From the NCBI GenBank assembly GCA_004555955.1, contig SFJG01000005.1, forward strand, positions 628 through 64,627: a DNA stretch of 64,000 nucleotides, written 5' to 3'. A model generated the notes under the pieces. That model was not told the origin of the DNA. It did not search any database and saw only the letters and a list, made by a program, of their open reading frames with translations. Below are positions 1 to 64,000 of this stretch, in pieces (the first letter of the stretch is position 1; every line of letters starts with the position of its first letter). The stretch comes from Bacteroidales bacterium (GTDB lineage: Bacteria; Bacteroidota; Bacteroidia; Bacteroidales; Muribaculaceae). Both the position numbers and the translations under genes were made by a program.

Positions 1-108
1 CGCTACGGAAGTATGACCCGCGAAAGCGAAATGATTAAGATGGTCGATTCGCTCCATTTACAACTTGCTCCTTCAGAGCAGCCGCCATTTAACTTAGATA
101 ATAAATAA
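1..108 (+). CDS. C-terminal end of a small division protein (FtsL-like), truncated by the window edge
   Basis: An open frame enters from the left edge (...RYGSMTRESEMIKMVDSLHLQLAPSEQPPFNLDNK*) and ends with TAA at 106-108, 17 nt before the PBP3 gene. This is the position ftsL normally occupies in dcw clusters. The call is positional inference only. Confidence 0.4.
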   Translation, partial: RYGSMTRESEMIKMVDSLHLQLAPSEQPPFNLDNK

Positions 109-125
109 CCAATAACTAAACTATT

Positions 126-2330
126 ATGGGAAAGAACGAGAGGACTCAGAAGCAAGGAAAGAAAAAGAGGGTGAAACTCGGGATGATGAACCGCTACAGA
201 TGGATTATGGTAGCGTTGCAAGTCGTCGCTCTCTTGATTGTATGCAAACTGTTTATGAACACCATAGTGCACGCCGATGGTTGGAACGAACTCGCCAAAA
301 GCGGAATCCGCGACTCGGTAGTCATCTATCCCGAACGCGGCAATATCCTTGCCGAAGACCGTTCGATTTTGTCGGCAAACATCAAAGTGTATTCGCCCGA
401 AATCGATTTCAACTCACAATCGTTCAAAGCCGATACGCTTCGCAAATACATCGACAGCGTAGTCGAAAGAGTTACGGAAATGGACCCGACTCAAAAACCG
501 AAAGAGCTTAAAGAGGAGATTTTAACAAGACTCGACTCTTTCGAAGTTATTAAGAAGCATAACACCCGCGTGTCGAAAATCGACAAAGACAAGCGCGGAC
601 CAGCTGATACGTTTAAGCGCTACGGCAAGTGGAGAAGAGTGAAACTGCTGACCAACATCTACAACGAAGACCGTCAGTACTTGCTCAAGTGCAAATTCTT
701 CAACGTTACAGGCGGAAAATACACACTGACAAAGAATCCGACGATATTACGCCGCCGCCCGTTCGGCAAATTGGCTTCTCAATGCATCGGCGCAACCAAG
801 GAAGAGCGAGTCGGCAACAACAAGACCGTCTTTCGCGGAGAGACCGGGCTCGAGCGTGCGCTCGACACCTTGCTCTACGGCAAAAACGGCTGGGGAAGCA
901 CCGTATCGTCGACCAAGAGCCTGACTACTTGGGAAGTAGAGCCGGCTCAACGCGGCTACGACGTTGTGACAACCATCAACATACATATGCAAGACATTGT
1001 CGAAACCGAACTCGAAAAGATGTGTCAAATCACCAAATCGGAATGGGCTACGGCTGTGCTGATGGACGTAAAAACCGGCGAAATCAAAGCGATATCAAAC
1101 CTTCAGCGCGACAGCACAAAGCGTGGCGAGGTGTTCTATCGCGAAGGACTCAACCACGCGCTGATGGGCTACGACCCGGGCTCGGTAATGAAGCCTATTT
1201 CGATGATGATAGCCTTGGAAGACAAAATCGTCGGGCTCAACGTATCAATACCCACGGGCTCGTCTTTCAGTTATGCCGGAGGACGCCCGATAACCGACTC
1301 GCACGCCTACTCGAGCCTGACGCCCAAACAAATTATCGCCTATTCGAGTAATATCGGTATGTCGAAAATCATCATCAAGGGCTACGGCGACGACCCGCGT
1401 CGCTACCGCAAACGCCTGGAAGATATCGGAATGTTTGAGCCTCTCAATCTGGGTATCTACGGCGAACGCCTGCCTTACATACCCCAATTGGGCACGAAGA
1501 ACAAAGACCGAATCGACATGTCTCGCGTTTGCTACGGCTATGCAACTCGCATACCGCCCATCTACACGTTGAGTTTCTACAACGCTATTGCCAACGGCGG
1601 AAAATTCGTACGTCCTCGTATTGTCAAAGAACTGATTCGCGACGGACAGACCGACACCGTATTCGACGTGTCGTACGTGCGCGAACGCATCTGCAGCGAA
1701 GAAGTGGCAGCACAGATTCGCGACTTCCTCAAAGCCGTTGTTTGGGACCCCCACGGCACAGGTCGTGCGTTGCAGAACAACTTTGTATCGATTTCCGGCA
1801 AGACCGGCACAGCCTATCAACTCGACAATGGCGGCTACAACACGTCGAAGAAGCGCTACGCATTCTGCGGCTTCTTCCCCTCCGACGCTCCGCAATATTC
1901 GTGCATTGTCGTCATGCAAGGCGGTCCGTTCGGCGCGGCACGCAGCAGTGGCACCGTGCTGATGAACATTGCCCTCAAACTATATGCCCGCGGTCTGCTC
2001 AACCAATTCTCCGACTACAAAGACATGCAAGAGCATAACGGCGCAAAGCCTATCGTTACGCGCATGACGGACGAGAGCAAAAGCGAGTTGATGAGCGAAC
2101 TCAACGTCACATCGACAACGCAACTAAAGCCCAAGAGCATCCCCGACAACGGCGTGCCCTCTGCCATCGGCATGAGCCTGCGCGACGCCGTGATGACCCT
2201 CGAAAAAGCCGGACTAAACGTAGCGGCAACCGAAGGTAGCGGCAACTACGTCTACTCGCAGACACCCGCAGCCGGCGCAAAATACAAGAAAGGCGACAAA
2301 ATTACACTAAAACTCAGAAATTCGATATAA
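126..2330 (+). CDS. ftsI: Penicillin-binding protein 3 / peptidoglycan D,D-transpeptidase FtsI
   Basis: 734-aa ORF with an N-terminal TM segment and the transpeptidase motifs SVMK (SxxK), SSN (SxN) and KTGT. A PASTA-like C-terminal segment is present ([18 protein letters not shown]...GDKITLKL). It is the first gene of a canonical dcw order. Confidence 0.9.
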
Positions 2331-2355
2331 CTTTGCAAATTATATAGAAAGCGAT

Positions 2356-3819
2356 ATGAAAAAGAATCTAACAAGTCTTGTTTCTGCCATCCGCCCCTTA
2401 GAGGTGGTAGGCAGCATCGACAAAGAGATAACAGCACTGGAATGCGACTCGCGCAAAGCCAACGCAGGCACGCTGTTTGTAGCCATTCCGGGAGTCAACG
2501 TCGACGCTCATAAGTTTATCCCCGAAGTTGTCAAAGCAGGCGCTTCGGCTATCGTGTGCGAACGACTACCCGAAGAATTGACAGACGGGGTGACCTATAT
2601 CCGCGTCGAGAGCAGCGCTTCGGCACTCGGCTTCATTGCCTCGGAGTGGTACGACAACCCTTCGTACAAGTTGCACTTGGTCGGCGTTACCGGAACTAAC
2701 GGCAAAACCACTACAGCCACACTGCTCTACGAATTTACTCGCATGATGGGCTACAAGACCGGACTATTTTCTACAGTTTGCAATTATATCGACGGCACAC
2801 CTGTGCCCACCACACAGACCACACCCGACCAACTGACGCTCAACAAGTTGATGCACGAGATGGTCGAAAGCGGTTGCGAATACGCCTTTATGGAAGTTAG
2901 CTCGCACGCTGCCGACCAACACCGCATCGACGGACTGAAGTTTGCCGGAGCAATATTCTCCAACCTGACGCGCGACCACCTCGACTATCACAAGACCGTC
3001 GACGCCTACCTGAAGGCTAAAAAGCGCTTTTTCGACATTCTTCCCGCCGATGCATTTGCGCTCGTCAATGCCGACGACAAGGCAGGACTCGTTATGCTAC
3101 AAAACACGGCGGCTTCGCGCCACACCTATTCGCTGACGCGCGACGCCGACTTCCGCTGCAAGATTGTCGAAAGCCGCCTCAACGGCACGTCGCTGCAAAT
3201 CAACGGTCGCGACGTCGAAGTGATGTTCACAGGTCGATTCAACGCCTACAACCTGCTGGCTGTCTACGGTGCCGCCCGCTTGTTAGGCTTCGACGAAGAA
3301 GATGTTCTGACCAAGATGAGCATGCTCGTTCCGGTTGCCGGACGCTTCCAGACGTTTGCATCGCCTAAAGGCTATACGGCAATTGTCGACTACGCCCACA
3401 CCCCGGATGCGCTGGTCAACGTGCTCAACTCCATACGCAACGTCATCGGTAATGGCGGTCAGGTGATTACCGTGGTCGGTGCCGGCGGAAATCGCGACAA
3501 AGGGAAACGCCCGATAATGGCAAAAGAAGCGTGCCGGCTCAGCGACCGCCTTATCCTTACGTCCGACAACCCGCGCTTTGAAGACCCTAACGAGATTCTC
3601 AGCGATATGATTGCCGGATTAGACAAAGACGACCGCACAAAAACGGTACGCATCACCGACCGACGCGAAGCAATCCGAACCGCAACGCAGTTTGCCGGTC
3701 CCGGCGACGTCGTTCTCATTGCCGGGAAAGGCCACGAAAACTACCAAGAGATTTGCGGCGTGAAACATCATTTCGACGACAAAGAAGTTGTGCTCGACAT
3801 TTTCAAGGAGGAAGAATAA
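2356..3819 (+). CDS. murE: UDP-MurNAc-L-Ala-D-Glu:meso-DAP ligase
   Basis: Mur ligase P-loop [11 protein letters not shown], a [10 protein letters not shown] (DNPR) motif typical of DAP-adding MurE, and its dcw position. Confidence 0.95.
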
Positions 3820-3822
3820 ACA

Positions 3823-5082
3823 ATGCTATATCATCTTTTCGACTATTTGTCACAATACGATTTGCCCGGGGCGCGATTGATGGGCTACATCTCATTTCGC
3901 GCCGCCGCGGCTCTCATCTTGTCAATTCTGATAGCAACCATCATCGGACGCCGCATCATCGACCGCCTGCAACTTATGCAAGTCGGCGAAATCGTTCGCA
4001 ACTTGGGCATCGAAGGGCAGATGAGCAAAACAGGCACACCGACAATGGGCGGTGTAATCATCATAATCGCAGTGCTTGTGCCCTGCTTGCTGGTGGGCAA
4101 CCTCACCAACACGTATATGCTGCTGATGATAGTGTCGACTCTTATGCTGGGCGCGCTCGGCTTCCTCGACGACTACAAGAAAATCAAGAAGCATAACAAA
4201 GACGGTTTGAAAGGCAAGTATAAGATTGTAGGACAGGTAGTTGTAGGTCTGATTGTCGGGCTTACGATGTATCTGAGTCCCGACATTGTGGTCAACGAAA
4301 ACGTAGAACAACCGGCAACCGACGGCGAGATTGAAGTGCTCTACAAGCCCACGGCGGAAAAGCAGCCCATCACGACCATCCCGTTTGTCAAAAGCAACAA
4401 CCTCAACTACGCTTGGTTCACCCAATGGGCAGGCGAGCATGCCGAAACCGCCGGATGGATTCTGTTCATACTGGTAACAATCTTCGTTGTGGCGGCAGTG
4501 TCGAACGGAGCCAACCTCACCGACGGGCTCGACGGACTTGCCACCGGGTCATCGGCGATAATCGGCGTGGCGCTGGCGGTGATGTGCTACCTGGGCGGCA
4601 ACATCGTCTATTCGTCGTATCTCAACATTATGTATATCCCCGGCAGCGGCGAATTGGTAGTCTATGCGGCTGCTTTCATCGGCGCTCTCGTCGGATTTTT
4701 GTGGTATAACGCCTACCCCGCTCAAGTGTTTATGGGCGATACGGGCAGTTTGACCATCGGCGGCATTATCGGCGTTTTTGCTATTTTGATTCGCAAAGAG
4801 CTGCTCATCCCGGTGCTTTGCGGAATCTTCTTGGTCGAAAACTTGTCGGTAATCATGCAAACCGGCTATTTCAAATACACCAAGAAAAAATACGGCGAAG
4901 GACGTCGCATCTTCAAGATGACACCGTTGCACCACCACTTCCAGAAGCAAGGCAACGCAGGAATTGTGGCAAAATGGCAGCATCCGATTAACCCGATTCC
5001 GGAATCGAAAATCGTTGTCCGATTCTGGATTGTTGGCATATTTCTTGCAATAATAACGTTTATAACACTTAAGATTAGATAG
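3823..5082 (+). CDS. mraY: Phospho-N-acetylmuramoyl-pentapeptide transferase
   Basis: Polytopic membrane protein with [10 protein letters not shown] and FMGDTGSL motifs, in the dcw position. Confidence 0.95.
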
Positions 5083-5086
5083 GAAA

Positions 5087-6436
5087 ATGGCAAAGATAGC
5101 AGTTTTAGGAGGCGGAGAAAGCGGCGTAGGTGCTGCCGTACTTGCACAAGTTAAAGGCTTCGACGTATGGTTGTCGGACATGGGCACAATTGCCGACCGC
5201 TACAAAGAGCGTCTTGAGCAATACAACATTGCATGGGAAGAAGGCGGTCACACCGAGCAACGCATCCTCGATGCCGACGAAATAATCAAGAGCCCGGGCA
5301 TTCCCGAAGACGCCCCGCTCATCGTCAAAGCGCGCGCAAAGAGCATCCCCGTAATCTCGGAGATTGAATTCGCCGGACGCTATACCGACGCCAAGATGGT
5401 GTGCATCACCGGTAGTAACGGCAAAACCACAACAACGATGCTCACCTACCACATCTTGAAAAATGCCGGTATCAACGTCGGGCTGGCAGGCAATGTCGGC
5501 AGAAGCCTCGCATATCAAGTGGCTACGGAGCATCACGACGTATACGTTATCGAGCTGAGCAGCTTCCAACTCGACGATATGTTCGATTTTAAAGCCAACA
5601 TCGCCGTGCTGCTCAACATCACGCCCGACCACTTGGACCGCTACGACCATAAGATGCAAAACTACGTCAACGCAAAATTTCGCATCATCCGCAACCAGAC
5701 CGAATGCGATTCGTTCATCTTCTGGGAAGACGACCCGGTGATTGCCGCTCAACTGAAAACTCTCAAGGTGGAATCGCAGATGCTACCCTTCAGCGAATCT
5801 CACGAAGAAGGAGCATGCGCCTACACCGACAACGGCAACCTGACCATCTGCCCGAAAGGACACGAAGGACTGACTATGCCCGTCGGCGAACTTTCGTTGC
5901 CGGGACTACACAACCTGTACAACTCGATGGCGGCAGGTCTGTCGGCTTCGTTGCTCGACATCAAGAAAGAAGTAATCCGCAAAGCCCTTGCCGACTTCCA
6001 AGCCGTAGAACACCGATTGGAGTATGTCGACACGGTCGACGATGTGGTCTACATCAACGACTCGAAAGCAACAAACGTCAACTCCTGCTGGTACGCACTG
6101 GAGAGTATGACAACAAAGGTCGTACTCATCTTGGGCGGCAAAGACAAAGGCAACGACTATAGCGAAATCGAGCCTCTCGTTCGCGAAAAAGTCAGCGCAA
6201 TCGTCTGCATGGGTAAAGACAACGAAAAAATCAAGGACTTTTTTGCCGGCAAAGTTCCCGTAATTGCCGACACACACTCGGTGGAAGACGCCGTTCGCAC
6301 TTCCTCTGAACTTGCTAAAGCCGGCGAAACAGTACTGCTGTCGCCCTGCTGTGCAAGTTTCGACTTGTTCAAGAGCTACGAAGACCGCGGTCGCCAATTT
6401 AAGGAGCAAGTAAAACGCATTAAAGGGAACAAATAA
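5087..6436 (+). CDS. murD: UDP-MurNAc-L-Ala:D-Glu ligase
   Basis: N-terminal Rossmann-like GGGESGVGAA, Mur ligase P-loop ITGSNGKTTT, and dcw position. Confidence 0.95.
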   Translation: MAKIAVLGGGESGVGAAVLAQVKGFDVWLSDMGTIADRYKERLEQYNIAWEEGGHTEQRILDADEIIKSPGIPEDAPLIVKARAKSIPVISEIEFAGRYTDAKMVCITGSNGKTTTTMLTYHILKNAGINVGLAGNVGRSLAYQVATEHHDVYVIELSSFQLDDMFDFKANIAVLLNITPDHLDRYDHKMQNYVNAKFRIIRNQTECDSFIFWEDDPVIAAQLKTLKVESQMLPFSESHEEGACAYTDNGNLTICPKGHEGLTMPVGELSLPGLHNLYNSMAAGLSASLLDIKKEVIRKALADFQAVEHRLEYVDTVDDVVYINDSKATNVNSCWYALESMTTKVVLILGGKDKGNDYSEIEPLVREKVSAIVCMGKDNEKIKDFFAGKVPVIADTHSVEDAVRTSSELAKAGETVLLSPCCASFDLFKSYEDRGRQFKEQVKRIKGNK

Positions 6437-7761
6437 TGGAAAAAGATTTAGACAAAGTTGTTAAGGATAAACCGACGACCGAAGCGAACGAAAAGAAGAA
6501 CAAAATAGACAACTATGTTATCGGCATCTACATAACGCTGTGCATTTTGGCTGTCATCGAATCGTTCAGCGCCTCGGCACGCGAAATTGCGGCTACGGGG
6601 AGTGTCTACAAACCGATACTGAAGCATCTGTTGTTTCTGAGCGGCGGAACGCTTCTAATGCTCTACTTTGCCAAGAAAGAATACACCTGGTTTATCAGAT
6701 TCGGATGGTATTTCGTCGCCGCTACGGCGGTCGCTCTATTGGGTGCAATGTTTTTTGGAGGAAACGTAAACGACGCTTCGCGAAGTTTAAACATCCTGGG
6801 ATTTACAATACAGCCTGCCGAGATGGCAAAACTCGCCATCGTGTTTGCCCTCGCCACAATTCTTTCGAGTTGGATAAAGCAAAAAGGCAGAAGTCAACTC
6901 GAGATATGGGTTAGCGTAATGATTGTCGGCGTGTTTAGTATCTTACTCATTATGCAAGGCTTGACCAACACAATGCTGTTTATGGCAATCAGTTTGGTAA
7001 TGTACATCGTAGCCGGCGCATCGGTAAAACTTTGTGTTAAGGTATTAATCGTCTATAGCGTGATTGCCGGCAGCATCTACGGCATATCGGAAGTCATTGC
7101 AGCCCACCGACTTGAAGAACTCTCGAAAAACGAAGTAGTGGCAGAAAGCGCACAAGAGGAAAAAGGCAAAGAGTCGCAACTGCGAACGGACACGTGGGCG
7201 TCGCGCTTCAACAGTTATTTCAAGGAGGTGCTCGACACATGCCCGTCGAAAAACGAATCGATACTCAGCAGTCAACAGAAGACATATTCCTACATGGCGC
7301 AAGCCAACGGAGGTTGGTATGGCGTCGGCCTGGGACAGTCGCGCGAGACGAGTCGCTTGCCGCTGGCATTTTCCGACTACGTCTACTCGATTGTCATCGA
7401 AGAGAGCGGATTCATCGGCGGCACGCTCCTACTGGCGCTTTTCTTCAGTCTGATGATGCGAGCGGCATACATTGCCCGCCGATGCAAGCAAGCCTACCCC
7501 GCGCTACTCGTTATGGGTATGGCGGCGATGATTGTGCTGCAAGCATTCTCTCACATCGCCATCAACACCGGAATAGTCCCCGTGTCGGGACAAAACTTGC
7601 CGCTGATTTCAAAAGGCGGAACGTCGGTATTAGTCATCTGCATGGCTTTCGGCGTGATTATGAGCGTCAGCCGCACGGCTTCGACATCAACACAAAAGTC
7701 GAAAGCTGAAGAAAAATTGCCGGAAATGCTCAAGGCTGCAAACCCTACAACTGACAAATAA
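6436..7761 (+). CDS. ftsW: SEDS-family peptidoglycan polymerase / lipid II flippase FtsW
   Basis: Multi-TM protein with the C-terminal signature VPVSGQNLPLISKGGTS. Its start overlaps the murD stop (TAATG). Confidence 0.9.
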   Translation: MEKDLDKVVKDKPTTEANEKKNKIDNYVIGIYITLCILAVIESFSASAREIAATGSVYKPILKHLLFLSGGTLLMLYFAKKEYTWFIRFGWYFVAATAVALLGAMFFGGNVNDASRSLNILGFTIQPAEMAKLAIVFALATILSSWIKQKGRSQLEIWVSVMIVGVFSILLIMQGLTNTMLFMAISLVMYIVAGASVKLCVKVLIVYSVIAGSIYGISEVIAAHRLEELSKNEVVAESAQEEKGKESQLRTDTWASRFNSYFKEVLDTCPSKNESILSSQQKTYSYMAQANGGWYGVGLGQSRETSRLPLAFSDYVYSIVIEESGFIGGTLLLALFFSLMMRAAYIARRCKQAYPALLVMGMAAMIVLQAFSHIAINTGIVPVSGQNLPLISKGGTSVLVICMAFGVIMSVSRTASTSTQKSKAEEKLPEMLKAANPTTDK

Positions 7762-7763
7762 GA

Positions 7764-8876
7764 ATGACAAAGACAATGAAAATATTAGTTAGCGGAGGCG
7801 GTACGGGAGGACACATCTTCCCCGCACTCTCGATAGCCAACGGCATCAAAGAGCGTCATCCCGAGGCGGATATCCTCTTCGTCGGTGCCGAAAACCGTAT
7901 GGAAATGGAGAAAGTGCCGGCTGCGGGCTACCGCATCATCGGGCTCCCCGTGAGCGGATTCGACCGAAAGCACTTGTGGCGCAACGTCAAGGTCGTCGTT
8001 CGGCTATTCAAAAGTATGATGAAGGCGCGCAAGATTCTCCGCGAGTTCCAACCCGACATTGCCATCGGAGTTGGCGGATATGCAAGCGGGCCGATGCTCA
8101 AAGCGGCGCAAAAACGCGGCATTCCGACGCTCATTCAAGAGCAAAACTCTTACGCCGGCGTGACCAACAAACTGCTGGCAAAGCGCGCCGACGCTATCTG
8201 CGTGGCTTATGAGGGTATGGAGCGATTCTTCCCCGCCGACAAGATTACTCTCACCGGTAATCCCGTCCGACAATCAATACTCTCCTGCACGTTGACCCCA
8301 CAAGAAGCGCGCCGCCACTACAACCTCGACCCCGACAAGCCTACGGTGCTCGTCGTCGGCGGTAGCCTCGGCGCTCGTACAATCAACGAATGTGTAGCCG
8401 CCGCACTCAACATCATCGACATGTCGGGCGTACAGTTCATCTGGCAAACCGGCAAACTCTACGACAATGCCGCACGTGCCGTTATGGCTGAAAAGAAGCC
8501 ACAAAACGTCGTGCAGATGGCTTTTGTCACCGATATGGACATCGCCTACCGCGCAGCCGACCTGGTTGTGTCGCGTGCCGGAGCAAGTTCGATTTCCGAA
8601 CTGCAACTGCTCGGAAAAGCCTCAGTGCTCGTTCCTTCGCCAAACGTCGCCGAAGACCATCAGACGAAAAACGCCCGTGCATTGTCCGACCGCGATGCCG
8701 CAGTGTTTGTCAGCGACAGCGATGCTGAAACGTCGCTCATCAAGACCGTCCTCGACCTTATCGGAAAGCCCGAACAGCTTCACACTCTGGAGAAAAACGT
8801 GGCAAAAATGGCTCTGCGCAACTCGGTAGAGCGCATCGTCGACCGCGTCGACCAACTTATCGGCATTAACAAATAA
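7764..8876 (+). CDS. murG: UDP-GlcNAc:lipid I GlcNAc transferase
   Basis: SGGGTGGHIFPAL N-terminal motif and dcw position. The true start could be the second Met (MKILVSGGG, 7776). Confidence 0.95.
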   Translation: MTKTMKILVSGGGTGGHIFPALSIANGIKERHPEADILFVGAENRMEMEKVPAAGYRIIGLPVSGFDRKHLWRNVKVVVRLFKSMMKARKILREFQPDIAIGVGGYASGPMLKAAQKRGIPTLIQEQNSYAGVTNKLLAKRADAICVAYEGMERFFPADKITLTGNPVRQSILSCTLTPQEARRHYNLDPDKPTVLVVGGSLGARTINECVAAALNIIDMSGVQFIWQTGKLYDNAARAVMAEKKPQNVVQMAFVTDMDIAYRAADLVVSRAGASSISELQLLGKASVLVPSPNVAEDHQTKNARALSDRDAAVFVSDSDAETSLIKTVLDLIGKPEQLHTLEKNVAKMALRNSVERIVDRVDQLIGINK

Positions 8877-8890
8877 AACGATTTGAAAAA

Positions 8891-10255
8891 ATGAATATAT
8901 ACTTTGTAGGAGCCGGAGGAATCGGAATGGCTGCCCTTGTGAGATATTACCTCAACAAAGGCGCTCGCGTGGCAGGCTACGACCGCACTTCGACCGACTT
9001 GACATCCGACCTCATTAAAGAAGGCGCCGAAATCACATTCGACGACAACGCAGACACTATCCCGGAATACTGCCGCAATTCTGCCGACACTTTAGTAGTC
9101 TACACGCCGGCAATTCCCGACGACAACGCTATCCTGACCTACTTCCGTCAGGGCGGCTTCGACATACGCAAACGCGCACAAGTGCTCGGGCTGATTACCC
9201 ACGACACAAAGGGTCTCTGCTTCTCCGGAACTCACGGAAAAACGACCACGTCGAGCCTCGCCGCTCACATACTCCACACCTCACCGATTGGATGTAACGC
9301 ATTCCTGGGCGGCATTTTGCGAAACTACGGCAGCAACTTCCTCCTCAGCGAAACGAGCGATTATTCCGTCATCGAAGCCGACGAATTCGACCGCTCTTTC
9401 CACTGGCTCAGTCCATACATTGCCGTCGTAACAGCCACCGACCCCGACCATTTGGACATCTACGGCACAGAAGAGGCGTATCTCGAGAGTTTTGCGCACT
9501 TCACCGAACTCGTTCAACCCGGCGGCGCGCTCATCTGCCACACCGGGCTCAAACTGCGCCCGCGTCCTGCCGACGGCGTTAAAGTGTTCTCTTATTCGCG
9601 AAACGATGGCGACTTCCACGCCGAAAACATCCGAAAAGGAAACGGTGACATTACATTCGACTTCGTAGCCCCCGACACAGTGATTCGCAACATCCGCCTC
9701 GGCGTGCCCGTCGACATAAACATCGAAAACGCCGTGGCTTCGATAGCGGTGTGCCATCTTGTCGGCGTCGACAGCGAAAGCATCAAAACAGCCGTTGCAT
9801 CGTTTTTGGGTCCCAAACGTCGGTTCGAGTTTTGGCTCAAGCAACCCGACGGGCCCGTGATTATCGACGACTATGCACACCACCCCGACGAACTGAAAGC
9901 AAGCATCCGCTCCGTGCGCGACCTATATCCCGAACGCCGATTGAGCGTGATTTTCCAGCCACACCTCTACACCCGTACCCGCGACTTCGCCCCCGAATTT
10001 GCCGAAGCACTCTCGCTTGCCGACCAAGTGCTGCTGCTCGACATTTACCCCGCGCGCGAACTTCCCATCGATGGTGTGACCTCACAAATCATCCTCGACC
10101 GCATAAACTGCCCCGATAAAGCAATTTGCAATAAAAAAGACTTGCTCGAAACGATAAAAAATTATAACTTTGACGTACTTTTGACTGCAGGAGCCGGCGA
10201 CATATGCAACTACTTGCCGGAAATACGCAAAATTGTCGAAAACACAACCAAATGA
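8891..10255 (+). CDS. murC: UDP-MurNAc:L-Ala ligase
   Basis: GAGGIGMAAL N-terminus, SGTHGKTTT P-loop, and dcw position. Confidence 0.95.
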   Translation: MNIYFVGAGGIGMAALVRYYLNKGARVAGYDRTSTDLTSDLIKEGAEITFDDNADTIPEYCRNSADTLVVYTPAIPDDNAILTYFRQGGFDIRKRAQVLGLITHDTKGLCFSGTHGKTTTSSLAAHILHTSPIGCNAFLGGILRNYGSNFLLSETSDYSVIEADEFDRSFHWLSPYIAVVTATDPDHLDIYGTEEAYLESFAHFTELVQPGGALICHTGLKLRPRPADGVKVFSYSRNDGDFHAENIRKGNGDITFDFVAPDTVIRNIRLGVPVDINIENAVASIAVCHLVGVDSESIKTAVASFLGPKRRFEFWLKQPDGPVIIDDYAHHPDELKASIRSVRDLYPERRLSVIFQPHLYTRTRDFAPEFAEALSLADQVLLLDIYPARELPIDGVTSQIILDRINCPDKAICNKKDLLETIKNYNFDVLLTAGAGDICNYLPEIRKIVENTTK

Positions 10256-11097
10256 AAGTGAAGAAAATAACATTAATCGTTGTGTCGGTGCTACTCGCCG
10301 CCTACGTCGTTGTGGCTTTTCCATTCGTGAAATTGCTCAAGAAAGACGACTGTTGCAAAGACATCGACATCAACATAGACTACACCGAATCGGTGAAGTT
10401 TGTGTCATATGATTTTATTTCTTCACAATTGCACGAAATGGGCATCGACCCCATAGGCAAAAGGATTGCCGACATCGACATTGCCGACATCGAAAAACGC
10501 CTGAAAGGCAAAGACTATATCGAAAACGTAGAATGTTACTTTACCTCCGACAACCGGCTAGTCATCGACTTGCAGCCACTGCACCCGGTGATGCGCGTGT
10601 TCGACGCCGACGATTCCTACTACGTCAACAAAGAAGGTAAGCGAATGCAGAGCAACGCCAATTTCTTCATCGACCGACCGGTGGTCAAAGGAAGATTTAC
10701 CCCGGAATATCAGCCGACCCGATTGCTGCCGCTCATCGAATTTATGGAAAACAGCGAACGCTGGCGCAACCTGGCAGGAATGATTGAAGTGCGCGACAGC
10801 AACAACATCTTCCTCATCCCCAAGGTGGCAAACCACGTTATCAACCTCGGCAACACCGACGGACTCGAGTCGAAATTCGCCAAGTTAGCAAGAATGTACA
10901 ACGAAGTTATCCCCGTCAAAGGATGGAACTTCTACGACACGATAAGCCTGAAGTGGGACTATCAGATTGTGGCAACTCGCCGAAAAGGAGGCTCGCGACT
11001 TAACATCGTGGTCAGCACCGACGACGATGACGAACAAGCACCCGACATTTCGACAGTCGCTACCGAAACAAATACAAACGACAGTATAACGCATTAA
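10252..11097 (+). CDS. ftsQ: Cell division protein FtsQ-like
   Basis: The start was re-picked at the ATG at 10252 (MKVKKITLIVVSVLLAAYVVVAF...), which overlaps the murC stop as ATGA. The protein has a single N-terminal TM followed by an extracytoplasmic domain and lies between murC and ftsA. Confidence 0.75.
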   Translation: MKVKKITLIVVSVLLAAYVVVAFPFVKLLKKDDCCKDIDINIDYTESVKFVSYDFISSQLHEMGIDPIGKRIADIDIADIEKRLKGKDYIENVECYFTSDNRLVIDLQPLHPVMRVFDADDSYYVNKEGKRMQSNANFFIDRPVVKGRFTPEYQPTRLLPLIEFMENSERWRNLAGMIEVRDSNNIFLIPKVANHVINLGNTDGLESKFAKLARMYNEVIPVKGWNFYDTISLKWDYQIVATRRKGGSRLNIVVSTDDDDEQAPDISTVATETNTNDSITH

Positions 11098-11118
11098 CAC
11101 CATACAAATCAACCGACT

Positions 11119-12480
11119 ATGGACAACAGCCAATACATAGTAGCATTAGAAATAGCAAGTTCGCACGTGTCGGGCGCCGCCGCGACATTCAACTCCGACA
11201 ATCGCGACACGTACAAGAAATGCTCCTTCGAGCAACCAACTCGAGGAAGCGTTCGTTACGGCAGCATTACCAACGTGGAAGAACTGTTCTCGGACTTGCG
11301 CGTGGTGGTCAACAAAATTCAACAACATAAGCAAATCAGCCCGCGCCTTGTCAGCAGCGTGTTTATCGGCGTCGACGCGCGCTCTGTCCGCTCCGAAATG
11401 ATTGTCGTCGAACGCGAAATCAACGAAGGTCTGCCCGTCAGCAGCACCCTCGTCGAAAGCATTCTCCGCGAAGCCGAAAACAGCCCGGAGTTTAAAGACC
11501 TGTCTGTGCTAAAGGTTGTGCCTAAACGATTCGAGGTCGACGGCAAAGACGTCGACGTGCCCGTCGGCTCTGTCGGCTCGACTATTCGCGCCGAAATCAA
11601 CGTCATCGTCTGTCGACAATCGATAACAAAAAACATCAACCTGCTGTTGGGTCGTATGGGTCTGAAACTCGCCGGACTGGTGTGCGTTCCGCTCGCCGTG
11701 TCGAACATCGTCTTGAGCGAAGAGCAAAAACGCTTGGGCTGCGCACTGGTCGATATCGGCGCCGACACTACCTCCGTTTCGGTCTATAAAGACAACCGAC
11801 TCGAAAGCCTCACAGTGCTTCCGATGGGCTCTCACAACATTACGCGCGACTTAACGTCGCTCAACCTCCTCGAAAACGTGGCTGAACGCTACAAAAAAGC
11901 TTGGGGAATAATTGCCGAAACCGACATCCCCGAAGACAACATCAACGGCGTTCGCTCTCTCGACGTGGCTCGATATATCAAAGCACGCGCCGAAGAAATC
12001 GTTGTCAACGTAATCAACCAAATTCGCCTCACCGGGCTCAACGACTCGCAACTGCCCGCAGGCATCATCCTAATTGGTCGTGGCGCCAAGCTTAACAACC
12101 TTTGCGACCTCTTTACCGCCAACTGTAAGATGCCCGTCAGCCTCGGCTCTTTCTCCGGAAAGACCGACACATCTTCGCTCGACGAAAACATCCAACTGCT
12201 GTCGATTCTCGACGCCGCTTCAGAGATTATGGGGAAAGACGACACTTGCTTGTTTATGCCGACAATTGCTGCAACCGACGTTCCCCAAGTCGACGATGAC
12301 GATGACGATGATGACGACGACTTCGACGACACCCCGGAATTGGACGACGACAAGACGAAAGACAATTCCGACAAAAAGAAAGCACAGCGCTGGCACGGTA
12401 CTTTTAAGAATTTCCTCAACAAGCTCAAAGACGTTGCCGAAGGCGGCGACATAAAAGACGACGATGACGACGACGAATAA
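11119..12480 (+). CDS. ftsA: Cell division protein FtsA (actin-like ATPase) with an unusually acidic tail
   Basis: 453-aa ORF located between ftsQ and ftsZ. It carries a C-terminal amphipathic segment (WHGTFKNFLNKLKDV) flanked by D10 and D6E runs. Confidence 0.9.
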   Translation: MDNSQYIVALEIASSHVSGAAATFNSDNRDTYKKCSFEQPTRGSVRYGSITNVEELFSDLRVVVNKIQQHKQISPRLVSSVFIGVDARSVRSEMIVVEREINEGLPVSSTLVESILREAENSPEFKDLSVLKVVPKRFEVDGKDVDVPVGSVGSTIRAEINVIVCRQSITKNINLLLGRMGLKLAGLVCVPLAVSNIVLSEEQKRLGCALVDIGADTTSVSVYKDNRLESLTVLPMGSHNITRDLTSLNLLENVAERYKKAWGIIAETDIPEDNINGVRSLDVARYIKARAEEIVVNVINQIRLTGLNDSQLPAGIILIGRGAKLNNLCDLFTANCKMPVSLGSFSGKTDTSSLDENIQLLSILDAASEIMGKDDTCLFMPTIAATDVPQVDDDDDDDDDDFDDTPELDDDKTKDNSDKKKAQRWHGTFKNFLNKLKDVAEGGDIKDDDDDDE

Positions 12481-12558
12481 AATTTCGTCGACTATTGATA
12501 GGACTTTGATAATAAAATGTTTAACTTTGCAACAAAATAGCAATTCTTACGATATAGT

Positions 12559-13953
12559 ATGCCTGATAACAGTCAAAATATAGCAGAACAATCGACGGTA
12601 TTTCCCCCGATAAAGAAAGAAGGTGGCACATACGTGGCGTTTAACGAAAACGGGAAGCCCCTGATTATGGTCATCGGCGTTGGCGGTGGCGGCGGAAACG
12701 CCGTGTCGCACATGTTCGACCAACAAATCGAAGGCGTCGATTTCGTGCTTGCAAACACCGACAACCAACAGTTGAACAGTTCGCACGTTCCCCGCAAAAT
12801 CCTCCTCGGCCCCAAGACTTGCAGAGGTCTCGGCGCCGGTGCTAAACCCGAAAAAGGACGCCAAGCCGCCGAAGAAAGCGAAGAAGAAATCCGCGCTCTC
12901 TTCGACGACTCGATTAAGATGGTGTTTATCACAGCCGGTATGGGCGGCGGAACGGGAACAGGAGCTGCCCCGGTCATCGCTCGTATTGCTCGCGAATTGG
13001 GCATCCTTACTATCGGTATCGTAACCATTCCATTCCTCTTCGAAGGCAGAAACAAGATATTGAAAGCGCTCGACGGTGCCGACAAGTTGCAAGAAAACAC
13101 CGACGCAATTCTGCGCATCAACAACCAACGGCTCAACGAAATCTATCCTGATTTGCAGTTCGACGATGCGTTTGCAAAAGCCGACGACACCCTGACAAAC
13201 GCCGCAAAGAGCATTTCCGACATGATTAACATGATTGGTAAGACCAACCTCGACTTCGAAGACGTCAACACAACTCTTCGCGACGGAGGCACCGCTATCA
13301 TCAGTTCCGGCTACGGCGAAGGCGAAAACCGCATCCGCGAAGCAATCATCGACGCGCTTAATTCACCATTGCTTAAAGACCAAAACGTCAAAACTTCTGC
13401 AAAATTCCTATTCAACGTCTACTACTCGACCAAAGCCGAACGCAAGTTCTTGATGGGCGAAATGGACCAAATGGACAACTTCATGGCAGAGTTCAACCCG
13501 AACGTCGACGTCATCTGGGGTCGCTCGGTCGACGACACCCTCGGCAACAAGGTGAAAATCACCATCCTTGCCTCCGGCTTCGAGCGCAATACCGGTGAAA
13601 GCAATCTCCCCAAGCCAAAAACCGGCAAAGCCTACGAAGACAAGAGTCAGCCCGAAAAAACCATCAGCGACGCCGAACGAATCGAGCAAGCATACGGCCA
13701 CGATACTATTATCCGCCGCGAAAGCGAAGCCGCTGCCTCGCGCTACATCGTGCTCACGCGCGACCAAATCGACAACGAGACTATCATCAGCTTCTTGGAG
13801 AAAAACCCGACCATTCGCCGTGGAAACGACATGAGTCTCCAACAAGAGTGGAAAGAAATCTCGACTGCCGAAACAAAGCCTCATGAAGAACGGCAACAAA
13901 CTATCGTTGCCGAGGCTAAAAACAAACGTCAAATTAACTTTGATAATAACTAA
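12559..13953 (+). CDS. ftsZ: Cell division GTPase FtsZ
   Basis: Tubulin signature GVGGGGGNAV and TAGMGGGTGTGAAP, with a long disordered C-terminal linker. Confidence 0.97.
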   Translation: MPDNSQNIAEQSTVFPPIKKEGGTYVAFNENGKPLIMVIGVGGGGGNAVSHMFDQQIEGVDFVLANTDNQQLNSSHVPRKILLGPKTCRGLGAGAKPEKGRQAAEESEEEIRALFDDSIKMVFITAGMGGGTGTGAAPVIARIARELGILTIGIVTIPFLFEGRNKILKALDGADKLQENTDAILRINNQRLNEIYPDLQFDDAFAKADDTLTNAAKSISDMINMIGKTNLDFEDVNTTLRDGGTAIISSGYGEGENRIREAIIDALNSPLLKDQNVKTSAKFLFNVYYSTKAERKFLMGEMDQMDNFMAEFNPNVDVIWGRSVDDTLGNKVKITILASGFERNTGESNLPKPKTGKAYEDKSQPEKTISDAERIEQAYGHDTIIRRESEAAASRYIVLTRDQIDNETIISFLEKNPTIRRGNDMSLQQEWKEISTAETKPHEERQQTIVAEAKNKRQINFDNN

Positions 13954-13972
13954 CAACTAAATAAACAAAATT

Positions 13973-14422
13973 ATGAGTCTGTTTGATACAATCAGCGCCG
14001 ACATCAAGTCGGCAATGCTCGCTCGCGACAAAGTACGCCTTGAAGCTTTGCGCGGCGTCAAGAAAGAGTTCTTGGAAGCCAAAACAGCAAAAGGCGGCGA
14101 CGGCGAACTCGCCGACGACGTCGCTCAAAAAATCCTCGTCAAGATGGTCAAACAACGCAAAGAAAGCGCCGACATCTATACTCAAAACAACCGCCCCGAA
14201 CTTGCCGAAGCCGAAATGGCGCAAGCTAACATCATCGCAGAATATCTGCCTAAACAATTAAGCGAAGAAGAGCTCACCGCAGCCCTCACCGAAATTATCG
14301 CTCAAGTTGGCGCTACCTCGGCAAAAGATATGGGAAAAGTCATGGGCGTTGCTACAAAACAACTCGCCGGGAAAGCCGAAGGCAAAGCCATCTCGGCAAA
14401 AGTACGCGAACTCCTTGCATAA
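13973..14422 (+). CDS. GatB/YqeY domain protein
   Basis: 149-aa ORF with the typical YqeY pattern (IKSAMLARDKVRLEALRGVK ... AEYLPKQLSEEEL ... MGKVMG). Confidence 0.85.
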   Translation: MSLFDTISADIKSAMLARDKVRLEALRGVKKEFLEAKTAKGGDGELADDVAQKILVKMVKQRKESADIYTQNNRPELAEAEMAQANIIAEYLPKQLSEEELTAALTEIIAQVGATSAKDMGKVMGVATKQLAGKAEGKAISAKVRELLA

Positions 14423-14450
14423 ATAAACATCAAAAAAAACGTATATCAGT

Positions 14451-15722
14451 ATGTTAACACTCGCTGCAATTAAAGAAAATCCGCAAGCAATCGTCGAACG
14501 CTTGAAAGTTAAGCACTTCGACGCTCAACAATTAATCAACGACATACTCGAGCTCGACAAAACCCGCCGCGCCGCTCAGACACAATTCGACCGCAACGGT
14601 GCCGAACTCAAGAAAGCAGCCGCACGCATCGGCGCCCTCATGAAAGAAGGCAAAAAAGACGAAGCGGAAGCCGCTAAAGCCGAAGTAGCCGCTCTCAAAG
14701 ACGCAAACAAGCGCATCGAAGAAGAATGCGACGCTGCCGGCGCAAAAATCACCGAAATCCTGCTCACAATCCCCAACACACCCTGCGAAATGGTTCCCGA
14801 AGGACGTACCGCAGAAGACAACATAGTTGAGCGTGAAGGCGGCAAAATCCCCGACCTCGGCGAAGACGCTCTTCCGCACTGGGAATTGGCGAAAAAATAC
14901 AACCTCATCGACTTCGAACTCGGTGTGAAAATCACCGGCGCAGGATTCCCCGTCTACATCGGTAAAGGCGCAAAACTCCAACGCGCTCTCATCCAATTCT
15001 TCCTCGACGAAGCTTCTAAAGCCGGCTACCTCGAAACTCAGCCGCCCTACGTCGTCAACGAAGCCTCCGGCATCGGCACAGGACAACTCCCCGACAAAGA
15101 AGGTCAGATGTATCACTGCAACCTCGACAACCTCTACCTTATCCCGACAGCCGAAGTGCCCGTAACTAACATATACCGCGACGTTATCATCGAAGAGAAA
15201 GACCTCCCGAAGAAAAACTGCGCCTACTCAGCTTGCTTCCGTCGCGAAGCCGGCTCTTACGGTAAAGACGTACGCGGACTGAACCGCCTTCACCAATTCG
15301 ACAAAGTGGAAATCGTGCGCATCGAAAAGCCCGAAAACTCGTACGCAGCTCTCGAAGAAATGAAAGCTCATGTGCAAAGCCTCGTCGAAAAACTCGAACT
15401 GCCCTGGCACATCTTGCGCCTCTGCGGCGGCGATATGAGCTTCACATCTGCTATCACTTTCGACTTCGAAGTATTCTCCGCAGCACAAAAACGCTGGTTG
15501 GAAGTTAGTTCGGTATCAAATTTCGAAAGCTATCAGGCAAACCGCTTGCACTGCCGCTACCGTGACGCAAACAAGAAAATCACGCTCTGCCACACCCTCA
15601 ACGGTTCGGCTCTCGCTCTGCCGCGCATCGTAGCTGCTTTGCTCGAAAACAACCAAACTCCCGAGGGAATCCGCATTCCCAAGGTACTCGTGCCCTACAC
15701 CGGCTTCGACATCATCGACTAA
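14451..15722 (+). CDS. serS: Seryl-tRNA synthetase
   Basis: 423-aa class II aaRS with an N-terminal coiled-coil arm, followed by CFRREAGSYGKDVRGLNRLHQFDKVE and the C-terminal NGSALALPR. Confidence 0.97.
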   Translation: MLTLAAIKENPQAIVERLKVKHFDAQQLINDILELDKTRRAAQTQFDRNGAELKKAAARIGALMKEGKKDEAEAAKAEVAALKDANKRIEEECDAAGAKITEILLTIPNTPCEMVPEGRTAEDNIVEREGGKIPDLGEDALPHWELAKKYNLIDFELGVKITGAGFPVYIGKGAKLQRALIQFFLDEASKAGYLETQPPYVVNEASGIGTGQLPDKEGQMYHCNLDNLYLIPTAEVPVTNIYRDVIIEEKDLPKKNCAYSACFRREAGSYGKDVRGLNRLHQFDKVEIVRIEKPENSYAALEEMKAHVQSLVEKLELPWHILRLCGGDMSFTSAITFDFEVFSAAQKRWLEVSSVSNFESYQANRLHCRYRDANKKITLCHTLNGSALALPRIVAALLENNQTPEGIRIPKVLVPYTGFDIID

Positions 15723-15737
15723 CACTACCCACATAAT

Positions 15738-15771
15738 CGGCACAACCACTTTGCCATTTTTGTGCCGTTTT
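15738..15771 (+). terminator. Rho-independent terminator of serS
   Basis: An 8-bp stem cggcacaa / ttgtgccg (15738-45 / 15760-67) followed by tttt. Confidence 0.6.
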
Positions 15772-15776
15772 GCCTT

Positions 15777-15817
15777 ATATGAGTCTGCGTTCAAAAATTT
15801 TGAACGCAGACTCATAT
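15777..15817. repeat. 41-bp near-perfect palindrome between the convergent serS and LMW-PTP genes
   Basis: The sequence atatgagtctgcgttcaaaa a ttttgaacgcagactcatat has arms of about 20 bp. No flanking U-tract is present on either strand. Confidence 0.7.
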
Positions 15818-15831
15818 TCTACTACTACTTT

Positions 15832-16317
15832 CTACCGAAAAATAGGCTTTGATGGCTGTAGTTTCCACTTCTCTACCAATCGTTTACAACCGTTTTCAAT
15901 ATGTTTAGCCACACGACGATATACGGCTGCAGTCTGGTAATACGGGTCTTCCACATTGCCGTCTTCATCCAATGCTATCTTATTGAACAGGACGATTCTG
16001 TTCCAATGGCTATAGTCCAATACTCGTGTTATGGCATCACGGTGACGCACGTCAAACACAATGATCGCATCAGCTGCCATCAGTTTCTCACGTGTCATAA
16101 CCGTGGTCGTACCACTAAGTTCATAGCCCAGTTCCTTCGCCACATCCACCATTGCAGCATTACGAGGATTCTCTCCCCAATCCAATGTGCCCAGTGAGGA
16201 TACTTCGATGCCATTCATTCCGGCATCTGCCAAGAGTTTCTTCGTCACACATTCTGCGAATGGTGACCGACTGGCATTGCCTGTGCATACAAAGCAAATC
16301 TTGTAGTTCATGTTCAT
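15832..16317 (-). CDS. Low-molecular-weight protein-tyrosine phosphatase
   Basis: N-terminal CX5R(S) loop CTGNASRS and a C-terminal DPYY general-acid motif. The protein is 161 aa. Confidence 0.85.
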   Translation of the reverse strand: MNMNYKICFVCTGNASRSPFAECVTKKLLADAGMNGIEVSSLGTLDWGENPRNAAMVDVAKELGYELSGTTTVMTREKLMAADAIIVFDVRHRDAITRVLDYSHWNRIVLFNKIALDEDGNVEDPYYQTAAVYRRVAKHIENGCKRLVEKWKLQPSKPIFR

Positions 16318-16508
16318 TCAAAATTACGGTTTACATTAAACAAATGCTTTTTACGTCTCAGAAACACTGCCTCATAGTCTGTGGGCAACCCCGGTGTGGC
16401 AAGCTCGTCGGGAGTGATTGCCTTGATAATGCTGTTGAGTCTTGTGGCAATGTCATCGCAGCGGAACTCCTTTTTCTCCACATAGCGATGCCCTCTCATT
16501 TCCGGCAC
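16314..16508 (-). CDS. Small ORF of unknown function (possibly the 3' part of a disrupted ~100-aa gene)
   Basis: Its TGA overlaps the LMW-PTP ATG (ATGA at 16314-16317), which suggests translation. The listed start is GTG. A second short frame (MLSALYDGLEAQVVDDCPIALYYVMHPFVPFRCRK*, about 16509-16602) overlaps its 5' end in another frame. Confidence 0.35.
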   Translation of the reverse strand: MPEMRGHRYVEKKEFRCDDIATRLNSIIKAITPDELATPGLPTDYEAVFLRRKKHLFNVNRNFE

Positions 16509-16627
16509 CTGAACGGCACGAACGGGTGCATCACATAGTAAAGCGCAATGGGGCAGTCATCAACCACCTGTGCTTCCAGCCCGTCATACAGAGCTGAAAG
16601 CATCGCCGTGGTCTTGTCTCACTAACA

Positions 16628-17140
16628 TTATTCTTGTCTCAACAAATAGTTTACCACACTTTCCCAACCGGGGAATTCATTATTGCCAAACTGAATCCAT
16701 TTTCCTTCAAACTCACTTGTGCCATTCTTGCCACGGTCATCAATGAGATAGTCGCCTTTACAGAGGTTCTTGCAATGGGTAATGACCATACGTTTGTGGA
16801 ACACATCATCCAAATAACGTGTCACCCACTTCACCTTATCTGACCATGCCGAAGGATTCTTCCAAGGGGCTGTAGAGAGGATGTAGAGGTCAAAATGCTC
16901 TTGCAACGTGTGCATAGCCTCGATGGCTCCCGGCATAGGTTTCATCTCGGCAAAGAGGCCGGGAATCTCATCAAGACGTCCTTCGTATTCTTTTTTGATC
17001 TCATCTGACTGAAGGTCAAGTCCCGATTGAAAATCCACAAGCACATTGTCCATATCTACAAACACTCGTTTCTTCCTTCGAATTGACTTCTCCTCCAGTT
17101 CATGCCCATTTTGTGTGGTAGCAATAAAATTTTCTTCCAT
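16628..17140 (-). CDS. HAD-superfamily 5'(3')-deoxyribonucleotidase (NT5C family)
   Basis: The DxDxV motif VDMDNVLVDF, followed by STAPWKNPSAWSDKVKWV and a DYLIDDRGKNG pattern typical of NT5C-like enzymes. Confidence 0.85.
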   Translation of the reverse strand: MEENFIATTQNGHELEEKSIRRKKRVFVDMDNVLVDFQSGLDLQSDEIKKEYEGRLDEIPGLFAEMKPMPGAIEAMHTLQEHFDLYILSTAPWKNPSAWSDKVKWVTRYLDDVFHKRMVITHCKNLCKGDYLIDDRGKNGTSEFEGKWIQFGNNEFPGWESVVNYLLRQE

Positions 17141-17235
17141 TTTTCAATTCTTTTTTTCGTTCACATTACTTCTTTATGTAGTATGAGATACTGTTGTAAC
17201 CTATTTCCCATCACAAATAATCCAGAGTTTTCTTG

Positions 17236-19746
17236 TCAGACGTCCCCTGATTTCATTTCACAATAACGCTCATACCACCGGCGCTTCTCCGGTGTGTCGA
17301 TAGGGTCATATTCGCTGATGATACAGCTTGTATAGAGGTCATCGGCAAGAGTGAGGATGATGTTGGAGAGTTCAAGAGTCTGCTCCAGCTCCTTGCCTTG
17401 CGGACAGAACAGTCGCTTGCGCTTCATAGCCTCATACCCATATATCGCACCCATGATGTTGCCGCACACGGCACCCGTGGAATCGCTGTCACCATCGTGG
17501 TTGACAGCTGCGATGATGGCATCCTCTATGCTGTCAATATGACGCACAGCGGAGTAGAGAGCAATAGCCCATGCTTCTTCGCCGGTCCATCCCTCACCGA
17601 GCATGCGGATGTTCTCTGCATCGCTCTTGTCGTTGGCGGCAAGCGCCACAGCCATACGGGTAAGGTTGGCAAGGTAATGCTTGTCTTCCTCATATTCTCC
17701 CTTGTAGATGTTATCAAGCGCATCAATGGTGTCAAGGGCGATGTCCGCAATGTTAGCCTTTACTTCCGTCTCTTCCATCCTTATCACACGGTAGATAAGG
17801 TGTGTCAGCATAGCCGAGGGCAGGAACGCCAAGGGGTGCTTATGGGTGACAGCCGCCACTTCAGCTCCGGCTTCATCCATTTGCTGAACATTGTAGAACG
17901 ACTCGCCACGACTCCAATAACCTGCCATGAGCAGTGCCATAGGAGCCACTCGCATAACGCCACCGCAGCCCTTACTGTTGTTCTGCACCTCTTTGCCTTG
18001 GAACAAACTCTCACAAGCCGACAGGCAGGTGTTTCCGGGAGCACGGCGGTGAGCCAGTTCGGGAAGGTCGCGGAGCCATGTGTAGTGAAAATCATTGGTC
18101 AGAATCTGCTTTTTCTTGCCTGTTTGCGTGTAATACCAGTCAAGGTAGGCTCCATCCACATATTTCTCCGGCTGTCCGCCGATGCCTCGCATATAGCCAC
18201 GTGTCACTCCCATCAGCATACCGCAGGCAGTGAAGAGCGTCATCTGTGTGTCATCACTGACCAACGCCTTGCCTTCTGAGTCCAGGTCGAACTTCGTTAT
18301 ACCCTTGTCGCCATATTGGGCAAGGATACTCCTGCGGCTCATGAACTCCACCGTATAACCCAACGCATCTCCTGCCCCACCTGCCATCAGCGAGCCACGG
18401 ATACGGTCTTTCGTCCTCAACTTCATAACTTCTTTCTTTTCAGTACAACTGTCGACAAACTTTCTCACGAAATCAATCTGTTCGTGTGTCTCAGGAGACT
18501 TGCGGTGCGAAGCCTTAGGCATTTCCGAGAAACGGCTTCGCATAGCGGTTAGTGCCTTCTCCAAAGTAGGCTCTTTCATCTGTCGTGCTTCATAGCACGC
18601 CACGATGGTACCTGTACGGCCTACACCTCCCCAGCAATGGATATAAGTATAACCGTCCTGCTTCATCAGATATTCCATCTTGTCAATGAGTTGATGCACA
18701 GCCTCTACTGACGCCGGTACATTTACATCACGAATTGGAAAGCGAAGATAGGTGGTGTCCCCGGGCAACAGTTGGCGATAAGGTCGCAATTCGCCCTCTT
18801 CGGTGAGGTCAACGAAATGACGCACGCCAAAGTGATGCATTCTCTTCAGTTTTGCTTCTGCCGGTTCCACATTCTTGTCCCCGGGATATTCCCCGGCGAA
18901 CAGTTTCCCACCGCAATAATACGACTGATGCAACGGACGGCTGACGAATGCCTCAAAGCGGTCATTGATGTCGAGCAAATCCGGCGGAAGCAGCGCACGA
19001 CATTGGTTGACAAGATATTCAGAGAAACTGCCGCCTATTACGCTGAAACGTCGTGCTCCGGCAATCGAGGCCGTCATTGCTCCAATGGTGTCGGAATCGC
19101 CACCCATGGAAATGGCAAGCCGCAATGCCTTCTCGGCAGGATAACCGCTTCGTTCGAGATAAGCCTTGATGGCAATGGGCACACTGCCTTGACAAGTCAC
19201 GTCAAAGCCGTATGCATCACGGATGCCATCCAATTTGAAGTTAAGGTTATAGCCTATCTTCTCTGTAACGAAATGCCGTATCTCCTCTTCTGCACAGAGC
19301 GATTTGTTTTTATGGAGAAACACACAACCGGCTATGGCTTGTGCTCCCTTGATACCCTCTGGATGGTTATGAGTGACGGAAGCCGTGATGCGTGCCAACT
19401 CCAATGCCTCTTCCAGCGAATTGGCATAAAGTCCCACAGGGCTTACCCTCATGGCAGAACCATTGCCAAAACTGCCGTAGGGCTGCGGATGGTCGCTCAT
19501 CAGCCACTTGGAGAACATCTTGCCATAGCCGGCATGAGGGTATTTCCTTCCCAAACGCTGCATACATGCCACCAATGTCTCAGGCCGATGCTCAGGGTCG
19601 GTCATCAGCCACTCAGCCACGGCAAGTGTCATCACCGTGTCGTCCGTGAACCTGCTTCCCTTAGGAACCAGTTCAAAATCTTCTGTCTTTATGTTGTGCC
19701 ACTCGCGGGTGCTGCCCACGATGTCGCCTATGATTGCTCCTAACAA
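17236..19746 (-). CDS. Three-domain fusion: ADP-ribosylglycohydrolase - Cys-based (dual-specificity/PTP-like) phosphatase - ADP-ribosylglycohydrolase
   Basis: Residues 1-235 form ARH domain 1 (GDIVGS..., FTDDTVMTLA, GGDSDTIGAM). Residues about 275-435 form the phosphatase, with the HCWGGVGRTGT CX5R loop (Cys371, nt about 18634-18636). Residues about 445-800 form ARH domain 2 (GGAGDALGYTVEF, SDDTQMTLF, DGDSDSTGAVCG). Confidence 0.85.
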   Translation of the reverse strand: MLGAIIGDIVGSTREWHNIKTEDFELVPKGSRFTDDTVMTLAVAEWLMTDPEHRPETLVACMQRLGRKYPHAGYGKMFSKWLMSDHPQPYGSFGNGSAMRVSPVGLYANSLEEALELARITASVTHNHPEGIKGAQAIAGCVFLHKNKSLCAEEEIRHFVTEKIGYNLNFKLDGIRDAYGFDVTCQGSVPIAIKAYLERSGYPAEKALRLAISMGGDSDTIGAMTASIAGARRFSVIGGSFSEYLVNQCRALLPPDLLDINDRFEAFVSRPLHQSYYCGGKLFAGEYPGDKNVEPAEAKLKRMHHFGVRHFVDLTEEGELRPYRQLLPGDTTYLRFPIRDVNVPASVEAVHQLIDKMEYLMKQDGYTYIHCWGGVGRTGTIVACYEARQMKEPTLEKALTAMRSRFSEMPKASHRKSPETHEQIDFVRKFVDSCTEKKEVMKLRTKDRIRGSLMAGGAGDALGYTVEFMSRRSILAQYGDKGITKFDLDSEGKALVSDDTQMTLFTACGMLMGVTRGYMRGIGGQPEKYVDGAYLDWYYTQTGKKKQILTNDFHYTWLRDLPELAHRRAPGNTCLSACESLFQGKEVQNNSKGCGGVMRVAPMALLMAGYWSRGESFYNVQQMDEAGAEVAAVTHKHPLAFLPSAMLTHLIYRVIRMEETEVKANIADIALDTIDALDNIYKGEYEEDKHYLANLTRMAVALAANDKSDAENIRMLGEGWTGEEAWAIALYSAVRHIDSIEDAIIAAVNHDGDSDSTGAVCGNIMGAIYGYEAMKRKRLFCPQGKELEQTLELSNIILTLADDLYTSCIISEYDPIDTPEKRRWYERYCEMKSGDV

Positions 19747-19761
19747 AATATTGCAAATTCT

Positions 19762-19991
19762 AAAATAAACTTCGTTGATTTTAGGCTACGCTCGGCATAG
19801 CATTCAAGCAAGCTTAATGCTCTGCTCTCGTTTGAAGTAAAATTAACTTCGTTGATTTTAGGCGGCGCTCGGCATAGCATCAAGCAAGCTTGATGCTATG
19901 CTCTCGCTTGAAGTAAAATTAACTTCGTTGATTTTAGGCGGCGCTCGGCATAGCATTCAAGCAAGCTTGATGCTCTGCTCTCGCTTGCACT
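19762..19991. repeat. Three tandem copies (77/76/77 bp) of a palindromic extragenic element
   Basis: The unit is aaaattaacttcgttgattttaggcggcgctcggcatagcat(t)caagcaagcttgatgct(a/c)tgctctcgcttgaagt. Each copy contains a stem of about 13 bp around a gcaagc loop. The array fills the gap between the Nudix-wHTH gene and the ARH fusion gene. Confidence 0.85.
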
Positions 19992-20688
19992 AAAATTCCA
20001 ATCTGAATCCCTTTTGCTTCAGTTCTTCGTATTTCGCCTTGTTGAAGCGAAAGAGAAACGCCTCCTTCTTCTGCGACGGATTTACCGTCTCATCGGTCTG
20101 CTCAAGCATTTCCAGCCGCCTCATCTTGTTGTAAAAATTGCGGCGGTCGAAACGCACGTCGAGTATCGCCTCGTAGAGGTTCTGCAATTGCTTGATGGTA
20201 AACTCCTCAGGCAGCAGTTCAAATCCGACGGGTTCAAAGTGAATCTGCTGACGCAACGCCTGCTCCGCCTTGCGAAGAATTTGGTCGTGGTCGAACGCCA
20301 ACTGCGGCACTTCGTCGAGCGCAAACCAGCCGGCATCGGCTGCATCATCGCCACCTTTCACCTCTTGCAACCGCACCAACGCATAGTAGGCAATGGTGAT
20401 AACACGTTCACGCGGGTCGCGATGCGGAGCGGTGAAAGTGTGAAACTGCCGAATGTATGCCCCCTTCAAGCCGGTCTCTTCCTGCAACTCTCGAAGCGCT
20501 CCTGTTTCGGCACATTCGTCCATCCTGAGAAATCCGCCCGGCAAAGCCCATCGTCCCTTGTAAGGCTCAATGCCGCGCTCCACTAAAAGAACTCTCAACT
20601 TCGTGCCGTCAAAGCCGAATATAACACAGTCGGTCGTTACACTCGGATGCGGATACTTGTAATGATATTTATATTCTTCGTCCATCAC
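19990..20688 (-). CDS. Nudix hydrolase fused to a C-terminal winged-helix domain (NrtR-like architecture)
   Basis: Intact Nudix box GGFLRMDECAETGALRELQEETGL. The C-terminal ~80 aa (FTIKQLQNLYEAILDVRFDRRNFYNKMRRLEML) resemble the NrtR wHTH. Confidence 0.8.
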   Translation of the reverse strand: MMDEEYKYHYKYPHPSVTTDCVIFGFDGTKLRVLLVERGIEPYKGRWALPGGFLRMDECAETGALRELQEETGLKGAYIRQFHTFTAPHRDPRERVITIAYYALVRLQEVKGGDDAADAGWFALDEVPQLAFDHDQILRKAEQALRQQIHFEPVGFELLPEEFTIKQLQNLYEAILDVRFDRRNFYNKMRRLEMLEQTDETVNPSQKKEAFLFRFNKAKYEELKQKGFRLEF

Positions 20689-20696
20689 ATTTTATT

Positions 20697-21089
20697 TTAT
20701 TTATTTAAACAACAAACAAACCCACGCGGCAAAATGACGTTCTCCACATCGATAGCATCCGCAAAAAGCGGAGCAATATCCTTATCGCGAAATCCGGCAA
20801 TGCCGCAACCGATTCGCGTTACAAGAAACGTAAGCTCCCTATGCTCCTTAGCAAAACGAATAAAGTCGTCGACGTAGGGCTTGATAGTATTCACGCCGCC
20901 TTGCATCGTCGGGATGGCATACGTTCTGCCGTACAGCCCCACGCCCTTGCCCCATTCAGCGCCAAATTGGCGAAAAGCCAGTCGCGCAGCACCGCCGCCG
21001 TGCATACCCGCAAGATTGCTGCCAAACACGAAAATCTCATTCGCTGCCAGCTCCGAAATCATATCGGGAGTAAATCTTCTATTATACAT
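20697..21089 (-). CDS. Rossmann-like nucleotide-binding/processing protein (LOG/DprA/SLOG-like; resembles what I recall as the 'A1S_2505-like' family)
   Basis: The start was re-picked at the ATG at 21089 (MYNRRF...). The listed ORF begins at an upstream TTG. The motif IFVFGSNLAGMHGGGAARLA...GRTYAIPT...VTRIGCGIAGF is present. The stop lies 8 nt before the Nudix start. The family name comes from memory only. Confidence 0.5.
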   Translation of the reverse strand: MYNRRFTPDMISELAANEIFVFGSNLAGMHGGGAARLAFRQFGAEWGKGVGLYGRTYAIPTMQGGVNTIKPYVDDFIRFAKEHRELTFLVTRIGCGIAGFRDKDIAPLFADAIDVENVILPRGFVCCLNK

Positions 21090-21151
21090 AATAACTTTTA
21101 CATTTAAAAACCACATACATAACCGCCCGATGCTAACACAACAAAGGCGAA

Positions 21152-21222
21152 ATGTAAATTTTACACCACAAAGAAAAGACAAAAAAATCAATAATACAAA
21201 TAATCACGCGTAAAATTTACGC
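21152..21222. promoter_or_regulatory. Two related palindromes (GTAAA-N-TTTAC core) upstream of the SLOG-like/Nudix-wHTH operon; candidate operators
   Basis: TGTAAATTTTACA at 21153-21165 and GCGTAAAATTTACGC at 21208-21222 lie 64-133 nt upstream of the ATG at 21089. Confidence 0.3.
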
Positions 21223-21412
21223 AAAACACAAAATTCAACTATAAGTACCGGCAAAAAACAAGCTTCATCAAAAAAACGGGTCATATAACTCACATATTTT
21301 AAGCGCAAAATCCATCGTTTTTTTGTAACCGTTTCATTTTCACGTTGGGGATTGTGAATAATTGAATTGTTTTGAGTAACTTTACAATTCGAAAATAAAA
21401 CGACTCAAAAAT

Positions 21413-22390
21413 ATGAAAAAGGTATTGGTAACCGGAGCAGATGGCTTTATCGGTTCGCATCTGACCGAAATGTTGCTCGCTGAGGGCTACGAAGTGCGTG
21501 CGCTGAGCGTGTATAACTCGTTTAACTATTGGGGCTGGCTCGACGGGCTGCGCCACGAGCGTTTGGAAGTGGTGTGCGGCGATGTTCGCGACCCGAATTT
21601 CTGCCGAGAAGCGGCACGCGGTTGCGACACGATATTCCATCTGGCGGCGCTGATAGCCATACCGTATAGTTACGTAGCACCCGACAGTTATGTCGATACC
21701 AACATCAAGGGCACGCTAAACATTTGCCAAGCGGCGCGCGATTGTGGCGTACGGCGCGTGATTGTAACATCGACATCGGAGGTCTACGGCACAGCGCGCT
21801 ATGTGCCTATAGATGAGGCGCATCCGCGGCAACCGCAGTCGCCTTATTCCGCAACGAAAATCGGTGCCGATGCCATAGCGAAGAGTTTCTACAATGCGTT
21901 TGAATTGCCGGTGGTAATTGCGCGTCCATTCAATACCTACGGTCCGCGTCAGAGTGCTCGTGCGATTATACCGACAATTATCACGCAGATTGCCAACGGC
22001 GTTCGCGAGATTCATGTGGGCGACCTCACGCCGACGCGCGACTTCAACTATGTGAAAGACACCTGCCGCGGATTTATTGCGCTTGCGCTTGCTGAAGGCG
22101 TTGAAGGTGAGGAGATTAACATCTGCTCAAAGAGTGAGATTTCTATGAAAGACACCCTTCAACTCATTGCGCAACTTATGGAAGCCGACGTTACATGGGT
22201 GCAGGATGCAGAGCGAATTCGGCCGAAAAATTCCGAGGTGTTCCGCTTGTTTGGCGACAACACGAAGATATGCAGTTTGACAGATTGGCGCCCGCAATAC
22301 AGCATTGCAGACGGGTTGCGCGAAACGATTGCGTGGTTCAGCAATCCCGACAATTTGGCGAAATATAAATATGACATCTACAACCGATGA
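21413..22390 (+). CDS. NAD-dependent sugar-nucleotide epimerase/dehydratase (extended SDR)
   Basis: VTGADGFIGSHL glycine-rich loop and the catalytic YSATK (YxxxK). The protein is 325 aa. Confidence 0.85.
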   Translation: MKKVLVTGADGFIGSHLTEMLLAEGYEVRALSVYNSFNYWGWLDGLRHERLEVVCGDVRDPNFCREAARGCDTIFHLAALIAIPYSYVAPDSYVDTNIKGTLNICQAARDCGVRRVIVTSTSEVYGTARYVPIDEAHPRQPQSPYSATKIGADAIAKSFYNAFELPVVIARPFNTYGPRQSARAIIPTIITQIANGVREIHVGDLTPTRDFNYVKDTCRGFIALALAEGVEGEEINICSKSEISMKDTLQLIAQLMEADVTWVQDAERIRPKNSEVFRLFGDNTKICSLTDWRPQYSIADGLRETIAWFSNPDNLAKYKYDIYNR

Positions 22391-23328
22391 GCGAGCGAGT
22401 CAATGTGTTGATGCTTGGCGGAGCCAAGCGCGTGTCGCTGGCGCGTCTGCTCAAGTCGGCGGGTAGCCGCTTGGGTATTGATGTGAGCATAGTCAGTTAC
22501 GAGATAGTGCCGGAGGTGCCGATAGCGTCGGAGGGCGAAGTTGTTGTGGGACTGCGTTGGCGCGATGCCGGCATCTATGACAGCCTGGCGCAGGTCATTT
22601 CGGAGCGAGATATCAACGTTGTTTTGCCGTTTGTCGACGGCGCTATTGAGATATGCTCGGCGCTTCGTCGACGTCATCCCGACGTGTTTATTCCGGTGAG
22701 CGACTTCGAGGTGGCGCATAAGATGTTCGACAAGGCGGAAGCGGCTCGCGTCTTTGCCACGCACGGGTTCGACATTCCTGCGACGTACGACGGCAACGAC
22801 TGTCGCTTTCCCGCAATTTTGAAGCCCCGCGAAGGTTCGGCTTCGCGCGGCATCGTCGTTGCTCGCACGGCGAAAGACCTTGCCGAGGCGGGCGATTTGA
22901 GCCGATATCTTGTTCAGGAATATATAGAAAATGCCGACGAATACACTGTTGACTGCTACGTTTCGACTGTCAGTGGGCGCGTTGCATGTGCCGTGCCGCG
23001 GCTCCGTATTTCGACGTCGGGAGGGGAAGTCGACCGCACGGAAACGCGCCGCATTCCGACTCTTATGCAACAGTCGGAGCACATTCTTACCGAGTTAAAG
23101 TTTCGCGGCCCCATAACGCTGCAATTCTTACACGATAAGGCGACCGACCGCTATCTGCTGATGGAGATAAATCCGCGCCTCGGCGGCGGCGTGGTTTGCT
23201 CAATACATGCCGGCGCCGACATTGCCGAAATGATACTTCGCGAAAGTCGAGGTGAAGAGGCTCGTCGCATCGATGATTGGCGCGACCGCGCACTGATGAC
23301 GCGCTATTTTGCCGAGGTAATGTTTTGA
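22387..23328 (+). CDS. ATP-grasp domain ligase (CarB-short/PylC-like)
   Basis: KPREGSASRGI, QEYI...EYTVDCY and LMEINPRLGGG are ATP-grasp hallmarks. The start overlaps the SDR stop (ATGA). Confidence 0.8.
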   Translation: MSERVNVLMLGGAKRVSLARLLKSAGSRLGIDVSIVSYEIVPEVPIASEGEVVVGLRWRDAGIYDSLAQVISERDINVVLPFVDGAIEICSALRRRHPDVFIPVSDFEVAHKMFDKAEAARVFATHGFDIPATYDGNDCRFPAILKPREGSASRGIVVARTAKDLAEAGDLSRYLVQEYIENADEYTVDCYVSTVSGRVACAVPRLRISTSGGEVDRTETRRIPTLMQQSEHILTELKFRGPITLQFLHDKATDRYLLMEINPRLGGGVVCSIHAGADIAEMILRESRGEEARRIDDWRDRALMTRYFAEVMF

Positions 23329-23333
23329 CCCTA

Positions 23334-24560
23334 TCAGCGAAGGCGATTGCGGAGGAAGTGTTTAGACGTGAACGCCAAGTAGGCAATCAACCCGACAACA
23401 CACAGGCAAAGGCAGAGCCGATAGACCGTGTGATAGCTCGTCGCTTCGGCAAGATATCCCGCGAAGAAAATGCCGATTCCGGCGCCGACGTCCCACGACG
23501 TCAGGTAGGTTGAATTGGCTGTGCCGCGGCGGCTGTTGGGTGCCAAGTTGATAAACATCGACTGATACGACGGGCACATCGTTCCATAGCCGATGCCGAT
23601 GATGATTGCCGAGAGGTAGAAGCCGAAGTTGCAGCGCCATTCAGTGAAGAGCACAAATCCGAGAGTTACGAGAGCCATGCCGGTCTTGACGCACCGCACG
23701 ATTTTGCCGTCGCGGACGAGTTTGTTTGTGGCAATTCGCGAGGCGATAAGTCCTGCTGCGAGCAGCAGAAAGTAGACACCCGAGCCGGCATAGATGCCTA
23801 ATTCCGTTTTGCCGTAGATAGCCAAGTAGGTGGTAAGCGTAGCGCTCGAGAAGGCAAATGTGGTAAGCGTGATGCCTTCGGGAAGACTGTTGTGGAGGAA
23901 GAAACGGTCGAGCGAGAGAGTTGTGTCGGGCTTGACCACGGCGCGCGGCTTGTTGCGAACCATTGTCAGGCATACAACACCAAGTAGAGTGGCAACGAAG
24001 GGCACGGCGAACACGATGTGTATATTGTCGACGCGACTATACATTGCCAGCGCCACCGAAGGGCCGATAGCCATGGCGAGGTTGTTGCTAATGCCATAGT
24101 AGCCAATACCTTCGCTGCGGCGCGACGACGGAAGCACGTCGATGGCAACCGTGCTGTTCGACACCGAAGTGGCGCCGAAAGCCAAGCCTTGCAGCACGCG
24201 GACTATGGCAAAAGCCAAAACGGTGCTGACAGCGATATAGCCGATGTTGAGGAGCGTGTAGGCGCCGTAGCAGAACAGCAGCACTTTCTTGCGTGGTAGG
24301 CTGTCGACGATGTATCCGCTGAAGGGGCGGATGAAGAGTGCGGAGATGATGAATCCGCTCATCACTTGTCCGATTACGCTACGGTCGGCTCCACAATGCT
24401 CCGCAAGATAAATAGGCAAGATGGGGAGTATGTTGTTAAACGAGAAAAAGAGTAGAAAATTTGCTACCATCACCAGACAATAGTTGCGATTCCACAACTT
24501 GTCGCCCGGCGTTTCGACTATATACGGGTCGAAATCGTTTTCTGTTTTATTGCTATCCAT
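23334..24560 (-). CDS. MFS transporter
   Basis: About 12 predicted TM helices. The start was re-picked at MDSNKTENDF (ATG at 24560) to avoid overlap with TatD. Confidence 0.85.
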   Translation of the reverse strand: MDSNKTENDFDPYIVETPGDKLWNRNYCLVMVANFLLFFSFNNILPILPIYLAEHCGADRSVIGQVMSGFIISALFIRPFSGYIVDSLPRKKVLLFCYGAYTLLNIGYIAVSTVLAFAIVRVLQGLAFGATSVSNSTVAIDVLPSSRRSEGIGYYGISNNLAMAIGPSVALAMYSRVDNIHIVFAVPFVATLLGVVCLTMVRNKPRAVVKPDTTLSLDRFFLHNSLPEGITLTTFAFSSATLTTYLAIYGKTELGIYAGSGVYFLLLAAGLIASRIATNKLVRDGKIVRCVKTGMALVTLGFVLFTEWRCNFGFYLSAIIIGIGYGTMCPSYQSMFINLAPNSRRGTANSTYLTSWDVGAGIGIFFAGYLAEATSYHTVYRLCLCLCVVGLIAYLAFTSKHFLRNRLR

Positions 24561-24561
24561 T

Positions 24562-25332
24562 TTAAATATCGATATCGAAAAAACGTTGGGCGTTGGCGTC
24601 GGTTCGCGCCGACACTTCGTCGATGGTCGTGCCGAGAAGTTCTGCAATCTTAGCCGCGATGTGCGGGATATAAGCGCTCTCGTTTCGGCGTCCGCGGAAG
24701 GGGACGGGCGTTAGATAGGGGCAATCTGTTTCGAGGAGAATTCGGTCGAGCCCGATTGCAGGCAAGACGTCGCCGAGTTTGGAATTTTTGAACGTGACGA
24801 TACCGTTGATGCCGAAAAGGAAGTCACCGCGGCGGCGAATAGCCTCAACGTCGTCGACGGTTCCGCCAAAGCTGTGGAACACACATTTGGGCAACGTTCC
24901 GCCGTAGTTGTCGAACGTCCACAAAATTTCGTCAAGCCCTTCGCGGCAATGGATGATTACCGGCAAGCCGGTGCGTTCAGCCCAACGGAGTTGTTCGTCG
25001 AACACCTCGATTTGCTCGTTTCGGTAGGTCTTGTCCCAGTAAAGGTCGATGCCCACTTCGCCTACGGCAACGAAGCCGCCACGGTCGAAAATCGCCTTTA
25101 CGGCAGCCAAATCGCTGCGGAAGTTTTCGCCTACGGAGGTTGGGTGAAGCCCCATTGCAACCGAGGTGTATGCCGGGAAGGCACGGTGCAACGCCATCAT
25201 CGGTTCGACGGTGTCGAGGTCGACGTTGGGCAGCACCAAGTGGCGCACACCGGCTTGGCGTGCGCGAGCAACCACATCGCTGCGGTCGGCATCGAATTCT
25301 TCAAGATAGATATGCGAATGAGAGTCAATCAT
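24562..25332 (-). CDS. TatD-family metal-dependent hydrolase
   Basis: N-terminal DSHSHIY. The protein is a 256-aa TIM-barrel hydrolase pattern with CVFHSFGG and ETDCPYL. Confidence 0.9.
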   Translation of the reverse strand: MIDSHSHIYLEEFDADRSDVVARARQAGVRHLVLPNVDLDTVEPMMALHRAFPAYTSVAMGLHPTSVGENFRSDLAAVKAIFDRGGFVAVGEVGIDLYWDKTYRNEQIEVFDEQLRWAERTGLPVIIHCREGLDEILWTFDNYGGTLPKCVFHSFGGTVDDVEAIRRRGDFLFGINGIVTFKNSKLGDVLPAIGLDRILLETDCPYLTPVPFRGRRNESAYIPHIAAKIAELLGTTIDEVSARTDANAQRFFDIDI

Positions 25333-26306
25333 CGTTTGCGCCCCATTAACGATTCGGCGAATGCTTCAAAGAAGGCGATAGCCTCGTCGGAAAGCCCCGA
25401 GCCTTGAAGGCTTTGGCGTGCGCGCGAGTCGTAGTCGGCAATTGCTTCACGGCAGAGTCGGTCGACGCCGAGACGGTCGTAGATGGCTGTTATGGCGGCA
25501 ATTTTCTCACCCGGGAACGGATGCGAAGCATTCAGCCAGCTGTTGAGTTCCGCTTTCGTGTCGCCTTCCGCCAGGTTGATAGCGTTGATGAGCAAGAAAG
25601 TTTTCTTGTTGTTGAGGATGTCGCCACCGATTGCTTTGCCGAACACTTTCGGGTCGCCGTAGACGTCGAGCATATCGTCTTGCAATTGGAAGGCGACGCC
25701 TAGATTCATAGCGAAGTCGTAGAGCGCTTGCGAGCGACTGCTGTCGGCATTGCCCATAACGGCTCCGATTTTGCATGCAGCGCCGAGGAGAACCGACGTC
25801 TTGAGACGAATCATGTTGACATAGTCGTCGATGCCGACGTTGTCGCGATTTTCGAACATCATATCGTATTGCTGACCCTCGTAGACCTCGATTGCAGCGC
25901 GATTGAAGATTCGGAGCAATTCGACAGCCTTTTGCGGCTCAACATTTTCGACCACCTTCTCTACGGCGAGCGTGAGCAGGGTGTCGCCTGAGAGAATGGC
26001 GGTATTGTCGTCCCATTTAGCGCAAACAGTAGGTTTGCCGCGGCGCAAGTCAGCGCGGTCCATCACGTCGTCGTGGAAGAGCGTAAAATTGTGGTACATT
26101 TCGATGGCGGCGGCTTGGCTGAGAGCCTTTTCGGCGTCGCCGCCAACAGCCTCGCACGATGCCAGCAGCAGTGCCGGACGCAGCAATTTACCACCGTTCG
26201 AAAGGCCGTAAGCAATAGGTTCGTAGAGCCCTTCCGGTGAGGTTGGCAAGGTCAGAGCGGCTACGGCAGCTTTGGCAAGAGTAATATAATCTTCAATCGT
26301 TCTCAT
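25329..26306 (-). CDS. Polyprenyl diphosphate synthase (trans-IPPS)
   Basis: First Asp-rich motif FHDDVMDRADLRRG and second motif QDDMLD. Confidence 0.9.
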   Translation of the reverse strand: MRTIEDYITLAKAAVAALTLPTSPEGLYEPIAYGLSNGGKLLRPALLLASCEAVGGDAEKALSQAAAIEMYHNFTLFHDDVMDRADLRRGKPTVCAKWDDNTAILSGDTLLTLAVEKVVENVEPQKAVELLRIFNRAAIEVYEGQQYDMMFENRDNVGIDDYVNMIRLKTSVLLGAACKIGAVMGNADSSRSQALYDFAMNLGVAFQLQDDMLDVYGDPKVFGKAIGGDILNNKKTFLLINAINLAEGDTKAELNSWLNASHPFPGEKIAAITAIYDRLGVDRLCREAIADYDSRARQSLQGSGLSDEAIAFFEAFAESLMGRKR

Positions 26307-26318
26307 ATGGCGTAAATG

Positions 26319-27008
26319 TTAGAATTTTATCTTAGTAATATAGTTGCATGCCGGGTCGGCGGCAAGGAGTCGGCGGCTTAAAGCGCCGGTGAGTTGCTCA
26401 TATTGAGTTTTGTCGTAGAGCGTGCGAAGCACGGCGAGTCGCGCATTGACATCGGCAGCAGCCTCGTCGGAACCACGACGCGTCACGATGTCGTCCGCCA
26501 TCACTTCGCCGAGGCTTACGGGCGTCGACACTGCAACGTAGATTTTCATCTGCCGTTCGATGGGCAGACTATCGATTCGCGCTTGGTAGGCAGCATTGAA
26601 AATCGCAAAATCGTCGATTCTGCCGACAGCATCGTAGAGATAGCGTACGGTTCCGAGCGTAGTTATAAACACGTTGAGCGGCTCGTCGTCGGCATCGATG
26701 AGCATATCGGCAAGCCGTTCGCCGAGTTGCTTTGGCAGTTCGGCAACGACGCGTATTGCCATATTTGCCGTATCGATTTGCTCGTCGCCGAAGCTTGCAA
26801 GACTTTTGCGTCGCTCGAGTGCGTGCTCGGGGTCGGCAGCCAGATCGGCTTGGAATGTGCTGTCGACGACGGCAAGCGTAGCCATATCGCCGGAAACGAC
26901 AGCGTGATTGATTTGCTCGGCAACGGATTTGCTTTCTTTTTTGTATTTAGAGCAAGCCGTGGTTGCCAAGACAAGAAGTAGGATTGCGAATGACGTAAGC
27001 GCTTTCAT
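26319..27008 (-). CDS. Hypothetical lipoprotein
   Basis: The start was re-picked at MKALTSFAILLLVLATTAC (lipobox-like). No family was recognised. Confidence 0.6.
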   Translation of the reverse strand: MKALTSFAILLLVLATTACSKYKKESKSVAEQINHAVVSGDMATLAVVDSTFQADLAADPEHALERRKSLASFGDEQIDTANMAIRVVAELPKQLGERLADMLIDADDEPLNVFITTLGTVRYLYDAVGRIDDFAIFNAAYQARIDSLPIERQMKIYVAVSTPVSLGEVMADDIVTRRGSDEAAADVNARLAVLRTLYDKTQYEQLTGALSRRLLAADPACNYITKIKF

Positions 27009-27012
27009 TGTT

Positions 27013-27582
27013 TTAAATATAACCAAGGTGTTCGAGCAAAATTTTTGTACCAATGCCGATGAGCACCACCCCACCCACTGCTTCCATAGGAAAACGGAAT
27101 TTGTTGCCTACATAAGCGCCGATAGCCGAGCCTGCCAGGGCGAACAAAAACGAGCCGAGTCCGATGATTGCTACAGCTTCGAAGAGTTGCAACAAGTCCA
27201 TATTGATAAAAGCGAAGGTCAACCCTACCGCCAAGGCGTCGATGCTTGTCGCCACACTGAGGGTGAGGATTACGCGCCAACTGTTTGGGTCGAACGTTTT
27301 ATGGTCTTCGTCGCGAAAGCCTTCGACAATCATTCGGATGCCGAGAAAAACGAGCAGCCCGAATGCAAGCCAATGGTCGAAGTCGCGGATAAGATTGCTC
27401 AGCGAATAACCGAACGACCAACCCAGAAGCGGCATTAATGCTTGGAAGAGTCCGAACATCAACCCCATGCGTAAGAACGTGCGGCGGTCGAATCGTCGCA
27501 TGGCGACGCCCGCTGCGAGGCTTACAGAGAAGCAATCCATCGCCAAACTAATAGAAAGCAGTATTAAGGCAAGCAGTCCCAT
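27013..27582 (-). CDS. mntP: Manganese efflux pump MntP
   Basis: [25 protein letters not shown]... with a duplicated DUF204-type TM repeat. The ATG overlaps the proA stop (TAATG). Confidence 0.85.
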   Translation of the reverse strand: MGLLALILLSISLAMDCFSVSLAAGVAMRRFDRRTFLRMGLMFGLFQALMPLLGWSFGYSLSNLIRDFDHWLAFGLLVFLGIRMIVEGFRDEDHKTFDPNSWRVILTLSVATSIDALAVGLTFAFINMDLLQLFEAVAIIGLGSFLFALAGSAIGAYVGNKFRFPMEAVGGVVLIGIGTKILLEHLGYI

Positions 27583-28832
27583 TAACTATTGCGAATCTGT
27601 CCGTTGCCGGAAATGATGTATTTATAAGTAGTAAGTTCGGGCAAAGCCATCGGACCGCGCGCGTGCAACTTTTGCGTAGATATGCCGATTTCGGCGCCGA
27701 AGCCGAATTGTCCGCCATCGGTAAACGACGTAGGCAGGTTGGTGTAGACGCAAGCGGCGTCGACTTCGCGAGCAAAGCGTTCGCAAGCCTCGGGAGACTC
27801 GGCAACGATACTTTCGCTGTGTTTCGACGAATAGGTAGCGATGTGTTTGAGCGCGGCATCCATACCATCGACGGTCACGACACACATCTTGTAGTCGAGA
27901 TATTCGTGCCCGAGGTCGCCGTCGTTGGCGCGCTCAAGCAGTTGATATTTGCCCTTGGCAGCTTCGTAGGCTTGCGAGTCGGCAAAGACTTCGACACCGC
28001 GTTCGAGCATGGGAGCCAGTAGGTCGGGAAGGTCCGATAAGCGGCTGCGGTCGATAAGAAGACAGTCGAGCGCGTTGCACACGCTGACGCGTCGCGTCTT
28101 GGCGTTAAACACGATGGCGCGGCCTTTTTCGAGGTCGCCCGACGAATGGAAGTAGCAATGGCACACGCCGGCGCCGGTTTCGATGACCGGAACGAGAGCG
28201 TTGTCGCGCACCATTTTTATCAGTCGGCTGCTACCACGAGGTATCACCAAATCGATGTAGCCGACAGCTTGAAGCATTTGTCGCGTCGTTTCGTGGTCGG
28301 CATCGAGGAGCGTAGCGCAGTCTTCTGGAAAATTATGTTCGGCGAGCACGCGTCGAATGAGTGCAATTGCGGCTTGGTTGGAGTGGATAGCATCAGACCC
28401 ACCCTTGAGCACGCAGGCGTTGCCGCTTTTCAGGCAAAGCGAGAAAACGTCGAACGTCACGTTCGGGCGAGCCTCATAGATAACGCCGATAACGCCGAAA
28501 GGCACGCTCACCTTGCGAATGTGCATGCCGTTAGGTTGTGTCCATTCTCGAAGAGTGACGCCTAATGGCGACTCCAGAGTTGCAACTTTGCGCATATCGT
28601 CGGCTATACCGTGGAGGCGTTCCTCGGTGAGACGAAGACGGTCGTATTTCGGGTCTGCCTTGTCCATCGCGTTGAGGTCGGCGACGTTAGCAAGAAGCAG
28701 GTCGTCTATATTGTTGTCGATGGCATCAGCAACAGCGTTGAGCACAGCGTTGATTTGTCCATCGTCGACGAGGTTGAGTCGGCGCGACGCTTCTCGCGAT
28801 TTTTCCAATAAAGTTTTCAGTTCGTTGTTCAT
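27582..28832 (-). CDS. proA: Gamma-glutamyl phosphate reductase
   Basis: 416-aa aldehyde-dehydrogenase-like protein, typical ProA sequence, adjacent to proB. Confidence 0.95.
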
Positions 28833-28835
28833 TTT

Positions 28836-29924
28836 TCAATCAATACACAAATAATCGTAATGAATAATCGGCTTAAGTCCCTGTTTGCCGATAGCATCGA
28901 CAGCTTCTTGGCTGTCGTACGACGTGCGACCAACGGCAAAAGCCTCCCCGTCGGGACCTACAATTCTGACAATATCGTCTTTTTCGAAGTCGCCAACCAC
29001 ACGTGTAACGCCCACCGGTAACAGCGACGATGCTTCGGCGCCGAGCAGAGCACGGCGTGCGCCTTCGTTGACGTGAATTTCGCCTTTGGCGAAGCCTTCG
29101 CTGTGCGAAATCCACTTCTTGACGCTCGACACGGGGCGACTCGACGGCGTAAAGAGCGTGGACGGCACGTCGGCACGTCGGTCGGCAATGATGTCGACCA
29201 AGATGTTTTCGCGTGTGCCGTTGGCGATTATCACGGCAATGCCTTCTTCAGCAACTTTGCGTGCTATGCGGAATTTGCTCTGCATACCGCCGCGACCGTA
29301 GGTCGACTTCGTTTTTTGAACGAACACATCGCTGTCGAGGGCTTGTTCGGGCTCTATTTCGCGAATCAGCTGCGATTCGGGGTCGGCGGGGTCGCCTGTA
29401 AAAACGCCGTCGACGTTCGAAAGCAACACAAGCGCATCCATGTCCATCATCGAGGCAATCAGTCCCGAGAGTTCGTCGTTGTCGGTAAACATCAACTCGG
29501 TGACCGACACCGTGTCGTTTTCGTTGACAACGGGAATCACTCCGCGGTCGAGCATCACCTCCATACAGTGTTTCTGATTGAGGTAGTGCAACCGTGTGCT
29601 GAAGTTTTCTTTCATCGTCAGCACTTGTCCGCACACGATACCGTGGTCGCGGAAGAACTCATAGTAGCGGTTAATCAACTTGGCTTGTCCGACTGCCGAA
29701 AAAAGTTGTCGAGCCGACACCGGGTCGAGACGCTCTTCGAGGCGCATTTCGCTGCGTCCCGAGGCTACGGCGCCGGAAGTTATCAAGACTACCTCGATGC
29801 CGCGTCGGCGCAATTCGGCAATTTGGTCGACAATCGCCGACATTCGGGTTATGTTGAGCGTGCCGTCGCGCCGCGTCAACACGTTACTACCCACTTTTAC
29901 CGCTACTCGCTTGTATTGTTTCAT
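28836..29924 (-). CDS. proB: Glutamate 5-kinase (with PUA domain)
   Basis: KVGSNVLT N-terminus, an amino-acid kinase fold and a C-terminal PUA-like segment. Confidence 0.95.
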   Translation of the reverse strand: MKQYKRVAVKVGSNVLTRRDGTLNITRMSAIVDQIAELRRRGIEVVLITSGAVASGRSEMRLEERLDPVSARQLFSAVGQAKLINRYYEFFRDHGIVCGQVLTMKENFSTRLHYLNQKHCMEVMLDRGVIPVVNENDTVSVTELMFTDNDELSGLIASMMDMDALVLLSNVDGVFTGDPADPESQLIREIEPEQALDSDVFVQKTKSTYGRGGMQSKFRIARKVAEEGIAVIIANGTRENILVDIIADRRADVPSTLFTPSSRPVSSVKKWISHSEGFAKGEIHVNEGARRALLGAEASSLLPVGVTRVVGDFEKDDIVRIVGPDGEAFAVGRTSYDSQEAVDAIGKQGLKPIIHYDYLCID

Positions 29925-29939
29925 TAGAATAATGTTATG

Positions 29940-30458
29940 CTATTGCTCGTCGTACCACTTTGAGTACATCAAATAGTTGTGCGCAATTTTCACGTTCATC
30001 TCTTTCGCTTGAGCCGGGTCGACCATCTTTTTGAATCGCGCCGGGACGCCCATCCAAAGTTCGTGAGGTCCGATTTTCGTGCCGGGCGACACAACAGAGC
30101 CGGCGGCTACAATAGCACCTTCTCCCACTTCTGCGCCGTCGAGCAATATTGAGCCCATACCGATGAGTGCATAGTCGCACACTTTTGCCCCATGAATGGT
30201 CACGTTATGTCCAATCGACACGTCGTTGCCGATTTCGATAACCGACTTTTGATAGAGCGTATGTAGAACGGAGCCGTCTTGAATGTTTACGCGGTCGCCG
30301 ATTGTAATGGTGTTGACGTCGCCGCGAAGCACGGCGTTGAACCAGATGCTACATTCGTCGCCCATGGTTACGTCGCCGACGATGGTTGCGTTGTCGGCCA
30401 AAAAACAGTCTTTGCCGATTTTCGGTGTAAATCCGCGTACGGGTTTTATAAGAGCCAT
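29940..30458 (-). CDS. Gamma-carbonic anhydrase / left-handed beta-helix (hexapeptide) protein
   Basis: Hexapeptide repeats in a YrdA/PaaY-like 172-aa protein. Confidence 0.85.
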   Translation of the reverse strand: MALIKPVRGFTPKIGKDCFLADNATIVGDVTMGDECSIWFNAVLRGDVNTITIGDRVNIQDGSVLHTLYQKSVIEIGNDVSIGHNVTIHGAKVCDYALIGMGSILLDGAEVGEGAIVAAGSVVSPGTKIGPHELWMGVPARFKKMVDPAQAKEMNVKIAHNYLMYSKWYDEQ

Positions 30459-30461
30459 AGT

Positions 30462-32249
30462 TTATTTCGTTATAGGTTGAGTTTTTTCGTTAAGCCAAGC
30501 AGTTTGCTCGTCGTTGAGCAGCGGAGTCAGGCGGCTGCGCACCATTGCGTGGTAGTCGTTCACCTGACGAACCTCTTCGGCGGTAAGCATGTCGACGTCG
30601 ATGAGTTTCGTGTCGTAGGGGAAGAGCGTGAGCGTCTCAAACCGGAGGAAGTTGCCAAAGTCGGCTGTTTCCTTGTAAGATGTTGCAAGCACGAGGTTTT
30701 CGATGCGAATACCGTATTTATCAGTTATGTAGAGTCCCGGCTCGTTGGAGATAATCATCCCCGGGCTAATCGTTGTAGGATTCTCGTTGAGACGAATGTT
30801 TTGCGGACCTTCGTGCACGTTGAGGAAGTGACCGACGCCGTGTCCTGTTCCGTGCCAATAAGTTTTGGCTTCTTTCCAGAGGAATTGACGAGCCAGCGCA
30901 TCGAGTTGACTACCGCGAGTGCCTTCGGGGAATGTAACGTGTCCGAGAGCCAGATGACCTTTGAGCACAAGCGTATAGTCGTGGCGCTCTTCTTCGGTCG
31001 GTGTGCCGAAGCAAACGGTACGTGTGATGTCGGTAGTTCCGTCGAGATATTGTGCACCGGTGTCGACAAGTAGGAGTCCGTCGACGCCGACAGTGGCAGC
31101 CGTTGCCGGTTCTGCCTCGTAGTGGACGATTGCACCGTTGCCGCGATAGCCTGCCGCCATAGCGAAACTCTCGCCGCGGTAGAGCGGACTCTCGCCGCGA
31201 AATTCAACAACCTTTTCGGCTACGTCAACCTCATTGACTTTACCTGCCGGAACATTTTGCTCGAGCCACATATAGAGTTTGACAAGAGCAACGCCGTCGC
31301 GTTCCATAGCGCGGCGTGTGCCTTCGATTTGCGTATCGTTCTTGCACGCTTTCATCAGCGCAACCGGCGATTGGCGGAAAATGGTTTCTGCGTTGTAGAG
31401 ACAACGTGCCGTGGTGTCGCTGGTTGAACGCGGGTCGAGCAGCACGACGTCGTCTTTGACTTTCGCCAGGAAGTCGTTGACCGACTTGTAGGGAGCAACC
31501 GTGATTGCATGGTCGGCGAGATATTTTGCGGTTGCGTCGTCGACTTTTCGCTCGTCGATGAAGAGCACACGTTGACGCTTGCTGACGTATGCGTAGGCGG
31601 TTGCTACCGGGTTGAACATCACGTCGTTGCAGCGAATGTTGAAGAGCCAAGCCACTTCGTCGAGCGCCGATAGCAGCGTTGCATTAGCACCGTTTTCGGC
31701 AAGCGCGTCGAGAAGGCGGTTGATTTTGCTTTGTGTCGATTCGCCGGCATAACTTTCTTCGTGCACGTAAATCGGGTCGAGCGGCAGTTCGGGGCGGTCG
31801 GCGTAAATCTTGTCGAAAGGAGCAAAATCGGCAGCAAAGCGAGCGCCTATTTGTCCGCAGAGGTTCTCCAAACGGTTGGCAGCCGGCACGCTGAAGAGTG
31901 AGCCGTCGACAGCCAACAAATCGCCTTCGCTGAGGTTTTCTGCGAGCCATTGCTCAATTGTCGGGTCGTTGCCGCCGTCTTCTTTCATCATCGTTATTCC
32001 GGTGCCTTCGAGTTCGATTCCTGCCTGAAGGAAGTAGCGTGAGTCGGTCCAAAGACGTGCATCGTCGAGCGTGATAACGGCTGTGCCGTTAGAGCCTGTA
32101 AATCCCGTCACCCAATCGCGCACTTTCCAGTGGTCGCTTATATATTCGCTTTGGTGAGGGTCAGTGCCGGGAACGATTACTGCCGTAATTTTATATTTAC
32201 GCATTTCTGCGCGTAATGCTTCCAAATTTTTTAATACTTTCTCGTTCAT
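30462..32249 (-). CDS. Xaa-Pro aminopeptidase (M24B, long form)
   Basis: 595-aa ORF with a creatinase-like N-domain plus M24 catalytic motifs (HGTGHGVGHFLNVHE, NEPG). Confidence 0.9.
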   Translation of the reverse strand: MNEKVLKNLEALRAEMRKYKITAVIVPGTDPHQSEYISDHWKVRDWVTGFTGSNGTAVITLDDARLWTDSRYFLQAGIELEGTGITMMKEDGGNDPTIEQWLAENLSEGDLLAVDGSLFSVPAANRLENLCGQIGARFAADFAPFDKIYADRPELPLDPIYVHEESYAGESTQSKINRLLDALAENGANATLLSALDEVAWLFNIRCNDVMFNPVATAYAYVSKRQRVLFIDERKVDDATAKYLADHAITVAPYKSVNDFLAKVKDDVVLLDPRSTSDTTARCLYNAETIFRQSPVALMKACKNDTQIEGTRRAMERDGVALVKLYMWLEQNVPAGKVNEVDVAEKVVEFRGESPLYRGESFAMAAGYRGNGAIVHYEAEPATAATVGVDGLLLVDTGAQYLDGTTDITRTVCFGTPTEEERHDYTLVLKGHLALGHVTFPEGTRGSQLDALARQFLWKEAKTYWHGTGHGVGHFLNVHEGPQNIRLNENPTTISPGMIISNEPGLYITDKYGIRIENLVLATSYKETADFGNFLRFETLTLFPYDTKLIDVDMLTAEEVRQVNDYHAMVRSRLTPLLNDEQTAWLNEKTQPITK

Positions 32250-32261
32250 ATCTTTAGTGTA

Positions 32262-33044
32262 TTAAAGTTTCTCAATTTTCAGACGGTCGATAGCGAAATA
32301 TGCGGGATTGTTCATTCCCCACATACCCGTGTCGGACGATTCCATAGTCATGCAAATAGCCGTGAGCGGACCTTCGGCGGCGAGCGACGAAAGGTTGCAC
32401 AACGTCCAACCGTCGACAATCTTGCTTGCGCCATCGCGGAAGTCGGCAAGATAGAATTCGAGCGGTTCGGTGAGAGAGCCGTCGGCATAAATGCCACGTA
32501 CGACGACTTTGCACCAATCACCGTCGGCGAATTTCTTCGACCACGCCGTGCCGTTTGCCATAGCATAGTAGCCGTAAGTTGTGTTTGTAAAGTAGACGTG
32601 TACGGGATTGAATTCGCCGCCGTCAGCCAAACTGATACGCAACGAAGCATCGCCCTCGGCGGGATTGTCGATGGTGTTCCAGTAGGCTATGATATACGGC
32701 GTTCCTTTGCCCGAAGTGCTTCCGCCGGGCATTGCCGTCCATTGATGGTCGAGCCAGTTGCCATCGCTATAGTCGGCATTGTCGGAGTTACGACTCGGAC
32801 AGAAACCGTACCAATAAGTGCCGTAAGGGCTTGTCTCGGCAAAATGACTGAAGCGAACGCCTTGGCAATCGATATACGCTGCTTCCGGATTAAGGCAATC
32901 AGCCCATACGCCATCTTCGTCGTACGCAATTTCTGTCATCGCCGCATCCACGGTTATAGTGTTGTCGGGGTCGTTGTCGCTACAAGCCGCTGCGCCTATA
33001 GCCAATGCGGCAAAAATCGTTAGTTGTTTAAGTGTAAATTTCAT
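32262..33044 (-). CDS. Lipoprotein, DUF4465-like
   Basis: Signal sequence and lipobox (ALAIGAAAC). The YWYGFCPSRNSD... pattern is recalled from DUF4465, from memory only. Confidence 0.55.
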   Translation of the reverse strand: MKFTLKQLTIFAALAIGAAACSDNDPDNTITVDAAMTEIAYDEDGVWADCLNPEAAYIDCQGVRFSHFAETSPYGTYWYGFCPSRNSDNADYSDGNWLDHQWTAMPGGSTSGKGTPYIIAYWNTIDNPAEGDASLRISLADGGEFNPVHVYFTNTTYGYYAMANGTAWSKKFADGDWCKVVVRGIYADGSLTEPLEFYLADFRDGASKIVDGWTLCNLSSLAAEGPLTAICMTMESSDTGMWGMNNPAYFAIDRLKIEKL

Positions 33045-33065
33045 TATATACCTATTTTTTATAAA

Positions 33066-33902
33066 TTAAATCAAAGTCACTTGCTTGGCATGTACATCAT
33101 CGCCGAGAAAAAGAGAAGCCATCGAGGCAAACTTTTCAGCCGATTCGGTCGATAGATAGCGAATCGACCCGCCTTGCGTGCATCGCTGCTCCATTTCGGG
33201 ATGCCGACGAAGATAGTCGCCGAGACTGTCGGCAACGATTTCGCCCTGGCAAATCACGTTTACGCCGGATGGCATATAATCCATAATTTTATTATATAGC
33301 AAAGGATAATGCGTGCAACCGAGTATAACCGTGTCGATGTCAGACGATTGCGCAAAAAGAGCGTCGATGTATTTTTTCACAAAATAGTCAGCCCCGTCGC
33401 CATCACTCTCGCGATATTCCACCAAAGGAACCCACATCGGGCACGGCTGTCCATAGGTGCGAAAGTCCGGATACATCTTGCGGATTTCCATCGGATAACT
33501 CTCACTTTGGATAGTTCCCGCCGTTCCAAGCACGCCAATGGCTCCCGTTTTCGTCAGTTCGCCGAGTTTTTCCACCGTCGGACGAATCACACCAAGCACG
33601 CGACGCTGCGCATCGATGCCGGGCAAGTCGTTCTGTTGGATAGTGCGCAACGCCTTTGCCGACGCCGTGTTGCATGCCAGAATAACCAACTGACACCCCT
33701 GAGCGAATAAGTAGTTAACCGCTTGTAACGTAAAGCGATAGACCACGTCGAACGACCGACTCCCATAAGGAGCACGCGCGTTGTCACCCAGATAAATATA
33801 GTCATATTGCGGCAAGGCACTACGTATGCGGGACAATATCGTCAGGCCTCCATAGCCGGAATCAAACACGCCGATAGCACCTTTCCTATCGCTTATTGCC
33901 AT
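33066..33902 (-). CDS. murI: Glutamate racemase
   Basis: GVFDSGYGGLT, ILACNTAS and ILGCTHYP motifs. Confidence 0.95.
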   Translation of the reverse strand: MAISDRKGAIGVFDSGYGGLTILSRIRSALPQYDYIYLGDNARAPYGSRSFDVVYRFTLQAVNYLFAQGCQLVILACNTASAKALRTIQQNDLPGIDAQRRVLGVIRPTVEKLGELTKTGAIGVLGTAGTIQSESYPMEIRKMYPDFRTYGQPCPMWVPLVEYRESDGDGADYFVKKYIDALFAQSSDIDTVILGCTHYPLLYNKIMDYMPSGVNVICQGEIVADSLGDYLRRHPEMEQRCTQGGSIRYLSTESAEKFASMASLFLGDDVHAKQVTLI

Positions 33903-33924
33903 TCGTTTTCCTTTTTTATGTTAC

Positions 33925-34084
33925 AAAGATAGTGCAAGGCGAGCGAAAAACAAAGCGAAAACGAAGTTTTCAAGATTTGTTTTGCCGAGCCGCAGCCTAT
34001 CTTATCCAAAGTAGTGCAAATCAAGAGCAAAAACAAATCAAAACAAGTTTTGGAATTTGCTTTTGCCACTATGCCACCTATCTT
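33925..34084. repeat. Two tandem ~80-bp imperfect-palindromic extragenic elements (AAAG(A)TAG ... CTATCTT ends)
   Basis: Copies at 33925-34003 and 34008-34084. They share caaag(a)tagtgcaa..gag.g.aaaaacaaa...ttttgcc...cctatctt. They belong to the same family as 36827-36895 and are related to the 19.8-kb array. Confidence 0.6.
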
Positions 34085-34206
34085 TACCGAGAGAAAGTTC
34101 AAAAAAGAGCGATTCCTCGCAATTTTTAGAAATTTCCAAACACAAAACTTGCAAATTCCCGCCAAAAGCAGTACCTTTGTGCCACGTTTTTCAAGCAAAG
34201 ACGTAT

Positions 34207-34281
34207 CGGGGCGTAGCGCAGTCCGGTTAGCGCACCTGCTTTGGGAGCAGGGGGTCGAAGGTTCGAATCCTTTCACCCCGA
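34207..34281 (+). tRNA. tRNA-Pro (anticodon TGG)
   Basis: The cloverleaf was folded by hand: acceptor CGGGGCG/CACCCCG (one C-A mismatch), anticodon stem CCTGC/GCAGG with loop TTTGGGA, and T-arm GAAGG-TTCGAAT-CCTTT. A TAccTTTG box lies at 34172-34179. Confidence 0.9.
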
Positions 34282-34285
34282 CAAC

Positions 34286-34327
34286 AAAAACGACGAAAAT
34301 CAGCATTTTGCGATTTTCGTCGTTTTT
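34286..34327 (+). terminator. Terminator hairpin after tRNA-Pro
   Basis: aaaaacgacgaaaatc / gattttcgtcgttttt forms a 16-bp stem with a T-run. Confidence 0.7.
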
Positions 34328-34381
34328 CGTTTACCAACCCCGCCGACATTCTTCAAAGAAAATGCAGCCGGAACGCCCAAA

Positions 34382-34738
34382 TTAAACATTAATATATGCT
34401 ACCGGATTTTGAGACTTAGGGTTTACACAATTCCATACACATAGACCAATAAATGGAGAATCTTTTACCATTATACCGTCAAATTCATAACGGACGGACT
34501 TACCGATGAATGTTTCTGACTTATACCAGCGAATAGGCTTAAACACAGCCTTGACAATGCCATGCACGATTGCCAGCACATATTCAGCTTTTTCAGCACG
34601 GTTTACACTGAGCCGCCAATAATGGCGAGCACAATCATAAATATCTTCTCTTTCTTTATTGTCGAATGTCTTGCTAATATTTAAACAAAGCAAATGGTCG
34701 TGTGGCGTCGGTTGAATGTATTTAGTGCTATCTGTCAT
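34382..34738 (-). CDS. Hypothetical 118-aa protein, third gene of the AT-rich operon
   Basis: The ATG overlaps the stop of the 47-aa ORF (TAATG). No family could be named with confidence. It contains ARHYWRLSVNRAEKAEYVLAIVHGIVKAVF. Confidence 0.6.
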   Translation of the reverse strand: MTDSTKYIQPTPHDHLLCLNISKTFDNKEREDIYDCARHYWRLSVNRAEKAEYVLAIVHGIVKAVFKPIRWYKSETFIGKSVRYEFDGIMVKDSPFIGLCVWNCVNPKSQNPVAYINV

Positions 34739-34881
34739 TAATCCCGGTCATTTAATTGGTTAATAAATTCTTCTTCGTCGATTTCTTGGTAAATCGGCTG
34801 TTGTTCTTGGGAGCACTCGCAGCAGTGGCAATGACCATCGCCACTACGTCCGCCTCGTAATATTGAGATAGACTCTGCCAT
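34738..34881 (-). CDS. Unlisted 47-aa Cys/His-rich acidic micro-ORF
   Basis: Hand translation gives MAESISILRGGRSGDGHCHCCECSQEQQPIYQEIDEEEFINQLNDRD*. The ATG lies 2 nt after the upstream stop, and the TAA overlaps the downstream ATG. It falls below the 60-aa cutoff of the ORF track. Confidence 0.5.
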   Translation of the reverse strand: MAESISILRGGRSGDGHCHCCECSQEQQPIYQEIDEEEFINQLNDRD

Positions 34882-34883
34882 AA

Positions 34884-35972
34884 TTAGTTATGATTGCTAT
34901 TTATGCCTTTTACAAATACTTTGTAATTGCTCTCACCATTAGGTTTATCATATTGAAATTCTTTAAGTGAAAAATGAGGACAATTATTTGCACAAAGTAA
35001 ATAAGGATTTATCTTTGTGCCTTTTGATTTGTATAGTATGCAAATATTTCTCATGTGAAAATCATTGAAACGGTAAAATTTGCACATGCTACAATATTTG
35101 AGATCTATGCCGGATTTTATCAATTCTGAAAATGCAAAATCTAAATGAATTGGGAAATCTGCATCTATACGGAAAACAGAATTTGATAATTCTGAAGGAT
35201 TTGGAGTCAAGCAAAAATTTGAATAGTCATATTCATCGAATCTGCCAATATGAAAAGAAAGTTGTTCGTCAATCCAGAATTGAATTTTTGGGCGTTGGTG
35301 TTCCTCGGTCGGACTTTCATAACTTTCACCATGGAAGTTTACAAATTTTACTAAGTCGATGCCATCAGACCATTCATTTTTGTAGTAAACTAATTCGGTA
35401 ATAGAATGTTCTGATACTATTTCTTCTATTGATTCTTCAGAAGTAACTTTAATCTCAATTATACGATAACCAGAATTAATCTTTTCTTCTGTTGATTTAT
35501 GAGAAACAAAAATTTCAATAAGGATTGGCGGATATTCAGGACGGTTGCTATTTGATAAGACCAAATCCCCAACAAATTGTCCAACACTCTTTTCAATACT
35601 ACATGTGTCGTAAAATTTTTTAACGTCAAAAGATTTTAATTCTCGCCATGAACAAGGTTCTTGAACATTAAGTGGGCAGTCAGATTTGTTGCAAATGATT
35701 TTTGGGCTAAAGTTTATTTGAAAAGTTTCAGCTTCGTCAAAAGATTTTTTGATGCGTAATTTAGCTATTTTGTGCAAATATGTTTCGTAGTTACATTTTG
35801 CACCGGATTTATGAGTAAAATGCCAACGGCGAACTTTACCCATGTGAGGAATCATAATTTCACCACAACAAGGACAATAGTATGTGCAGCTGCGTGATGC
35901 ATATCTGACATTTATTAAAGTGTCAGATTCATCAAAAGCATATGAATAGTCTTGCTTTATAGTATTACCCAT
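34884..35972 (-). CDS. CoiA-like Zn-ribbon + PD-(D/E)xK-type nuclease-fold protein with a Cys-rich C-terminus
   Basis: The N-terminus YYCPCCGEIMIPHMGKVRRWHFTHKSGAKCNYETYLHK matches the CoiA-like pattern (CPxC...HFxH...C..E..H..K). It is followed by VGDLVL...ILIEIFVSHKS (D...ExxxS/K). The C-terminus contains CSMCKF...CANNCPHF. Confidence 0.6.
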   Translation of the reverse strand: MGNTIKQDYSYAFDESDTLINVRYASRSCTYYCPCCGEIMIPHMGKVRRWHFTHKSGAKCNYETYLHKIAKLRIKKSFDEAETFQINFSPKIICNKSDCPLNVQEPCSWRELKSFDVKKFYDTCSIEKSVGQFVGDLVLSNSNRPEYPPILIEIFVSHKSTEEKINSGYRIIEIKVTSEESIEEIVSEHSITELVYYKNEWSDGIDLVKFVNFHGESYESPTEEHQRPKIQFWIDEQLSFHIGRFDEYDYSNFCLTPNPSELSNSVFRIDADFPIHLDFAFSELIKSGIDLKYCSMCKFYRFNDFHMRNICILYKSKGTKINPYLLCANNCPHFSLKEFQYDKPNGESNYKVFVKGINSNHN

Positions 35973-36300
35973 CTATAATACAGAAGTTTGTTGAGAAACA
36001 ATCTTGCTACCATACAACATCAAGATAGAAAATATCATCATTCATGCTTAATAGTAGATATAAAATTCTTGATTTGTTTTTTAGCACACATTTGCAAATC
36101 TGCTTGCGAAGATAATAATAAAAATTAATTCAGTGCGAAATTTTTTTCATAAAACGCTCGATATATTCACGCTGAAGGCGTCGTGCCGGGGACTTTGCGC
36201 GCAAGCTTACTGCTGCGCCGATAACCCGTTGTTCTTTGTCGCACACCTCCTTCCTGCCAAAACAGAATGTATTGGTTGCCCCAAACGCGCTCGACAAAAC

Positions 36301-36333
36301 AAAAAAAGAGCGCTGAAGTTCAGCGCTCTTTGA
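36301..36333 (-). terminator. Terminator hairpin 3' of tRNA-Gln
   Basis: agagcgctgaa / ttcagcgctct is palindromic and flanked by A7 on the plus strand (a U-run on the minus strand). Confidence 0.7.
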
Positions 36334-36334
36334 G

Positions 36335-36405
36335 TTGTCTTATCCGGACTCGAACCAGAACAGGCAGAACCAAAAACTGCAGTGCTACCATTACACCATA
36401 AGACA
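36335..36405 (-). tRNA. tRNA-Gln (anticodon TTG)
   Basis: On the minus strand the sequence reads TGTCTTA TG GTGT AATGGTA GCAC T GCAGT TTTTGGT TCTGC CTGT TCTGG TTCGAGT CCGGA TAAGACA A. The acceptor stem is perfect. Confidence 0.9.
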
Positions 36406-36442
36406 ATCCTAACTTAACAGACTCTTCGTCCGAAAAGCGTTG

Positions 36443-36474
36443 CAAAGATAAAGCACTTTTGCCAAACCACCAAA
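36443..36474 (-). promoter_or_regulatory. Bacteroidetes-type promoter for tRNA-Gln
   Basis: On the minus strand, TTTG (36471-74), 20 nt, then TATCTTTG (36443-50), about 37 nt upstream of the tRNA 5' end. Confidence 0.4.
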
Positions 36475-36582
36475 TTTTTTCGCTATTTTTTATCGCTCCC
36501 TCTCAAAAAATTTTTCAACACACGCGATTTTGCCCTCCAAAGAAAGAAATTTGCACTTTTTTCGAAAAAAGTTGTCGGAAAA

Positions 36583-36614
36583 TTTGGAGATATAAAAAAT
36601 ACCCTATATCTTTG
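36583..36614 (+). promoter_or_regulatory. Bacteroidetes-type promoter for tRNA-Asp
   Basis: TTTG (36583-86), 20 nt, then TATCTTTG (36607-14), 18 nt before the tRNA start. Confidence 0.45.
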
Positions 36615-36631
36615 CACTCGCAAAACAATCA

Positions 36632-36705
36632 GGTGCGGTAGTTCAGCTGGTTAGAATACATGCCTGTCACGCATGGGGTCGCGGGTTCGAGTCCCGTCCG
36701 CACCG
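36632..36705 (+). tRNA. tRNA-Asp (anticodon GTC)
   Basis: Acceptor GGTGCGG/CCGCACC, anticodon stem CATGC/GCATG with loop CTGTCAC, and T-arm GCGGG-TTCGAGT-CCCGT. Confidence 0.92.
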
Positions 36706-36706
36706 C

Positions 36707-36740
36707 AAGAAGTCTTGAAGAAATTCAAGGCTTCTTTTTT
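36707..36740 (+). terminator. Terminator hairpin after tRNA-Asp
   Basis: aagaagtcttgaa / ttcaaggcttctt forms a 13-bp stem with one G-U pair, followed by T7. Confidence 0.65.
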
Positions 36741-36762
36741 TATATAATTTCCGAGACGGCGG

Positions 36763-36810
36763 ATTTTGCTTGCGCAAATAGTTTTTGCACGACCGATTTG
36801 CGCAAGCAAA
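36763..36810. repeat. 16-bp perfect inverted repeat
   Basis: ttttgcttgcgcaaat (36763-78) pairs with atttgcgcaagcaaaa (36795-810), with a 16-nt loop. Confidence 0.6.
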
Positions 36811-36826
36811 AAAATGTATCTTTACA

Positions 36827-36895
36827 TAAGACAAGCTGCATCTCGGCAAAACAATCAAGCAAGCTTGTTGATTTTGCTCTCGATTTGCATTATCT
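36827..36895. repeat. Single copy (inverted orientation) of the palindromic extragenic element family
   Basis: aagacaagctgcatCTCGGCAaaacaaTCAAGCAAGCTTGttgatttTGCTCTCGatttgcattatctt shares the CTCGGCA...CAAGCAAGCTTG...GCTCTCG core with the 19.8-kb array. Confidence 0.55.
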
Positions 36896-37248
36896 TTGCA
36901 AAACAGAAAGAAACAAATCAAAACACACGGAATATGTTCTGGGTTATTCTTATAATTGTAGTTGTCTGAGTATTTTATTACTCCTTCAAACATGACGACT
37001 ACCACGATATCTCAAAAGACCATAATAGGGATAATAGCGGCTCGGATGAAGACAGCTATACCTACTTCGACGACATTTCGGACGACGACATAGAATACGA
37101 CTACTTGGAGCGCGAAGAGCAGCGCAGGGAAGAGGAGGACGAATACTACATCAACCAAAGAAACGAATAGCAATCGTGTCGTTTTCGCACGTCGCCGGCA
37201 CGCTTGCTCACTACCTTTGCAGCGTAAACCGAAAAAAGCACAAGCGCC

Positions 37249-37716
37249 ATGGAAACACATCTTCTCTCCCCCGAATCGGCAACGCGCATCACGTGGCTCG
37301 CCATCACCGTGTGCATCGAATATCTGTTGGTGCTCCTTGCCATCGCCGGCGACATGGTCAGCGGAATACGCAAAGCACGCCGACGCGGCGAATGCACTCG
37401 CAGTAGCGCACTGCGACGCACTGTCGACAAGGCGGCTACCTACTATAACCTTCTCGTTGTGCTCACCGTGGTCGACGCTATGCAAATCGTCGCCGCACTA
37501 CTGTTGCGCACCGTCGAGGGATACGACGTGCCTACAATACCAATTTTCACCCTTGTCGGCTCAGTCGGTATGGCTTGCATCGAAGTGAAAAGCATCTTCG
37601 AGAACGCCAATAAAAAGCGCCAAAACGATGTCGCCGAAATCCTCAATGCAATCGAAAAACTTTCGCACAGCGAATCCGTAAAAGAACTTCTAACCAAATT
37701 AACCACAAAACAATGA
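37249..37716 (+). CDS. Phage-type holin (holin 4_1 / LL-H-like family)
   Basis: 155-aa ORF with TM helices and the pattern GDMVSGIRKARRRGECTRSSALRRTVDKAATY typical of this holin family. Its stop overlaps the endolysin start (ATGA). Confidence 0.75.
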   Translation: METHLLSPESATRITWLAITVCIEYLLVLLAIAGDMVSGIRKARRRGECTRSSALRRTVDKAATYYNLLVVLTVVDAMQIVAALLLRTVEGYDVPTIPIFTLVGSVGMACIEVKSIFENANKKRQNDVAEILNAIEKLSHSESVKELLTKLTTKQ

Positions 37717-38066
37717 AACACTTTACCATCGAAGAACTCACGCGCTCAGCCACAGCTCAGCGCCTCGGCATTGAAAACCGCCCGTCGGCGAAATGCGCCA
37801 ACAACCTCAAAAATCTTGTTAACCTTGTGCTCGACCCGGCTCGCGAACAACTTGGACGCCCTATCTACGTCAACAGCGGCTATCGTTGCCGCGAACTGAA
37901 CAAAGCCGTCGGCGGCGCACGCAACTCATTCCATATACAAGGCCGTGCCGCCGACATCGACACTCGCACCGGCGACAATCGTATGCTGCTGTCTATTTTG
38001 CAACGACTTCCTCACACAGAACTCCTTTGGGAAGACAATGGCAGATGGATCCACGTCGCTCTCTAA
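37713..38066 (+). CDS. Peptidase M15 (zinc D-Ala-D-Ala carboxypeptidase-like) endolysin
   Basis: SGYRCRELNKAVGGARNSFHIQGRAADI ... WIHV is the H-x6-D ... H zinc signature of M15_3-type phage lysins. Confidence 0.85.
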   Translation: MKHFTIEELTRSATAQRLGIENRPSAKCANNLKNLVNLVLDPAREQLGRPIYVNSGYRCRELNKAVGGARNSFHIQGRAADIDTRTGDNRMLLSILQRLPHTELLWEDNGRWIHVAL

Positions 38067-38150
38067 CCGACAGCGTTTGGGCCAACACCCGAACGCTTTT
38101 CTTTTATAATCCATACTTTTTGCTTACATTTGCAAAAATATTGAGAAATA

Positions 38151-39242
38151 ATGGAAAAAATCATACTTACAGGAGACCGCCCCACGGGCAAACTTCACCT
38201 TGGACACTACGTCGGCTCGCTCCGTCGTAGAGTAGAACTGCAGAATTCAGGCAACTACGACAAAATTTTCGTCATGATTGCCGATGCTCAAGCGCTTACC
38301 GACAACGCTGACAACCCCGAAAAGATTCGTCAAAACATTATCGAAGTAGCCCTCGACTACCTATCCGTAGGTCTCGACCCGGCAAAAACAACCATCTTCA
38401 TCCAGTCGCAAGTGCCCGAACTCACCGAACTTGCTTTCTATTATATGAATTTGGTAACGGTGTCGCGCGTGCAACGCAACCCTACCGTAAAGACCGAAAT
38501 TAAGATGCGCAATTTCGAGGCAAGCATCCCCGTCGGCTTCTTCTGCTACCCGGTCAGCCAAGCCTCCGACATCACTGCTTTCAAGGCAACAACAGTCCCC
38601 GTCGGCGAAGACCAAGAGCCGATGATTGAGTTGACTCGCGAAATCGTCAACCGCTTCAACAACGTCTACGGCAAAACGCTCGTCGAGCCCGAAATACTCC
38701 TTCCCGACAATGCCGCTTGCTTGCGCCTGCCGGGCACCGACGGAAAGGCAAAGATGAGCAAATCGCTCGGCAACTGCATCTACCTCTCCGACACCGCTAA
38801 AGAAGTGGCTAAGAAAGTCAAAAGTATGTACACCGACCCACAGCACCTCAACATATGCGACCCGGGACATCTCGAAGGCAACTGCCCGTTCATCTATCTC
38901 GATGCTTTCGTTCGCGACGAGCATTTCGAACGATACGCCCCCGACTATAAGAATCTTCAAGAATTGAAAGACCACTATACTCGCGGAGGTCTCGGCGACG
39001 GCACTGTCAAAAAGTTGCTCATCAACGTGCTCGAAGAAGAATTAGCACCTATCCGCGAACGCCGTCACGCTTTCGAACAAGACATACCCGCCGTATTCGA
39101 TATGCTGCGCCGCGGCAGTGAAGCCGCTCGCGAAGTGGCTGCTCAAACGCTTGCCGAAGTGCGTCGCGCTATGCGCATCAACTATTTTGAAGACGCCGAC
39201 CTTATTGCCGAACAAGCCAAGAAATTTACCGCCGGCAAATAA
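38151..39242 (+). CDS. trpS: Tryptophanyl-tRNA synthetase
   Basis: [14 protein letters not shown] (HIGH-like) and KMSKS motifs in a 363-aa protein. Confidence 0.97.
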
Positions 39243-39267
39243 GCAGATAAGGCACAATATAACGTAC

Positions 39268-39304
39268 AAAACCCCTGCCACATGCATTGTTGACAGGGGT
39301 TTTT
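39268..39304. terminator. Bidirectional terminator between trpS and pfkA
   Basis: aaaacccctg ... caggggtttt, with A/T runs on both sides. Confidence 0.7.
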
Positions 39305-39324
39305 ATTCGTTAGTGAAAGATGTA

Positions 39325-40302
39325 TTATATCGACAAGCGGCGAAGTGTTTCGAGCAATTCACGATTGATAGGCTTGTCTTTCTTGATAGCCTTCGTAAAC
39401 GGCACGTAGACAATTTCGTCGTTGGCAATACCAATCATCACATTGCGTTGGTCTTCCAACAACGCATCGATAGCGGCAGCACCCATACGCGAAGCGAGAA
39501 TACGGTCGTGAGCCGTCGGCGAACCACCACGTTGCAGGTGTCCGAGAATCGACACACGCACTTCGTATTGCGGATATTCGTTCTTAACGCGCTCAGCCAA
39601 CGCCATTGCTCCACCCGTGACAGGGCTCTCGGCAACGAGCACTATCGAAGAGTTTTTGCTCTTGCGGAAGCCGTTGTTGATGAGTTGCTCAAGTTGGTCG
39701 ACTTCGGTAGAAATCTCAGGGATAATCGCCGCTTCGGCACCGGCTGCGATTGCACCATTAAGCGCCAAGAAGCCCGCATCGCGACCCATAACTTCGATGA
39801 AGAAGAGACGCTCGTGCGATGTTGCCGTGTCGCGAATCTTGTCGACACACTCCATGATGGTATTCAAGGCTGTGTCGTAGCCGATAGTCGTATCCGTGCC
39901 ATAGAGGTCATTGTCGATTGTTCCGGGCAAGCCGATGATAGGAATATTAAATTCATTAGCAAAAATACGTGCACCTGTCAACGAGCCGTCGCCGCCGATA
40001 ACAACCAATGCATCAATGCCGGCTGCTCGCATATTCTCGTAGGCTTGTTTGCGACCTTCTTCCGTGCGGAACTCGGTGCAACGTGCCGTCTTGAGTATTG
40101 TGCCTCCCATTTGAATAATATTCGACACGTTTTGTGTCTTAAACTCTACGATTTCATTTGTCAGCAATCCTCGGTAACCACGATAAATACCTTTCACGCT
40201 TATCCCGCTAAAAATAGCAGAGCGTGTCACGGCGCGAATCGCCGCATTCATTCCGGGAGCATCACCTCCCGACGTTAAAATTCCAATACAATTGATAGGC
40301 AT
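39325..40302 (-). CDS. pfkA: ATP-dependent 6-phosphofructokinase
   Basis: [23 protein letters not shown] and PGTIDND motifs. Confidence 0.95.
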
Positions 40303-40515
40303 AGCTTTTTCAACTTTAGTAAATATAGGCTTATATCACGCAAAAGTAAGCAAAAAAACTGACAATTGCCATTTCTTATATTTAAATTTCTTCTTTCGAC
40401 AAAAATGACTAATCGATTTTCACGATTAATTAACCACGAGAGTCAACGCTATGACGAGAACAGGGACTACCCGACTTCTGTCAGGCAGCCCCTGTAATTA
40501 TAATTTAAGAATGCT

Positions 40516-40869
40516 CTACTTACTTGCTTTCTTGCAAGTAGCATCTTTCTTGCAGCAGCCTTCTGTCTTCTTGCAAGTTGCATCCTTCTTGCAAGTTGCT
40601 TCTTTCTTGCAGCAGCCTTCTGCCTTCTTGCAAGTAGCATCTTTCTTGCAGCAGCCTTCTGCCTTTTTGCAAGTAGCGTCTTTCTTGCAGCAGCCTTCTG
40701 TCTTCTTGCAAGCAGCGTCTTTTTTGCAAGTAGCATCTTTCTTACAAGTTGCTTCTTTCTTGCAGCATTCTTTTTTCTCACATTTTGTTGTAGCAGTTTG
40801 TGCGGCCATCGATGCCGATGCGCCCAAGCAAATTACAACAGCCAAAATGGCTACGATTAACTTTTTCAT
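40516..40869 (-). CDS. Secreted Cys/Lys-rich tandem-repeat protein, (x)3-4-C-K-K units
   Basis: Sec signal MKKLIVAILAVVICLGASASMA, followed by 95 residues. By hand count these hold 13 CKK triplets, 19 Cys and 30 Lys (ATCKKD / EGCCKK units). The DNA consists of 18/21-nt tandem repeats. Confidence 0.7.
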   Translation of the reverse strand: MKKLIVAILAVVICLGASASMAAQTATTKCEKKECCKKEATCKKDATCKKDAACKKTEGCCKKDATCKKAEGCCKKDATCKKAEGCCKKEATCKKDATCKKTEGCCKKDATCKKASK

Positions 40870-40989
40870 CTTTTGTAAATTTAATTGTTCTTATAATTCA
40901 AATCTTTATTGTGTCGGCACTCACACTCGCCGACATCGACAAAGATAAAGATAAATACCAAAAACGCCAATAATCACAATTAAATCTAA

Positions 40990-42219
40990 CTACTTTTTAA
41001 TATTTTTTGCTATTCTGTCCATCGCTTCAAGACAGTCTTCGTAGGTGCCGAAAGCTGTAAGTCGGAGATATCCTTCGCCGGCGGGTCCAAAACCGGCGCC
41101 GGGTGTACCGACGACATTCGCCTCGTTAAGCAACTTGTCGAAAAACTCCCACGACGTAACTCCGGCAGGGGTTTTCAGCCAAATGTACGGCGAATTGACG
41201 CCGCCATAGGCTTCGAGTCCGACGGCACGCAACCCGCTGAGCATCGTAGATGCGTTGCGGAGATAGTAGTCGATAGTGGCGCGCACTTGTGCCTTGCCCT
41301 CCGGCGTATAAATAGCTTCGGCAGCACGCTGTGTGATATAACTTGTGCCGTTAAATTTCGTGCACTGTCGGCGATTCCACACGGCGTTGAGCGCCACACG
41401 GCTGCCGTCGGCGGCTTTAACCGTAAGGTCCTTCGGAACTACGGTAAATCCGCAACGCACTCCGGTAAAGCCTGCCGTTTTAGAATAGCTGCGAAACTCT
41501 ACGGCGCAACGGCGTGCACCCTCGATTTCATAGATGCTGTGGGGCACGTCGGGCTCTGTGATAAACGCTTCGTAGGCGGCGTCGAAGAGCAAAAGTGTGT
41601 CGTTGGCAAGTGCATAGTCGACCCACTCGGCAAGTTGGCTGCGCGTTAGTGTCGTGCCCATAGGATTGTTGGGATAGCACAGATAGACCACATCGAGTCG
41701 GCGGTCGGGGATTTGCGGCGCGAAGCCGTTGTCGGCGGTACATGGCAGATAGCACACGTCCGACCAATGGCCGTCTGCGGCAAGCGTTCCGGCGCGTCCG
41801 CCCATTACGTTCGAGTCGATATAAACCGGATAAATCGGGTCGGTTACGCCTACGGTGTTGGCTTGCGCAAGTATGTCGCCGAAGTTGCCCGTATCGCTCT
41901 TTGCGCCGTCGCTGACAAACACCTCCGAGGCGTCGATGCCAAGTCCGGCATAGTCGTTTTCGACGATGGCACGGCGCAGAAACTCGTAGCCCTGCTCGGG
42001 ACCGTAGCCGCGGAACGTGTCGGCAGAAGCCATCTCGTCGACTGCCTTATGCATCGCTTCGATACACGCCGGCGGCAACGGACGCGTCACGTCGCCGATG
42101 CCCAAGCGGATTAGTTTTACTCCGGGATGTGATGCCTTGAACGCTTCGACGCGACGCGCTATCTCTGAGAAGAGATAACTTCCCGGCAATTTTAGAAAAT
42201 TATCGTTGATAAATGCCAT
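40990..42219 (-). CDS. dapL: LL-diaminopimelate aminotransferase
   Basis: The start was re-picked at [20 protein letters not shown] (ATG at 42219). The N-terminus is typical of DapL, and the protein is a PLP fold-type I enzyme ([10 protein letters not shown]). Confidence 0.9.
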
Positions 42220-42224
42220 AAAAT

Positions 42225-43895
42225 TTACTTTTGATAAGCATCTTCGTGAACTCCGGCAACGGCGCGGCCACTCGGGTCGTTCAGGTTCTTGAACGAAGCG
42301 TCCCATGCGAGTGCTTCAGCGGTCGAACATGCAACCGACGGCACCGATGGCACGCTACGCGCTGCGCTTGCGCTCGGGAAATATTCTTCGAAAATGCTGC
42401 GGTAATAGTATTCTTCTTTGTTTTGTGGAGGATTAATGGGGAATCGTTCGGCGGCATGAGCCATCTGTTCGTCGCTGACGGCTTCGGCAGTCATTGCTTT
42501 GAGCGTGTCAATCCAACTATATCCGACGCCGTCGGAGAATTGTTCCTTCTGGCGCCAAGCCACGCTATCGGGCAGCATGTCGGCAAATGCCTCACGCACG
42601 ATACGTTTCTCGATGGTCTTTCCGGGGCACATCTTAGCCTCCGGATTCAGACGCATAGCCACGTCGAGAAATTCCTTGTCGAGGAACGGCACACGCCCCT
42701 CAACACCCCACGCCGAAAGCGACTTGTTGGCGCGCAAGCAGTCGTAGAGATGCAGTTTGGAGAGTTTGCGCACGGTTTCTTCGTGGAAAGCGCGTGCGTC
42801 TGGGGCTTTGTGAAAGTAGAGATAGCCGCCGAACACTTCGTCGGCACCCTCGCCACTGAGCACCATCTTGATGCCCATACTCTTGATGACGCGCGCAAGC
42901 AGATACATCGGCGTCGAGGCGCGGACTGTTGTCACGTCGTAGGTCTCAATATAGTAAATCACGTCGCGAATGGCATCAAGACCTTCTTGAATCGTATAGT
43001 TGATTTCGTGGTGTACGGTTCCGATATGGTCGGCAACTTCTTTCGCCTTAGCCAAGTCGGGCGCACCTTTCAGTCCGACAGCGAACGAGTGAAGCTGTGG
43101 CCACCACGCATCCTGACGCGAGTCGGTTTCGATACGCTTCGAAGCAAACTTCTTGGCAATCGCCGAAATCACCGAACTGTCGAGACCGCCCGAGAGCAGC
43201 ACACCGTAGGGCACGTCGCTCATCAACTGACGACGAACGGCATCTTCGAGCGCATCGTGAAGCGTTGCCACGTCGGCAGTATTGTCTTTCACCGCATCGT
43301 AGTCCATCCAGTCGCGCTTATACCAACGCACCATCTTACCCTCGCTGCCCAGGTAGTAATGACCGGGCAAGAACGGCTCATACTCGTCGCAGAAGCCTTC
43401 GAGCGCTTTCAATTCGCTGGCGCAATAGACTCGTCCTTCGCTGTCCTTACCGATATACAACGGAATGACGCCTATCGGGTCGCGTGCAATCAGGAAATCG
43501 TCGTTTTCCGCATCATAGAGTGCAAATGCAAAGATACCGCTAATGTCTTCGAGAAACTTTACGCCCTTCTCGCGATAAAGCGGCAAAATCACCTCGCAAT
43601 CGCTGCCCGTCTGAAATTCGTACTTGTCGGCATAGCGACTGCGAATGTCGCGATGGTTATAGATTTCGCCGTTGACAGCAAGCACTTGCTTACTGTCGGG
43701 CGAAAACAGAGGCTGACCGCCGCTCTGAGGGTCGACAATCGACAGACGCTCATGCGCCAGGATTGCCGAGCCGCCACAGTAGATGCCGCTCCAGTCCGGA
43801 CCGCGATGGCGTATGCGTTTCGACATTTCGAGGGCTTTCTTCCTCAACTCTTTTGTTTGCTCTTTTATATTGAATATGGCTACAATTCCACACAT
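42225..43895 (-). CDS. asnB: Asparagine synthase (glutamine-hydrolysing)
   Basis: MCGI N-terminal nucleophile and the SGGLDSS PP-loop. Confidence 0.95.
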
Positions 43896-43901
43896 AACAG
43901 A

Positions 43902-45245
43902 CTATTTTTTTGATAAGAACGAATCGATGTCGGCAGCGGCTTTCCTGCCGGAAGCGATGCAACGCACCACAAGGCTTGCGCCGGTTGCGGCGTCGCCTGC
44001 TACAAACACGTTGTTGGCGAACTCAGGTTGTTGCGGCTTGAGGAAGCCCATAGCAAGAAGCACCAAATCGGCTTTGATGACTTCTTTCTTGCCGGTAGGT
44101 TTCATCGTCGGGCGACCGCCTTCGGGATTGGGTACCCATTCCACTTCTTCGACCTCAACACCGGTCACACGCCCGTCTTTCCCGATAAACTTGTTAGAGG
44201 CAAGGCTCCAACGACGCTCGCAGCCTTCAAGATGACTCGAACTCGTTTTGAGCACCATAGGCCACGACGGCCAAGGCGTTGCCGGATTGTCACCTACGGG
44301 AGGCTTTGGCATAATCTCGATTTGAGTCACCGAAGTGGCACCATGACGGTTGCTCGTACCGATGCAGTCGCTACCGGTGTCACCGCCGCCTATGACCAGC
44401 ACACGCTTACCTTTCGCAGAAATGCGTTCTTCCTTTGAGAAAGTCTGTCCGGCGAGAACACGGTTTTGCTGCGCAAGCATTTCCAAGGCAAAGTGAATAC
44501 CTTTAAGGTCGCGACCGGGAATGTTCAGGTCACGTGCCTGCGGTGTGCCGGTGCATATACAGTAGGCATCGAATCCGTCAGGGAGATTAGTCACATCGAT
44601 GTCGCTGTTGGTTTTGAAAGTAATACCTTCGGCTTCCATGATGCCTACGCGACGGTCTATAATAGCTTTGTTAAGTTTAAAGTTCGGTATGCCGAAGCGG
44701 AGCAAGCCGCCGACATATTCAAGGCGTTCGAACACGGTGACGTCGTAGCCGCGATGATTCAATTGGTTGGCGGCGGCAAGACCTGCCGGACCCGACCCGA
44801 TGACGGCAACACTCTTGCCTTTGCGCGGATAGGTACGCGGCACAATATATCCTTCGCGGAACGCCGCTTCGGCAATTGCGCCTTCGTCTTCGCGTATGGT
44901 CACCGGCGCGTCCATTGTCAGTTTGAGCACACAACTCTTCTCGCACAATGCCGGGCAGATACGTCCGGTAAATTCGGGAAAATCGTTGGTGGTGGTAAGT
45001 ATTTCGTAAGCCTCTCTCCATTTGCCTTTGTAGAGCGCATCCTGGAATTCGGGAGGGCGATTGCCCAGCGGGCAAGCCCAGTGGCAGAAGGGCACGCCGC
45101 AATCCATGCAGCGCGACGCCTGCTGACGGCGCTCCGATGTGTTAAGGGTCTGTTCTACTTCGCCGAAATCGGCAATGCGGTCGTGTATGGGACGATAGCC
45201 GGCTTCTTGGCGCGGTATGGTGAGGAATGCTTTAGGGTTTCCCAT
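43902..45245 (-). CDS. gltD: Glutamate synthase small subunit
   Basis: Fe-S cysteines (CMDCGVPFC), GSGPAGLAAA and GGGDTGSDC. Confidence 0.95.
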   Translation of the reverse strand: MGNPKAFLTIPRQEAGYRPIHDRIADFGEVEQTLNTSERRQQASRCMDCGVPFCHWACPLGNRPPEFQDALYKGKWREAYEILTTTNDFPEFTGRICPALCEKSCVLKLTMDAPVTIREDEGAIAEAAFREGYIVPRTYPRKGKSVAVIGSGPAGLAAANQLNHRGYDVTVFERLEYVGGLLRFGIPNFKLNKAIIDRRVGIMEAEGITFKTNSDIDVTNLPDGFDAYCICTGTPQARDLNIPGRDLKGIHFALEMLAQQNRVLAGQTFSKEERISAKGKRVLVIGGGDTGSDCIGTSNRHGATSVTQIEIMPKPPVGDNPATPWPSWPMVLKTSSSHLEGCERRWSLASNKFIGKDGRVTGVEVEEVEWVPNPEGGRPTMKPTGKKEVIKADLVLLAMGFLKPQQPEFANNVFVAGDAATGASLVVRCIASGRKAAADIDSFLSKK

Positions 45246-45281
45246 AATGTTATCTTTGTTTCAAAATGATTGACAAATAAA

Positions 45282-48200
45282 TTAGTAATCTCGTTGCACT
45301 TCGGCAATCTTTTGACGCAGTTTACGCATCTGCTCTTCGGCAAGCACTCGCTTGTATTCGATAGGCGTTACTTGGATAAACTCGTCGATGTAGCGGTTCC
45401 AGTTGTCGAGCATCGTGCGCGCTATCTGCGACCCCGTGTAAAGGTAATGCTGACGCACCAGTTCGTGCAACTCTTTGCGCGCTGTCGAATCTTCGAGAAG
45501 CGACAGTTCTACCATTTCCATATTGCAGAAGTAGTCGAAATTGCGGTTGCGGTCCCAAACGTAGGCAACGCCGCCGCTCATACCTGCCGCAAAGTTGCGT
45601 CCGGTGTCGCCGAGCACAACGACACGTCCGCCGGTCATATATTCGCAGCAGTGGTCGCCCACGCCTTCGACAACGGCGATTGCACCCGAATTGCGCACGG
45701 CGAAACGCTCGCCGACCATACCGTTGATATAGACCTCGCCCGACGTTGCGCCATAGAGGATGGTGTTGCCGGCTATAGTGTTCTTCTCTGCGTCGAAGTT
45801 GCTGCGAACCGGCGGCTGTACGCTGATGCGACCGCCTGAAAGTCCTTTGCCGAGATAGTCGTTGGCTTCGCCTTCGAGTTTGAAGTTAATGCCGTGGGCA
45901 AGGAATGCGCCGAAACTTTGTCCGGCAGAGCCTTTAAACTTGACGTTGATGGTCTGCTCGGGAAGTCCGGCATTGCCGTAACGCATGGCAACGGCTCCCG
46001 AAAGCATTGCTCCCACCGAACGGTCGGTGTTGGCAATGGCATACTCAAGCGACACCTCTTTTTGGCTTTCCAGAGCGTCGGCGGCTGCAGCAATCATCGC
46101 CACATCTTTGACAGTGGCAATGTCGTGACGTTGCTCCATCACGTTGTGGACGGCTGCCGTGCCGGGAACGCGGTAGAGCATCTTCGAGAAATCGAGCAAC
46201 GATGCTTTCGAGCCCGGTGCTGCCGGCTTGAGTTCGATGAGTTCGGTATGACCTACGATGTCGTCGAAATGACGATAGCCCATTTCGGCAAGATATTCGC
46301 GCACTTCTTGTGCCAAGAAGCGGAAGTAGTTGACCACATATTTATAATGTCCGCGGAAATGCTCACGGAGTTTTGGGTCTTGGGTTGCAACGCCCACGGG
46401 ACAAGTATTTTGATGACATTTGCGCATCATAACGCATCCAAGCACGATGAGCACGGTTGTTCCAAAGCCGAACTCCTCGGCGCCGAGCAATGCCATCGAC
46501 ACGATGTCGCGTCCGGTCTTTAGTTGACCGTCGGTCTGCAAGCGCACCTGACCGCGAAGTCCGTTGAGAACCAACGTTTGCTGCGTCTCGCTCAAGCCGA
46601 TTTCCGGCGAAATACCGGCATAGCGCATCGATGATGCCGGCGATGCTCCCGTGCCGCCCTCGGCACCTGAGATTACTATCAAATCGGCTTTCGCCTTGGC
46701 TACTCCGGCGGCAATCGTTCCTACGCCGCTTTCGGCAACGAGTTTCACGCTGATTTTTGCCTTCGGATTGACGTTCTTGAGGTCAAAGATAAGTTGTGCG
46801 AGGTCTTCGATTGAATAAATATCGTGGTGCGGTGGGGGCGAAATCAATGAGATACCGGGGATGGAGTGACGAGTCTTGGCGATGATTTCGTTAACCTTAA
46901 AGCCGGGCAACTGTCCGCCCTCGCCGGGTTTTGCTCCTTGCGCCACCTTGATTTGTATTTCTTCGGCATTGACGAGATATTCAGTCGTTACGCCGAAACG
47001 TCCCGACGCTATTTGCTTGGTCTTGCTCGAGAGCGACACGCCGTTGACGTCTGCCGTAAAGCGGTCGCTGTCTTCGCCGCCTTCACCGGTGTTGCTGCGA
47101 GTGCCGAGCTCGTTCATCGCCAAAGCGAGCGCCTCGTGTGCTTCTTTCGAAATGGCGCCGAACGACATTGCTCCCGTCACGAAATGCTTAACAATGTTGT
47201 CGACCGGCTCGACCTCGTCGATGCTTATCGGATTGCGCTTAAATTGGAAGAAGTCGCGCAAGAATATCGGTTGCGCCTTGCCGTCGACCGCCGCCGTAAA
47301 CTCTTTAAACTTCTTATAACTACCCAATCGCGTTGCAAGTTGCAGCGTCGAGATTGTCTCGGGATTCCAAGCGTGCTTTTCGCCGTCTTTGCGGAACGAG
47401 AATTGTCCGATGTGAGGCAGCACATCAGCGTCGGTACAAGCGTAACCGGCATCATGGAATTTGATATAGTCGCGAGCAATCTCCGCGAGATGTATACCAC
47501 CGATGGTCGACGACGAGGTGCCGAAATAGGTCTTAAGCAAGTCGTCGCTCAAGCCGATAGATTCGAAAATCTTCGCACCGCGGTAAGAGCGGATGGTGCT
47601 GATACCCATCTTGCTCATCACCTTGTACAAGCCTTTGCAAATGGCTTTGATATAGTTCTTTTCGGCTGTTTCGTAGTTCATCTGCACATCGCCGCGTGCC
47701 ACCAAATCGTCGAGCACGGCGAACGCCATATACGGGCAAATTGCGCTTGCACCATAGCCGAGCAGGAGGGCTGCATGCATCACCTCGCGAATTTCGCCGC
47801 TCTTGACAATCAACGCTGTTTGCACGCGCTTTTGTACGGAAATCAAGTGATGGTGCACGGCGCTCACTGCCAGTAACGACGGTATCGCCGCATGAGTCTC
47901 GTCGACTCCGGCATCGGTCAGCACGATATAGTTGACACCCTCATCGACCGATTCTTCCGCCTTGCGGCACAGGTTGTTGAGCGCTTCGCGAAGCGCAGCC
48001 TCGCCGCCGGCAACGTCGAACAGCATAGGCAGTTGGACGGTGTTGAAGCCTTTGTAACGAATGTTGCAAAGTATGTCGAGTTGGGTGTTTGTAAGCACGG
48101 GATGTGGCAAGCGCACCATCTTACAGTGGGTTTCGTTGGGCACGAGGATGTTCATACCAACGGCACCGATATATTCGGTAAGCGACATCACGAGTTCCTC

Positions 48201-49817
48201 GCGAATCGGGTCGATTGCCGGGTTGGTGACTTGCGCAAACTGCTGGCGGAAATAGTTGAACAAAATCTGCGGCTTCTCCGAAAGCACGGCGAGAGGCGTA
48301 TCGTTGCCCATCGACGCCGTAGGCTCGGCACCGTTGACACACATCGGCGTGATAGTGCGCTCGATGTCTTCGCGCGTAAAGCCGAAGATGCGCAACATCT
48401 TGGCGTAGTCAGGCACGCGGTTTTCAACCTTACGACCGCTGCGAAGCGTATGCAGTTCGATACGGTTGGTCGACAGCCACTGGCGATAAGGACGCGCTGC
48501 GGCGAGTTGCTCTTTAAGTTCGCCGTCGTAATAGATTTTGCCTTCCTGAGTGTCGATAAGCAGAATCTTACCGGGCTGCAAACGACCTTTCTGCTTGATT
48601 TCACCGGGCTCGAAGTTGATAACGCCGGCTTCGGAAGCCACAACCATCATATCGTTTTTCGTTATCAGATAGCGCGCCGGACGCAGTCCGTTTCGGTCGA
48701 GCATACCACCGGCAAAGCGACCGTCGCTGAAGAGCAACGCTGCCGGTCCGTCCCACGGCTCCATCAAAATGGAATGATATTCGTAGAACGCTTTGAGGTC
48801 TTCGCTTATGGGATTTTTGTCGTTGAACGACTCGGGCACAAGCATTGCCATAGCGTGCGGCAGGCTGAGTCCCGACATAACGAAAAACTCGAGGACGTTG
48901 TCGAGCGAGGCACTGTCGCTCATGTTGGGTTGTATGATTGGACGTATCTTCTTAATGTCGCCCAGGGCAGGTGTCGACAACACACTCTCGCGCGCCTCCA
49001 TCCATGCGCGGTTGCCGCGGATGGTGTTGATTTCGCCGTTGTGAGCCAACAAGCGGAACGGCTGAGCGAGGCTCCATGTCGGGAACGTGTTGGTGCTGAA
49101 TCGCGAGTGCACCACTGCCAAGCCACTCGTAAAATACGGCTGTGTCAAGTCGGGATAGTATTCGCGAAGTTGCATCGACGACAACATACCCTTGTAGACG
49201 ATGTTTTTGCTCGACAACGAACAGATGTAGAAATCTTTGTTGTCGACGCGATTCTCTATTTTCTTACGAATTGTATATAACGTACGGTCGAAACCTTCAA
49301 CGTCGGTCACACCGGTAATGAACACTTGCTTGATGTCGGGCTCGGTAGCCAACGCATCTTTACCGAGTATCGACGAATTGACAGGCACGTTACGAAGGTG
49401 CATCAACGTCAAACCTTCGCGCTCGATTTCTTCAATCATCACGCTCAGTATCTGCGACTGCTCCTTTTCGTCTTTCGGTAAAAATATCAACCCGGTTCCA
49501 TATTTTCCCTTCTCGGGCACGGGGATACCTTGCAGCAAAATAAACTCATGCGGTATCTGCAAAAGGATGCCGGCACCGTCGCCGGTCTTGTTGTCGGCGC
49601 CCTCGGCACCGCGATGCTTCATGTTTTCGAGCACTTTCAACGCCTGGTCGACAAGTTCGTGCGACTTATCTCCATGAATGTTGACAAGCATTCCAACACC
49701 ACACGCATCATGTTCGTTTTCTGAATCGTATAGCCCCGCATGACGAGGCTGCAACGGCGACAAATCTTGCACCTTTCCCGGCGCAGTTTTCTCTAAAACG
49801 GCAGGATTATCTTTCAT
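45282..49817 (-). CDS. gltB: Glutamate synthase large subunit
   Basis: 1511-aa ORF with an Ntn amidotransferase Cys (DACGVG), followed by FMN/3Fe-4S and GXGXG domains. Confidence 0.97.
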   Translation of the reverse strand: MKDNPAVLEKTAPGKVQDLSPLQPRHAGLYDSENEHDACGVGMLVNIHGDKSHELVDQALKVLENMKHRGAEGADNKTGDGAGILLQIPHEFILLQGIPVPEKGKYGTGLIFLPKDEKEQSQILSVMIEEIEREGLTLMHLRNVPVNSSILGKDALATEPDIKQVFITGVTDVEGFDRTLYTIRKKIENRVDNKDFYICSLSSKNIVYKGMLSSMQLREYYPDLTQPYFTSGLAVVHSRFSTNTFPTWSLAQPFRLLAHNGEINTIRGNRAWMEARESVLSTPALGDIKKIRPIIQPNMSDSASLDNVLEFFVMSGLSLPHAMAMLVPESFNDKNPISEDLKAFYEYHSILMEPWDGPAALLFSDGRFAGGMLDRNGLRPARYLITKNDMMVVASEAGVINFEPGEIKQKGRLQPGKILLIDTQEGKIYYDGELKEQLAAARPYRQWLSTNRIELHTLRSGRKVENRVPDYAKMLRIFGFTREDIERTITPMCVNGAEPTASMGNDTPLAVLSEKPQILFNYFRQQFAQVTNPAIDPIREELVMSLTEYIGAVGMNILVPNETHCKMVRLPHPVLTNTQLDILCNIRYKGFNTVQLPMLFDVAGGEAALREALNNLCRKAEESVDEGVNYIVLTDAGVDETHAAIPSLLAVSAVHHHLISVQKRVQTALIVKSGEIREVMHAALLLGYGASAICPYMAFAVLDDLVARGDVQMNYETAEKNYIKAICKGLYKVMSKMGISTIRSYRGAKIFESIGLSDDLLKTYFGTSSSTIGGIHLAEIARDYIKFHDAGYACTDADVLPHIGQFSFRKDGEKHAWNPETISTLQLATRLGSYKKFKEFTAAVDGKAQPIFLRDFFQFKRNPISIDEVEPVDNIVKHFVTGAMSFGAISKEAHEALALAMNELGTRSNTGEGGEDSDRFTADVNGVSLSSKTKQIASGRFGVTTEYLVNAEEIQIKVAQGAKPGEGGQLPGFKVNEIIAKTRHSIPGISLISPPPHHDIYSIEDLAQLIFDLKNVNPKAKISVKLVAESGVGTIAAGVAKAKADLIVISGAEGGTGASPASSMRYAGISPEIGLSETQQTLVLNGLRGQVRLQTDGQLKTGRDIVSMALLGAEEFGFGTTVLIVLGCVMMRKCHQNTCPVGVATQDPKLREHFRGHYKYVVNYFRFLAQEVREYLAEMGYRHFDDIVGHTELIELKPAAPGSKASLLDFSKMLYRVPGTAAVHNVMEQRHDIATVKDVAMIAAAADALESQKEVSLEYAIANTDRSVGAMLSGAVAMRYGNAGLPEQTINVKFKGSAGQSFGAFLAHGINFKLEGEANDYLGKGLSGGRISVQPPVRSNFDAEKNTIAGNTILYGATSGEVYINGMVGERFAVRNSGAIAVVEGVGDHCCEYMTGGRVVVLGDTGRNFAAGMSGGVAYVWDRNRNFDYFCNMEMVELSLLEDSTARKELHELVRQHYLYTGSQIARTMLDNWNRYIDEFIQVTPIEYKRVLAEEQMRKLRQKIAEVQRDY

Positions 49818-50055
49818 ATTCTTTCCTGTTTTTGTTTATTACTTTCAATTTACGCTGCAAAGATATAAATAACTTTCGTTTTTCAATACATAATTCGGAA
49901 AAATTTTCTTTTTGCTCGAAATTTTGTGTTTTGTTAGAAATTTGCCACCATATAACACTCTACATTAATATACAAAAAAACTGCCCCAAATTCACATCTG
50001 AGACAGTCCTATTATAAAGATGTTAAACCCTATTAATTCTTTAGGAAATAGATGA

Positions 50056-50463
50056 TTATTTACAGCATTTACCAACCATCACTTTCTTCAAAGTCTCTTC
50101 GTCGACCGACTTGAAGTTTTTGTAAGTAGCGGGATAGCCTGTTACTGTAACACTCTTGATTTTCTTACCAAGCAAACCTTGTCTCACGTAAACCTCTTGT
50201 TGCGATTCAACGAGAACGTCTGCGTTGCCGTTCATGCGAAGAGCCTCTGCAATTGCGGCTGCCTTAACATTAGCTTCACCACCGCGACGTACTGAGTTCG
50301 TAGGATAGTAAGTGTACGAAATCTTGGTGTTCTTTACGTCAAGGTCAGCTGTTACTGCGGCTTCGATGTTAGAACTTACCGGTTGTGTACTCGATGTCTT
50401 TTTGACAGTTGTGCAAGATGCGCAAAGAAGGAGTAAACCTGCAAAAAATACAAATTTCTTCAT
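50056..50463 (-). CDS. Hypothetical lipoprotein
   Basis: MKKFVFFAGLLLLCASC lipobox. The protein is 135 aa and no family was recognised. Confidence 0.65.
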   Translation of the reverse strand: MKKFVFFAGLLLLCASCTTVKKTSSTQPVSSNIEAAVTADLDVKNTKISYTYYPTNSVRRGGEANVKAAAIAEALRMNGNADVLVESQQEVYVRQGLLGKKIKSVTVTGYPATYKNFKSVDEETLKKVMVGKCCK

Positions 50464-50731
50464 AATAATAAAAATTTACACATAGCCGAACAAAAATAAA
50501 AACTTCAAACGACCTCGGCTGTTAGCCGATTGAATTCGCTTACAAATATAAAACAGCGGGTCGACTTTTGCAAATCCCGACACACGACAACACGGCTATT
50601 CAAGCCGTTTTTCAGCGGGCGTGAGAGACAAATAGTTACTCAAACGAAACAAATAGTTTTGCGCAGAAATCAAATAATCACGAATTTCGCTTTTCGATGA
50701 AAAAAGCAAAAAAAATTCACTGACGCAGGCG

Positions 50732-53173
50732 CTATCGCAACGTAACAACCGTTATCCCCGCGCCGCCGAATTGGATATGCTCGTCGCGGTATGAGCGCAC
50801 GTCAGGCGTAGCGTTAAGATACTCACGAATGCGTTGACGCAAGATGCCGAACCCGGTGCCGTGGAGAATGCGCACCTCGCCGATGCCGAACTGCACGGCG
50901 TCGTCGATAAAGTAGGACACGGCTTGGATAGCCTCATCGGCGCGCATGCCGCGAACGTCGATTTCCTGCTTGAAGTTGAGCTGTCGGTTACGCGCTTCGT
51001 CGCTCACCGATGCCGCTACTGCCGACTTGCTTGTTGCCGTGGCGGTCTCTTTGCGGATTGTCTTTTTGAGTTTGTCAAGTTTGACGGTCGAGAGGAAGTT
51101 GCCGATAGCCACGGTTGCGTTATTGCGGTCGATGGCTGTAATGCGCCCCACGGAGTTGCTTCCATCGATGGTTACGTTGTCGCCAACGGAAAGCACTTCG
51201 GCAGGCTTCTCAACCGGCTTGTTCGGCTGCTTCTTTTTGTGACGAAGTCGCGCCTTGAGTTCGCGAATGGTCTCGTCGTCGGTTTCGCCCTCCGCCAATC
51301 GCTGCTTGAGTTCGTCAATCTGACGGCGAATGAGTTTCGTCTGCTCCTTCTCGGCTTGTGCGCGCTTGATTTCGTGGATAGCGTTTTCGATGGAAGCATT
51401 GCTGGTCGACACGATTTCTTTTGCCTCCGATTTCGCTTCGTGGATTATGCGACGACGCTCTTCGACGAGTTTCTCAATATCTGACTCATAGCGTTCGACA
51501 ACGGCGTCGAGGCGCTTACGCTCGCGGCGTATTTCGTCGCGCTTTGCCTCCCAATATTTACGGTCGCGCGCGATGTCCATCAGATATTTATCCAAATTGA
51601 TATATTCGCTACCGACGATTTCTTCGGCGTAACTGAGTATTTCGGCGGGGATGCCTATTTTCTTGGCAATTTCGATGGCAAACGAACTGCCCGGCGTGCC
51701 TATCGAAAGTTGGAAGAGCGGCTGCATCTTCTGACGGTCGTAGAGCATAGCGCCGTTGACGATGCCGGGCGTCGAGTTGGCGAAGTTTTTAAGATTCTGG
51801 TAGTGCGTCGTAATCACGCCGTAGACGCCTAAATCGTTGAGTTTGCGCAGTACGGCTTGTGCGAGCGCGCCACCGATTTGAGGCTCTGTGCCGCCGCCGA
51901 ATTCGTCGATGAGCACGAGTGTATGGTCGTTGCCGCGCTGCATAAAGAGTTTCATGTTCGACAGGTGCGAACTGTAGGTACTCAGTTCGTTTTCTATCGA
52001 CTGTTCGTCGCCAATTTCGATGAAAATGCTGTCGAAAATGCCGAAATGCGAGTTGCCATAGACCGGGGGCAACAGTCCGCATTGGAGCATATATTGCACA
52101 ATACCAACCGTTTTGAGGCACACCGACTTACCACCGGCATTCGGACCGGAGATGAGCAGGATGCGGTTGTCGCCGGCAAGGTGGATGTTGAGCGGCACGG
52201 TAGGCTTTCCCGCCTTGTTGAGCGCAAGCAACAGCACGGGATGCTTGGCGCCATACCATTCGATTTCGGGACGGCGAGCGATGTGCGGCATTTCAGCACC
52301 GATTTGGTCGGCGAAGAGAGCCTTTGCACGGACGAAGTCGAACACGCCGATTATGCGATAGAATGCCGCCAGTTCGGGCAATGCCGGGCGGATGGAATCG
52401 GTGATTTCGGTAAGGATTCGGACGATTTCACGACGGATATCCGACTCAAGTTCTCTGATTTTATTATTTTTTTCGACGATTTCGGAAGGCTCTATAAAGA
52501 AAGTTTTTCCGGTAGCCGATTCGTCGTGGACGATTCCGGCAACGCGGCGCTTATTCATCGCCGACACGGGCAGAACGAGCCGTCCGTCGCGCATCGCCGG
52601 TGTGGCATCGGCATCGAGAATGCCTTCGTTTTTGTAGCGCGAAAGCACGCGCGAGAGCAGTCCGTTGATGCTGTTGGTGGTCGACGCCAACGATGACCGC
52701 AGTTCGCGGAGCGTAGCCGACGCCGAGTCTTTGACTTCACCAAAGCGGTCGAGCGTGCGGTCGATGGTGGCAACTACGTCGGGAAACAGACTGAGCGACT
52801 CGGCAAGGCGCCACAACTCGGGATAGGCACGGCGGCGCTCATCGGTGAAAAAGTCGTGTATTTCGATTGCCGAACGCAGCGTTTTGCCCAGGTTGAGCAA
52901 CTCCGATTCGGTCAGAAACGTTCCCGCAACACGGGTGCGCTCGAGTTCTTCGCGAAGGTCAAACACGGCGCCGTTGGGCATTGCCTCGCCGCGATTGAGG
53001 ATGGTTTTATACTCGTTGACCTGACCGATAAGGGTCCTGATTAGGTTATAATTGGTTGTAAAAGCCATCGTGCGACACTTTTCCTTGCCGAGATTGTTGT
53101 TGCAGAGCGCGGCAACGTGCGCTCGCACTGCCGTAAAGCCTAACTTTTGCTCAATATTTTCGGGATAATTCAC
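50732..53173 (-). CDS. mutS2: Endonuclease MutS2 (MutS domain V ATPase + C-terminal Smr)
   Basis: Walker A GPNAGGKS, a long coiled-coil and a C-terminal Smr domain (DVRGMRADEA ... ILHGTGFGILR). Confidence 0.93.
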   Translation of the reverse strand: MNYPENIEQKLGFTAVRAHVAALCNNNLGKEKCRTMAFTTNYNLIRTLIGQVNEYKTILNRGEAMPNGAVFDLREELERTRVAGTFLTESELLNLGKTLRSAIEIHDFFTDERRRAYPELWRLAESLSLFPDVVATIDRTLDRFGEVKDSASATLRELRSSLASTTNSINGLLSRVLSRYKNEGILDADATPAMRDGRLVLPVSAMNKRRVAGIVHDESATGKTFFIEPSEIVEKNNKIRELESDIRREIVRILTEITDSIRPALPELAAFYRIIGVFDFVRAKALFADQIGAEMPHIARRPEIEWYGAKHPVLLLALNKAGKPTVPLNIHLAGDNRILLISGPNAGGKSVCLKTVGIVQYMLQCGLLPPVYGNSHFGIFDSIFIEIGDEQSIENELSTYSSHLSNMKLFMQRGNDHTLVLIDEFGGGTEPQIGGALAQAVLRKLNDLGVYGVITTHYQNLKNFANSTPGIVNGAMLYDRQKMQPLFQLSIGTPGSSFAIEIAKKIGIPAEILSYAEEIVGSEYINLDKYLMDIARDRKYWEAKRDEIRRERKRLDAVVERYESDIEKLVEERRRIIHEAKSEAKEIVSTSNASIENAIHEIKRAQAEKEQTKLIRRQIDELKQRLAEGETDDETIRELKARLRHKKKQPNKPVEKPAEVLSVGDNVTIDGSNSVGRITAIDRNNATVAIGNFLSTVKLDKLKKTIRKETATATSKSAVAASVSDEARNRQLNFKQEIDVRGMRADEAIQAVSYFIDDAVQFGIGEVRILHGTGFGILRQRIREYLNATPDVRSYRDEHIQFGGAGITVVTLR

Positions 53174-53245
53174 GCGTATTTGTTCTTTTCGGCAAAATTA
53201 CAAATAACCGCTAAGATACGCAAACGCGCGCCTCCGTCACTCGCG

Positions 53246-53377
53246 ATTTGTCGAAATCCGAGAAATAATTACCACTAAATTTGTCGAAATACGAGAAATA
53301 ATTATGCGTATTTTTGTCGAAATCCGAGAAATAATCACCCCTAAATTTGTCGAAATCCGAGAAATAATTGCAAAAAA
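53246..53377. repeat. Four exact-phase tandem repeats, period 33 bp (25-bp core + 8-bp variable)
   Basis: The core ATTTGTCGAAATCCGAGAAATAATT occurs at 53246, 53279, 53312 and 53345 with 1-2 mismatches. The array lies in the mutS2 upstream region. Confidence 0.85.
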
Positions 53378-53405
53378 AGATGCGCCTCCGCGGGGAAGCG
53401 CATCT
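53372..53405 (-). terminator. Terminator of the T9SS cargo gene
   Basis: agatgcgc / gcgcatct hairpin with A7 on the plus strand (a U-run on the minus strand). Confidence 0.7.
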
Positions 53406-53432
53406 CTATGAGTGTTATGCTAATGTCGATGA

Positions 53433-54986
53433 TTAACGAACGACAACTTTAGCAACAGTGTTAGCAACCTTTACGAGGTAGAAACCTGCGGGAACGTTAA
53501 CAGTCGATTCGCCGGCTGCTACGTTAGCAGATTTAACGAGTTGACCTGCAGCGTTGAATACATTAACCTTAGCGGCAGCGTTAACCGATACAGCGATACC
53601 GTTAGCAGTTGCGTGGATACCGTTAGCAGTTGCGATTGCGCTTACACCACCTTCCGGGTTGGGCACGCATGCAGCGTCTTTGAATTCGATAGGATAAACT
53701 TGGATAGTTGCAGGATTTGTACCCTTTTGATAGATAGCAACAGCAGCGATTACGTCGTATACGCCATCTTCAGGAACTACAACATCAGTCCATGCCTTTT
53801 GAGTAAAGTAAGGAATAGAACCACCGTCGGAAGCCAAAGTCTTGACGGCAACAGTCAAAGTTACGTTGTCGAGATAAACAACTTGGTTCATATCAGCAGC
53901 AGTGATTTCGCCGGGCTTCTTAACCAAGTCGGGAACTGAAACTTTCGAAGTAGCAGCACCGAATGTTGCAGCGTCGGGATAAGACATTTCGTAAAGACCA
54001 TTGTAGTTAACGAAGCTACCTTGAATACCTGCCGGGATTACGTCGCCGATATTGTAAGCCGGAACTTGGTTACCGTAAATAAGCATTGCGCTACCTGCTT
54101 CGTCCTTAACGTATGTGTAGTTCGGCATTTGTTTGATAACAGTAACGGGGAATGTCCACTTGTAAACTACAGAAGTAGATGCTTGAGATTCGCCTTCCAT
54201 AATAAATTCGTCGATGCTACCGCATTCTACCGGTGCAGCGATTTCGTAAGTTGCAGTTGCAACATCACTGTTGTCAAGACCGTTAGCCTTTGCATAAGCA
54301 GTCAAAGTGTGCGAACCAACTGCAGAAATAGCGATTGCTTCTGTGTAAGTTGTTTCAGCACCACCATCGAGTGTGTAAACGATTGTAGCACCTTCGGTAG
54401 TTGTCGAAAGTTCAACATTTACAGGCGAATAGTAAGTACCTTCAGCAACGCTGAATTTCGGAGTAGCACACTTGGTAACAACCGGTGCAGAGCCACCTTC
54501 GTATGTAACTGTGATGGTACGAATGTGGAATTGCGGCCACTTTCCGGCTTTGTTTTGAGCGTTGTTGATAGTAATCTTAACAGTTTCAACACCTGTGCCT
54601 GTCCATTGTGCTGTATAGGCGCTTTTCGGGTCGGCTGTGAATGAACCTGAAGATGTTGTATAACCGGAGTCATCGTCTGCTACAGTATAAGTGTAGTCAC
54701 GAAGGGTCATATCGATTTGTGTAATCTTACCACCTGCGGGAGCGGCTACTGTAATTGTGTTACCAGCATAGCAACGAACTGCAGTTCCGGAAGTGTAGTA
54801 CTTAGGAGCGTTTGTGCCTTCACCTTTTGCAAGTGTAACACTAACGCCTTCGGCTGTTGTTTGGGCAACTCCATCCAAATCTGTTTGATTTGCAAGGCCT
54901 AAAGCAGTATAGTCAAGCGTGCTGGTTGCAGCGCTGACCGTCATTGCGGCTACTAAAGCCATTGTAGAAAGTAAAAATTTCTTCAT
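53433..54986 (-). CDS. Secreted T9SS cargo protein with Fn3-associated/CHB_HEX_C-like module
   Basis: Signal peptide, a central ATPKFSVAEGTYYSPVNVELSTTTEGATIVYTLDG segment, and a C-terminal sorting tail ...VFNAAGQLVKSANVAAGESTVNVPAGFYLVKVANTVAKVVVR. Confidence 0.8.
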   Translation of the reverse strand: MKKFLLSTMALVAAMTVSAATSTLDYTALGLANQTDLDGVAQTTAEGVSVTLAKGEGTNAPKYYTSGTAVRCYAGNTITVAAPAGGKITQIDMTLRDYTYTVADDDSGYTTSSGSFTADPKSAYTAQWTGTGVETVKITINNAQNKAGKWPQFHIRTITVTYEGGSAPVVTKCATPKFSVAEGTYYSPVNVELSTTTEGATIVYTLDGGAETTYTEAIAISAVGSHTLTAYAKANGLDNSDVATATYEIAAPVECGSIDEFIMEGESQASTSVVYKWTFPVTVIKQMPNYTYVKDEAGSAMLIYGNQVPAYNIGDVIPAGIQGSFVNYNGLYEMSYPDAATFGAATSKVSVPDLVKKPGEITAADMNQVVYLDNVTLTVAVKTLASDGGSIPYFTQKAWTDVVVPEDGVYDVIAAVAIYQKGTNPATIQVYPIEFKDAACVPNPEGGVSAIATANGIHATANGIAVSVNAAAKVNVFNAAGQLVKSANVAAGESTVNVPAGFYLVKVANTVAKVVVR

Positions 54987-55191
54987 AATGAAAAATATTT
55001 AAGTTTATAGGTTTTTGCGCAAAAATAAAAATAAAAAATCAACTTACAAAATATTCATTGTGAAATTTTTATTACGCGGTTTTTTCGTTGCAAAAGAAGC
55101 GGTTTTTATTAGGATTTATAACCAAACAGACACAAAAAGCGTCTAACTCGCCTAACCATTCGCAAGTCGGCGCAAGTTTTTCGGCAAAAAA

Positions 55192-55223
55192 TTTGCCTGC
55201 GGTCGTTTTGACTTGTAACTTTG
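55192..55223 (+). promoter_or_regulatory. Bacteroidetes-type promoter of neuBCA
   Basis: TTTG (55192-95), 20 nt, then TAACTTTG (55216-23), 17 nt before the neuB ATG. Confidence 0.4.
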
Positions 55224-55240
55224 CAAACAAACTGACGGAT

Positions 55241-56245
55241 ATGAAACGAACAATCATCATTGCAGAAGCCGGAGTAAACCATAACGGCAATTTCAAACTT
55301 GCACTCGATATGGTCGATGCAGCGTGCCGCGCCGGTGCCGATTACGTAAAATTTCAGACGGCTAAGCCGGAATTGGTTATCTCGACATTCGCGCCCAAAG
55401 CGGAATATCAAAAAGAAACAACCGGCGAGGCTGAAAGTCAGTTGGAGATGTGCAAAGCCATCCACCTGCCGCTCACCGACTACAAGCCGCTCAAAGAATA
55501 TTGCGACATGATGGGCATCGGTTTTCTGAGCACGCCGTTCGACTTGGTGTCGATTGACGTTCTCGAGCCGCTCGCTATGGACTATTACAAGATTCCGTCG
55601 GGCGAAATCACCAACCTACCCTATCTTCGCAAGATTGCCGCGCTCGGCAGGCCGGTGATAATGTCGACCGGAATGAGCGAAATCGACGAAATCGAGCAGG
55701 CGCTCGACGTGCTTACCCGAGGCGGACTGAACCGCGACGACATCATCGTGCTCCATTGCAACACACAGTATCCTACGCCGATGAAAGACGTCAACCTGCG
55801 CGCCATGCTCGACATCCGCAACCGCCTGGGCGTTCGCGTAGGCTATAGCGACCACACCCGCGGAATCGAAGTGCCTATTGCCGCCGTGGCACTCGGAGCC
55901 GAAGTCATCGAAAAGCATTTCACTCTCGACCGCAACATGACCGGTCCCGACCACAAAGCAAGCCTCGAGCCCGACGAACTCAAAGCGATGGTCGATGCCA
56001 TTCGCAACATCGAATCGGCTTTGGGCGACGCCGACAAGCACGTATCGCCTTCGGAACGCCCCAACATCGTGGTGGCTCGAAAAAGCATCGTTGCCGCCCG
56101 ACCGATTGCCGCCGGCGAAGTGCTCTCGGAAGATAATATCACCGTAAAACGCCCCGGAAACGGAATCTCTCCAATGCGCTGGGACGAAGTGATTGGAACT
56201 AAGGCTATACGCGATTTCGGCTACGACGAACTTATAGAAATATGA
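55241..56245 (+). CDS. neuB: N-acetylneuraminate (nonulosonate) synthase
   Basis: The start was re-picked at MKRTIIIAEAGVNHNG (ATG at 55241). The protein has a C-terminal SAF domain. Confidence 0.9.
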   Translation: MKRTIIIAEAGVNHNGNFKLALDMVDAACRAGADYVKFQTAKPELVISTFAPKAEYQKETTGEAESQLEMCKAIHLPLTDYKPLKEYCDMMGIGFLSTPFDLVSIDVLEPLAMDYYKIPSGEITNLPYLRKIAALGRPVIMSTGMSEIDEIEQALDVLTRGGLNRDDIIVLHCNTQYPTPMKDVNLRAMLDIRNRLGVRVGYSDHTRGIEVPIAAVALGAEVIEKHFTLDRNMTGPDHKASLEPDELKAMVDAIRNIESALGDADKHVSPSERPNIVVARKSIVAARPIAAGEVLSEDNITVKRPGNGISPMRWDEVIGTKAIRDFGYDELIEI

Positions 56246-57402
56246 GAAAAGTTTGCATAGTCACCGGCACACGCGCCGACTGGGGCTTGCTCAGCGGCAT
56301 CGCTAAAGCGCTCGACGCTCGCAGCGACGTCGTGCTCCAAATTGTGGCTACCAACATGCACCTGTCGGCGAAATTCGGCAACACCATCCATGAAATCGTC
56401 GACGCAGGACTGACCGTGACGCGCCGCGTGCCTATCGACACCGACTCGGAAGGGCTGACAGCAACGGCAACGGCGATGGCACAGTGCACAAAAGGCATGG
56501 CTGAAGCCTTTGCCGAATTGCGTCCCGACTTGCTCGTAATCCTCGGCGACCGCTTCGAGATGCTCGCCACGGCAAGTGCCGCTTTGGTGATGCACATTCC
56601 CATCGTCCACATCGCCGGTGGTGCCATCAGCGAAGGCGCTTTCGACGAAAGCATCCGCCACGCAATCACCAAGATGAGTCACATACACTTGGTCGAAACA
56701 GAAGCCTATCGCCGACGCGTCATCCAACTCGGCGAAGACCCGCAACGCGTCATCAACACCGGAGCAATCGGCGTCTACAACATCCGACACGTGCCTCTGA
56801 TGAGCGTTGCCGAACTCGAAGAAAGCCTCGGCACCGACGTCCCGGAGAAATCGCTGCTCGTCACCTTCCACCCGGCTACGCTCGACGCCGAATCGCCGGT
56901 CGAGCAGTGTCGAAACATGCTGGCTGCCCTCGACGATTTTCCCGACTATAAAGTAATTTTCACTTACCCGAACAACGATACGCAAAGCAGCCGAATCATC
57001 AGCCTCATCAACGACTACGTCGACCGCAACCGCCGACGTTGCGCCGCCTTTGCTTCGCTGGGCATGCGCCGCTATCTGTCGGCGCTGCGCCGGGTCGCTG
57101 CCGTTGTGGGCAACTCTTCGAGCGGAATCGTCGAAGTGCCATCGTCGGGCATCCCCACCCTCAACATCGGCATCCGACAACGCGGTCGCATTGCCGCCGA
57201 GTCGGTGGTCAACTGCGGCACATCGCGCCAAGAAATCAGCCGCGGACTCGCCACCGTGCTTTCCCCGGAGATGCAACTTAAGGCGAAAACCGTGGTCAAC
57301 CCCTACGAAAAGCCCGACACGCTCGAACGTATGGTCAAGGCGATTGCCGAAACGCCCCTCGAGGGTATTCTTATCAAACCTTTTTACGACATAAATCAAT
57401 GA
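56242..57402 (+). CDS. neuC: UDP-N-acetylglucosamine 2-epimerase (hydrolysing)
   Basis: VTGTRADWGLL N-terminus, HIAGG and GNSSSG motifs. It overlaps neuB by 4 nt. Confidence 0.9.
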   Translation: MRKVCIVTGTRADWGLLSGIAKALDARSDVVLQIVATNMHLSAKFGNTIHEIVDAGLTVTRRVPIDTDSEGLTATATAMAQCTKGMAEAFAELRPDLLVILGDRFEMLATASAALVMHIPIVHIAGGAISEGAFDESIRHAITKMSHIHLVETEAYRRRVIQLGEDPQRVINTGAIGVYNIRHVPLMSVAELEESLGTDVPEKSLLVTFHPATLDAESPVEQCRNMLAALDDFPDYKVIFTYPNNDTQSSRIISLINDYVDRNRRRCAAFASLGMRRYLSALRRVAAVVGNSSSGIVEVPSSGIPTLNIGIRQRGRIAAESVVNCGTSRQEISRGLATVLSPEMQLKAKTVVNPYEKPDTLERMVKAIAETPLEGILIKPFYDINQ

Positions 57403-58088
57403 AAACTCTATACGTCATTCCCGCCCGCGGCGGCAGCAAAGGCATTCCGCACAAAAACATCAAGCCTCTGGCAGGCAAGCCCCTGATAGGCTATTCTATC
57501 GACGTTGCCCGTCAACTGGCTGCCGACGACGACATTTGCCTGACCACCGACGACCCCGAAATTGCCGCCACGGCGGAAAGTATGGGCCTCAACGTGCCGT
57601 TTCTGCGTCCGGCAAGCCTCGCCACCGACACTTGCGGCACATACGAAGTGCTAATCCACGCACTCGACTTCTACCGCGACCGCGGCATCGACTACGACAC
57701 GCTCGTGCTGCTACAACCGACGTCGCCGATGCGCACAGCCGACGACGTGCGCGCCGCCCTGGCTCTCTATTCGCCCGACATCGATATGGTGGTAACCGTC
57801 AAAGAAGCCGCCTCAAACCCTTACTACAACTGCTACGAAACCGACAACGACGGTTTTCTGCACATCTCAAAAGGCGATGGCGGCTACACTCGCCGACAAG
57901 ATGCACCTAAGGTGTGGGAATATAACGGCGCCGTATACGTCATCAACGTTGAATCGCTCCGACGTATGCCTTTGTCGGCTTTCACTCGCCGACGAATGTC
58001 GGTAATGCCCGCCGAACGAAGCGTCGACCTCGACACGCCGGTCGACTGGCTAATTGCCGAAAAACTTATCGAAAACTCCAAGCAATAA
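57399..58088 (+). CDS. neuA: N-acylneuraminate cytidylyltransferase (short form)
   Basis: IPARGGSKGIPHKN motif in a 229-aa protein. It overlaps neuC by 4 nt. Confidence 0.9.
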   Translation: MKTLYVIPARGGSKGIPHKNIKPLAGKPLIGYSIDVARQLAADDDICLTTDDPEIAATAESMGLNVPFLRPASLATDTCGTYEVLIHALDFYRDRGIDYDTLVLLQPTSPMRTADDVRAALALYSPDIDMVVTVKEAASNPYYNCYETDNDGFLHISKGDGGYTRRQDAPKVWEYNGAVYVINVESLRRMPLSAFTRRRMSVMPAERSVDLDTPVDWLIAEKLIENSKQ

Positions 58089-58111
58089 TACTTCTACAAT
58101 TTCATCATATT

Positions 58112-59068
58112 ATGAAACGTCTTATAACTCTCGCCTTCGCCATTGTCGCCGTACTGTTCGCCACGGCGCAGACTATGGTGATTTACCCCAAATCGGGTGA
58201 CCCGATTGAATACAAAGTCAGCGAACTCAACAACATCAAATTCTTCCCTGCCGACAGCGAAACGCCTGCCCCCGACGAAGATATAACCGTAACCGAAGTA
58301 TTTTGCCATCGCGCCGAACTCAATATCTACGGCAAATTGTATCGCCCGACATCGGCAACCGTCAACGAAAGTCTTCCGACGGTGATTCTCTCCCACAGCG
58401 CAAACCTCACCGCCGACGCAATGAATGCCTACGCAACAGCGATTGCTAAAGCCGGCTACTGCGCCTACGCCTTCGACTTCTGCGGCGCTTGCGACGAATC
58501 GCGCAGCGACGGCTCGACCGACGAAATGACCCCGTTCACCGAGGTGGAAGACCTCAAAGCGGTAATAGCCACCCTCAAGACTAATCCCGGCGTCGATGCC
58601 GAACGAATCTGCTTGCTCGGCTCGTCGATGGGCGGTTTGGTTTCTGCTCTTACCGCCGAAGACTCTTCGCTCTCGATTGCCGGACTAATCCTCTTCTACC
58701 CGGCATTCAACATCCCCGACCTCGTGGCTATGATGGACCAATTCGGAGGCGGAAGTTTTGGCAGTATGGGCTACAGCGAAGCCTTCTGCAACTCGATGCG
58801 TGGCTACGACGTCTATGCCAACATCGGCACATTCGCTCGCAAAGTGCTCATCTTGCACGGCTCGGAAGACATTATTGTGAAAATTTCATACTCTCAAAAG
58901 GCGGTCGAAACCTATCCCGACGCTACCCTCGTAACCGTCGATGGCGCAAACCACGGCTTCAACGCCGACAATCTCGGCAGTTTCGGTTCTATGGGCGGCA
59001 GCACTGCCGACTACGACGCAATCGTAATTCCGCACGTAATCGACTACCTAAACACTTACTTGAAATAG
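58112..59068 (+). CDS. Secreted alpha/beta hydrolase
   Basis: Signal peptide, the GSSMGG nucleophile elbow, and a late HG..D/H region. Confidence 0.75.
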   Translation: MKRLITLAFAIVAVLFATAQTMVIYPKSGDPIEYKVSELNNIKFFPADSETPAPDEDITVTEVFCHRAELNIYGKLYRPTSATVNESLPTVILSHSANLTADAMNAYATAIAKAGYCAYAFDFCGACDESRSDGSTDEMTPFTEVEDLKAVIATLKTNPGVDAERICLLGSSMGGLVSALTAEDSSLSIAGLILFYPAFNIPDLVAMMDQFGGGSFGSMGYSEAFCNSMRGYDVYANIGTFARKVLILHGSEDIIVKISYSQKAVETYPDATLVTVDGANHGFNADNLGSFGSMGGSTADYDAIVIPHVIDYLNTYLK

Positions 59069-59136
59069 GAAAACGGAAATCGGAAACCGGGGTCAGATTC
59101 CCGATTTCCGATTTCAGATTCCCGATTTCCTAAACC

Positions 59137-60335
59137 CTATTTTACTTTCCAGACGAACATACGGTCGCTTGGACGCACTTTTTCGTCGACACGAATAGAG
59201 AAGCGGTCGCCTTTGACAGCCTTTTCGACAGGCTTAAGGTCAACGCGGATTTCTTCGACCTTCATAATAATCGCTCCGGTGGTTGGTCCGGTGATTACCA
59301 CCTCGTCGCCGACGTGGAGTTCGCCGTTTTCCATCCCTTAGCGGCATAGACCTTGACACGCGTCGCCGACGAGCCGTACTTCCAAGTCCACTCGCCCAAG
59401 CGTTGCCCCAAATAGTAGCCATTCCAGAAGCCGCGATTGAACACTTTCGCCAGTCGCGCATCCCAGTCGGCTATTTTCTCGTCGCCGTAAGTGCCGTCGA
59501 GGTATGCACAAATCGCCTCGTTGTAGCATTGCACCACCGTGCGAACGTATTCCGGACCGCGCGCACGACCTTCGATTTTGAACACACGCACGCCCGAATC
59601 TATCATTTTGTTCAAGAAATGTATGGTTTTCAGGTCTTTAGGCGACATTATATACTTATTATCGACAGCCAATTGGTCGCCGGTTTCGAGGTCGGTCACC
59701 TCGTAGCCGCGCCGACAAATCTGCGTGCATGCGCCGCGATTGGCCGACGAATTCATCTCGTGAAGACTCAGATAGCATTTGCCCGACACCGCCATACACA
59801 GCGCACCATGACAGAACATCTCGATGCGCACCGGCTTGCCGTGTGGCCCTGTAATTCCTTCGCGATTTATCGTCTTGTAGATGCCCGACACCTGGTCGAG
59901 ATTGAGTTCTCGCGCCAAAACAACAACGTCGGCAAACTGCGAATAGAAGCGCACAGCCTCCGAGTTCGACACGTTCAATTGCGTTGAGATATGCACTTCC
60001 ACACCGATTTGACGGGCGTAGGTGATTGCCGCCATGTCGCTGGCTATGATAGCCGTCAGGTGAGCATCGCGCGCCGCTTCGACGATGTGGTGCATCAGTT
60101 CGATATCTTCGTCGTAGACCACCGTATTGACTGTCAGGTAGCTTTTCAGCCCGTGCTCGTTGCACACTCGCGCTATCTCGTGAAGGTCGTCGATGGTGAA
60201 ATTTATCGACGAGCGTGCTCGCATGTTCAAGCCCTCAATACCGAAATATATTGCATCAGCGCCGCCTTGGATTGCCGCATAGAGCGATTCCCACGACCCC
60301 ACAGGCGCCATTATCTCAAACTCTTTTCTGTCCAT
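59137..60335 (-). pseudogene. Peptidase U32-family gene split by a 1-nt frameshift
   Basis: The 346-aa N-terminal part (59295-60335) and the 65-aa U32 C-terminal barrel part (59137-59334) lie in adjacent frames. They switch at a G3 (plus-strand C3) run at 59335-59337. Confidence 0.75.
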
Positions 60336-60408
60336 AAATCTATCGATTCGTTTTGCGCCGACAAAGTTACAACCATTTCAACGAAATACAAAATTACCGC
60401 GACGCCAC

Positions 60409-60439
60409 AAAAAAGGTTGGTAGCGCTATGCCACCAACC
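60409..60439 (-). terminator. Terminator after the LTXXQ gene
   Basis: ggttggt / accaacc hairpin followed by A6 on the plus strand. Confidence 0.6.
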
Positions 60440-60470
60440 CGAAAGCGAGATTAATTGTGAATATTTATAT

Positions 60471-60907
60471 CTATAATTGTCTGCTTATCTTAATTTTCGG
60501 CTCGTATTTGCCTTTCTTGTTGTATTGCTTCTGTTTTTCCTTGCCGGACTTGCGCTTGTTCATCTCATTGCGCATCTTGTCGTAGCTTTTTTTCTCGCGT
60601 TCGTACACTCTCTGTATTTGGCGCGGTGTAAGGGTTTTGCGAAATTTTTTGTAGTATTTTTCGCGAACGCTGATAATCTGCTTGCTTACTTATCGCGAGT
60701 TGCTTTCAGTTCGTCGCGATACGATTTATAGGTATCCGTAAACTCCTTAGCCTTGGCATCGTCGAGCTTCAGGACGCTGACTAATTCTTTGCATTGATAT
60801 TCAACGATTTGTTCTTGCGAAGGACGTTGCTTATTTTCGTCGGCGCGTGCACTAAAGCTGCAAGTGAGCAGCAAGCAAATAGTTGCTAATGTTGCTAAAT
60901 GTTTCAT
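60471..60907 (-). pseudogene. Periplasmic Spy/CpxP-like (LTXXQ motif) protein, interrupted reading frame
   Basis: A signal peptide plus 73 aa (60686-60907) ends at TAA. The next frame continues without a start as VSKQIISVREKYYKKFRKTLTPRQIQRVYE...KIKISRQL* down to 60471. Confidence 0.5.
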
Positions 60908-60920
60908 AATTAGTTAGTTT

Positions 60921-61238
60921 TTATTGTTCGTCAAAATAGATATCACTCTCAGCGAAAGCCACCCATTGTTGGAGCTCTTCGTCGGTCATATACTGTTCGG
61001 GGGCTTCGGCAATTTGTTGGATTGTAGTCGCACTGAGGTCGTCGTTAGCAGCCCTATAGAGAGAATAACCCGTCGCAAATACGATGGCAAACACGGCAGC
61101 CGCCGATGCTGTCAGCCGCACGATGCGCATACGCCGACGGCGAGCAATCTCTTTGCGAAGGCGCTCCGCTGCCGACTCGAAAAAGTCGTCGGGCACCGTG
61201 TACGGAATGCGTCTATCAATTGTGTTCTTCTCGTTCAT
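60921..61238 (-). CDS. Anti-sigma factor-like single-pass membrane protein
   Basis: 105-aa ORF with a central TM (LTASAAAVFAIVFATGYSLY), located immediately downstream of the ECF sigma gene. Confidence 0.6.
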   Translation of the reverse strand: MNEKNTIDRRIPYTVPDDFFESAAERLRKEIARRRRMRIVRLTASAAAVFAIVFATGYSLYRAANDDLSATTIQQIAEAPEQYMTDEELQQWVAFAESDIYFDEQ

Positions 61239-61250
61239 AATGTTGTCTCT

Positions 61251-61775
61251 TTATTCATTCAACAAATACTTCTCAATCTTCTCTTTAGCGTTGTGGTAAG
61301 CCACCTTCAGCGTTGCCGGCGTCGACCCGACGATTTCGCTGATTTCTTCGTAACTCAGCTCGTCATAGTAGCGAAGGTTAAACACCGTGCGCTGCTGACT
61401 GCTGAGCGTCAACAATGCGCGCTGAAAGTCGACAGCCATCTTGTCGTCGTAGTCTACGTAGTCGGACTCCATAAGCCGCGATTGCAACGCCTCATCACCA
61501 TCGACCTGCGACAGCGGCGTCTCGCGGCGACGACTCAAGAACCGCAAACACTCGTTAGTGGCTATGCGGTAAATCCATGCTCGCAGCGACGCAACGTCTT
61601 TCAACCCCGACAGACCTTGATATACCTTTATAAACGTCTCCTGAAGGACGTCGGCGGCATCATCGTGGTCGACAACCATGCGACGTATGTGCCAATATAT
61701 CGGCTTTTGATAGTCTGCCAAAACCGTCTCGAACGTCGGCAAATCTTCTCGTTTATGTAGTCGCAATAGTTTCAT
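61251..61775 (-). CDS. ECF-type RNA polymerase sigma-70 factor
   Basis: Region 2 (DAADVLQETFIKVY) and region 4 (LSYEEISEIVGSTPATLKVAYHNA). Confidence 0.9.
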   Translation of the reverse strand: MKLLRLHKREDLPTFETVLADYQKPIYWHIRRMVVDHDDAADVLQETFIKVYQGLSGLKDVASLRAWIYRIATNECLRFLSRRRETPLSQVDGDEALQSRLMESDYVDYDDKMAVDFQRALLTLSSQQRTVFNLRYYDELSYEEISEIVGSTPATLKVAYHNAKEKIEKYLLNE

Positions 61776-62123
61776 TGTTTGTGTCGCTTATACCTTTTAG
61801 AACAACCGAAACCCGAAAAGTTAAGAACCCGTTTAATAAAAAATGTTAATCAGCAAAACACACAGCCGAGCGCTATGGGAAAGACAAAAAAATAACAGCA
61901 GCCTGTCCTCACGGATGTGCCACTGTCCCCTATGTGTCTGTAATGTGTTATGAGTAGTTTTATTTAACCGTTCAACCAAATAACAATATTACACTCCATC
62001 TTGTTCTACAAAATAAATAAAATTAACCTTATTTAACCAATGAATGCTACACATCGAGCCATAAGAAGCATCCAAAGAAGCCGCACACCACCAAACAATG
62101 CCCCGACACTCTTGCATTTTCAG

Positions 62124-62234
62124 TAAAAATGTGTAACTTTGCGACAAAAGTCGCCCATAAAATGTGTGACAATTCGCAAAAAGTCCCCCATAAAATGTGT
62201 GACTTTAGTCAAAAACTCGGGCATAAAACGTGCA
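62124..62234. repeat. About 3.4 tandem repeats, period 33 bp (ATAAAATGTGTGAC... core)
   Basis: Copies start at 62124, 62157 and 62190, with a partial copy at 62223. The first copy contains a TAACTTTG (-7-like) box. Confidence 0.75.
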
Positions 62235-62669
62235 TCCCACTGTATATCAAGATATTAAAAAAGGACTAAATCCTTGAATGAAGTCAGCACTGAAAAGCCT
62301 ACTCTAATACAAGGCGACTACAACATCGGCAAGAAGGGCAACTTGCTGACTTTGCCGGCTTATACGGCATTCCTGCTGACTGAAATCTAACCTACATTAT
62401 TCACACTTTTCCTACTACAAGGGCTAACTGACAACACCTTAGCGCAATGCTCGCTCTTCCTCTTTAAAGGTAGGATTTACTACATTCTGCATCGTCATCG
62501 CTGTGCTCACGCTAATGCGCCACCATTTAGCCCTTTCGTGACGGAACAGTATGAATAATGCAGGCTAACGAGGGCAAAGCAAATTTTAGCATCATTTCAC
62601 TTTAGTGGGCAATAATATTGCCCATCATCGGGAGTACCTTTGTCGTAGAAATTAAAAACAGCAAAAACG

Positions 62670-62978
62670 ATGAACGTACTCAACAAATCCATCAACTACG
62701 GCGATACGGTCTATGCTCGGCTGACAGTCTACGGCGAGACGATTGCCGAAATTCGTAAAAACGACGCATCGACTGTCGAAGAGGTCATTGCGCGGCTACG
62801 TGCGGCTGCCACGAAATACACCGGGCTGACGAAAATCTACATTCGCAACATGACGCAAGGTTGGGCAGTCCAGTTCCCGTTACTGCTGGTCAAGTCGATT
62901 CTGCAGTTCAAATCGCGTGAACAACTCGTTGCCGAGGGCTATTGTGAGCCCAATGGTCAACTCATCATTCAATTTTAA
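62670..62978 (+). CDS. Hypothetical protein (102 aa)
   Basis: ATG-initiated ORF with no recognisable motif, preceded by about 0.9 kb without long ORFs. Confidence 0.5.
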   Translation: MNVLNKSINYGDTVYARLTVYGETIAEIRKNDASTVEEVIARLRAAATKYTGLTKIYIRNMTQGWAVQFPLLLVKSILQFKSREQLVAEGYCEPNGQLIIQF

Positions 62979-63101
62979 AATTTAAGGTATAATTTAAAAC
63001 ACACAATTATGTTTTCACTGGTTATCATTACATTTTTCGCCTATGTAGGTTGGTGCGAATTCCAAAAAACGTCGTTCTACAAAGCCCTCTGTCAATCGGG
63101 G

Positions 63102-63374
63102 CTAAGGATTGTACATGTCTTTATTGAAGAAATCCATAATCTCAAGCGCGTGCTTGTAGGCAATCGCCGCAGGACTGTCGGGATTGAGGTCAACCGCCGT
63201 TGAATAGTCGTCGAGAGCATGCTTGCGGTCGCCGAGTTTCCAGAAAGCATTGCCGCGAACAAAGTATAGCGCATCGTCGTCGGGACGGTCTGCGATTATC
63301 GCGTTGAGTTGCTCTATGGCTTCTTCAACGCGATTTGCGTTGATAAGGGCTTGTATTTCGGTCAGATTCATCAT
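63102..63374 (-). CDS. Small TPR-repeat protein
   Basis: 90-aa ORF with a TPR-like DALYFVRGNAFWKLGDRKHALDDYSTAVDLNPD segment. Its start overlaps the upstream gene's stop. Confidence 0.8.
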   Translation of the reverse strand: MMNLTEIQALINANRVEEAIEQLNAIIADRPDDDALYFVRGNAFWKLGDRKHALDDYSTAVDLNPDSPAAIAYKHALEIMDFFNKDMYNP

Positions 63375-64000
63375 TTACAAAGTGTAAGATTAACGCGTTG
63401 CTCGGTGACTTCGAGTGTTGCCTGAGCGCCTTCGACGATTGGCAGATTGCGGTCGACATGTCCTATGGGGAAATGGAGCGCAACAGGAATATCGAGGTCG
63501 CTGACGAAACGTGCAAGCATTTCCTCCATCGTTTGATGGTCGCGGTCGGGCTTATAGTCAGTAAATTGACCGAAAACGATGCCGCGCGTCCGGGCGAGTG
63601 TGCCGTTAAGGCGCAGATTGTAGAGTTGACGTTCGACGTTATAGATTGGCTCTGCGATGTCTTCGATAAATAGGATGTTGTCGCGCGTAAACAGGTCCCA
63701 CTTCGAGTCGATGATGGCGGCGAGCACGGCGAGATTGCCGCCGACAATGGTACCTTGGGCAACGCCGAGGCGGTTGTCGGGGCGACCGGGTTCGCTATAG
63801 GAGGGGAATTCGCCGCTGAGAATTGCGCGAAGCGAGGCGGAGCAGTCGTCGTCGGGACGTTCGGTCAGATGCTTCGCCATCGACGAGTGGATACTTGCAA
63901 CTCCGGCTCGATGAGCGGCGGCATGGAGCAACGAAATGTCGCTAAAACCGATAATCCATTTCGGGTCGTCGACGAAATCGGCATCGCGGAGTCCTTCCAA
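63371..64000 (-). CDS. LD-carboxypeptidase (S66 family), N-terminus beyond the window
   Basis: GFSDISLLHAA nucleophile motif and a C-terminal FPIGH. The ORF runs off the right edge. Confidence 0.85.
   Translation of the reverse strand: MEGLRDADFVDDPKWIIGFSDISLLHAAAHRAGVASIHSSMAKHLTERPDDDCSASLRAILSGEFPSYSEPGRPDNRLGVAQGTIVGGNLAVLAAIIDSKWDLFTRDNILFIEDIAEPIYNVERQLYNLRLNGTLARTRGIVFGQFTDYKPDRDHQTMEEMLARFVSDLDIPVALHFPIGHVDRNLPIVEGAQATLEVTEQRVNLTLCK

Follow-up and report, generated by a model that had tools for sequence, protein, structure and literature searches.

ARG-centric systems, as set out in section 3.8 of Iyer, Burroughs, Anantharaman, and Aravind (2022, Viruses 14:1977), are predicted to reverse viral or other foreign ADP-ribosylation, and the parts listed there are a Nudix-HTH factor, the ARG protein, an R-P phosphatase, a HAD 5'-nucleotidase, TY-Chap1, vWA, and Macro/NADAR proteins. 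Reversal of an invader's ADP-ribosylation by the host is thus a prediction for this family, for which we found no experimental demonstration in the literature. Other ADP-ribosylhydrolases, namely Tri1 (Serratia), BAH (Bacteroides stercoris), PARG acting against RhsP2, DarG, and the phage protein AdfN (PARG here being the bacterial enzyme), protect by reversing a toxin's modification and are found beside the toxin or alone, while the DraT/DraG pair of nitrogenase includes an ARG-family hydrolase. Regulators made of a Nudix domain and a winged helix constitute the NrtR/AraR group, which binds palindromic GT-N7-AC operators, with tandem sites at autoregulated operons (Rodionov 2008; Chang 2015); a pairing of nrtR with draG has been noted in Streptomyces (Rodionov 2008).

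We analyzed a locus that unites these elements, in a 64,000-nucleotide stretch of a gut Bacteroidales genome (the window). On balance, we consider it probable that this island represents, in reduced form, an operon that is exchanged horizontally, autorepressed in the NrtR manner, and devoted to the removal and disposal of ADP-ribose. Since comparative genomics predicted this class in 2022 (section 3.8), the island adds a well-supported new member to it rather than founding a new kind. It shares with the systems of that section an ARG core with no linked transferase or sirtuin, a one-component Nudix-HTH negative regulator (the class also allows WYL), an R-P superfamily phosphatase, here both fused and adjacent, a HAD 5'-nucleotidase, additional Macro/NADAR erasers, TY-Chap1, vWA, and AAA modules in sister islands, and a conserved core with modules that vary between close genomes. 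It differs from that description in that the constant element is the regulator and not ARG, in that the extra eraser belongs to the A1S_2505 family and not to Pfam Macro, and in that the window's copy has neither effector genes nor chaperone genes (vWA, TY-Chap, and SseB being frequent but not universal there). The paper names actinobacteria, planctomycetes, and proteobacteria, and its main text makes no mention of Bacteroidales; nor are the operator/promoter architecture and the 77-nt repeat reported below described in section 3.8. PADLOC has no model for such a system and returned only a weak Nudix match.

Six consecutive minus-strand ORFs form, by inspection of the window, a small operon-like array between serS (14451–15722, plus strand), which converges on the LMW-PTP gene, and an epimerase/ATP-grasp pair (21413–23328, plus strand), just as the preliminary description had placed them; serS, YqeY-like, and FtsZ genes were recognized by sequence in the surroundings. 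Several of the ORFs had been proposed to be translationally coupled, and two junctions are indeed tight: the first gene stops at TAA 20697–20699, so that 8–11 nt separate it from the regulator's GTG (20688) or ATG (20685), and an ATGA overlap can be read directly at 16314–16317. The other three junctions, however, are long (243, 95, and 119 nt). A perfect inverted repeat (15777–15817), seen on reading the sequence between the convergent serS and LMW-PTP genes, likely acts as a bidirectional terminator and closes the operon; a scan for sigma-70 promoters and terminators was set aside as uninformative for Bacteroidetes. NAD-biosynthesis genes are absent from the island and adjoining genes, as had been observed, and neither an ADP-ribosyltransferase nor a sirtuin was found among the six ORFs and the four flanking genes scanned. 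Profile searches confirmed the domain calls for the Nudix and NrtR winged-helix, ADP_ribosyl_GH, DSP, NT5C, and LMWPc domains.

The regulator gene (19990–20688, minus strand), which probably starts at the ATG at 20685, encodes a protein matching NUDIX (PF00293; 2.7e-20) and NrtR_WHD (PF21906; 1.6e-21), that is, the NrtR architecture recognized at the outset. It is 80–95% identical across Muribaculaceae, Prevotellaceae, and Bacteroidaceae. Its score against the NCBIfam NtrR model (137.5 bits) lies under the equivalog cut-off of 400, and its closest solved structure is BtAraR (5bs6, 6.5e-51), a sensor of arabinose and not of ADP-ribose. In the classical NAD and arabinose regulators the Nudix box is impaired, whereas here it is intact (GFLRMDECAETGALRELQEETGL), as it is in all 89 regulator homologues examined, which argues for a nucleotide diphosphate as the predicted ligand. 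The predicted operon of this regulator, unlike the regulons of NrtR/AraR proteins, includes no gene for NAD synthesis or salvage and none for pentoses.

Upstream of the first gene, two palindromes (GYGTAAWNWTTACRC) flank a promoter. The predicted operator O1 (GCGTAAATTTTACGC, 21208–21222) is a perfect 7-1-7 palindrome with a GT-N7-AC core, and the predicted operator O2 (GTGTAAAATTTACAT on the coding strand, 21152–21166) lies 56 bp from it. Bacteroidetes-type promoter elements occupy the minus strand between them (21169–21200), with TTTG at 21197–21200, a 20-nt spacer, and then TTTCTTTG at 21169–21176. The latter is TAnnTTTG with one mismatch, and TTTG/TAnnTTTG is what we take to be the Bacteroides promoter consensus. 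Most related loci have TTTG, about 20 nt, and TAcCTTTG at the equivalent place, bracketed by the operator pair; at least one predicted operator occurs in 69 of 88 loci and a pair in 47, with a spacing of about 55 bp, and the motif mostly lies about 95 nt upstream of the regulator. A search of the related loci returned 144 sites in 1.28 Mb, versus 9 in shuffled sequence, and 116 of these were at most 130 nt upstream of the regulator, with only 2 downstream. In those examined loci where the operators are distant from the regulator (the window, L010, and L011), the interval holds a cargo gene, for instance the macro-like one. Within the 64-kb window the only further match is at chance level, with three mismatches, and none precedes the ARG gene. 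The GT-N7-AC core agrees with the NrtR-family consensus (Rodionov 2008), and tandem sites at an autoregulated operon, here identified in silico, are also a feature of NrtR/AraR regulators.

The ARG gene (17236–19746, minus strand, TTG start) encodes an 836-aa protein in which a domain scan finds two ADP_ribosyl_GH domains (PF03747, 1.3e-88) on either side of a DSP-PTPase, in agreement with the fusion first proposed. The N-terminal ARG domain is ARH3-like and the C-terminal one DraG/ARH1/Tri1-like, with weak similarity to Tri1, DraG, and ARH1. Both bear the metal-site motifs (S/T)DDT and D(S)D(T/S), which are those of DraG, and the phosphatase carries HCWGGVGRT; 4761 homologues were found, with the same MLGAIIGD start. 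Unlike DraT/DraG, the island has no DraT and no nitrogenase context, and the ARG protein scores only 93.5 bits against the DraG equivalog, far under the cut-off of 337. In contrast to Tri1, BAH, PARG, DarG, and AdfN, there is no toxin in the island, which joins several eraser types and phosphatases with a dedicated sensor-repressor.

The first gene of the operon (20697–21089, minus strand) encodes a 130-aa protein of the A1S_2505 family (NCBIfam NF049995, A1S_2505_Nterm, 9.4e-44; phrog_2072), for which a SLOG-like label had been suggested. That label was not borne out: no SLOG-type match was obtained in Pfam or NCBIfam, and LOG, DprA, and YpsA were absent from the best 50 structural matches. 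Structure prediction followed by Foldseek, the check proposed for this gene, pointed instead to a macro-like fold for the AF2 model (pLDDT 82.7): the top PDB matches were all macrodomains, as were almost all of the best 50 listed, at modest scores (E about 0.01, TMq 0.45–0.64, rmsd 4–6 Å), and a BFVD search again gave macrodomains after the protein's own family. Macro membership could not be recovered at the sequence level by profile searches, since Pfam gives no match for the protein and does not recognize A1S_2505 as Macro, and a search of PDB sequences with the family profile brings up no macrodomain. The A1S_2505 domain is fused to the ARG-DSP-ARG protein in close relatives, and elsewhere to ARG, PARG, DSP, or DUF1810. 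Literature searches on the function of A1S_2505 and DUF1810 yielded nothing useful; the repeated fusions tie this large uncharacterized phage and bacterial family, with about 4,900 clusters at 50% identity, to ADP-ribose chemistry.

The phage distribution of this family bears on an alternative reading, in which the cargo of a mobile element erases the ADP-ribose marks or signals of its recipient and thereby helps the element or a prophage to become established. The targets named for such an activity are DarTG-type DNA modification, mRNA ADP-ribosylation, and TIR/Thoeris-type signals. The macro-like gene occurs in 422 phage records and sits among the early genes of N4-like phages, all five identifiable island proteins match phage protein families, which fits this reading as well as the host one, and gp30.3, a cargo protein of sister islands, is the proven anti-DarT1 factor AdfN. 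Near-identical islands also exist in different bacterial families, with two copies in several genomes. The window's copy, however, has housekeeping genes on both sides and neither integrase, conjugation, nor phage structural genes in its vicinity; control by a repressor and inducibility are what one would expect of a resident host response; and viral contigs scanned with the ARG protein as query, a search that detects close relatives only, gave zero matches. We regard counter-defence by a mobile element as rather unlikely.

The remaining genes bear marks of rearrangement. Overlapping the ARG stop codon is a first scar, the last eight codons and stop of a DUF1810 gene (DKKTLDYL*, 17211–17237, minus strand), recognized by comparison with the C-terminus of protein P0013. 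The next gene (16628–17140, minus strand) encodes the 170-aa HAD/NT5C-type nucleotidase that had been predicted (NT5C 6.9e-17, DMDNV); its 5' end is chimeric, because the first 16 codons and the upstream linker come from a gp30.3-type cargo gene, and homologues occur in islands L019 (89%) and L087 (71%). The small ORF that follows had been counted as a component, but comparison with sister islands identifies 16314–16618 (minus strand) as a pseudogene scar, in which about 21 codons from the 5' end of a cargo gene, x181 (16556–16618), are joined to the last 82 or so codons of a 218-aa DSP-like phosphatase gene (16314–16558), frameshifted and with CX5R lost. The 64-aa ORF is the last reading frame of this scar, and a real small protein, for which there is no family match, was discarded as an explanation. 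The last gene (15832–16317, minus strand) encodes a 161-aa LMW-PTP, as previously called (LMWPc 8.1e-25, with CTGNASRS and DPYY); nine further islands in the sample carry the gene at 83–92% identity (72% in L060). In four of them (L012, L016, L022, and L061) its immediate predecessor is the 218-aa DSP-like gene, and, read against these, the ATGA overlap is inherited from an intact DSP-like/LMW-PTP gene pair.

Judged by its sequence, the window's copy is thus a reduced, deletion-scarred derivative. The three scars, together with a nearest relative that lacks four of the six genes, suggest that it may be decaying, and one could suppose that it is a remnant with no selected function here, whose parent system may be functional elsewhere; the spacer repeat is also unstable between strains, and sister loci (e.g., L042 and L025) hold gene fragments too. 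Yet the five large ORFs are intact and keep their catalytic motifs, ARG protein and regulator are retained in metagenome contigs of the same species at 98% and 99% identity, respectively, and operators and promoter are undamaged, all of which makes a mere remnant very improbable.

The conservation of the locus was assessed in 88–89 regulator-homologue loci, 54 species-level loci anchored on the regulator, and 9 loci anchored on the ARG protein. The regulator lies directly upstream of ARG in all nine of the latter, and ARG, macro-like, or gp30.3/NADAR genes accompany it in 40 of the 54 species-level loci, Pfam adding two with NADAR. ARG itself is present in only 20 of these 54, NT5C in 3, and LMW-PTP in 9. 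Cargo is shuffled behind the regulator (ARG, macro-like, gp30.3/NADAR, DSP and LMW phosphatases, HAD nucleotidase, AAA, TY-Chap1, and vWA), and 214 of 218 downstream cargo matches are co-oriented with it. TY-Chap1 (3e-05) and vWA (a weak match), neither of which is in the window's copy, are carried by sister islands, as are AAA and CHAT. The neighbourhood check does not uphold the six genes as one conserved unit: none of the other loci sampled repeats this combination, and in the closest relative the corresponding chromosomal site holds just the macro-like gene and the regulator. Phocaeicola and Prevotella loci are 88–93% identical at the nucleotide level over more than 13 kb, which shows transfer between families. 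The core of the earlier proposal, a regulated module for ADP-ribose reversal and processing and not NAD housekeeping, is backed by the predicted double operator, the regulator–eraser linkage, and the published parts list, while its conserved six-gene unit, SLOG protein, and small-ORF component fell away.

A housekeeping role, namely recycling or detoxifying ADP-ribose from NAD turnover, or reversing endogenous regulatory ADP-ribosylation in the manner of DraG or of the Streptomyces nrtR-draG cluster, is weakened by the same comparison: island genes are present or absent at one site between near-identical genomes, cargo is shuffled and transferred between families, and the chaperones, AAA, vWA, and CHAT of sister islands are typical of conflict systems. 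ADP-ribose from NAD turnover is the classical NrtR signal, and the Nudix protein, nucleotidase, and phosphatases could make a degradation route, but with no partner transferase and no NAD genes we hold such a role to be highly doubtful.

In the favoured reading, an autorepressed operon against foreign ADP-ribosylation, regulator dimers on the two palindromes bracketing the sole recognizable promoter would keep expression low. Once a phage- or toxin-derived foreign ADP-ribosyltransferase has modified a host protein or nucleic acid, basal eraser activity would free ADP-ribose, which would bind the Nudix domain and release the repressor from DNA, so that the whole co-oriented array would be transcribed. 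The macro-like protein and the ARH3-like and DraG/ARH1-like ARG domains might then cleave different ADP-ribose linkages, while the regulator's Nudix site, the HAD nucleotidase, and the DSP and LMW-PTP phosphatases would degrade ADP-ribose or its phosphorylated derivatives, thereby removing the inducer and resetting the switch. Candidate attackers in this niche are crAss-like phage proteins with ART-PolyVal domains and the prophage ART Bxa of Bacteroides, which comes with an ARH immunity protein. More tentatively, and with less conviction than for the operon itself, the regulator could be a catalytically active Nudix protein for which ADP-ribose is both signal and substrate, hence a self-resetting switch, anchoring a cassette-exchange platform traded among gut Bacteroidales families; its eraser mixes, with A1S_2505 as an unrecognized macro-like eraser family, would give broad immunity against the ARTs of crAss-like phages and Bxa-type prophage toxins, and the 77-nt hairpin unit would serve either as a marker of the exchange point or to adjust read-through into the cargo. 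The clade offers a compact test case: its operator pair is defined, there is one promoter, the regulator is easy to purify, and eraser sets vary naturally. The active trading of islands by major families of gut bacteria is also relevant to phage and toxin warfare in that habitat.

The gap between the regulator and ARG genes is filled by a 77-nt unit in three tandem copies (19761–19989, minus strand; TRF: 3.1 copies, 93%), which had previously been missed. Because this 243-nt structured gap intervenes and no operator stands before ARG, cotranscription of ARG with the regulator is an assumption. Each unit comprises a hairpin of about 14–16 pairs and a conserved A/T-rich tail, with a fold z-score of −6.2 and compensatory changes in 7 of 16 hairpin pairs; Rfam gave no match. 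It was rejected as an operator, as it has no GT-N7-AC, its stem covaries, and the hairpin is deleted in strains of the same species. The repeat was seen nowhere but immediately 3' of the regulator (11 of 89 loci and nine of nine unbiased metagenome matches), and its copy number and hairpin differ among same-species contigs.

Six minus-strand ORFs (within 15832–21222) lie between serS (14451–15722, plus strand) and an epimerase/ATP-grasp pair (21413–23328, plus strand) in this gut Bacteroidales genome (Muribaculaceae/Candidatus Limisoma-like), as claimed in the preliminary description. Profile searches upheld four of the labels proposed there: a Nudix domain with an NrtR winged helix (19990–20688), hereafter the regulator; an 836-aa fusion (17236–19746) in which two ADP-ribosylglycohydrolase (ARG) domains flank a DSP-type cysteine phosphatase with the motif HCWGGVGRT; an NT5C/HAD nucleotidase (DMDNV; 16628–17140); and an LMW-PTP (CTGNASRS and DPYY; 15832–16317), all on the minus strand. 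The two tight junctions are as described, and the three remaining intergenic gaps measure 243, 95, and 119 nt. Elsewhere in the window, Rfam identifies three tRNA genes (34207–34281, 36335–36405, and 36632–36705).

The first gene (20697–21089, minus strand), previously labeled SLOG-like, encodes a 130-aa protein that matches the NCBIfam "A1S_2505 family phage non-structural protein" (9.4e-44); the profile search assigned it to no Pfam family. When its AlphaFold2 model (pLDDT 82.7) was searched against the PDB, the top matches were macrodomains throughout (MacroD-type, macroH2A, PARP9 macro 2, TARG1, DarG, YmdB, Poa1p), with modest scores (TMq 0.45–0.64, E about 0.01, probability 0.5–0.99, and 0.9 or higher for the best matches), and no LOG, DprA, or YpsA structure was among the top matches listed. 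Family scan and fold search together give no support to a SLOG identity, which we reject. A fold search against viral models returned the protein's own family first, including domains within crAss-like phage polyproteins (one annotated ART-PolyVal-like), and viral macrodomains after it. Two of its glycine-rich loops are invariant (FVFGSN..G.HG.GAA, IGCG.AG), and both would, in our own reading, occupy the place where macrodomains hold ADP-ribose. Because sequence profiles gave no connection between this protein and macrodomains, it is the fold, with its modest scores, that suggests a macro-like product. The A1S_2505 family is large (4,899 clusters at 50% identity), occurs in 422 phage records, and belongs to the early region of N4-like phages. 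Its recurrent fusion partners are ARG, microbial PARG, DSP phosphatase, and DUF1810, and in close relatives the macro-like domain is the C-terminal domain of the ARG polypeptide itself (967-, 984-, and 1109-aa forms). Further fusions, to a Ser/Thr protein kinase, a complete EF-Tu-like GTPase, a microbial PARG, and BspA-type leucine-rich repeats, were seen in the proteins P0243, P0246, P0265, and P0362.

The predicted operator of the regulator is a 15-bp palindrome, GYGTAAWNWTTACRC, whose GT-N7-AC core is the one published for sites of NrtR (Rodionov et al. 2008). Such sites number 144 in 1.28 Mb of related loci versus 9 in shuffled sequence; 116 lie upstream of the regulator gene, at most 130 nt away, and only 2 downstream. 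At least one site is present in 69 of 88 loci, and in 47 two sites are paired at a distance of about 55 bp, with about 10 nt between the end of the second and the start codon. Enclosed by the pair is a TTTG, ∼20-nt spacer, TAnnTTTG element, which we take to be the Bacteroidetes promoter form. In the window, the predicted pair (21208–21222, perfect, and 21152–21166) is upstream of the macro-like gene, inserted between promoter and regulator, an arrangement shared by the two closest genomes; no palindrome site was found ahead of the ARG gene of the window. The best reading of these sequences would be one autoregulated promoter that drives all the co-oriented genes, down to the inverted repeat at 15777–15817. 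The closest solved structure to the regulator is that of the arabinose sensor BtAraR (6.5e-51). The Nudix box is degenerate in BtAraR and in classical NrtR proteins; the complete GX5EX7REUXEEXGU box was present in 89/89 regulator homologues, which argues for a nucleotide-diphosphate as the probable ligand. Real Nudix hydrolase activity is also possible.

The regulator gene is directly upstream of the ARG gene in all nine ARG-anchored loci, which differ in chromosomal context and in downstream genes. A regulator-anchored sample, restricted to one genome per species, gave 305 matches, 80 of which were kept; these homologues are 79–95% identical and span Muribaculaceae, Prevotellaceae, Bacteroidaceae, Paludibacteraceae, and others, with two copies in several genomes. 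In the 54 loci where downstream sequence extends for at least 3 kb, an eraser of any kind occurs in 40 (macro-like gene in 31, ARG in 20, gp30.3/NADAR in 12), with vWA-like genes in 16, AAA in 11, TY-Chap1 in 10, LMW-PTP in 9, DSP-like in 8, and NT5C in 3; canonical NADAR was detected by Pfam in two additional loci. Nearly all cargo is co-oriented with the regulator (214/218 downstream matches). From these counts, the constant feature is the regulator and not the six-gene set, so the idea of six genes forming one conserved system had to be abandoned; the unit is a scarred mosaic. The nearest genome (L011), ∼90% identical to the window at the nucleotide level in the flanks, has at the same site just two of the six genes, macro-like and regulator, then an opposite-strand NERD-domain (nuclease-related) gene, then serS; the NERD gene (L011 10824–11564) stands in place of the ARG-to-LMW-PTP cargo.

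Phocaeicola and Prevotella loci share 88–93% nucleotide identity over >13 kb, which shows recent transfer of the island between families. This shared region, enclosing the regulator island, was seen in L016 (1–10000), L012, L022, and L061, and in L016 co-oriented CHAT protease, Big_2, and PP2C genes lie upstream of the regulator. These loci suggest that the regulator island is part of a larger mobile conflict island in the two genera.

The fifth ORF, initially taken as a component, is a frameshifted scar of two joined cargo-gene pieces. Comparison with the cargo genes x181 and DSP-like resolves 16314–16627 (minus strand) into a three-piece pseudogene: ∼21 codons from the 5′ end of the common cargo gene x181 (90% identity), 15 codons (137–151) of a 218-aa DSP-like phosphatase gene, and, after a frameshift, the last ∼62 codons of the latter. 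This tail had been read as a 64-aa ORF, which we reject as a gene. The CX5R motif of the DSP-like phosphatase is deleted, and the ATGA overlap with the LMW-PTP gene is inherited from an intact DSP-like/LMW-PTP pair (L012, L016, L022, L061). Directly after the ARG stop codon lies a DUF1810 scar (the final eight codons, DKKTLDYL-stop), and the first 16 codons of NT5C, with the upstream linker, derive from a gp30.3-type cargo gene. In L096, our model of a full-length island, the order is regulator, ARG fusion, macro-like/DUF1810, gp30.3/UPF0227, x181, DSP-like, LMW-PTP, AAA, x157, TY-Chap1, vWA, and WG-repeat; the window copy appears to derive from an island of this kind by deletion, with NT5C gained. 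The ARG-DSP-ARG homologue of loci L001–L003 (8001–10514; 74% identical) has no HC(X)5R(S/T) motif and may have an inactive phosphatase domain.

Between the regulator and ARG genes, a 77-nt unit is repeated in 3.1 copies. Each unit contains a hairpin, in which 7 of 16 predicted pairs are kept through changes on both sides, and the spacer as a whole is much more stably folded than shuffled versions of it (z = −6.2). The unit was confined to the position immediately 3′ of the regulator, both in the 11/89 loci that have it and in 9/9 matches of an unbiased metagenome scan. Because same-species contigs carry one or two units, with the hairpin deleted in some, the element is unstable and dispensable. 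Possible roles are control of read-through, an effect on mRNA stability, and use as a recombination joint. Other tandem arrays occur in the window at 40527–40767 (39/57/96-bp units) and at 53246–53369 and 62126–62232 (33-bp units).

"ARG-centric" systems, predicted to counter viral ADP-ribosylation, have been described by Iyer et al. (2022). These comprise an ARG without partner transferase, a Nudix-HTH or WYL repressor with ADP-ribose as proposed inducer, R-P-superfamily phosphatases (fused or adjacent), a HAD 5′-nucleotidase, vWA and TY-Chap1-3 chaperones, extra Macro/NADAR erasers, and variable effectors, a list that the window locus and its sister islands match item by item; nrtR-draG pairs had been noted earlier in Streptomyces (Rodionov et al. 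2008). The ADP-ribosylation-reversal module of the preliminary description, whose main inference is sound, is a restatement of a published computational prediction. It is established that ARH or PARG enzymes can give immunity to ART toxins, one case being the prophage toxin Bxa in Bacteroides. The gp30.3 cargo of sister islands is the protein AdfN, which has proven DNA ADP-ribosylglycohydrolase activity and overcomes DarT1. We lean toward an island that would protect the host from transferases of phages or toxins; that it would serve mobile elements against host defences seems to us rather improbable. What appears to be new is the Bacteroidales clade of such islands, which the main text of Iyer et al. 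(2022) does not mention, the operator and promoter architecture of the regulator, its Nudix box intact in all homologues, the A1S_2505 family as an eraser-linked, putatively macro-like domain, and the regulator-linked 77-nt repeat.

The upstream neighbors had been called an unrelated sugar-modification pair. Their adjacency is confirmed; "unrelated" may not hold, given homologues upstream of the regulator in L067 and L066. In L067, the epimerase/ATP-grasp pair is directly upstream and co-oriented; in L066, an epimerase homologue is upstream. The corresponding segment of the window (21413–24647: epimerase, ATP-grasp [ATPgrasp_Ter, PF15632], and MFS transporter) has no counterpart at this site in L010 and L011, the two closest genomes. 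Finally, a non-coding segment (62386–62577), without an Rfam match, is 91% identical to the stretch of L010 (10692–10883) that immediately follows the regulator gene on its 3′ side. It may represent an island-border sequence present a second time, or else a small RNA.

Follow-up and report, generated by a model that had tools for sequence, protein, structure and literature searches.

A strain-variable island at a defence hotspot

This locus raises the question of whether three tightly packed genes in an AT-rich segment between two tRNA genes were acquired, and whether they act as a single unit in defence. We examined the segment within the whole stretch of DNA analysed, 64,000 nt long (the window). 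Its GC content is 0.336 (z = -5.7), whereas all other equally sized segments give 0.516 +/- 0.032, with a minimum of 0.437, which makes the by-eye estimate of the original prediction, one third against one half, an accurate one. GC3 is 0.24 in the first gene (g1) and 0.34 in the third (g3), compared to 0.55 in the neighbouring murI.

Both tRNA genes named as flanks were found: tRNA-Pro(tgg) at 34207-34282 (plus strand), which is a conserved flank of the hotspot, and tRNA-Gln(ttg) at 36334-36405 (minus strand), the conserved flank on the opposite side. Rfam returned three tRNAs and no other non-coding feature. The terminators expected for the two tRNA genes have counterparts in two terminator-like hairpins, one at 34286-34327 (inverted repeat I6, with perfect 16-nt arms and an A-run and a T-run around them) and one at 36305-36331 on the tRNA-Gln side. 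Judging from its sequence, the former probably terminates tRNA-Pro transcription, and it may plausibly serve as a bidirectional terminator for the transcript of the three island genes as well.

A conspecific contig (L104) lacks exactly positions 34382-36147 and carries 9 nt in their place, with flanks 96-98% identical to those of the window and a MurI protein identical to the window's. The 1766-bp island is thus present in some strains and absent from others, and its DNA was acquired, as had been proposed; the limits first given, 34375 and 36130, fell within 7 nt and 17 nt of the actual ones. At the same junction, and again with an identical MurI protein, other contigs carry an AAA_5 plus RE_LlaJI (LlaJI/McrB-like) cargo (L101), a ResIII plus Eco57I cargo (L103 and L105) or a DNA_methylase, SNF2 and NOV_C cargo (L102), and the site was found empty once and with at least four alternative cargoes. 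Since other strains hold restriction cargoes here, the site is a defence hotspot, and this swapping of restriction systems means that the island is very probably defence-related, in line with the initial suggestion. That the segment itself is a defence islet we regard as highly probable.

All cargo variants have the same junction with the conserved flank, at ...TTTGGGCGTTCCGGCTGCATTT, roughly 100 nt away from tRNA-Pro, and the island likewise starts some 100 nt past tRNA-Pro, beyond the tRNA-Pro terminator. No methyltransferase, integrase or transposase is encoded by the three island ORFs, as anticipated, and no att-like or tRNA-derived direct repeats were found at the island ends. The features of a tRNA-targeting integrative island, an integrase and a boundary repeat of the tRNA 3′ end, are therefore missing from the island, and the tRNA linkage is here no signature of the integrase type. 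A single common junction with neither integrase nor repeat fits a replacement of cargoes through flanking homology.

Layout of the three genes and their leader

The three ORFs all lie on the minus strand (g1, 34884-35972; g2, 34738-34881; g3, 34382-34738), with a gap of 2 nt between the stop of g1 and the ATG of g2 and a 1-nt overlap of the g2 stop and the g3 start as TAATG, just as first described. They are preceded by a non-coding, AT-rich leader (35973-36147, minus strand, GC 0.26), which is presumed to be the promoter region of the operon. Upstream of g1 there is no exact TAnnTTTG Bacteroidetes promoter box, and a sigma-70 promoter scan gave no sigma-70-type excess. The g1-proximal 100 nt or so of the leader (35973-36072) move together with g1, and two loci (L141 and L143) align to the window from 36072 to 34860 with 90.7% identity. 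Since g3 is left no room for a separate promoter in the window, it must be co-expressed with g1.

g1 encodes a CoiA-like protein with a possible nuclease core

The 362-aa product of g1 matches the Pfam family CoiA_N (PF25164) with E = 1.4e-10 (41 bits, cutoff 26.3), as do all members of its family (40/40). The residues of its N-terminal C2H2 zinc ribbon, C33, C36, H51 and H54, are all invariant. A second Cys cluster (C60, C94, C99 and C107) lies in the core, and the C-terminal domain is Cys-rich and conserved (C254, C294, C297, C311 and C331). The probable PD-(D/E)xK core residues are E63, D136, E153, H158 and K159, among which D136 and E153 are invariant and both lie on predicted strands, while the (D/E)xK lysine is missing from its canonical position (E153-I-F). 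AF2 models of the full chain and of the core (residues 56-200) reached a pLDDT of 88-89 and give the core a helix (62-80), strands at 123-130, 133-140 (with D136) and 150-155 (with E153), a helix (162-165) and a strand (170-175), to be set beside the alpha-beta-beta-beta-alpha-beta order of the PD-(D/E)xK fold with its acidic residues on strands 2 and 3.

Foldseek searches of the PDB gave no significant match, either for the full chain (best SfsA, E = 0.014, with Can2 also listed) or for the core (SfsA, E = 0.13, with Bax1, EndoMS, Nt.BspD6I and EcoRV listed); the best matches are PD-(D/E)xK enzymes, all below significance. Against BFVD, there were significant matches to unnamed viral proteins, and a phage 'Competence protein' matched with E = 1.3e-3. 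Relatives of g1 also occur among IMG/VR loci. In sequence searches, the CoiA nuclease domain PF06054 was matched by none of the 40 family members at E <= 1 nor by distant relatives, and outside the zinc ribbon g1 had no Pfam or PDB sequence match, its family profile giving noise only against PDB sequences. PADLOC, where the family is not represented, returned only a weak DruB match (E = 0.12), and NCBIfam had no match for g1, g2 or g3. A core-profile search for distant relatives recovered fragments of the same family, with no annotated nuclease domain. Hence, of the CoiA-like nuclease that was predicted, the zinc ribbon and the Cys-rich C-terminus stand, and for the nuclease fold the modelled core is suggestive of a PD-(D/E)xK enzyme.

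The g1 gene is under purifying selection (dN/dS 0.17-0.18), and identical copies are present in several samples. There are at least 153 relatives among species-representative genomes; among the 80 of these that were listed, all are titled Bacteroidales except two short contigs binned as Ruminococcus. Its genomic contexts elsewhere are defence-rich, with MNT/HepT genes (L004-L007), Eco57I (L098 and L138) or PDC-S02, PD-T4-3 and PDC-S11 (L141) as neighbours.

g3 is a standalone homolog of a modified-base reader domain

The 118-aa product of g3 stands alone and is homologous to the modification-sensing (5hmC-binding) domain at the C-terminus of PD-T4-3/CMoRE. It matches the PADLOC model PD-T4-3 (E = 1.7e-12) and phrog_5356 (E = 7e-12), and its profile matches the PDB entries 9U75 (E = 2e-11) and 9U7U (E = 7e-10) at chain residues 151-209. 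Full-length PD-T4-3-like proteins span positions 6-117 of the g3 profile, one of them matching the whole profile with E = 1e-40. Neither small product had been assigned to a family at first, and this remains the case for g2, with no match in Pfam, PADLOC, NCBIfam or PHROG, and no longer holds for g3. The CMoRE C-terminal domain binds 5hm-dCTP, and CMoRE cuts only DNA containing 5hmC or 5ghmC (PMC12923530); a Capnocytophaga homolog is likewise modification-dependent (PMC12366544). By this homology, g3 would read modified bases of the 5hmC/5ghmC type.

The g3 domain family comprises 1136 cluster representatives. When 65 fused representatives were scanned against Pfam, 46 carried a LEM-3-type GIY-YIG domain, and one or a few each carried T5orf172/MUG113, HNH, NOV_C, PDDEXK_4, TIR, SRA or EVE; no match to a GIY-YIG family was found in g1, g2 or g3. 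The domain also occurs unfused. A 113-aa reader is paired with a 413-aa PDDEXK_4 protein (PADLOC PDC-S26) at 11 loci with varying flanks. In L115, a gap of 4 nt separates the reader from a GmrSD/HEC-06-type gene ahead of it, and in L114, L116 and L117 it likewise follows immediately on a GmrSD-type gene. Partners of the domain elsewhere, fused or adjacent, are GIY-YIG, PDDEXK_4, GmrSD/HEC-06, LlaJI and type I R.

In the window, g3 is under purifying selection (dN/dS 0.09-0.16), and both g1 and g3 are full-length with every family-invariant residue present. The same arrangement with an intact g3 is found in L107 and L108. In three contigs (L001, L002 and L101), position 34686 is joined to 34364, so that 34365-34685 are gone and a 17-codon stub of g3 is left. 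This natural 321-bp deletion is bounded by two copies of a direct repeat, at 34686-34696 (CATTTGCTTTG on the gene strand) and at 34354-34364 (CATTTTCTTTG on the gene strand). With L128, g3 is deleted or frameshifted in four contigs.

g2 marks a seam between two mobile modules

The 47-aa, Cys/His-rich and acidic g2 product is chimeric. Its first nine codons come from the 5′ end of a 224-aa gene located after g1 in other lineages, and the remainder from an ORF of 50-51 aa whose native place is in front of g3. L140 has this 224-aa gene (MADTISIYEAAKW...) complete behind g1, and in L098 a 33-aa remnant of it is left. The native form of the second parent, M(F)NEEPPEETECTCG(H/R)SGDGHCHCCEC...INQLNDWD, is present in L101 and L112, with a variant in L111 (MDNETEDIECTCGHSGDGHCLCCEC...). 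The dN/dS of g2 is 0.18-0.45, from few sites, its ATG is mutated in L099, and it is missing from all g1 homologs of 53% identity or less. g2 is evidently a by-product ORF at the seam, made by a deletion that fused two modules. We dropped the idea that its acidic tail corresponds to the autoinhibitory acidic loop of CMoRE, since that loop lies inside the GIY-YIG domain. The 224-aa gene, which has an Mrr-like EVEYFVECKYR motif, had no Pfam or PADLOC match and is not claimed as Mrr-like; hhalign found no relationship between it and g1.

The g2-g3 block (34367-34853, minus strand) joins the g1 module at an upstream seam at about 34853. The same 488 bp are found behind other genes in L111, L112 and L128 with 92-95% identity, and in L016 with 80% identity, from 34839. 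In L001-L003, g1 is 99.8% identical to that of the window, whereas the g2 region is merely about 94-95% identical. Elsewhere, g2-g3 was seen behind LlaJI-like, type I R, 224-aa and 282-aa genes. The island is therefore a mosaic of two independently mobile modules, g1 and g2-g3, and the proposal of a three-gene unit, with co-occurrence as its suggested check, fails: g1 homologs are mostly solo or have a 162-aa HTH gene upstream (about 38 of 97 loci), with g2 and g3 almost never present, and the g2-g3 cassette travels behind unrelated nucleases.

Do g1 and g3 act together?

The best explanation overall, to which we give about an even chance, is a two-module phage-defence islet of a type IV-like, modification-dependent restriction kind. 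The islet, small and accessory, would occupy the hotspot next to tRNA-Pro, whose content varies between strains of this gut Bacteroidales species (Candidatus Limisoma-like). Module 1 would be g1 with its own leader, the gene of a CoiA-like zinc-ribbon protein that is solitary, has no methylase and probably contains a PD-(D/E)xK core, and module 2 the g2-g3 cassette, with g3 as a CMoRE-type reader for 5-hydroxymethyl- or glucosyl-hydroxymethyl-cytosine. The AT-rich leader would drive co-transcription of all three ORFs, hypermodified bases would let g3 recognise phage DNA as it enters, and a nuclease (g1 in this case) would then cleave the DNA so recognised. In this proposed mechanism, unmodified host DNA would be spared, so that no methyltransferase would be needed. 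The island has the composition of a type IV system, a reader (assigned by homology) and a probable nuclease with no cognate methyltransferase. We know of no phage with hypermodified DNA for this host.

For the narrower claim that g1 and g3 act jointly as a split modification-dependent restriction system, the chances may be put at even or slightly below. g1 and the reader domain are co-localised in four independent lineages: in the window, in L046, where a reader lies upstream of a g1 homolog 35% identical to g1, and in L039 and L141, where a full-length PD-T4-3-like gene adjoins g1. The neighbour in L039 and L141 is a complete GIY-YIG plus reader enzyme that does not need a partner, and this co-localisation may merely reflect shared type IV islands. 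In about 95 of some 100 g1 loci, no reader is encoded near g1, which stands alone or with an HTH partner, and among 25 reader loci inspected g1 was absent throughout. Since g1 persists in L001 and L002, where g3 is lost, g1 does not depend on g3.

These observations bear on the alternative, rather unlikely in our view, that two unrelated defence genes share the hotspot with no functional coupling. g1 would then be a self-sufficient nuclease whose own Cys-rich C-terminus, or elsewhere an HTH partner, provides target choice or control, and g3 an independent reader-only factor or the accessory of another nuclease, placed beside g1 by the deletion that created g2. The solo or HTH-paired state of nearly all g1 loci, the occurrence of g2-g3 behind four other kinds of gene, the seam with its very unequal divergence of g1 and g2 from conspecific contigs, the loss of g3 next to an intact g1, and the marking of the junction by g2 as a secondary deletion product all agree with it. 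Against it, the reader, itself devoid of a catalytic domain, consistently shares operons with nucleases, as in the 4-nt GmrSD gap and the conserved PDDEXK_4 pair, so that it is most simply read as working in trans with the nuclease next to it; g3 also has to be co-expressed with g1, and where intact it is kept under strong purifying selection in the same arrangement (L107 and L108).

An extension of the joint reading, which we consider unlikely, makes the reader a portable, trans-acting specificity subunit of about 115 aa that would dock on unrelated nucleases, with the '...LNDWD' ORF as a coupling or adaptor element and the g1 family as new restriction nucleases, widespread in Bacteroidales and misannotated as competence proteins. 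The nucleases redirected or licensed to hypermodified phage DNA would be g1, PDDEXK_4/PDC-S26, GmrSD/HEC-06 and LlaJI-like enzymes, and the small, acidic adaptor would make it possible for the cassette to be added after any nuclease gene. If true, this would amount to a plug-and-play evolution of type IV specificities in gut Bacteroidales.

That the segment is the degenerating rest of a once larger defence island and now does little or nothing, with g2 as a scar and g3 and perhaps g1 being lost, appears improbable. The deletion-fusion origin of g2, the broken g3 copies in L001, L002, L101 and L128, the frameshifts in both g1 and the PD-T4-3-like gene in L039, and the loss in the window of the 224-aa gene that follows g1 in L140 are all consistent with such decay, but the window's g1 and g3 are full-length with their family-invariant residues in place, both have a low dN/dS, and identical g1 genes recur in several samples.

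The toxin-antitoxin or abortive-infection idea, in which a toxic nuclease g1 would be restrained by g2 and/or g3 and freed on infection to kill the cell, was part of the original prediction, and it now seems more doubtful still. The compact operon with overlapping small genes downstream of a nuclease is what such a system would look like, the acidic g2 peptide could in principle mimic DNA, MNT/HepT toxin-antitoxin genes adjoin g1 homologs in L004-L007, and the HTH partner of other g1 homologs is typical of toxin-antitoxin autoregulation. However, g3 is dispensable, natural deletions in L001 and L002 leaving g1 intact; g2 is a fusion artefact that loses its ATG in L099 and is missing from the more distant g1 homologs; no small partner is conserved downstream of g1; and the g3 family is one of DNA-modification readers, not of antitoxins.

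That g1 is a true CoiA orthologue serving natural transformation (D-loop processing) and housekeeping recombination is very improbable: the CoiA_N ribbon, the same overall plan as in CoiA, from the zinc finger through an atypical PD-(D/E)xK core to a long C-terminal region, the NCBI name 'competence protein CoiA family protein' of a close relative in the same 90% cluster and the Foldseek match to a phage 'Competence protein' speak for it, but no family member reaches PF06054, and g1 is strain-variable, AT-rich, placed in a restriction hotspot, essentially confined to Bacteroidales and surrounded by defence genes, not competence genes, CoiA being the solution of Bacillota where other phyla use YraN (10.1101/2024.02.06.579203).

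Comparison with known systems

Relative to PD-T4-3/CMoRE, the island shares the whole C-terminal modification-sensing domain (homologous to g3), the defence-island setting, the lack of a methyltransferase and the expected logic, a hypermodified-cytosine reader with a nuclease. It differs in that CMoRE is one gene, with an N-terminal GIY-YIG (GIYxY-YIG) nuclease and the reader in one polypeptide, whereas here a separate 118-aa reader, with a ligand predicted from homology, stands beside an unrelated CoiA-like, PD-(D/E)xK-type candidate. With CoiA (PF25164 plus PF06054; 10.1101/2024.02.06.579203), g1 has in common the N-terminal C2H2 zinc finger, the long C-terminal extension and, on consecutive predicted strands of the central domain, a conserved Asp and a Glu arranged as in an atypical PD-(D/E)xK site. 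Unlike CoiA, a core competence gene of Bacillota, g1 has extra Cys clusters, no PF06054 match and no link to competence genes, and is an AT-rich accessory gene of Bacteroidales found in restriction hotspots.

The nearest structural analogue of a split system is given by the Bacteroidales reader/nuclease pairs. In the reader plus PDDEXK_4 (PDC-S26) and GmrSD/HEC-06 plus reader pairs, the same reader family (63-67% identical to g3) lies directly beside a nuclease, as in the window; in the PDDEXK_4 pairs, however, the reader comes first and the partner family has no similarity to g1, with no relationship found by hhalign. A literature search found no experimental test of these pairs as pairs. PD-lambda-4B, a validated E. 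coli defence protein (PMC9519451 supplement), has a CoiA-like N-terminal zinc ribbon (HHpred residues 1-66) like that of g1, but the ribbon alone is shared, and PD-lambda-4 is a two-gene system whose other gene matched AAA/P-loop families; the PADLOC PD-lambda-4A/B models matched none of g1, g2 and g3 at E <= 1. Classical type IV systems (SRA- or EVE-nuclease fusions, McrBC and GmrSD) similarly join a modular modified-base reader to a non-specific nuclease with no methylase, and the g3 domain does occur fused to SRA and to EVE, whereas in the window the reader and the candidate nuclease have a gene each, evolved independently, and came together through a recent deletion.

If the preferred reading of a two-module, type IV-like islet is correct, the recently solved 5hmC-reading domain of CMoRE would also exist as an independent gene shuffled among nucleases in gut Bacteroidales, offering a route for assembling type IV restriction specificities from parts, and a nuclease family of at least 153 species-representative genomes now labelled 'competence protein CoiA' would gain a role in defence. 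As the principle of a reader and a nuclease with no methylase is already well known, the advance would be incremental. Unfused readers might also find use as small reagents in the detection of modified bases, and the precise cargo-swapping hotspot, lying in an abundant uncultured gut species, is useful for studies of phage resistance at the strain level.

An acquired islet that varies between strains, at a restriction hotspot

The island at 34382-36147 is the most extreme compositional outlier of the 64 kb (GC 0.336, z = -5.7, against 0.516 +/- 0.032 with a minimum of 0.437 in same-sized windows elsewhere in the 64 kb). GC3 is low as well (0.24 in g1 and 0.34 in g3 versus 0.55 in murI), and the computed profile thus confirms the AT-richness noted by eye in the original prediction. 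Its three minus-strand ORFs, g1 (34884-35972, 362 aa), g2 (34738-34881, 47 aa) and g3 (34382-34738, 118 aa), are as tightly packed as described there: g1 is separated from g2 by 2 nt, and g2 overlaps g3 at TAATG. They lie between a plus-strand tRNA-Pro gene (34207-34282), followed by a terminator-like hairpin (34286-34327), and a minus-strand tRNA-Gln gene (36334-36405), which is next to tRNA-Asp and is likewise followed by such a hairpin (36305-36331).

Conspecific contigs were retrieved via the exact sequence of the neighbouring MurI protein, their organism being given in the sources as Bacteroidales bacterium or Candidatus Limisoma sp. (compared contigs and loci are numbered L001 onwards). 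In L104, both flanks are 96-98% identical to the window and exactly 34382-36147 is missing, with nine unrelated nt in its place. At a common cargo junction (...TTTGGGCGTTCCGGCTGCATTT, ~100 nt from tRNA-Pro), other strains carry an AAA_5 protein and a RE_LlaJI-like protein (L101), a 1344-aa ResIII + Eco57I type IIG enzyme (L103, L105) or a DNA_methylase, SNF2 helicase and NOV_C combination (L102). The segment is hence an acquired islet, as had been proposed, its presence varies between strains, and restriction systems replacing each other at this site are strong positional evidence for a defence role. No integrase was found among the island ORFs and no tRNA-derived boundary repeat at the island ends, which suggests that cargo is probably exchanged via the conserved flanks.

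g3 is a predicted CMoRE-type reader

For g3, which had been left without a nameable family, PADLOC gives the model PD-T4-3 (E = 1.7e-12, at profile positions 135-193 out of 256), and phrog_5356 is matched as well. When a profile built from 14 g3 homologs was compared with the whole PDB, the only matches were 9U75 (E = 2e-11) and 9U7U (E = 7e-10), at residues 151-209. Both are titled 'GIY-YIG domain-containing protein' and are crystal structures of CMoRE, i.e. PD-T4-3, a type IV restriction endonuclease in which the GIY-YIG N-terminal domain cuts and the C-terminal domain binds 5hm-dCTP, and which degrades DNA only if it contains 5hmC or 5ghmC (PMC12923530). A Capnocytophaga homolog behaves alike and also acts on Mu DNA (PMC12366544). 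Since full-length PD-T4-3-like proteins cover g3 positions 6-117, g3 is the entire domain, not a truncated piece of it.

With an exhaustive profile search, the reader domain turned up in 1136 cluster representatives, both free-standing (~100-150 aa) and fused. A LEM-3-type GIY-YIG domain is present in 46 of the 65 fused representatives scanned against Pfam; T5orf172/MUG113, HNH, NOV_C, PDDEXK_4, TIR, SRA and EVE each occur in one or a few members, a mix-and-match pattern typical of modified-base readers. Among 25 reader loci, 11 have a 113-aa reader with one and the same 413-aa PDDEXK_4 protein behind it, in differing outer flanks, and four have the reader directly downstream of a GmrSD-type enzyme (in L115 a HEC-06 family member, at a gap of 4 nt). 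In front of the 118-aa form nearest g3 there is always a small ORF, the native g2. Copies of this g2-g3 block (window 34853-34367) with 92-95% nucleotide identity lie downstream of a type I R-like gene plus a 224-aa gene in L111, of a type I R C-terminus in L112 and, within the same hotspot as the window, of a LlaJI-like gene in L101; a copy with 80% identity follows unknown genes in L016. As standalone readers recur behind or beside such varied restriction nucleases, the reader is a mobile accessory of these enzymes.

The 413-aa partner is the PADLOC candidate PDC-S26 (E = 9e-88), which PADLOC lists as a single-gene candidate. Its conserved pairing with the 113-aa reader (L013, L115, L117-L119, L121, L123-L127) suggests that PDC-S26 may be a two-gene reader and nuclease system in these genomes.

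g2 is a fusion scar

In L140, a 224-aa gene starting MADTISIYEAAKW lies 6 nt behind g1 (90% identical); L098 retains a 33-aa remnant of this gene. The native ORF before g3 reads M(F)NEEPPEETECTCG(H/R)SGDGHCHCCEC...INQLNDWD (L101, L112; variant in L111). The window g2, MAESISILR|GGRSGDGHCHCCEC..., consists of the nine first codons of the 224-aa gene and the rest of the native ORF, with the seam at ~34853, the start of the mobile g2-g3 block. Consistent with this seam, the window and L001-L003 share 99.8% identity in g1 but diverge by 5-6% in the g2 region. The arrangement of the island is therefore a mosaic, and g2 is a scar formed by fusion. The small ORF is under some constraint, with dN/dS values of 0.18-0.45, a codon deleted in frame in L001 and a frame kept in L101, but it has no start codon in L016 and a mutated ATG in L099.

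The 224-aa gene (L140 1354-2028; L111 3185-3859, 93% identical; remnant L098 4146-4247) lies behind g1 or behind a type I R-like gene. Its motif D...EVEYFVECKYR is reminiscent of PD-(D/E)xK/Mrr nucleases, and the gene has no Pfam or PADLOC match. Small acidic ORFs of 47-54 aa ending ...(I/V)(N/D)(Q/E)LNDWD, the stop typically overlapping the start of the next gene, precede differing cargo genes in Bacteroidales defence islands (window 34738-34881; L101 5343-5498; L111 ~3851-4000; L112 473-625; L113 2145-2300; L099 2105-2251; L141 6143-6307 and 6691-6843). One variant has the motif CTCG..GDGHCHCCEC and the other GDVEHDMWVDYDHYQ; ORFs of the second ('...DELNDWD') precede unrelated genes in L141, L099 and L113. 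These ORFs might act as a portable leader for translational coupling or as an adaptor peptide, or they might mark a recombination seam.

g1 is CoiA-like in architecture and probably a nuclease

In Pfam, only the N-terminal zinc ribbon of g1 finds a match (CoiA_N, E = 1.4e-10); CoiA_N is matched by 40 of 40 members of the family, and two related ribbon models, DUF7830 and DUF7828, match too. Invariant or near-invariant in the family alignment are the ribbon residues C33, C36, H51 and H54, a second Cys cluster (C60, C94, C99, C107), the core residues E63, D136, E153, H158 and K159, and the C-terminal C254, C294, C297, C311 and C331. The three Cys clusters may bind Zn or harbour Fe-S centres. Confident AlphaFold2 models (pLDDT 89 for the full chain, 88 for the core) place D136 and E153 on consecutive strands following a long helix, in a PD-(D/E)xK-like manner. 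Foldseek matches to the PDB were non-significant, with PD-(D/E)xK nucleases ranking high: SfsA and Can2 among the top for the full chain (best E 0.014) and SfsA, Bax1, EndoMS, Nt.BspD6I and EcoRV among the top for the core (best E 0.13). CoiA itself has a C2H2 finger, an atypical PD-(D/E)xK core in which strand 2 bears the Asp and strand 3 the Glu, and then an extended C-terminal region (10.1101/2024.02.06.579203). Because g1 has an equal layout (finger, Asp and Glu on successive strands, long C-terminal region), we call it CoiA-like and probably a nuclease; the g1 family never matches the CoiA nuclease family PF06054, nor does it match any PDB sequence. Of the predicted CoiA-like nuclease, the ribbon, the Cys-rich C-terminus and the invariant acidic pair of a conserved protein have thus held up, and the AlphaFold2 layout is suggestive of a nuclease fold. 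PD-lambda-4B, a validated E. coli defence protein with a CoiA-type N-terminal ribbon (PMC9519451), shares this kind of ribbon with g1 and no other resemblance.

Against viral predicted structures, Foldseek gave seven matches at E <= 0.001 over ~200 columns, all to unnamed proteins; a phage 'Competence protein' matched at E = 1.3e-3, and PD-(D/E)XK-annotated viral proteins rank lower. The significant matches come from phages and from giant or algal viruses and are uncharacterised; the BFVD matches include A0A2I7QR29, I3UKP0, Q8QNP7 (EsV-1-12) and Hyperionvirus proteins, and g1 relatives (29-36% identity) occur on five viral-classified contigs in IMG/VR (L133-L137). Hence, the ribbon and core module is widespread in viruses.

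Species-representative genomes hold at least 153 g1 relatives, almost all of those listed in Bacteroidales, and g1 is an accessory gene amid defence genes: MNT/HepT pairs in L004-L007, Eco57I-type enzymes in L098 and L138, and an island ordered PDC-S02, g1, PD-T4-3, PDC-S11 in L141. In ~38 of 97 loci, the g1 homolog is directly preceded by a 162-aa protein that consists of an unknown N-domain (~95 aa) and a C-terminal HTH of the XRE type; this protein is the real conserved partner of the family and is missing from the window. Its HTH resembles PADLOC HTH_VI and Control_protein (e.g. L008 5511-5999, L020-L029, L051-L075). Neither g2 nor g3 follows g1 outside the closest lineage in the 97 loci and the g2-g3 block stands behind other genes elsewhere, so the three genes do not form the single unit originally envisaged.

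A putative type IV-like restriction system

Four independent lineages (window, L046, L039, L141) have a CMoRE-type reader domain no more than ~1.5 kb from a g1 homolog: L046 has a standalone reader upstream of a 35%-identical g1, and L039 and L141 have a complete GIY-YIG and reader enzyme downstream of g1. In L039 (1029-2848, a MAG), frameshifts split both the g1 homolog and the adjoining PD-T4-3-like gene, reflecting either real pseudogenisation of a two-gene islet or an assembly error.

With its complete CMoRE-type reader domain, the islet is most simply read as a type IV-like restriction system, in which a methylase-less g1 tolerated by the host would cut DNA and a co-transcribed g3 would supply or extend the recognition of hypermodified cytosine. 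On the main rival reading, possible and rather unlikely in our estimate, g1 and g3 would be two defence genes working independently, placed side by side by a deletion. Co-localisation of g1 and reader is far above chance for so rare a domain, and would fit equally well if both simply belong to islands of modification-dependent nucleases.

g3 has been lost naturally in L001, L002 and L101, where the direct repeats CATTTGCTTTG and CATTTTCTTTG bound a deletion of 321 bp (34365-34685) that leaves a 17-codon stub; in L002 the start codon of the stub is mutated as well. In L128, g3 is frameshifted. Intact g3 is under strong purifying selection (dN/dS 0.09-0.16; 0.17-0.18 in g1), and we consider decay of the islet improbable. 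g1 is intact in L001 and L002 despite the deletion; it is therefore tolerated alone and presumably useful alone, and g3 is no indispensable antitoxin of g1, which leaves the toxin-antitoxin-like module once suggested, or abortive infection, very unlikely. A true competence function is scarcely credible for g1, which lies outside the CoiA competence family.

The type IV principle (reader and nuclease, no methylase) and the reader domain are already known. What is new is that the reader stands alone as a gene and is shuffled, that it is associated with an uncharacterised, probable nuclease family that is absent from PADLOC v2 and publicly annotated as competence protein, and that the hotspot is seen so cleanly at the population level. 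A role of the reader as a portable specificity subunit, acting in trans on unrelated nucleases, is a doubtful extension of the type IV-like reading.

Minor features around the islet

A GC-normal 55-aa ORF (36130-36297, minus strand) sits between tRNA-Gln and the island. Its final codons come from the island (...ERFMKKISH*; the empty-site strain reads ...ERFMGNTFW...), and it is probably not a real gene, although the island boundary falls within it. Two adjacent inverted-repeat pairs (33977-34036 versus 36820-36892; one of 35 nt with 83% complementarity, the other of 25 nt with 88%) enclose the entire segment from tRNA-Pro to tRNA-Asp, hotspot included; as they overlap Bacteroidetes-type -7 boxes (TATCTTTG) facing murI and a gene starting at ~36934, they may be paired divergent promoter regions. 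A tandem repeat at 40527-40767 has periods of 39, 57 and 96 nt and comes in about 2-5 copies (76-91% matches); its alignment in the conspecific L001 and L104 is ambiguous, with apparently different copy numbers.
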